Source of the DNA: Methylorubrum extorquens
Lineage (GTDB): Bacteria; Pseudomonadota; Alphaproteobacteria; Rhizobiales; Beijerinckiaceae
Assembly (NCBI GenBank): GCA_900234795.1
Contig: LT962688.1
Coordinates: forward strand, 1,560,001 to 1,592,000
Direction of reading: 5' to 3'
Length of the DNA: 32,000 bases
Positions 1 through 32,000 of the stretch are shown one piece after another; within the stretch, counting starts at the first letter, position 1, and each line of letters begins with the position of its first letter. The notes beneath the pieces are model-generated. The model had not been told where the DNA came from. It did not search any database and saw nothing but the letters and a program-made list of their open reading frames with translations. The position numbers and the translations under genes were made by a program.

Positions 1-1161
1 GACATCATCACGCAGATCCTCAACTTCGGCGTGATCGCGCAGATCGACGTGCAGGTCTCGGGCCGCAACACGGTGAAGGATCTGGCGGCCGCCCGGCGCA
101 TCGAGGCGCGGTTGAAGGAGACCCCCGGCCTCGTCGATGTGCACCTGCATCAGATCGTCGATCAGCCGCAATTCTTCGTCGATGTCGACCGGCGGCTCGC
201 CTCCGAACTCGGCCTGACCCAGCAGCAGGTGGCGCAAAGCCTCAACGTCTCGCTCTCGGGCTCCTTTCAGGTGAATCCGAACTTCTGGACTGACCCGAAG
301 ACCGGCATCCCCTACCAGCTCTGGGTCCAGACGCCGGAATACCGCAACGCCTCGCTCACCGCCCTGCAGAACACCCCGCTCTTCGCCCGCGCCAATGCCG
401 GCAGCGGGCCCGGGGCGCTGACGCTGCTGTCGAGCATCGCCACGATCACCCGCCAGCCGACGCAGACGGTGATCAACCACGTCAACACGCAGCCGACCTT
501 CAACGTCTACGCCGCGGTGCAGGACCGCGACCTCGGCGCGGTCGCCCGCGACATCGACCGGATCGTCGCCGAGGAGCAGAAGACCCTGCCGGCTCCCGAC
601 AAAATCTCCGTGCGCGGGCAGATCGAGAACATGCGCGCCGCCTTCTTCCGGCTCGGCATCGGCCTCGGCATCGCGGTCGTCGCCGTCTACCTCCTGATGG
701 CGGTGAACTATCAGAGCTGGGGCGACCCCTTCGTGGTGCTGGCCGCCCTGCCGGTCGCCTTCTGCGGCATCGTCGCGAGCCTGTTCATCACCGGCACCGC
801 CTTCTCGATCCCCTCCTTGTTCGGGGCGATCATGTCGGTGGGCATCGCCTCGGCCAACTCGATCCTGCTCGTCACCTTTGCCAAGGAACACCGGGAGGCG
901 ACGGGCTGTTCGGCCCGTGAGGCGGCCATCGTCGCGGGCGAGACGCGGCTGCGGCCGGTGCTGATGACCGCGAGCGCGATGTTCTTGGGCCTGGTGCCGA
1001 TGGCGCTCGGCACCGGCGAGGGCGGCGAGCAGAACGCGGCCCTGGCGCGGGCCGTGATGGGCGGCATCGCGCTCGGCACGCCCTCGACCCTGCTGTTCGT
1101 GCCGTTCCTCTACAGCCTGCTGCGGCGGGGCGAGGCCAAGCCGCTCGAGGATTATGTCTGA
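1..1161 (+). CDS. RND (AcrB-type) efflux permease, C-terminal part; 5' end lies outside the window
   Basis: Frame 1 is open from base 1 (DIITQILNFGV...). It has a periplasmic-loop-like segment followed by a hydrophobic TM block (GIGLGIAVVAVYLLMAVNYQSWGDPFVVL, MTASAMFLGLVPMALG, MGGIALGTPSTLLFVPFLY) typical of RND C-termini. GC3 is high. Confidence 0.9.
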   Translation, partial: DIITQILNFGVIAQIDVQVSGRNTVKDLAAARRIEARLKETPGLVDVHLHQIVDQPQFFVDVDRRLASELGLTQQQVAQSLNVSLSGSFQVNPNFWTDPKTGIPYQLWVQTPEYRNASLTALQNTPLFARANAGSGPGALTLLSSIATITRQPTQTVINHVNTQPTFNVYAAVQDRDLGAVARDIDRIVAEEQKTLPAPDKISVRGQIENMRAAFFRLGIGLGIAVVAVYLLMAVNYQSWGDPFVVLAALPVAFCGIVASLFITGTAFSIPSLFGAIMSVGIASANSILLVTFAKEHREATGCSAREAAIVAGETRLRPVLMTASAMFLGLVPMALGTGEGGEQNAALARAVMGGIALGTPSTLLFVPFLYSLLRRGEAKPLEDYV

Positions 1162-2470
1162 TGACGCCCGTCCGATCCGACCGGAGGATTCGCCCGTGAC
1201 CGACGGCGAGGACAAGAAAATCCCGCCGCCGCCGGGCAAGGGCGGCTTCGTGTGGGCCGGGCTGATCGCGCTCGGCCTGCTGGCCTATGGCGGCTACGGC
1301 CACTGGCAGCGGGCGGCCCGGGCCGAGTCGACGCGGGCCCGGCAGATGGAGTTCGTGCCGAAAGTGCGCACCGAGGAGGCCAAGCGCCTCGACGGGCCGA
1401 TCGAGCTGACCCTGCCGGGCCAGACCGAGCCCTTCGCCACCGCGCGGATCTATCCCCGCGCCACCGGCTACATCGCCGAGCGCCACGTCGATCTCGGCTC
1501 GCGGGTGAAGAAGGGCGACGTGCTCCTGCGCATCGCCGCCCCGGATCTCGACCAGCAACTCGCGCAAGCCGAGGCGCAGCTCGGGCAGCTCGAGGCCCAG
1601 CTCCTGCGGGCCCGGGCCATGGTCGATCAGGCCAAGGCCAACACGAACCTCGCCCAGGCCACCAACTCGCGCACCTCGACGCTCGCCGGCCAGGGCTGGG
1701 CCTCGAAGCAGAACGCCGACAACACCCAGGCCGGCGTGCTGGCGCAGCAGGCGAACCTCGCCTCGGCGGAGGCCGACGTGAAGGTGGCCCAGGCCAACAT
1801 CAAGGCGCAGCAGGCGACCGTGGGGCGGCTCAAGGCGCTGACCGGCTTCGAGATCGTCACCGCTCCCTTCGACGGGGTCGTGACCACCCGCAACGTCGAT
1901 GTCGGCGATCTCGTCCAGGCCGATGCCGGCTCCGGCTCGCCGCTCCTGTCGATGGACCGGGACGACGTGCTGCGCATCTCGGTCAACGTGCCGCAGAACG
2001 CGGCGGTGGGCGTGCAGCCCGGCATCCCGGCCCAGATCAAGGTGCCGCAGATGCCCGACCGCAGCTTCGCCGGCGTGGTCGAGCGCAGTTCGGTGGCGTT
2101 GCTCGCCTCCTCGCGCACCCTGACGACGCAGGTCGACGTGCAGAACCCCGACCGCACCCTGCGGCCGGGCCTCTACGTCTACGTGACCCTGGCGATCCCC
2201 CGCACCGGCGGCGCCACGGTGGCGGTACCGGCCGAGGCGCTGGTGTTCAACCAGTCCGGCACCCGCGTCGCCGTCGCCAGCGAGGACGACCGCGTGCGTT
2301 GGGTCGAGGTCCACGTCGCCCGCGACAAGGGCACGGTGGTCGAGGTGGACAAGGGGCTCTCGGGCGGCGAGCGCCTCGTGCTGAGCCCCCCGGCCGATCT
2401 CAAGGACGGCGGCCGCATCGCCCCCCAGGCGCCGAAATCGGACAAGCCGATGCAAGCCGCGCAGCGCTGA
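1154..2470 (+). CDS. Efflux-pump periplasmic adaptor (membrane fusion protein, HlyD/EmrA-like) with N-terminal TM anchor
   Basis: TM anchor FVWAGLIALGLLAYGGYG, a long coiled-coil segment (QLAQAEAQLGQLEAQLLRARA...), and lipoyl/beta-barrel motifs (IVTAPFDGVVTTRNVDVGDLV, LRPGLYVYVTL). The start ATG overlaps the permease stop (ATGTCTGA). Confidence 0.9.
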   Translation: MSDDARPIRPEDSPVTDGEDKKIPPPPGKGGFVWAGLIALGLLAYGGYGHWQRAARAESTRARQMEFVPKVRTEEAKRLDGPIELTLPGQTEPFATARIYPRATGYIAERHVDLGSRVKKGDVLLRIAAPDLDQQLAQAEAQLGQLEAQLLRARAMVDQAKANTNLAQATNSRTSTLAGQGWASKQNADNTQAGVLAQQANLASAEADVKVAQANIKAQQATVGRLKALTGFEIVTAPFDGVVTTRNVDVGDLVQADAGSGSPLLSMDRDDVLRISVNVPQNAAVGVQPGIPAQIKVPQMPDRSFAGVVERSSVALLASSRTLTTQVDVQNPDRTLRPGLYVYVTLAIPRTGGATVAVPAEALVFNQSGTRVAVASEDDRVRWVEVHVARDKGTVVEVDKGLSGGERLVLSPPADLKDGGRIAPQAPKSDKPMQAAQR

Positions 2471-2524
2471 GGCTTTCGCGCAGTGCTAAGACTTTCGCGC
2501 AGCGTTGAGGCTTTCGCGGCGCCG
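2468..2524 (+). repeat. 3 x 19-bp imperfect tandem repeat (TGAGGCTTTCGCGCAGTGC / TAAGACTTTCGCGCAGCGT / TGAGGCTTTCGCGGCGCCG)
   Basis: Read directly from the sequence. The first unit starts on the adaptor stop codon, and each unit begins with a stop triplet. Confidence 0.8.
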
Positions 2525-2537
2525 CCCCAACCCGCCA

Positions 2538-2644
2538 CCTCATCCTGAGGCGCGCAGCGAAGCGAAGCCTCGAAGGATCTTCCAGTCATCGCGCGATCCC
2601 TGGAGGATCCTTCGAGGCCGCTTCGCGGCACCTCAGGATGAGGG
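2538..2644. repeat. About 107-bp imperfect palindromic intergenic element (REP/MITE-like)
   Basis: Left arm CCTCATCCTGAGGCGCGCAGCGAAGCGAAGCCTCGAAGGATCTTCC pairs with right arm GGAGGATCCTTCGAGGCCGCTTCGCGGCACCTCAGGATGAGGG. Elements with the CCTCATCCTGAGG...CGAAGGAT core are common dispersed repeats in Rhizobiales genomes (from memory). Confidence 0.75.
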
Positions 2645-2760
2645 AGATTGAAGGGATCGACGGGCTCTAGCCGGCCCGTTGGACCTTTCAGCAGGTTGCG
2701 CGGGCGGCCCCACTCGGCTCACATCCCGCCCGGAAACGCATCCCACGAGAAGGGCCAGCC

Positions 2761-3360
2761 ATGACCGACCTCAAAACGCTTCGCAGCCTGTCCGGCCTGC
2801 CGCCGGAGCCCGCTTCCCTGTCGGGCTCAGGCCTGGTGATGATCGACCTGCAGAACACCTACCGCGAGGGCGTGATGCGCCTGGAGGGCGTCGAGCCGGC
2901 GATCCGCGAGGCGCAGGCGCTGCTGGAACGGGCGCGCAACGCCGGGATCCCGGTCTTCCATGTGCGCCACGATGCCGGGCCGGGCTCGCCCTACGATCTC
3001 ACCGCCGCCATCGGCCAGATCAGCGACGAGGTCGCCCCGCGGGAAGGGGAGCCCGTCATCACCAAGGCCTATCCGAGTTCCTTCGTCGGCACCGACCTGC
3101 AGGCGCAACTGGAGGCCGCCGGCGTCAAGGATGTGATCCTGGCCGGCTTCATGACGCATATGTGCGTGAATTCGACCGCGCGCAGCGCCTTCAACCTCGG
3201 CTTCCGCCCGACCGTGGTGGCATCGGCCACCGCCACCCGCGCCCTGCCGGGTCCGGACGGCGCGACCGTACCGGCGGCGGCGGTGCAGGCCGCAAGCCTC
3301 GCGGCGCTCGGCGACCTGTTCGCGGTGGTGGCGCCGGATGCGGCGGCGATCCGGGGGTAG
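2761..3360 (+). CDS. Isochorismatase-family cysteine hydrolase
   Basis: LVMIDLQNTY (Asp), VITKAYPSSF (Lys) and ILAGFMTHMCVNSTAR (Cys) match the catalytic D-K-C arrangement of the isochorismatase/nicotinamidase fold. GC3 is high. Confidence 0.85.
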   Translation: MTDLKTLRSLSGLPPEPASLSGSGLVMIDLQNTYREGVMRLEGVEPAIREAQALLERARNAGIPVFHVRHDAGPGSPYDLTAAIGQISDEVAPREGEPVITKAYPSSFVGTDLQAQLEAAGVKDVILAGFMTHMCVNSTARSAFNLGFRPTVVASATATRALPGPDGATVPAAAVQAASLAALGDLFAVVAPDAAAIRG

Positions 3361-3365
3361 GGCGA

Positions 3366-3593
3366 TCAGGCCGCGCGGGCGCGGGGCTGCGCGGCCTCAT
3401 CCGTCGGCTGCTGCCCGAACACGCGCTGGTAGAGCGCGGCGGGGCTGTGGCTGCGGCCTTCCGAATCGACGATGCGCACGTCGCTCATACCGGAGGTCGT
3501 CAGCGACAGGCCCTGCTCCAGGGCGCTCAGCAGGGAGCCGTGCTGCCAGGAATAGACGCGCGAAGCGGTGCCGGCGCTGACGGTGAAACTCAC
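3366..3593 (-). CDS. Hypothetical small protein (75 aa, GTG start)
   Basis: Very high GC3 in this frame compared with the overlapping frames. No recognisable domain. Confidence 0.45.
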   Translation of the reverse strand: MSFTVSAGTASRVYSWQHGSLLSALEQGLSLTTSGMSDVRIVDSEGRSHSPAALYQRVFGQQPTDEAAQPRARAA

Positions 3594-3908
3594 GAGGCGA
3601 CATTCCCAATGTTAAGACCGGCTGGCGACACCGCCGCCGGATCTGATGAAAGAAGAGGCAGCCCGGATCGGGGTTCCTAAAACTTGAGCTTTAATAGTGG
3701 CTCTTGGTTGACGAAGTCTTTGCGGAACCTGCCCCTTTCGGTGGCGGAACCGCGGGCGCCCGATGGCGGTATGATGGCAGCGGCGCCATTCGCGCTCTGC
3801 AGGGTGCCCGCCCGGTCCGCCGCATTGCCGGGGCGCGCCGGTCTCCTCAAGACGGGGGCGGGCGGCCTCTCAGGGCCGTTTCCCGACAGCCACAGCGGAG
3901 TGACGGAT

Positions 3909-4943
3909 ATGGAATACCGGCAGTTCGGACGCTCGGGCCTCAAGGTACCGGTGCTCAGCCTCGGCACCGCCACCTTCGGCGGCACCGACGCGTTCTTCCA
4001 GAACTGGGGCAGCACCGGCGTGGCCGAGGCGAGCCGCCTGATCGATCTCTGCCTCGATGCGGGCGTCAACTTCCTCGACACCGCCGACCTCTATTCGAGC
4101 GGCGATTCCGAGAAGATCCTCGGCGAGGCGATCGAGGGCCGCCGCGATCGGCTCCTGATCTCCACCAAGGCGACCTTCCGGGTCGGCGAGGACGTGAACG
4201 CCGTCGGCTCGTCGCGCCACCACCTGATCCGCGCCTGCGAGGCGAGCCTGAAGCGGCTCCAGACCGACCATATCGACGTCTACTTCATGCACGGCTTCGA
4301 CGCTCTGACGCCCGTCGAGGAGACCCTGCGGGCGCTCGACGACCTCACCCGTTCGGGCAAGATCGGCTATATCGGCGCCTCGAACTTCTCCGGCTGGCAA
4401 TTGATGAAGGCGCTGGCGACCTCGGAGAAGGAGGGGCTCGCCCGCTACGTCGTCTATCAGGGCTATTACTCGCTGATCGGCCGCCACTACGAGTGGGAGC
4501 TGATGCCGCTCGGCCTCGACCAGGGCGTCGGCCTGATGGTGTGGAGCCCGCTGGGCTGGGGCCGGCTCACCGGTAAGATCCGGCGGGGGCAGGCGGCCTC
4601 GGGCGGGCGGTTGTCCACGGCGAGCGGCGCGGAGGGCGGTCCCACCGTCTCCGACGACTACCTCTACGATGTGATTGATGCCCTCGACGCGGTCGCCGCC
4701 GAGACCGGCAAGACGGTGCCGCAGGTGGCGCTGAACTGGCTGCTCAGCCGCCCGACCGTGTGCAACATCGTCATCGGCGCTCGCAACGAGGAGCAGTTGA
4801 AGCAGAATCTCGGCGCGGTGGGCTGGTCGCTCACGCCCGACCAGATCGCCCGCCTCGACGCGGCGAGCCGGGAAAATCCGATCTATCCCTACTGGCACCA
4901 GATCGGCTTCGACGAGCGCAACCCGAAGCCGACGGCTTGGTGA
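3909..4943 (+). CDS. Aldo/keto reductase (344 aa)
   Basis: MEYRQFGRSGLKVPVLSLGTATFGG is a canonical AKR N-terminus. Also present: DTADLYSSGDSE, IDVYFMHGFD, IGASNFSGWQL. The ORF-track start at 3684 is an upstream read-through; the in-frame ATG at 3909 fits the family. Confidence 0.9.
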   Translation: MEYRQFGRSGLKVPVLSLGTATFGGTDAFFQNWGSTGVAEASRLIDLCLDAGVNFLDTADLYSSGDSEKILGEAIEGRRDRLLISTKATFRVGEDVNAVGSSRHHLIRACEASLKRLQTDHIDVYFMHGFDALTPVEETLRALDDLTRSGKIGYIGASNFSGWQLMKALATSEKEGLARYVVYQGYYSLIGRHYEWELMPLGLDQGVGLMVWSPLGWGRLTGKIRRGQAASGGRLSTASGAEGGPTVSDDYLYDVIDALDAVAAETGKTVPQVALNWLLSRPTVCNIVIGARNEEQLKQNLGAVGWSLTPDQIARLDAASRENPIYPYWHQIGFDERNPKPTAW

Positions 4944-4965
4944 GGCGGGACGGGTCCGCCAAGAA

Positions 4966-4992
4966 CCCCTCTCCCCGCAGGCGGGGCGAGGG
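4966..4992. terminator. GC-rich hairpin between convergent genes (CCCCTCTCCCCGC-AG-GCGGGGCGAGGG)
   Basis: 12-bp stem with one mismatch, read directly. Located between the AKR stop and the stop of the minus-strand small gene. No clear U-tract. Confidence 0.45.
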
Positions 4993-5029
4993 ATGCGTCC
5001 GCCATCGCCCCGGTGAGCCGTGAACGGCC

Positions 5030-5248
5030 TCACATGCTGATCTCGGGCCCGTGCTTGTCACCGTCATCCGGCACCGGCCCGGCCTCGCCCTGCCAGGGCA
5101 GGCTCTGCCAGGGCGGCTGGCCGGCGCGGGCCTCGTATTCCTCCAGCGGCAGGGTGGTCTCACCGCCCTCCCCGTCCTGGACCCGGACATGGCTCGGGCG
5201 CGGCTGCTTCGGCGGGCAGAGGAACAGGCCCTTGAACGAGGTCGCCAT
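5030..5248 (-). CDS. Hypothetical small acidic Pro/Trp-containing protein (72 aa)
   Basis: High GC3. A GGAGGG Shine-Dalgarno sits 9 nt upstream of the ATG, and the ATG lies 2 nt after the upstream gene's stop. No recognisable domain. Confidence 0.55.
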   Translation of the reverse strand: MATSFKGLFLCPPKQPRPSHVRVQDGEGGETTLPLEEYEARAGQPPWQSLPWQGEAGPVPDDGDKHGPEISM

Positions 5249-5250
5249 CG

Positions 5251-5487
5251 TCAGAGCCCCTCCGGCTTTTCGCCCTTGGGCGTGCGATGGGGGTGTGCGG
5301 GGCGGGCGCGCAGGTAGCCCTTGAAGCGCAGATACTCGGCGACGATCTCGCAGATCGCCCGTTCCCGCGGCAGGCGCTCGACCGCGCAATGCTCGTCCAG
5401 CGCCGCCACGACCTCCGGCGGGAAGGTCAGGATGCCGGCAAGCTTCGGTTCGGGCGCCGGATCGGTCTCGTGTTCGGTCTCGCTCAC
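5251..5487 (-). CDS. Ribbon-helix-helix (CopG/Arc-like) small protein (about 78 aa, GTG start; alternative GTG at 5496)
   Basis: LTFPPEVVAALDEHCAVERLPRERAICEIVAEYL fits a beta-strand/helix/helix RHH pattern. GC3 is high and a GAGAGGG motif lies upstream. Confidence 0.5.
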   Translation of the reverse strand: MSETEHETDPAPEPKLAGILTFPPEVVAALDEHCAVERLPRERAICEIVAEYLRFKGYLRARPAHPHRTPKGEKPEGL

Positions 5488-5501
5488 GGTCTGCACCCTC
5501 T

Positions 5502-5789
5502 CTACACGCCCGATCCGGCCGGCGGCACGCCCTGCTCCGGCGTGGGGATCACACCGAGCCCGTCCGCATCGCCGGGTCGGGTGGCCCCGAGCCGCCGCAG
5601 CAGCGCTTCGTAGGTCTGCACCGCCGGGGAGTCCGATTGTAGCTCGCGGGTGTCGGCCAGGAGCCGGCGCACGTCCTCCACGAACAGGTCGCGCGCCTGC
5701 CCTCCTCCGGGGCTCGCCTCGAACAGGCGGCTGAGCGCCAACTCGAACACGCCCATGAGAAGGCCGAGCCGCTCGGTGTCGTCCGCCAT
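5502..5789 (-). CDS. Hypothetical helical small protein (95 aa)
   Basis: ATG start and high GC3. First gene of the three-gene minus-strand array. No recognisable domain. Confidence 0.5.
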   Translation of the reverse strand: MADDTERLGLLMGVFELALSRLFEASPGGGQARDLFVEDVRRLLADTRELQSDSPAVQTYEALLRRLGATRPGDADGLGVIPTPEQGVPPAGSGV

Positions 5790-6030
5790 CGCTCCCCACC
5801 GGATGTCGTCCCGGCCGCTTGTGCGGTCCGGCCGAAGATTGGAACGCCCGTGAGGCGCCCCGCGGTTCCGCCCCTGACAGCGCCGGGGATAATCCAGCCC
5901 CCGCCACTGCGCCGCATGGGAAGACGCGCTGTGCCGCTCTAGGTTTTGTTCCTGGATGGCTTTCCCGTAAGGCCGGCAGCCCGCTCGCGGGCCGGTGCGC
6001 CCGCGCGGGGGTGCCGGAGCCGTTCGGGGG

Positions 6031-7206
6031 ATGTCGTACGATTCATCGAACCCCGAGCCGCTTGTGTCGCCCCATTCGCTCCTCTCTCTCGCGCGGTCTC
6101 CTGGGGCATCCCGGGCCGGCGCCTGCGAAGAGACGGCGGATGCGCAGGGTGGTTTTCCCGCGCAAGCCATCGCCCGGCTGCGTCGGGCCGGGCATCTCGC
6201 TGCGCCCCTGCCCGAGGCGCTCGGTGGCGCCGGATTGTGTGAGCCCGCCCGCGTCGACGCTCTGCGGGCTTTGCTGACGGAGATCGGCCGCGGCGACCTC
6301 GCGGTCGGGCGTCTCTTTGAGGGGCACGTCAACGCACTGGCCCTGGTGCTGCGCTACGCCGACACCGCCGTCGCCGAGCGGCTCGCCCGCGACGCGGCGG
6401 AGGGCCAGCTCTTCGGCGTCTGGAACACCGAGCCGGCCGAGGGCGGCCTTGTCCTCGACGGTGCGGACGGCCTCGAGGGCGTGAAGACCTACGCCTCGGG
6501 GGCGGGCTTCGTCACCCGCCCGCTCGTGACGGCGCGGATCGCCGACGGCCGCCGGCTGATGCTGGTGTTGCGCCTCGAACCCGGCGAACGGGCCGACCTG
6601 TCGGACTGGCGCGTTCACGGCATGCGCACGACCGCGACCGGTACGGTGGATTTCTCCGGGCTCGGCCTGCGCGACGGCGAGGTGATCGGCGCGCCGGACG
6701 ATTATGGGCGCCAGCCCTTCTTCTTCGCCGGAGCGTGGCGCTTCCTGGCGGTCCAGCTCGGCGGGATCGAGGCGGTGATCGAGACCCATCGGGCGCATCT
6801 TTCCGCCACCGGCCGGGCCGATGACCCGCACCAGCAGGCGCGGTTCGGGCGGGCCATGGTCGCGGCCGAGACGAGCCGTCTGCTCGTTGCCCGCGCCGCC
6901 CGCCTCGCCGCCGCGGAAGCCGACCACCCCGAGCGGGTCATCGCCTACGTCAACCTCGCCCGCGCGGCAGTCGAGCAGGCCGGCCTCGACGTGATCACCC
7001 TGGCGCAGCGTTCGATCGGGCTTGCGGGTTTCCTCGAGAGCCACCCCCTGGAGCGCCTGATGCGCGACCTCGCCACCTATCTGCGCCAGCCGGCCCCGGA
7101 TTTCGCCCTCACCGGCATGGCCGCGCATGCCCTGGCGGCCGACGAGCCGCCCCACGCCCTGTGGCCCGACGAGGTTGCTCCCCGCGCCGCGGAGCGTGTG
7201 GGATGA
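6031..7206 (+). CDS. Acyl-CoA dehydrogenase-family flavoprotein (start uncertain)
   Basis: Middle beta-domain and C-terminal helical-domain signatures: FGVWNTEPAEGG, KTYASGAG, WRVHGMRTTATGTVDFSGL, AGAWRFLAVQLGGIEAV, DPHQQARFGRA. The stop overlaps the next gene's start (ATGA). Confidence 0.8.
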   Translation: MSYDSSNPEPLVSPHSLLSLARSPGASRAGACEETADAQGGFPAQAIARLRRAGHLAAPLPEALGGAGLCEPARVDALRALLTEIGRGDLAVGRLFEGHVNALALVLRYADTAVAERLARDAAEGQLFGVWNTEPAEGGLVLDGADGLEGVKTYASGAGFVTRPLVTARIADGRRLMLVLRLEPGERADLSDWRVHGMRTTATGTVDFSGLGLRDGEVIGAPDDYGRQPFFFAGAWRFLAVQLGGIEAVIETHRAHLSATGRADDPHQQARFGRAMVAAETSRLLVARAARLAAAEADHPERVIAYVNLARAAVEQAGLDVITLAQRSIGLAGFLESHPLERLMRDLATYLRQPAPDFALTGMAAHALAADEPPHALWPDEVAPRAAERVG

Positions 7207-7799
7207 GCGGCCGTCGGACGGAGACGCTGCCGGAGCGCTACTTTTCGGAGATCTACGCCTCCGATCCCGATCCCTGGGGCTTCACTTCTAGCGCCTACGA
7301 GGCGGAGAAATACGCCGCGACGCTCCAGGCCCTGCCGCGGGCACGCTACGACCGGGCCCTGGAGGTCGGCTGCTCCATCGGCGTCTTCACCCGGGCGCTC
7401 GCCCCCCGCTGCGGGGCGCTGACCGCCCTCGACGTCGCGCAGGCTGCCCTCGACGCCGCTCAGGCGCGTTGCGCCGAGTACCCGCAGGTCGGCTTCGTCC
7501 GCGGCGCGGTGCCGGAGGTCTGGCCGGAGGGCCGGTTCGACCTCATCGTCTTCGGCGAGATGCTCTACTTCCTCAGCATGGAGGATCTGGCCCGGCTCGT
7601 CGCACGGGTGGAGGCGAGCCTGGCGCCGGGGGGCGACTGCGTCCTCGTGCACTGGCTCGGCGAGACGGATTATCCCCTCTCCGGCGACGCGGCGGCGGAG
7701 GGCTTCATCACGGGCGCAGCGCCGTTCTGCCGGGTGCTGTCCGGCACGCGCACGGATGCCTACCGCCTCGACGTGATGCGGCGGTCGGACGGGCCATGA
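7203..7799 (+). CDS. NodS-like class I SAM-dependent methyltransferase
   Basis: DPDPWGFTSSAYEAEKY N-terminal signature of the NodS family, SAM motif I LEVGCSIGVFT, then FDLIVFGEMLYFL. ATGA overlaps occur at both ends. Confidence 0.85.
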   Translation: MSGRRTETLPERYFSEIYASDPDPWGFTSSAYEAEKYAATLQALPRARYDRALEVGCSIGVFTRALAPRCGALTALDVAQAALDAAQARCAEYPQVGFVRGAVPEVWPEGRFDLIVFGEMLYFLSMEDLARLVARVEASLAPGGDCVLVHWLGETDYPLSGDAAAEGFITGAAPFCRVLSGTRTDAYRLDVMRRSDGP

Positions 7800-8524
7800 C
7801 CGACGCGATGACGGCCCGTGTGGAAAAGGCCGTCCCGCGCCATCCGCTCTGGGTGCGCCTGACCCATTGGGTGAACACCGGCGCCTTCCTGGCGCTCCTC
7901 GTCAGCGGACTCGCTATCCTGCTCGCGCTGCCCCGGCTGTTCTGGGGCGAGACCGGGGCCAACGACGCTCCGGCCTGGATCGTCCTGCCGCTGCCGGTGA
8001 ACCTCGAACAGACCGGCTGGGGCCGCAATCTCCACTTCCTCGCCGCCTGGATCTTCGTGCTCAACGGCGCGCTCTACGGGCTCGTCGCCCTGGCGAGCGG
8101 GCATTTCTTGCGCCGCCTGACCCCCGAGCGCGACCAGCTCCACCCCCGGCACATCGCGGCCGACATCCGCGCGCATCTCCGGCTCACCGGCTCGGGTGCA
8201 ACTGGCGCACACCGCTATAACGTGCTGCAAAAGCTCGCCTATCTCGCCATCATCCTCGTTCTGGCGCCGGTGATGCTGCTCTCGGGCCTCACCATGTCGC
8301 CCGGCGTCACGGCGGCCTACCCGGAGCTGTTCACCCTGTTCGGCGGCCGGCAATCGGCGCGCACGATCCACTTCCTGTCGGCGGTTCTGTTCGTCGGCTT
8401 CCTCCTCGTCCACGTCTGGCAGGTGCTCGCCAACGGGCCGCTCGACCTGATGCGGGGCATGATCACCGGGCGCTCCGCCCAGCCGAAATCCGGGCCAGCG
8501 CCGTCAGAGGAAGACCCGCGATGA
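7796..8524 (+). CDS. Membrane b-type cytochrome (Ni/Fe-hydrogenase cytochrome b / b561-like family)
   Basis: HPLWVRLTHWVNTGAFLALLVSGL start motif, four hydrophobic helices, and conserved His residues (HW, HF, HR/YN, HFL). Paired with the downstream Moco enzyme. Confidence 0.8.
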   Translation: MTDAMTARVEKAVPRHPLWVRLTHWVNTGAFLALLVSGLAILLALPRLFWGETGANDAPAWIVLPLPVNLEQTGWGRNLHFLAAWIFVLNGALYGLVALASGHFLRRLTPERDQLHPRHIAADIRAHLRLTGSGATGAHRYNVLQKLAYLAIILVLAPVMLLSGLTMSPGVTAAYPELFTLFGGRQSARTIHFLSAVLFVGFLLVHVWQVLANGPLDLMRGMITGRSAQPKSGPAPSEEDPR

Positions 8525-9264
8525 GCGATCTCACCCGCCGCAGGCTGATGCTCGGTTCCTCGGCCCTCGGGATCGGCGGCCTTCTCGGCGGCTGCGAGCT
8601 GATCGAGAGCGGACCGCGCCGGCCGGGCCTCTACGGCTTGAGCGACACCCTGACGCTGACCACCCAGCGCTTCCTCCTGCGCGACCAGCCGCTGGTGCGG
8701 GAGTTCGGGCCGGAGGCGATCTCGGCGGTGTTTCCCACCATCAACACCACCGATCCGGACAACCCCGATTACCGGCACTCGAAGGCGGCCGGGTTCTCCG
8801 ACTGGCGCCTGCCGGTGAGCGGCCTCGTCGAGCGCCCCGCCGCCTTCACGTTGGCCGAACTGAGGGCGATGCCGGCCCGCACCCAGGTGACGCTGCATAG
8901 TTGCGAGCAGGGCTGGTCGGCCATCGGCGGCTGGACCGGCGTGCCGCTGTCCCACGTTCTGGCGAGCGTCGGGCTCAAACCCGAGGCGCGCTTCATCGTG
9001 ATCCGCACGGTCGACGGCTGGTGGGACAGCTACGACCTGTTTGACGCCCTGCACCCGCAGACGATCCTGGCCTACGGCATGAATGGCGGCGACCTGCCCG
9101 TGGCCCATGGCGCGCCGGTGCGCCTGCGGGTCGAGCGCCAGCTCGGCTACAAGTCGCTGAAATACCTCGCCAGCATCGAGGCCACCGACCGGGTGGACGG
9201 GCTCGGCCAGGGCCGGGGCAGCATGGTCTCGGAGATGGGGTTTTCCTGGTACGCGGGGATCTGA
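8521..9264 (+). CDS. Molybdopterin-dependent oxidoreductase (sulfite-oxidase/YedY fold), Tat signal with possible lipobox
   Basis: Twin-arginine motif TRRRLML followed by LLGGC. Also WRLPVSGLVERP, HSCEQGWS (candidate Mo-ligand Cys), and GAPVRLRVERQLGYKSLKYL. Confidence 0.85.
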   Translation: MSDLTRRRLMLGSSALGIGGLLGGCELIESGPRRPGLYGLSDTLTLTTQRFLLRDQPLVREFGPEAISAVFPTINTTDPDNPDYRHSKAAGFSDWRLPVSGLVERPAAFTLAELRAMPARTQVTLHSCEQGWSAIGGWTGVPLSHVLASVGLKPEARFIVIRTVDGWWDSYDLFDALHPQTILAYGMNGGDLPVAHGAPVRLRVERQLGYKSLKYLASIEATDRVDGLGQGRGSMVSEMGFSWYAGI

Positions 9265-9299
9265 TACGGTTTCCGCTTGATCAAAGCGGGAACCGTATC
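9263..9299. terminator. Hairpin GATACGGTTTCCGCTT-GATCA-AAGCGGGAACCGTATC
   Basis: 16-bp stem with one mismatch, starting on the stop codon of the Moco gene, in a convergent intergenic region. Confidence 0.5.
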
Positions 9300-9415
9300 G
9301 GTCAGCCCGCGCGGCGCTTGAGGAGGGCACCCATCGCGCCAGCGCGATGGGATCCCACCGAAGCCCAAATCCGCCATCTCGAAGGGATCAACCGGATTTG
9401 GTATGAGAGGCCGGC

Positions 9416-10189
9416 TCAGCCGATCAGCGGCGTGCAGACCGTCCGCCCCTGCCCCGGCAGCGGCATCACCGCGACCTCGACCCCGTAGAGCAGCCGCAGG
9501 GTCTCCGGCGTCACCGTCTCCGAAGGCGGACCCAAAGCGACGAGGCGCCCGCCATGCAGCAGCGCCACCCGGTCGGCGCAGAGGAAGGCGTGGCCGGGAT
9601 CGTGCGTCGAGAGCACCACGGCGATGCCGGCGGCAGAGAGGCGCCGCACCTGGGTCAGCACCCGCGCCTGGTTGCCGAAATCGAGGCTCGCCGTCGGCTC
9701 GTCCATCACGAGGAGCCGCGGCTCGCCGGCCAAGGCGCGGGCGATCAGCGCGAGCTGGCGCTCGCCGCCGCTGATCTCGGTGTAGATCCGCTCGGCCAAG
9801 TGGCCGATGCTCAGCGTCGCCAGCGCCCGCTCGGCCGCCGCGCGGTCGGCCGGGCCGGGGCTGGCAAAAGCGGAAAGCCGGCTCGCGCGGCCCATCAGCA
9901 CCACCTCCCGCACGGTGAAGGGGAAGAAGGCGGCATGCGCCTGCGGCACGTAGGCGATTCGTTTTGCAACTTCGCGGCGTGGTAATGCCGACAGGTCGGT
10001 GCCGTCCAAGAGGACGCGGCCGGCGAGCGGGCGCAGCAGCCCGAGCAGGGTCTTGAACAGGGTGGTCTTGCCGCCGCCGTTCGGCCCGAGCAGGCAGAGC
10101 GCTTCGCTATCCCCAAGCGTCAGGCTGACGCCGGAGCCGACCACGCGGGCACCGTAGCCGAAGGCGAGATCCTGAACCTCCAGAATCAC
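9416..10189 (-). CDS. ABC transporter ATPase (FecE/BtuD type)
   Basis: Walker A GPNGGGKTT, signature ISGGERQ, Walker B LLVMDEPTASLD, H-loop STHD. Preferred start is the GTG overlapping the permease stop (GTGA), giving MILEVQDL. The track's TTG at 10222 is less likely. Confidence 0.9.
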   Translation of the reverse strand: MILEVQDLAFGYGARVVGSGVSLTLGDSEALCLLGPNGGGKTTLFKTLLGLLRPLAGRVLLDGTDLSALPRREVAKRIAYVPQAHAAFFPFTVREVVLMGRASRLSAFASPGPADRAAAERALATLSIGHLAERIYTEISGGERQLALIARALAGEPRLLVMDEPTASLDFGNQARVLTQVRRLSAAGIAVVLSTHDPGHAFLCADRVALLHGGRLVALGPPSETVTPETLRLLYGVEVAVMPLPGQGRTVCTPLIG

Positions 10190-11235
10190 GCCCAGCCCCG
10201 CTTTCCCGCGGCCAGCAGCCAAAGGAAGAACGGTGCGCCGACGAGCGCCGTGAGGATGCCGAGCGGCACCTCGATGGTGGCCACCGTGCGGGCCAGGAGA
10301 TCGACCGCGGTGAGGTAGCCCGCCCCGAGCAGCATCGAGGCCGGCAGCAGGCGGCGGAAATCCGGCCCGACCAGCAGCCGGGCGACATGCGGCACGATCA
10401 GCCCGATCCAGCCGATGACGCCCGTCACCGAGACCGCGGCGGCGGTCACCAGCGTCGCGCCCGCCACCAGGAGCGGGCGGAGCCGGCGCGTCTCGACGCC
10501 CAGCGCGCGAGCCTCCTCGTCGCCGAGGCTCATCAGGTTCACGCGCCAGCGCAGCAGCACCAGGGGGGCGAGGCCGAGGCCCATCGCCGGCAGGATCGCG
10601 GCGATGTCGCCCGCCGTGACCGAGGCGAGGCTGCCGAGCAGCCAGAAGGTGATGGCGGGGAGTTGGTTGTAGGGGTCAGCGAGCACCTTAAGCAGCGAGA
10701 TCCCGGCCCCGAGCAGCGCCCCCACGGCGACGCCCGCGAGCACGAGGGTCAGCACCGGATCGTGCCGGCGCACCGCCAGCCCGACGGCGTAGACGGCGCC
10801 GACCGCGGCGAGCCCTCCGGCGAAGGCGAGCCCCTGGATCGCCGCCACCGGCAGGGCGAGCACGATGCCGAGTACCGCGCCGAGGCTCGCGCCCGCCGAA
10901 ACTCCGAGGATGTCCGGCGAGACTAGGGGATTGCGGAACAGTCCCTGATAGGTCGCCCCCGCCGCCGCGAGCCCGGCCCCGACCACGAGCGCCCCGAACA
11001 CCCGCGGCAGGCGCACGTTCAGCACCACGGTCTGTGCGGCGGGATCGAGGGCGGGCGCTTGGCCGAACAGCTTGGCGACGAGCACCCCGAAAACGTCGGC
11101 GAGCGGCACGGGGTAGCGGCCGATGCCGAGCGAGACCAGGACGAGGAGGGTCAGCGCGACCGGGGCCAGGACCGCCAGCGGCAGGAGGCGCCACCGCGCG
11201 GGGCGGGCCTGAGCGGCGCCCGCGGCCTCGCTCAC
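10186..11235 (-). CDS. FecCD/BtuC-family ABC permease
   Basis: About 10 hydrophobic helices plus family motifs (RLPRVFGALVVGAGLAAAGATYQGLFRNPLVSPDILGVSAGA, VTGVIGWIGLIVPHVARLL). The GTG start overlaps the binding-protein stop (GTGA). Confidence 0.9.
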   Translation of the reverse strand: MSEAAGAAQARPARWRLLPLAVLAPVALTLLVLVSLGIGRYPVPLADVFGVLVAKLFGQAPALDPAAQTVVLNVRLPRVFGALVVGAGLAAAGATYQGLFRNPLVSPDILGVSAGASLGAVLGIVLALPVAAIQGLAFAGGLAAVGAVYAVGLAVRRHDPVLTLVLAGVAVGALLGAGISLLKVLADPYNQLPAITFWLLGSLASVTAGDIAAILPAMGLGLAPLVLLRWRVNLMSLGDEEARALGVETRRLRPLLVAGATLVTAAAVSVTGVIGWIGLIVPHVARLLVGPDFRRLLPASMLLGAGYLTAVDLLARTVATIEVPLGILTALVGAPFFLWLLAAGKRGWA

Positions 11236-12281
11236 CGGGTCGGCCCCGGTCCGGCAGCGTCGCGCAGGAGGCGGTCGAGCTGCTCGGGCGTGAGTTCGAC
11301 CCGGTAGAAGCGCTTGTAGAAGTCGCGCACGGCGTCGCCGAGCGTCTGCGGGAACTGCTCGGGGAAGAACAGGCCGGCGAGCCAGCGCAGGCCGATCAGG
11401 CGGTTGACTCCCGGCGGGGCATCGACCCAGCCGAAGGGCAGCGTCGGCACCGCGTGGACGCGTCCCTCCCGCACCGCCTTCAGCCCGTTCCAGAGCGGGT
11501 CGGCGGCGGCGAGCTTCGGGAAATCAGGATCGAGGGCGATGATCACATCCGGATTCCAGACCAGCACCTGCTCAGGCGAGACGGCGGCGAGCCCGCCGGC
11601 CCCCGCTCCGGCCACGTTGCGCCCGCCCGCCGCCTCGATGATCTCGGTGTTGATCGAGCCGGACAGGCCCGTCTCCAGCCCGCGGGGGCCGCGGCCGTAA
11701 TAGACGCGCGGGCGCTTCTCCTCCGGCACCGCGGCCACCGCCTCGGCCACCCCCTTCAGGATCGCTTCCGACGCCGCGGCGAGCGCTTCGCCGGCCTCCG
11801 GCGTGCCGATGAGCTGGCCCAGCGTCCGGTAGGTCTCGGGCGTCGCGCTGAAGCGCCCGTCGAGCAGCACGTAGGGGATGCCGGTCTGCGCCTGCACCCG
11901 GTCGGCGAGGGAGGCGTAGGTCGCCGCCGTGCTGCCGACATCGACGATGAGGTCCGGCTTGAGCGCCAGCACCGCCTCGACATTGGCGCTGCCGCCCCGC
12001 CCCGTCAGCCGCCCGGTGGCGGGCAGATCGCGCAGCGCGGGGGCGAGATACGCGCGCTCCTCCGGGCTCGGCGCCCGCGGCCAGCCGATCATCTTGTCGG
12101 GCGCCAGGGTGGAGAGCAGCACCGCCGCGGGCGGGCCGGCGGCGAGCACCCGGAGCACCCGCTCCGGCACCTCGACCCGGCGCCCGGCGGCGTCGGTGAA
12201 GGGCCGGGCCGCCGCGAGGCAGGACCACAGCAGGGCCGGCCACAGGCAGGCGAGCGCGAGAAGGCAGCGGAGCAGCGGCAT
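11232..12281 (-). CDS. Periplasmic substrate-binding protein of the iron-complex/cobalamin (cluster A, BtuF/FecB-like) class
   Basis: Signal peptide MPLLRCLLALACLWPALLWSCLAAA, LKPDLIVD, and operon context with the FecCD permease and ATPase. Confidence 0.8.
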   Translation of the reverse strand: MPLLRCLLALACLWPALLWSCLAAARPFTDAAGRRVEVPERVLRVLAAGPPAAVLLSTLAPDKMIGWPRAPSPEERAYLAPALRDLPATGRLTGRGGSANVEAVLALKPDLIVDVGSTAATYASLADRVQAQTGIPYVLLDGRFSATPETYRTLGQLIGTPEAGEALAAASEAILKGVAEAVAAVPEEKRPRVYYGRGPRGLETGLSGSINTEIIEAAGGRNVAGAGAGGLAAVSPEQVLVWNPDVIIALDPDFPKLAAADPLWNGLKAVREGRVHAVPTLPFGWVDAPPGVNRLIGLRWLAGLFFPEQFPQTLGDAVRDFYKRFYRVELTPEQLDRLLRDAAGPGPTR

Positions 12282-12435
12282 CGGGGAAGGGCGTCTCCCG
12301 TGATCGGATGCTACCTATAGCGGCTTCCGCCCCGGTTGGCGCCGCGCCCGAACCGCGCCGGCCCTGCCGGGTTGGCCGAAATACCGGCATCTGTCCCGAC
12401 TTGCCCATCGACCGCGCGCGAGTGTCCTCGAACCC

Positions 12436-13302
12436 ATGTCCGATCCCGCCGTCAGCCACCGCCACATCGACCTCCGCGGTCTGCGCCTGCATGTCGCCGA
12501 GGCGGGGCCGGCGGATGGGGTGCCGACGATCCTGCTGCACGGCTTTCCGGAATTCTGGTTCGGCTGGCGGCATCAGATCGGGCCGCTCGCAGGCAGCGGC
12601 CTGCGCCTCCTCATCCCCGATCAGCGCGGCTACGGCCTGAGCGACCGCCCCAAAGGCATCGCCGCCTACCACCTCGACCGGCTCGCCCAGGACGTGATCG
12701 CGCTCGCCGATGCCTGCGGGCTCGCGCGGTTCAACCTCGTCGGGCACGATTGGGGCGGGCTCGTCGCGTTCTGGGTCGCGAGCTTTCACCCCGAGCGGGT
12801 CGAGCGGCTCGCCGCGCTGAACGCCTGCCATCCCGGCGTGTTCGGCCCCTATCTCCGGCGCCATCCGGGGCAGGCCTTGCGCAGCGCCTATGCCGGCTTC
12901 TTCCAACTCCCCCTGCTGCCCGAACGGGTGCTGACGGCGCGGGAGGGCCGCCTGCTGCGGGCCCTGATGCGCCGGTCGAGCGCGCCCGGCAGCTTCACCG
13001 AGGCCGATCTCGATGTCTACGCGCGCGAATGGCTGCGCCCCGGCGCGGTCACCGCGATGCTGAACTGGTATCGGGCGCTCGCTCAGCTGCCCCGCGAGCG
13101 GCACCCGCCGAAGATCGTCGCGCCGACGCTGATCCTGTGGGGCGAGCGCGATCAGGCGCTCCAGACGGGCCTGGCCGAGGCGAGCCTGGACCTGTGCGAG
13201 CGGGGTCGCCTGCAGCGCTTTCCGCAGGCGACCCACTGGGTGCAGCACGACGCGCCGGAGGCGGTCAACGCCGCTCTGATCGACTTTCTGGGACGGTCGT
13301 AG
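12436..13302 (+). CDS. Alpha/beta hydrolase, epoxide-hydrolase-like
   Basis: HGFPEFWFGWRHQI (HGXP oxyanion motif), nucleophile motif GHDWGG, and a C-terminal His in ATHWVQHD. Confidence 0.85.
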   Translation: MSDPAVSHRHIDLRGLRLHVAEAGPADGVPTILLHGFPEFWFGWRHQIGPLAGSGLRLLIPDQRGYGLSDRPKGIAAYHLDRLAQDVIALADACGLARFNLVGHDWGGLVAFWVASFHPERVERLAALNACHPGVFGPYLRRHPGQALRSAYAGFFQLPLLPERVLTAREGRLLRALMRRSSAPGSFTEADLDVYAREWLRPGAVTAMLNWYRALAQLPRERHPPKIVAPTLILWGERDQALQTGLAEASLDLCERGRLQRFPQATHWVQHDAPEAVNAALIDFLGRS

Positions 13303-13316
13303 ACAACCATAAAAGA

Positions 13317-13339
13317 ATGCCGGGGCAGAGCCCCGGCAT
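13317..13339. terminator. Perfect 10-bp stem hairpin ATGCCGGGGC-AGA-GCCCCGGCAT between convergent genes
   Basis: Read directly. A-rich upstream (ATAAAAGA), so a U-tract is available for the minus-strand transcript. Confidence 0.6.
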
Positions 13340-13377
13340 CCCGCCAAAGAGATGTGATCCCTTTGGAAACCCGCTGA

Positions 13378-14517
13378 TCAGCGGCCGCTCATGCCGGCGC
13401 CGCCCTCGGCGCCGCCGCGCGAGCCGGATTGCATCCCGCCGCGCTGCTCGCTGCCGCGGTTGCCGCCGGTGTTGCCCATGCCGCCGCCCTGCTCGGAGGC
13501 GTTGCGGACGCCGCCGCGCTCGTTGCCCTCGCCGCGCATGCCGACATTGCGCGCGCCCTCGCCGCCCCGGCCCTGCTCCATCGAGCGACCGCCGCGTTCA
13601 GCCCCGCGCTCGGCCCCACGCGCCTGATCCGAGGCACGCATCTCGTTGCGCTCGCTGTCGCGGGTCTCGCTGCTGCGGCTGCGCAGATCGGTGCGGGTCT
13701 CCGACCCACGGACCTCGTTGCGCTCGCGGAAGCCCGCATTGACCGTGCCGCCGCGCCGCTCGGTGGTCGAGACGGTGGTGGAGAGGCGACGGTACTCAGG
13801 CGAGCCGTACATGACGCGCTGGCCGCGGATCGTTACGTAGCGGCGCGTCTCGCCGACGCTGACGAGGCGGCGATATTCCGGCGAGCCGTAGATCACGCGC
13901 TGGCCGCGGATGGTGACGTAGCGGCGCGGGCCGGTGCTGCGGCGCTCGGTGACGATCAGGCGGCGATACTCGGGCGAACCGTACACGATCCGTCGGCCGC
14001 CGACGAACACGTACCGACCCTCGCGGCGATAGCCGCCATCGACGGTGGTGGAGCGCACATCGGTGCGGCTGCTGACATGAGTCCGGTCGTGGGTGCGGTC
14101 GTGCGTGCGATCCTGGAACCGGTCGCTCCGCTCGGCGCGGGCGTTGCTGCGGACCGTGTCGCTCCGCTCATCGCGCTCGGCCGTGTCGCGGCCGGCGCGA
14201 CCGCTCATGCCGCGCTCCGAACCGCGCTCGCCGCGCGCCATGTCACCGCGATCCGCCCCGCCCCGGCCGGCTTCGCCGCCGTCCCGGTCGTTCCGGGCGG
14301 CACTGCGCTCACCGCCCATGGCGTTTCCACCCGAGCGCGCCTCGCTGCCCTTGGCACCCATGCCGCCGCGCTCGCCGCCCGACATCCCGGCTTGCCCACC
14401 GGACTGGTCCGCACCGGCCCGCATGCCGCCGCGCTCGGACCCACCGGTCGCGGCGCTTTGAGCGTAGACCGACGTGCTCATCAGCAACGCGGCAAGACCC
14501 ATCGCAATCGTCTTCAT
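13378..14517 (-). CDS. Secreted Arg/Gly/Glu/Ser-rich low-complexity protein with three tandem 21-aa repeats (379 aa)
   Basis: GGAGGA Shine-Dalgarno 6 nt before the ATG. Signal peptide MKTIAMGLAALLMSTSVYA-QS. High GC3 throughout. Central repeats are GRYVFVGGRRIVYGSPEYRRL, RRYVTIRGQRVIYGSPEYRRL and RRYVTIRGQRVMYGSPEYRRL (nt 13783-14019). The flanks are full of GGERGG/RGxERG strings and a DRTHDRTHDRTH mini-repeat. Confidence 0.7.
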   Translation of the reverse strand: MKTIAMGLAALLMSTSVYAQSAATGGSERGGMRAGADQSGGQAGMSGGERGGMGAKGSEARSGGNAMGGERSAARNDRDGGEAGRGGADRGDMARGERGSERGMSGRAGRDTAERDERSDTVRSNARAERSDRFQDRTHDRTHDRTHVSSRTDVRSTTVDGGYRREGRYVFVGGRRIVYGSPEYRRLIVTERRSTGPRRYVTIRGQRVIYGSPEYRRLVSVGETRRYVTIRGQRVMYGSPEYRRLSTTVSTTERRGGTVNAGFRERNEVRGSETRTDLRSRSSETRDSERNEMRASDQARGAERGAERGGRSMEQGRGGEGARNVGMRGEGNERGGVRNASEQGGGMGNTGGNRGSEQRGGMQSGSRGGAEGGAGMSGR

Positions 14518-14547
14518 GGCGTATCCTCCGAAACTTTAGACGCTCGA

Positions 14548-14573
14548 AACGTCGCAAAGGACAAAAGGGTTCT
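14548..14573 (-). promoter_or_regulatory. EcfG (general stress sigma)-like promoter motif AGAAC-N17-CGTT
   Basis: The minus strand reads gcAGAACccttttgtcctttgcgaCGTTtcg, about 30 nt upstream of the repeat-protein ATG. The alphaproteobacterial EcfG consensus is GGAAC-N16-17-CGTT, so there is one mismatch in the -35. Confidence 0.35.
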
Positions 14574-14765
14574 GCGAAAAGATGCCTGATCGGAAAAAGT
14601 CCGATGGGTCGCATGGGGATTGATTTATGTGAACAAGCTTGGCCATTTGACGTGGATGACGTCTTGCGTGTTCTGCGGGCGTCTTCACCGATTGGCTCTG
14701 ATGCCGGGCTCGATCTGCGCATCGACGCAAGCGGCGGCCTGGATCGACCTCTTGGTGCGGCCCGA

Positions 14766-16439
14766 TCAAACCGCCTGCTTGGGCTTAGCCATCCACTCGC
14801 GCCCCTTGAGCATGCCGTGCCAGTAGAGGGGCGGGAGCAGGCGCTCCTTGAGCAGCCACGCGGCCCGGCTCGGCTTCGTGCCGTCGAGGAGCCAGGACGG
14901 GAAGCTGGGAAGAAGCTTGCCGCCATAGCCGAACTCGGCAAGCAGGATCTTGCCGCGCTCGACGGTGAGCGGGCACGAGCCGTAGCCGTCGTAGACGGCA
15001 TCCGGCCCCTCGATGAAGCCCATATCGCGCAGCAGGTTGTGCGCCACCACCGGCGCCTGCTTGCGCGCCGCGGCGGCGGTCTTGGCGTTCGGCGCGCTGC
15101 AAGCGTCGCCCAGCCCGTAGACGTCGGTAAAGCGCTTGTGGCGCAGACTCGCCGGGTCCACCTCGACCCAGCCGCTCGGATCCGCCAGGGGGGATTCCCT
15201 GACGAAATCGGGGGGCTGCTGGGGCGGAACGACATGGATCATGTCGAACCCGGTCTCGAGCGTCGATGGGGTCCCGTCCTCGGCCGTGCGGGTGAACCAC
15301 GCGCGCTTGGCCGAGCCGTCGATGCGCGTGAGGTTGTGACGGAAGTGCAGCTTCGCGTCGTAGCGCCGGACGTACTCCATCAGGGGCGGCACGTATTCCT
15401 TCACGCCGAACAGGCTCGGGGTCGCCGTGAAGAGGTCGATCCCGATCTGCTTCAGGCGGCCCGCGCGCCGCCAATGGTCGGCGGAGAGATACATCGCCTT
15501 CTGCGGGGCGCCCGCGCATTTGATCGGCATGGGGGGCTGGGTGAACACGGCCCGTCCTCCGCCGAGGTTCCGGACCAGCTCCCAGGTATAGGGCGCGAGG
15601 TCGAAGCGGTAGTTCGAGGTGACCCCGTTCCGGCCGAGCGTCTCGACCAGCCCCTTGATGCCGCCCCAGTCGAGCTTGAGTCCGGGGGCAACGACGAGGC
15701 GGTCGTAGCCGATGGACCGGCCGTCCTCCAGCATCACGGCCTTCCTCTGGGGCTCGAAGGCGACAACGGCGGCCTTGATCCACGTCACGCCGTCCGGGAT
15801 CAGGGACGCCATGGTCCGGGCGGTCTCCGCCGGGTCGAACACGCCGGCGCCCACCAGCGTCCAGCCGGGCTGGTAGTAGTGGATGTCGGCCGGGTCTATC
15901 ACGGCGACCTCCAGGTCGGGCTTGCGCGCCTTCAGGCTTGAGGCCGCCGCGAGGCCGGCCGCGCCGCCGCCGACGATGAGAACCGCGAACCGTTGCTCGG
16001 TTCCCAAAGGCGCCGCGCCAGCCTGCGCCACCATCCGGGGCGCGGCGCCTTTCAGGTCGTAGCCCGCGGCCTTCGTGGCAGCCAGGATCTCCGCCACGGC
16101 GCGGCCGCGCCGTGCCTCGGCGAGCGACCATAGCGTCGCCGAGCGCGTGCCGGTGCCGCAATAGGCAAGGGTCGGCTTCGGCAGGGTGTCCGCCGCCGCC
16201 TCGAAGGCCGCGACATCCGCGTCGGTGATACGGCCCGACGTGACCGGCAGGTCGCGGGCGACGAGGTCGCCCTCCCCGGCCCGCCGCTCGATCTCACGAA
16301 AATTCGGCTGGTCGGGGGCCTCGCCGTCGGGGCGGTTGCAGAGGATCGACCGGAACCCGGCGGACGCGACCGCCGGGCTGTCGTCAGGCCGGATCTGCGG
16401 TGCGACGCCCAAGTCGCGCGTGATGTGATGGACGTCCAC
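14766..16439 (-). CDS. sqr: Fusion protein: N-terminal DUF442 (BLH-type sulfurtransferase/phosphatase-like) domain plus type II sulfide:quinone oxidoreductase
   Basis: The N-terminus (VAPQIRPDD...GFRSILCNRPDGEAPDQP...LAYCGTGTRS) matches DUF442. It is followed by the FAD motif VLIVGGGAAGLAAA and SQRDL-like motifs PIKCAGAPQKAMYL, GDACSAPNAKTAAA and GYGSCPLT. GTG start with GGAG 6 nt upstream. Confidence 0.88.
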   Translation of the reverse strand: MDVHHITRDLGVAPQIRPDDSPAVASAGFRSILCNRPDGEAPDQPNFREIERRAGEGDLVARDLPVTSGRITDADVAAFEAAADTLPKPTLAYCGTGTRSATLWSLAEARRGRAVAEILAATKAAGYDLKGAAPRMVAQAGAAPLGTEQRFAVLIVGGGAAGLAAASSLKARKPDLEVAVIDPADIHYYQPGWTLVGAGVFDPAETARTMASLIPDGVTWIKAAVVAFEPQRKAVMLEDGRSIGYDRLVVAPGLKLDWGGIKGLVETLGRNGVTSNYRFDLAPYTWELVRNLGGGRAVFTQPPMPIKCAGAPQKAMYLSADHWRRAGRLKQIGIDLFTATPSLFGVKEYVPPLMEYVRRYDAKLHFRHNLTRIDGSAKRAWFTRTAEDGTPSTLETGFDMIHVVPPQQPPDFVRESPLADPSGWVEVDPASLRHKRFTDVYGLGDACSAPNAKTAAAARKQAPVVAHNLLRDMGFIEGPDAVYDGYGSCPLTVERGKILLAEFGYGGKLLPSFPSWLLDGTKPSRAAWLLKERLLPPLYWHGMLKGREWMAKPKQAV

Positions 16440-16455
16440 CGACGGCTCCGTCGCT

Positions 16456-16471
16456 ATATAAAATTACATAT
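16456..16471. promoter_or_regulatory. Imperfect AT-rich palindrome ATATAAAATTACATAT in the sqr/prx divergent region (candidate ArsR/BigR-type operator)
   Basis: 12 of 16 positions are self-complementary. It sits in the only AT-rich patch of the cluster, adjacent to the TTGACT and TTGACA hexamers. Confidence 0.3.
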
Positions 16472-16565
16472 TGACTTAATCACCCGGAGCATATCGAATA
16501 TTGACAGAGGTACAATACCGGCACTACTTGCCTCTGTGCCGGCGAAAAGCCAGGAGCATCGATAT

Positions 16566-32000: not shown

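Follow-up and report, generated by a model that had tools for sequence, protein, structure and literature searches.

A gene of Methylorubrum extorquens with a predicted general-stress promoter encodes a putative exported, largely disordered protein built around a conserved basic repeat core

Results

Gene structure and coding frame

The window, to which all positions given below refer, is the whole stretch of 32,000 nucleotides that was analysed. On its minus strand, an ORF located at 13378..14517 encodes a product of 379 residues followed by a stop codon. Its GC contents at the three codon positions (0.71/0.63/0.88) resemble those of the flanking real genes, for which GC3 values of 0.90 and 0.91 were obtained. 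When the orthologous loci were compared, the minus-strand frame was found to be open in 78 of 78 orthologs, and dN/dS remained below 1 in all parts of the protein: about 0.1 in the core, approximately 0.05-0.1 in the signal peptide and 0.2-0.5 in the flanks. In addition, the gene is called by gene callers in 17 public contigs. A Shine-Dalgarno sequence, GGAGGA (14524..14529, minus strand), lies 6 nt 5' of the ATG, and its GGAG is conserved in the Methylorubrum upstream alignment. At the other end, an intrinsic terminator (13314..13342, minus strand), made of a 13-bp stem with 9 GC pairs and a T-rich tail, is found 36 nt past the stop codon. On account of its GC3 of 0.88, of dN/dS values below 1 and of its own ribosome-binding site and terminator, it was concluded that the minus-strand ORF is the real coding frame.

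The preliminary description had envisaged that the opposite-strand ORF (13429-14589, plus strand) could be the expressed product instead. This frame is indeed free of stops in the window and in 62/78 orthologs. However, it is interrupted in the other 16, whereas the sense frame is always open, and its codon-position GC (GC1 0.86, GC3 0.69) is that of a high-GC shadow, which is what this ORF is. Furthermore, the sense frame combines a dN/dS well below 1 with a conserved signal peptide, a Shine-Dalgarno sequence, a promoter and a terminator. The probability that the true product is encoded on the plus strand, or that the region is non-coding, is negligible. With its predicted promoter, ribosome-binding site and terminator, the gene appears to form, alone, a complete transcription unit. 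Searches of the window for Rfam families and for tRNAs gave no matches.

Signal peptide and disordered flanks

The composition of the whole protein is dominated by Gly (19.8%), Arg (18.5%), Ser (9.5%) and Glu (8.4%). It contains no Trp, and Cys is found neither in the window protein nor in any of 77 orthologs. Residues 1-19 (14461..14517, minus strand), MKTIAMGLAALLMSTSVYA followed by Q, have the n/h/c layout of a Sec-type signal peptide, in which MKT, IAMGLAALLMSTS and VYA succeed one another and V-Y-A occupies positions -3 to -1 before the Gln. By rule-based inspection, the features of a Sec (type I) signal are present: a basic n-region, a hydrophobic h-region, small residues at -3 and -1, no lipobox Cys and no twin-Arg. 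As the N-terminus is devoid of Cys, there is no lipobox. The pattern GLAALL..STS.YAQ is almost invariant among the orthologs, so that the signal peptide first noticed in the single sequence has been corroborated both by its layout and by its near-invariance. The protein had also been called secreted; this holds as far as a conserved predicted Sec-type export signal is concerned, but not for release beyond that step, for which neither a lipobox nor an anchor nor dedicated secretion genes were found. For the same reasons, the periplasm would be the default destination of the exported protein. Readings of the product as a harpin, a lipoprotein, a Tat substrate or an autotransporter were ruled out on sequence features.

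The mature protein is predicted to begin with an N-terminal disordered flank (residues 20-149; 14071..14460, minus strand), rich in Gly, Arg, Asp, Glu, Ala, Ser and Met, which is characterized by a FoldIndex of -0.23, a fraction of charged residues (FCR) of 0.35, a net charge per residue (NCPR) of +0.015 and a kappa value of 0.05. Its dN/dS of 0.2-0.5 is accompanied by many indels. Within it, DRTH is repeated three times (residues 136-147; 14077-14112, minus strand), and Tandem Repeats Finder detected a period of 12 at 14084-14109 in this region. The C-terminal disordered flank (residues 263-379; 13381..13731, minus strand) shows similar values (FoldIndex -0.28, NCPR +0.034, kappa 0.06) and carries a semi-conserved GG(V/I)RNAS motif, recognized in the alignments, at residues 335-341 (13495-13515, minus strand). 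In the AlphaFold2 model, residues 18-165 and 253-376 have pLDDT below 50 and no secondary structure. The disordered, Cys-free flanks of the preliminary description were thus borne out by FoldIndex and by AlphaFold2.

Gly reaches 24% in the flanks, and the GRAVY value is -1.31 for the mature protein, with a median of -1.29 over 77 orthologs. These values lie on the hydrophilin side of the compositional limits (Gly >6%, GRAVY < -1), hydrophilin being the name of a compositional class and not of a function. Met is the sole hydrophobic residue kept in the flanks, where it amounts to 3.7% when the 77 orthologs are pooled, against 0.4% for Leu, 0.7% for Ile and 0.9% for Phe. It occurs mostly in a GGM context and represents 4.2% of the whole window protein.

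A conserved basic repeat core

Between the two flanks lies a basic core conserved in 77 orthologs (residues 150-262; 13732..14070, minus strand). It consists of a lead-in (RTDVRS..GG.RREGR), three repeat units and a tail (ERRGGTVNAGF). The units are R1, GRYVFVGGRRIVYGSPEYRRL (residues 167-187; 13957..14019), R2, RRYVTIRGQRVIYGSPEYRRL (residues 198-218; 13864..13926), and R3, RRYVTIRGQRVMYGSPEYRRL (residues 225-245; 13783..13845), all on the minus strand; R1 and R2 are each predicted to form a beta-hairpin followed by a helix. The three 21-residue units announced as tandem repeats are therefore present, but they do not follow one another head to tail: linkers of 10 and 6 residues separate them, giving periods of 31 and 27 residues. 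R2 and R3 differ at 8 of 63 nucleotides. Because the differing codons are mostly synonymous (7), these units are old and kept by selection at the protein level. A comparison of copy number across Methylobacterium and Methylorubrum gave three or four units per ortholog, depending on the species.

The core is the only strongly basic part of the protein (pI 11.4, NCPR +0.14 to +0.18), with a net charge of +13 for the repeat block and +16 for the whole core region. Among 28 diverse core sequences, 35 columns are invariant, in keeping with the low dN/dS reported above (about 0.1). AlphaFold2 modelled a hairpin plus helix in each unit, at a pLDDT of 60-80 and from shallow alignments (7 and 9 rows; overall range 49-80). 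A Foldseek search of the core model against the PDB found nothing significant (best E = 1.2, probability 0.06), the weak top matches being zinc-finger arrays, and a profile search of PDB sequences gave two chance-level matches only (E = 0.74 and 0.96).

Distribution and genomic context

Orthologs were identified in at least 80 Methylobacterium/Methylorubrum species and essentially nowhere else, and the gene appears essentially restricted to Methylobacterium and its closest relatives. An exhaustive search with the repeat-core profile, covering 1.84 billion representative proteins at a cut-off of E <= 0.001, yielded 11 matches, six of which contain recognizable family units (P0002, P0005, P0006, P0008, P0009 and P0010). 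P0011, P0012, P0013, P0014 and P0015 were rejected as relatives, being unrelated repetitive proteins by sequence inspection; a WD40-like array and a eukaryote-like repeat are among these five. No family was found for the window protein in Pfam-A and NCBIfam at E <= 10, whether among the known stress families (LEA, KGG, CsbD, Asr, HdeA) or any other profile. Likewise, the homologs P0002 and P0005 had no Pfam match at E <= 0.1, and five relatives had none in NCBIfam at E <= 1. The initial remark that no family could be recognized was thus upheld in Pfam, NCBIfam, PDB and fold comparisons. The protein, though of a general kind already known, represents a family that is new and restricted to its lineage.

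The gene occurs in two unrelated genomic contexts, and synteny is not conserved across the genus. In 51 loci it is located downstream of argD-argF-hslO, 171 nt from hslO, while in Methylorubrum it lies beside an alpha/beta hydrolase and a FecCD-type ABC transporter. The comparison of synteny proposed at the outset therefore revealed no genus-wide arrangement, and the promoter motif travels with the gene. The neighbourhood in the window includes a peroxiredoxin and a cytochrome bd oxidase, and no ligand is suggested by the gene neighbourhood. According to the locus titles, the genus is associated with plant surfaces.

A predicted general-stress promoter

Upstream of the gene, the minus strand carries AGAAC-N17-CGTT at 14573-14548, the ATG being 30 nt further on. 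The putative -35 element AGAAC (14569..14573), whose core GAAC occupies 14572-14569, is of the ECF/sigma-EcfG type as judged by ortholog conservation and consensus. The putative -10 element CGTT (14548..14551), 17 nt past GAAC, is kept in 77/77 orthologs. The sigma-EcfG consensus of M. extorquens AM1 is GAAC-N16,17-(C/G)GTT (PMC4814048). The EcfG/PhyR-type motif of the preliminary description is thus real and located at a sensible distance, but it had been counted as one mismatch away from the consensus and is in fact an exact match to the M. extorquens form.

In the window alone, four motif matches were found against 1.5 expected, which is not significant, so that the significance of the motif rests on the orthologs. 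The strict GAAC motif is present at the homologous position in 71/77 of them, the other 6 having AAAC, compared with 8/664 other genes of the same loci (1.2%). The spacer varies in sequence between orthologs, and one clade has N16; in the clade that diverges most, the canonical GGAAC-N16-CGTT is found. In the more distant relative P0005, AAAC-N16-CGTT is found 27 nt before the ATG. Furthermore, the motif accompanies the gene in both genomic contexts. The proposal of a general-stress-type promoter is thereby strongly supported by phylogenetic footprinting, and it is apparently the general stress response that turns the gene on. A sigma-70 promoter scan of 13200-14900 returned zero sites.

AAC in the -35 and CGT in the -10 occur in the promoters of many ECF sigma groups, several of which have GAAC/CGTT-like elements in common. 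Many ECF sigmas are encoded in Methylobacterium genomes, so another ECF sigma, for instance one devoted to envelope stress, might read GAAC-N17-CGTT and place the gene in an envelope-stress regulon rather than in the general stress response. The link between motif and regulon is also loose, since only 61% of the genes assigned to EcfG1, one of six EcfG paralogues described, carried the motif (PMC4814048). However, the full match, including the 16/17 spacing and CGTT, is the defining EcfG signature in M. extorquens (PMC4814048), and the canonical form is found in the most divergent clade. A different ECF sigma is accordingly considered rather unlikely, and EcfG specifically is the probable sigma factor. 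It can be held with high confidence that the product is a genuine protein, exported and disordered, and that its gene has a conserved promoter of the ECF type.

A second conserved element, ATGGCCAAGCTT, is located at 14635..14646 (minus strand), some 129 nt ahead of the ATG; on its downstream side, about 70 nt separate it from the -35. CAAGCT/AGCTTG occurs within -150..-95 in 64/77 orthologs against 19/659 other genes, and CCAAGCT in 50/77 against 3/659; the element is inverted in one clade. Its conservation points to a possible additional regulation of the gene. Three readings of this element each met with an objection: as a sigma-54 promoter, the GG-GC spacing is one off; as a sigma-32 promoter (CTTGTT-N13-CCCCATGC in the window), the -10 is not conserved in orthologs; as the start of a small upstream ORF, the ATG reads ACG in most orthologs.

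Discussion

Comparison with known systems

Hydrophilins and LEA-like bacterial general stress proteins include GsiB of Bacillus subtilis and YciG of Escherichia coli. The present protein shares with this class a Gly content above 6%, a hydropathy below -1, a repetitive and disordered nature and a stress-sigma promoter. Proteins of the GsiB/YciG type reside in the cytoplasm and are recognized by Pfam families, among them KGG and LEA, whereas the present protein is predicted to be exported, is rich in Arg rather than Lys and has no family match. The acid-shock protein Asr of E. coli is Sec-exported, stress-induced, basic and disordered, and acts in the periplasm. The present protein is likewise basic and disordered, and is predicted to be Sec-exported and stress-induced. 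Asr is small, rich in Lys, Ala and His, acid-specific and devoid of a conserved repeat core; no sequence similarity to it was found (no Pfam match).

As in the sigma-EcfG (ECF15) general stress regulons of Alphaproteobacteria, defined in M. extorquens AM1 (PMC4814048), GAAC-N16,17-(C/G)GTT lies just upstream of a monocistronic stress-type gene. Small exported proteins without an assigned function are numerous in regulons of this type. The present gene is, however, a candidate member by motif, and its product has no relatives in other alphaproteobacterial genera. MrpX of Azospira suillum is a periplasmic stress protectant with a signal peptide, a natively unfolded, charge-rich sequence and an ECF-sigma promoter (PMC4436054), all of which have their counterparts, as observed or predicted features, in the present protein. 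MrpX differs in that it is small, consists of Met to about 20%, is under the control of SigF and is encoded together with yedYZ (msrPQ) (PMC4436054), whereas the present protein has 379 residues, about 4% Met and a conserved, folded-looking repeat core, and no molybdopterin reductase pair (msrPQ) is adjacent in either conserved context.

The richness in Gly and Arg had suggested an analogy with eukaryotic RGG/RG regions, which bind polyanions and undergo phase separation. With 20 RG and 9 RGG (smallest gap 5 residues) and four tri-RG clusters, the protein shares this richness. However, no di-RGG or tri-RGG box with a spacing of 4 or less is present in the protein, and Arg is offset by Glu and Asp (an acidic residue precedes RG in 8/20 cases), so that the net charge is about zero and kappa is low. 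Since the flanks are near-neutral and well-mixed polyampholytes (NCPR +0.015 and +0.034, kappa about 0.05-0.06), classic RGG-type polyanion binding is argued against, and the analogy is weak. RNA, moreover, would be unavailable as a ligand to an extracytoplasmic protein. The resemblance of the core to C2H2 zinc fingers concerns topology only (a beta-hairpin then a short helix per unit, as beads on a string): the units have no Cys/His ligands, and the Foldseek matches to such arrays were not significant.

Proposed function and alternatives

Our best overall explanation, in which belief and doubt are about evenly balanced, is that the protein is induced by stress and acts as a hydrophilin of the envelope, where its basic repeat core would attach it to an anionic polymer. 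According to this scheme, an RNA polymerase carrying an ECF sigma, most likely EcfG freed via the PhyR-NepR partner switch, would initiate about 6-9 nt downstream of the CGTT, and the protein would be synthesized in response to desiccation, osmotic stress, ethanol, heat or starvation. The precursor is predicted to be exported by the Sec pathway and cleaved after VYA19. The mature protein (36-39 kDa, pI about 11) would then remain in the periplasm or cell envelope, because no lipobox, anchor or dedicated secretion system is available to it. More speculatively, the core, with its three or four hairpin-helix units, may dock on LPS, peptidoglycan or exopolysaccharide, while the flanks of about 120-130 residues, rich in Gly, Arg and acidic residues and well mixed in charge, may form expanded, highly hydrated chains. 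Like a hydrophilin or a molecular shield, these chains would retain water and protect components of the envelope when water is lost. This protective mechanism, a hydrophilin with an anchor, is put forward tentatively, with distinctly less than even confidence.

The same strongly basic core, with its pI of 11.4 and Arg-rich hairpin-helix units, could instead belong to a structural protein of the matrix or cell surface, cross-linking acidic exopolysaccharide or extracellular DNA and helping aggregation or biofilm formation on leaves. This corresponds to the idea of polyanion binding raised in the preliminary description. Three units in some species and four in others would fit, as in many surface repeat proteins, and so would the plant-surface habitat of the genus. 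However, no outer-membrane translocation system, anchor or sorting signal was found, nor any secretion genes nearby; the near-neutral, well-mixed flanks would on their own be poor binders of polyanions and poor coacervators, and closely spaced RGG boxes are missing. A matrix role is therefore judged unlikely. Still further from the mark, in all likelihood, is a functional-amyloid-like fibre subunit comparable to CsgA or FapC, whose strand-turn-strand repeats would stack as extracellular cross-beta fibres. Behind a Sec signal peptide, three to four imperfect, hairpin-forming repeats of about 21 residues with variable linkers do recall such subunits, but the units are highly positive, include a predicted helix and show no Gln/Asn ladder. 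No csgEFG- or fapF-like genes occur in any of the 80 loci, whose conserved neighbour families contain no dedicated secretion or nucleator genes, and there is no Pfam curlin or Fap match; this reading is highly improbable.

The retention of Met in the flanks, mostly as GGM, would be explained if the protein served as a periplasmic oxidant sink, its exposed Met residues being sacrificially oxidised by hypochlorite or reactive oxygen species before a periplasmic methionine sulfoxide reductase reduces them again, as in the MrpX/MsrP system. Apart from the precedent of MrpX (PMC4436054), the fact that in 51 species the gene follows, at a distance of 171 nt, hslO, the gene for the redox-activated chaperone Hsp33, and the nearby peroxiredoxin and cytochrome bd oxidase genes in the window, are compatible with such a role. 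Nevertheless, Met makes up about 4% of the protein, compared with 20% of MrpX, the positions of single Met residues are poorly kept among orthologs, neither genomic context contains adjacent msrPQ-like genes, the promoter is of the EcfG and not of the SigF type, and the conserved basic repeat core would be left unexplained. We regard this possibility as quite unlikely.

Significance

The architecture of the protein, in which two rapidly evolving, disordered polyampholyte arms flank a conserved basic repeat core, is unusual. Few disordered stress proteins that act outside the cytoplasm are known from bacteria, and the present one would enlarge this set by a member that is exported and Arg-rich. 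If it were merely another hydrophilic stress protein with a mild phenotype, its interest would be local only. Methylobacterium and Methylorubrum are dominant leaf-surface bacteria, in which PhyR and the general stress response are essential for epiphytic fitness. The effectors of desiccation and envelope protection in these bacteria are mostly unknown, and the present gene, universally conserved, lineage-specific and equipped with its own predicted promoter, is a candidate effector.

A bolder version of the proposal, to which we give little credence at this stage, is that the family represents a type of extracytoplasmic protectant, peculiar to the genus, that has so far not been described from bacteria. 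Metal-free, Arg-rich beta-beta-alpha repeats would pin the protein to envelope polyanions, and the Gly/Arg/Met polyampholyte flanks would turn reversibly, on drying, into a gel or condensate located in the periplasm or at the surface and possibly tunable by redox state. If true, the protein would be an exported bacterial counterpart of the CAHS proteins of tardigrades or the LEA proteins of plants, and could partly account for the persistence of Methylobacterium on dry, UV-exposed leaves.

Results

The 379-aa, putatively exported Gly/Arg-rich protein is encoded on the minus strand of the window (ORF 13378..14517), by a frame whose GC content by codon position is 0.71/0.63/0.88. Its third-position value is similar to those of the flanking alpha/beta hydrolase (0.90) and 557-aa oxidoreductase (0.91) genes. 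A Shine-Dalgarno sequence, GGAGGA, is found on the same strand 6 nt 5' of the ATG, and an intrinsic terminator with a 13-bp stem (13342..13314, minus strand) is located 36 nt 3' of the stop codon. The sense frame was open in 78/78 usable orthologs, and the antisense frame was disrupted in 16 of them. In comparisons with close relatives, the repeat core had a dN/dS of about 0.1, the signal peptide one of 0.05-0.1 and the flanks, where many indels have also accumulated, one of 0.2-0.5. The protein's rate of evolution exceeds that of its neighbours: in the comparison with Methylobacterium sp. Leaf123, identity was 88% for the protein and 95% for the neighbours. Public gene callers predicted the identical product on 17 contigs. 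The opposite-strand ORF (13429-14589; GC1 0.86, GC3 0.69), which could have been the expressed product, is a typical high-GC shadow ORF and was rejected because frame conservation, dN/dS and the gene-caller results all favour the sense frame. These data established the minus-strand frame as a real, conserved and monocistronic gene.

The protein combines a signal for export with disordered hydrophilic flanks around a conserved, basic repeat core. Judged by sequence rules, its signal peptide is of the Sec type, with n, h and c regions and V-Y-A at -3 to -1; the pattern M(K/R)xxxxGLAALLxSTS(V/A)YAQ is near-invariant genus-wide. No consistent twin-arginine motif was found in the signal peptides of the orthologs, and all 77 orthologs are free of Cys and therefore lack a lipobox. 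The composition given in the preliminary description was correct: G and R account for 19.8% and 18.5% of the residues, and Cys and Trp are absent.

In the flanks (aa 20-149 and 263-379), the composition pooled over orthologs is G 24%, R 18%, A 10.5%, D+E 15%, M 3.7%, L 0.4% and I 0.7%. Those of the window protein show FoldIndex values of -0.23 and -0.28, a fraction of charged residues of 0.34-0.35, a net charge per residue of +0.015 and +0.034 and a kappa of 0.05-0.06; they are strong but well-mixed polyampholytes. AlphaFold2 likewise predicted disorder, with pLDDT <50 and no secondary structure at aa 18-165 and 253-376. Micro-repeats in the flanks vary by species, such as the threefold DRTH of the window protein (aa 136-147) and GETNR in P0001. 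The whole mature protein satisfies the hydrophilin criteria (GRAVY -1.31; median of 77 orthologs, -1.29).

Strong conservation is confined to the core, where 35 columns are invariant among 28 diverse sequences. Its three 21-aa units, R1, R2 and R3, occupy aa 167-187, 198-218 and 225-245; they had been described as tandem repeats, but linkers of 10 and 6 aa intervene. R2 and R3 differ at 8/63 nt, and seven of the differing codons are synonymous, which argues that the units are old and kept by protein-level selection rather than derived from a recent duplication. Across species, the copy number varies: 53 have three units and 24 have four. The core has a pI of 11.4 and a net charge of +13 across the repeats (+16 across aa 150-262). 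AlphaFold2 predicted three hairpin-plus-helix units in the core (pLDDT 60-80), each laid out as YVxI, a turn, RVxY and a helical PEYRRL.

This family is uncharacterised and confined to the Methylobacterium/Methylorubrum lineage. When one genome per GTDB species was scanned, 91 matching stretches were obtained, the best 80 of which all belonged to Methylobacterium, Methylorubrum or MAGs of the same lineage. No match was obtained for the window protein in Pfam-A and NCBIfam (E <= 10), for homologs P0002 and P0005 in Pfam (E <= 0.1) or for five relatives in NCBIfam (E <= 1), and no relative was found among PDB sequences. Foldseek returned no significant match (best E = 1.2); the top weak matches, C2H2 zinc-finger arrays, share only a beta-beta-alpha topology with the core units. 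An exhaustive search of 1.84 billion representative proteins with the core profile yielded 11 matches at E <= 0.001, of which six bear recognisable family units; the other five proved on inspection to be unrelated repetitive proteins. One unrelated-looking protein from this search, the 750-aa P0014, contains repeats (SYITIDGRDVFYESDDxKRL) resembling the unit RYVTIRGQRVIYGSPEYRRL (E = 2e-6, 4 stretches), a likeness that could reflect distant homology or convergence on a hairpin-helix motif.

Upstream of the gene, AGAAC-N17-CGTT (14573-14548, minus strand) lies 30 nt 5' of the ATG. The motif, previously described as carrying one mismatch, matches perfectly the EcfG consensus derived experimentally in M. 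extorquens AM1, GAAC-N16,17-(C/G)GTT (PMC4814048). Since the motif count in the window alone was not significant (4 observed, 1.5 expected), support comes from the ortholog comparison. GAAC-N16/17-CGTT is present in 71/77 orthologs, ending 30-34 nt before the ATG (45 or 58-60 nt in two clades), and the other six carry AAAC-N17-CGTT at the same place; by comparison, the motif was found no more than 110 nt from the gene start in only 8/664 other genes at these loci. CGTT never varies, in contrast to the diverging spacer and adjacent sequence. The most distant clade carries the canonical GGAAC-N16-CGTT, and in a more distant relative, from a metagenomic contig, AAAC-N16-CGTT is placed 27 nt 5' of the ATG. 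These findings strongly support a functional promoter of the ECF type, which most probably depends on EcfG.

A second conserved element, A(T/C)GGCCAAGCTT, is located at 14646-14635 (minus strand), within the stretch 14629-14646 and some 70 nt 5' of the EcfG-type -35. Its core was found at -150 to -95 in 64/77 orthologs versus 19/659 background genes, and CCAAGCT in 50/77 versus 3/659. The element occurs in most orthologs and in both genomic contexts; its inversion in one clade suggests that it is half of a palindrome. It could serve as a binding site for a transcription factor or belong to a second promoter. It implies a regulatory input additional to EcfG. About 25 Methylobacterium species (loci within L018-L062) have a second ECF-like motif, gcGAAACgc-N-tattCGTTgcg (AAAC-N17-CGTT), 3' of this element and 5' of the main promoter, at roughly -110 to -85 relative to the ATG; it occurs in many Methylobacterium sensu stricto species and is absent in the window.

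The gene was found in two unrelated neighbourhoods, and the promoter stays with it in both. In 51/80 loci (within L011-L080) it lies 171 nt 3' of argD-argF-hslO, the last encoding the Hsp33 redox chaperone, and is followed by genes for GNAT, an M20 peptidase, ApaG and dCTP deaminase. In Methylorubrum, the window's lineage, it has been relocated beside the alpha/beta hydrolase and a FecCD-type ABC transporter.

Other features of the window were also recorded. A redox/sulfide-type cluster upstream of the gene (14766-22025) comprises a BLH phosphatase-like/pyridine-nucleotide-disulfide oxidoreductase fusion, a 1-Cys peroxiredoxin, a metallo-beta-lactamase-fold gene, ArsR and cytochrome bd subunits I and II. 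It was absent within 6 kb upstream of every ortholog (L001-L080), so its junction with the gene is specific to the lineage of the window strain. A periplasmic acid-stress chaperone of the HdeA/HdeB family, which bears a signal peptide (26004-26363, minus strand), lies in a low-GC island (0.57 versus about 0.70), adjoining an IS3-family transposase pair (23851-25259, minus) and a DegP-like protease (27028-28518, minus); another GAAC-N16-CGTT match (26774-26797, minus) is found about 410 nt 5' of the hdeA-like start. The low-complexity stretch 25224-25895, which could encode another exported low-complexity protein, has two candidate frames: one on the plus strand with long runs of poly-Gly, and one on the minus strand (25320-25814) in which a signal-peptide-like MKRWIIITAALATSTVTLAQ precedes a region rich in Ala, Pro and Ser.

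Discussion

The preliminary observation was thus confirmed, apart from the arrangement of the repeats and the promoter match, and its interpretation was supported in part. The gene would be induced by stress through EcfG, and its precursor exported by Sec and cleaved after A19, placing the mature protein in the periplasm or envelope. There, the basic core might dock onto an anionic envelope polymer, and the polyampholyte arms might serve as hydrated shields when water is lost.

The proposed analogy with nucleic-acid-binding, phase-separating RGG regions is weakened because 8 of the 20 RG pairs follow an acidic residue, no RGG boxes with spacing <=4 were found in the protein, and kappa is low, which predicts expanded, non-self-associating flank chains. 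The protein might alternatively serve as an oxidant sink. Met is selectively retained among the hydrophobic residues of the flanks, and the methionine-rich periplasmic peptide MrpX of Azospira suillum (PMC4436054) offers a precedent; however, Met reaches only about 4% and the gene is not linked to msrPQ. A 247-aa protein with a sulfite-oxidase-type molybdopterin domain (Oxidored_molyb; 8521-9264, plus strand) is encoded about 4 kb away, not adjacent to the gene. MsrP-type reductases belong to the same fold family. The oxidant sink was kept as a rival to the shielding role.

The protein represents a new lineage-restricted family of a known general kind, namely stress-sigma-driven, exported, disordered protective proteins. 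[quoted passage not shown]
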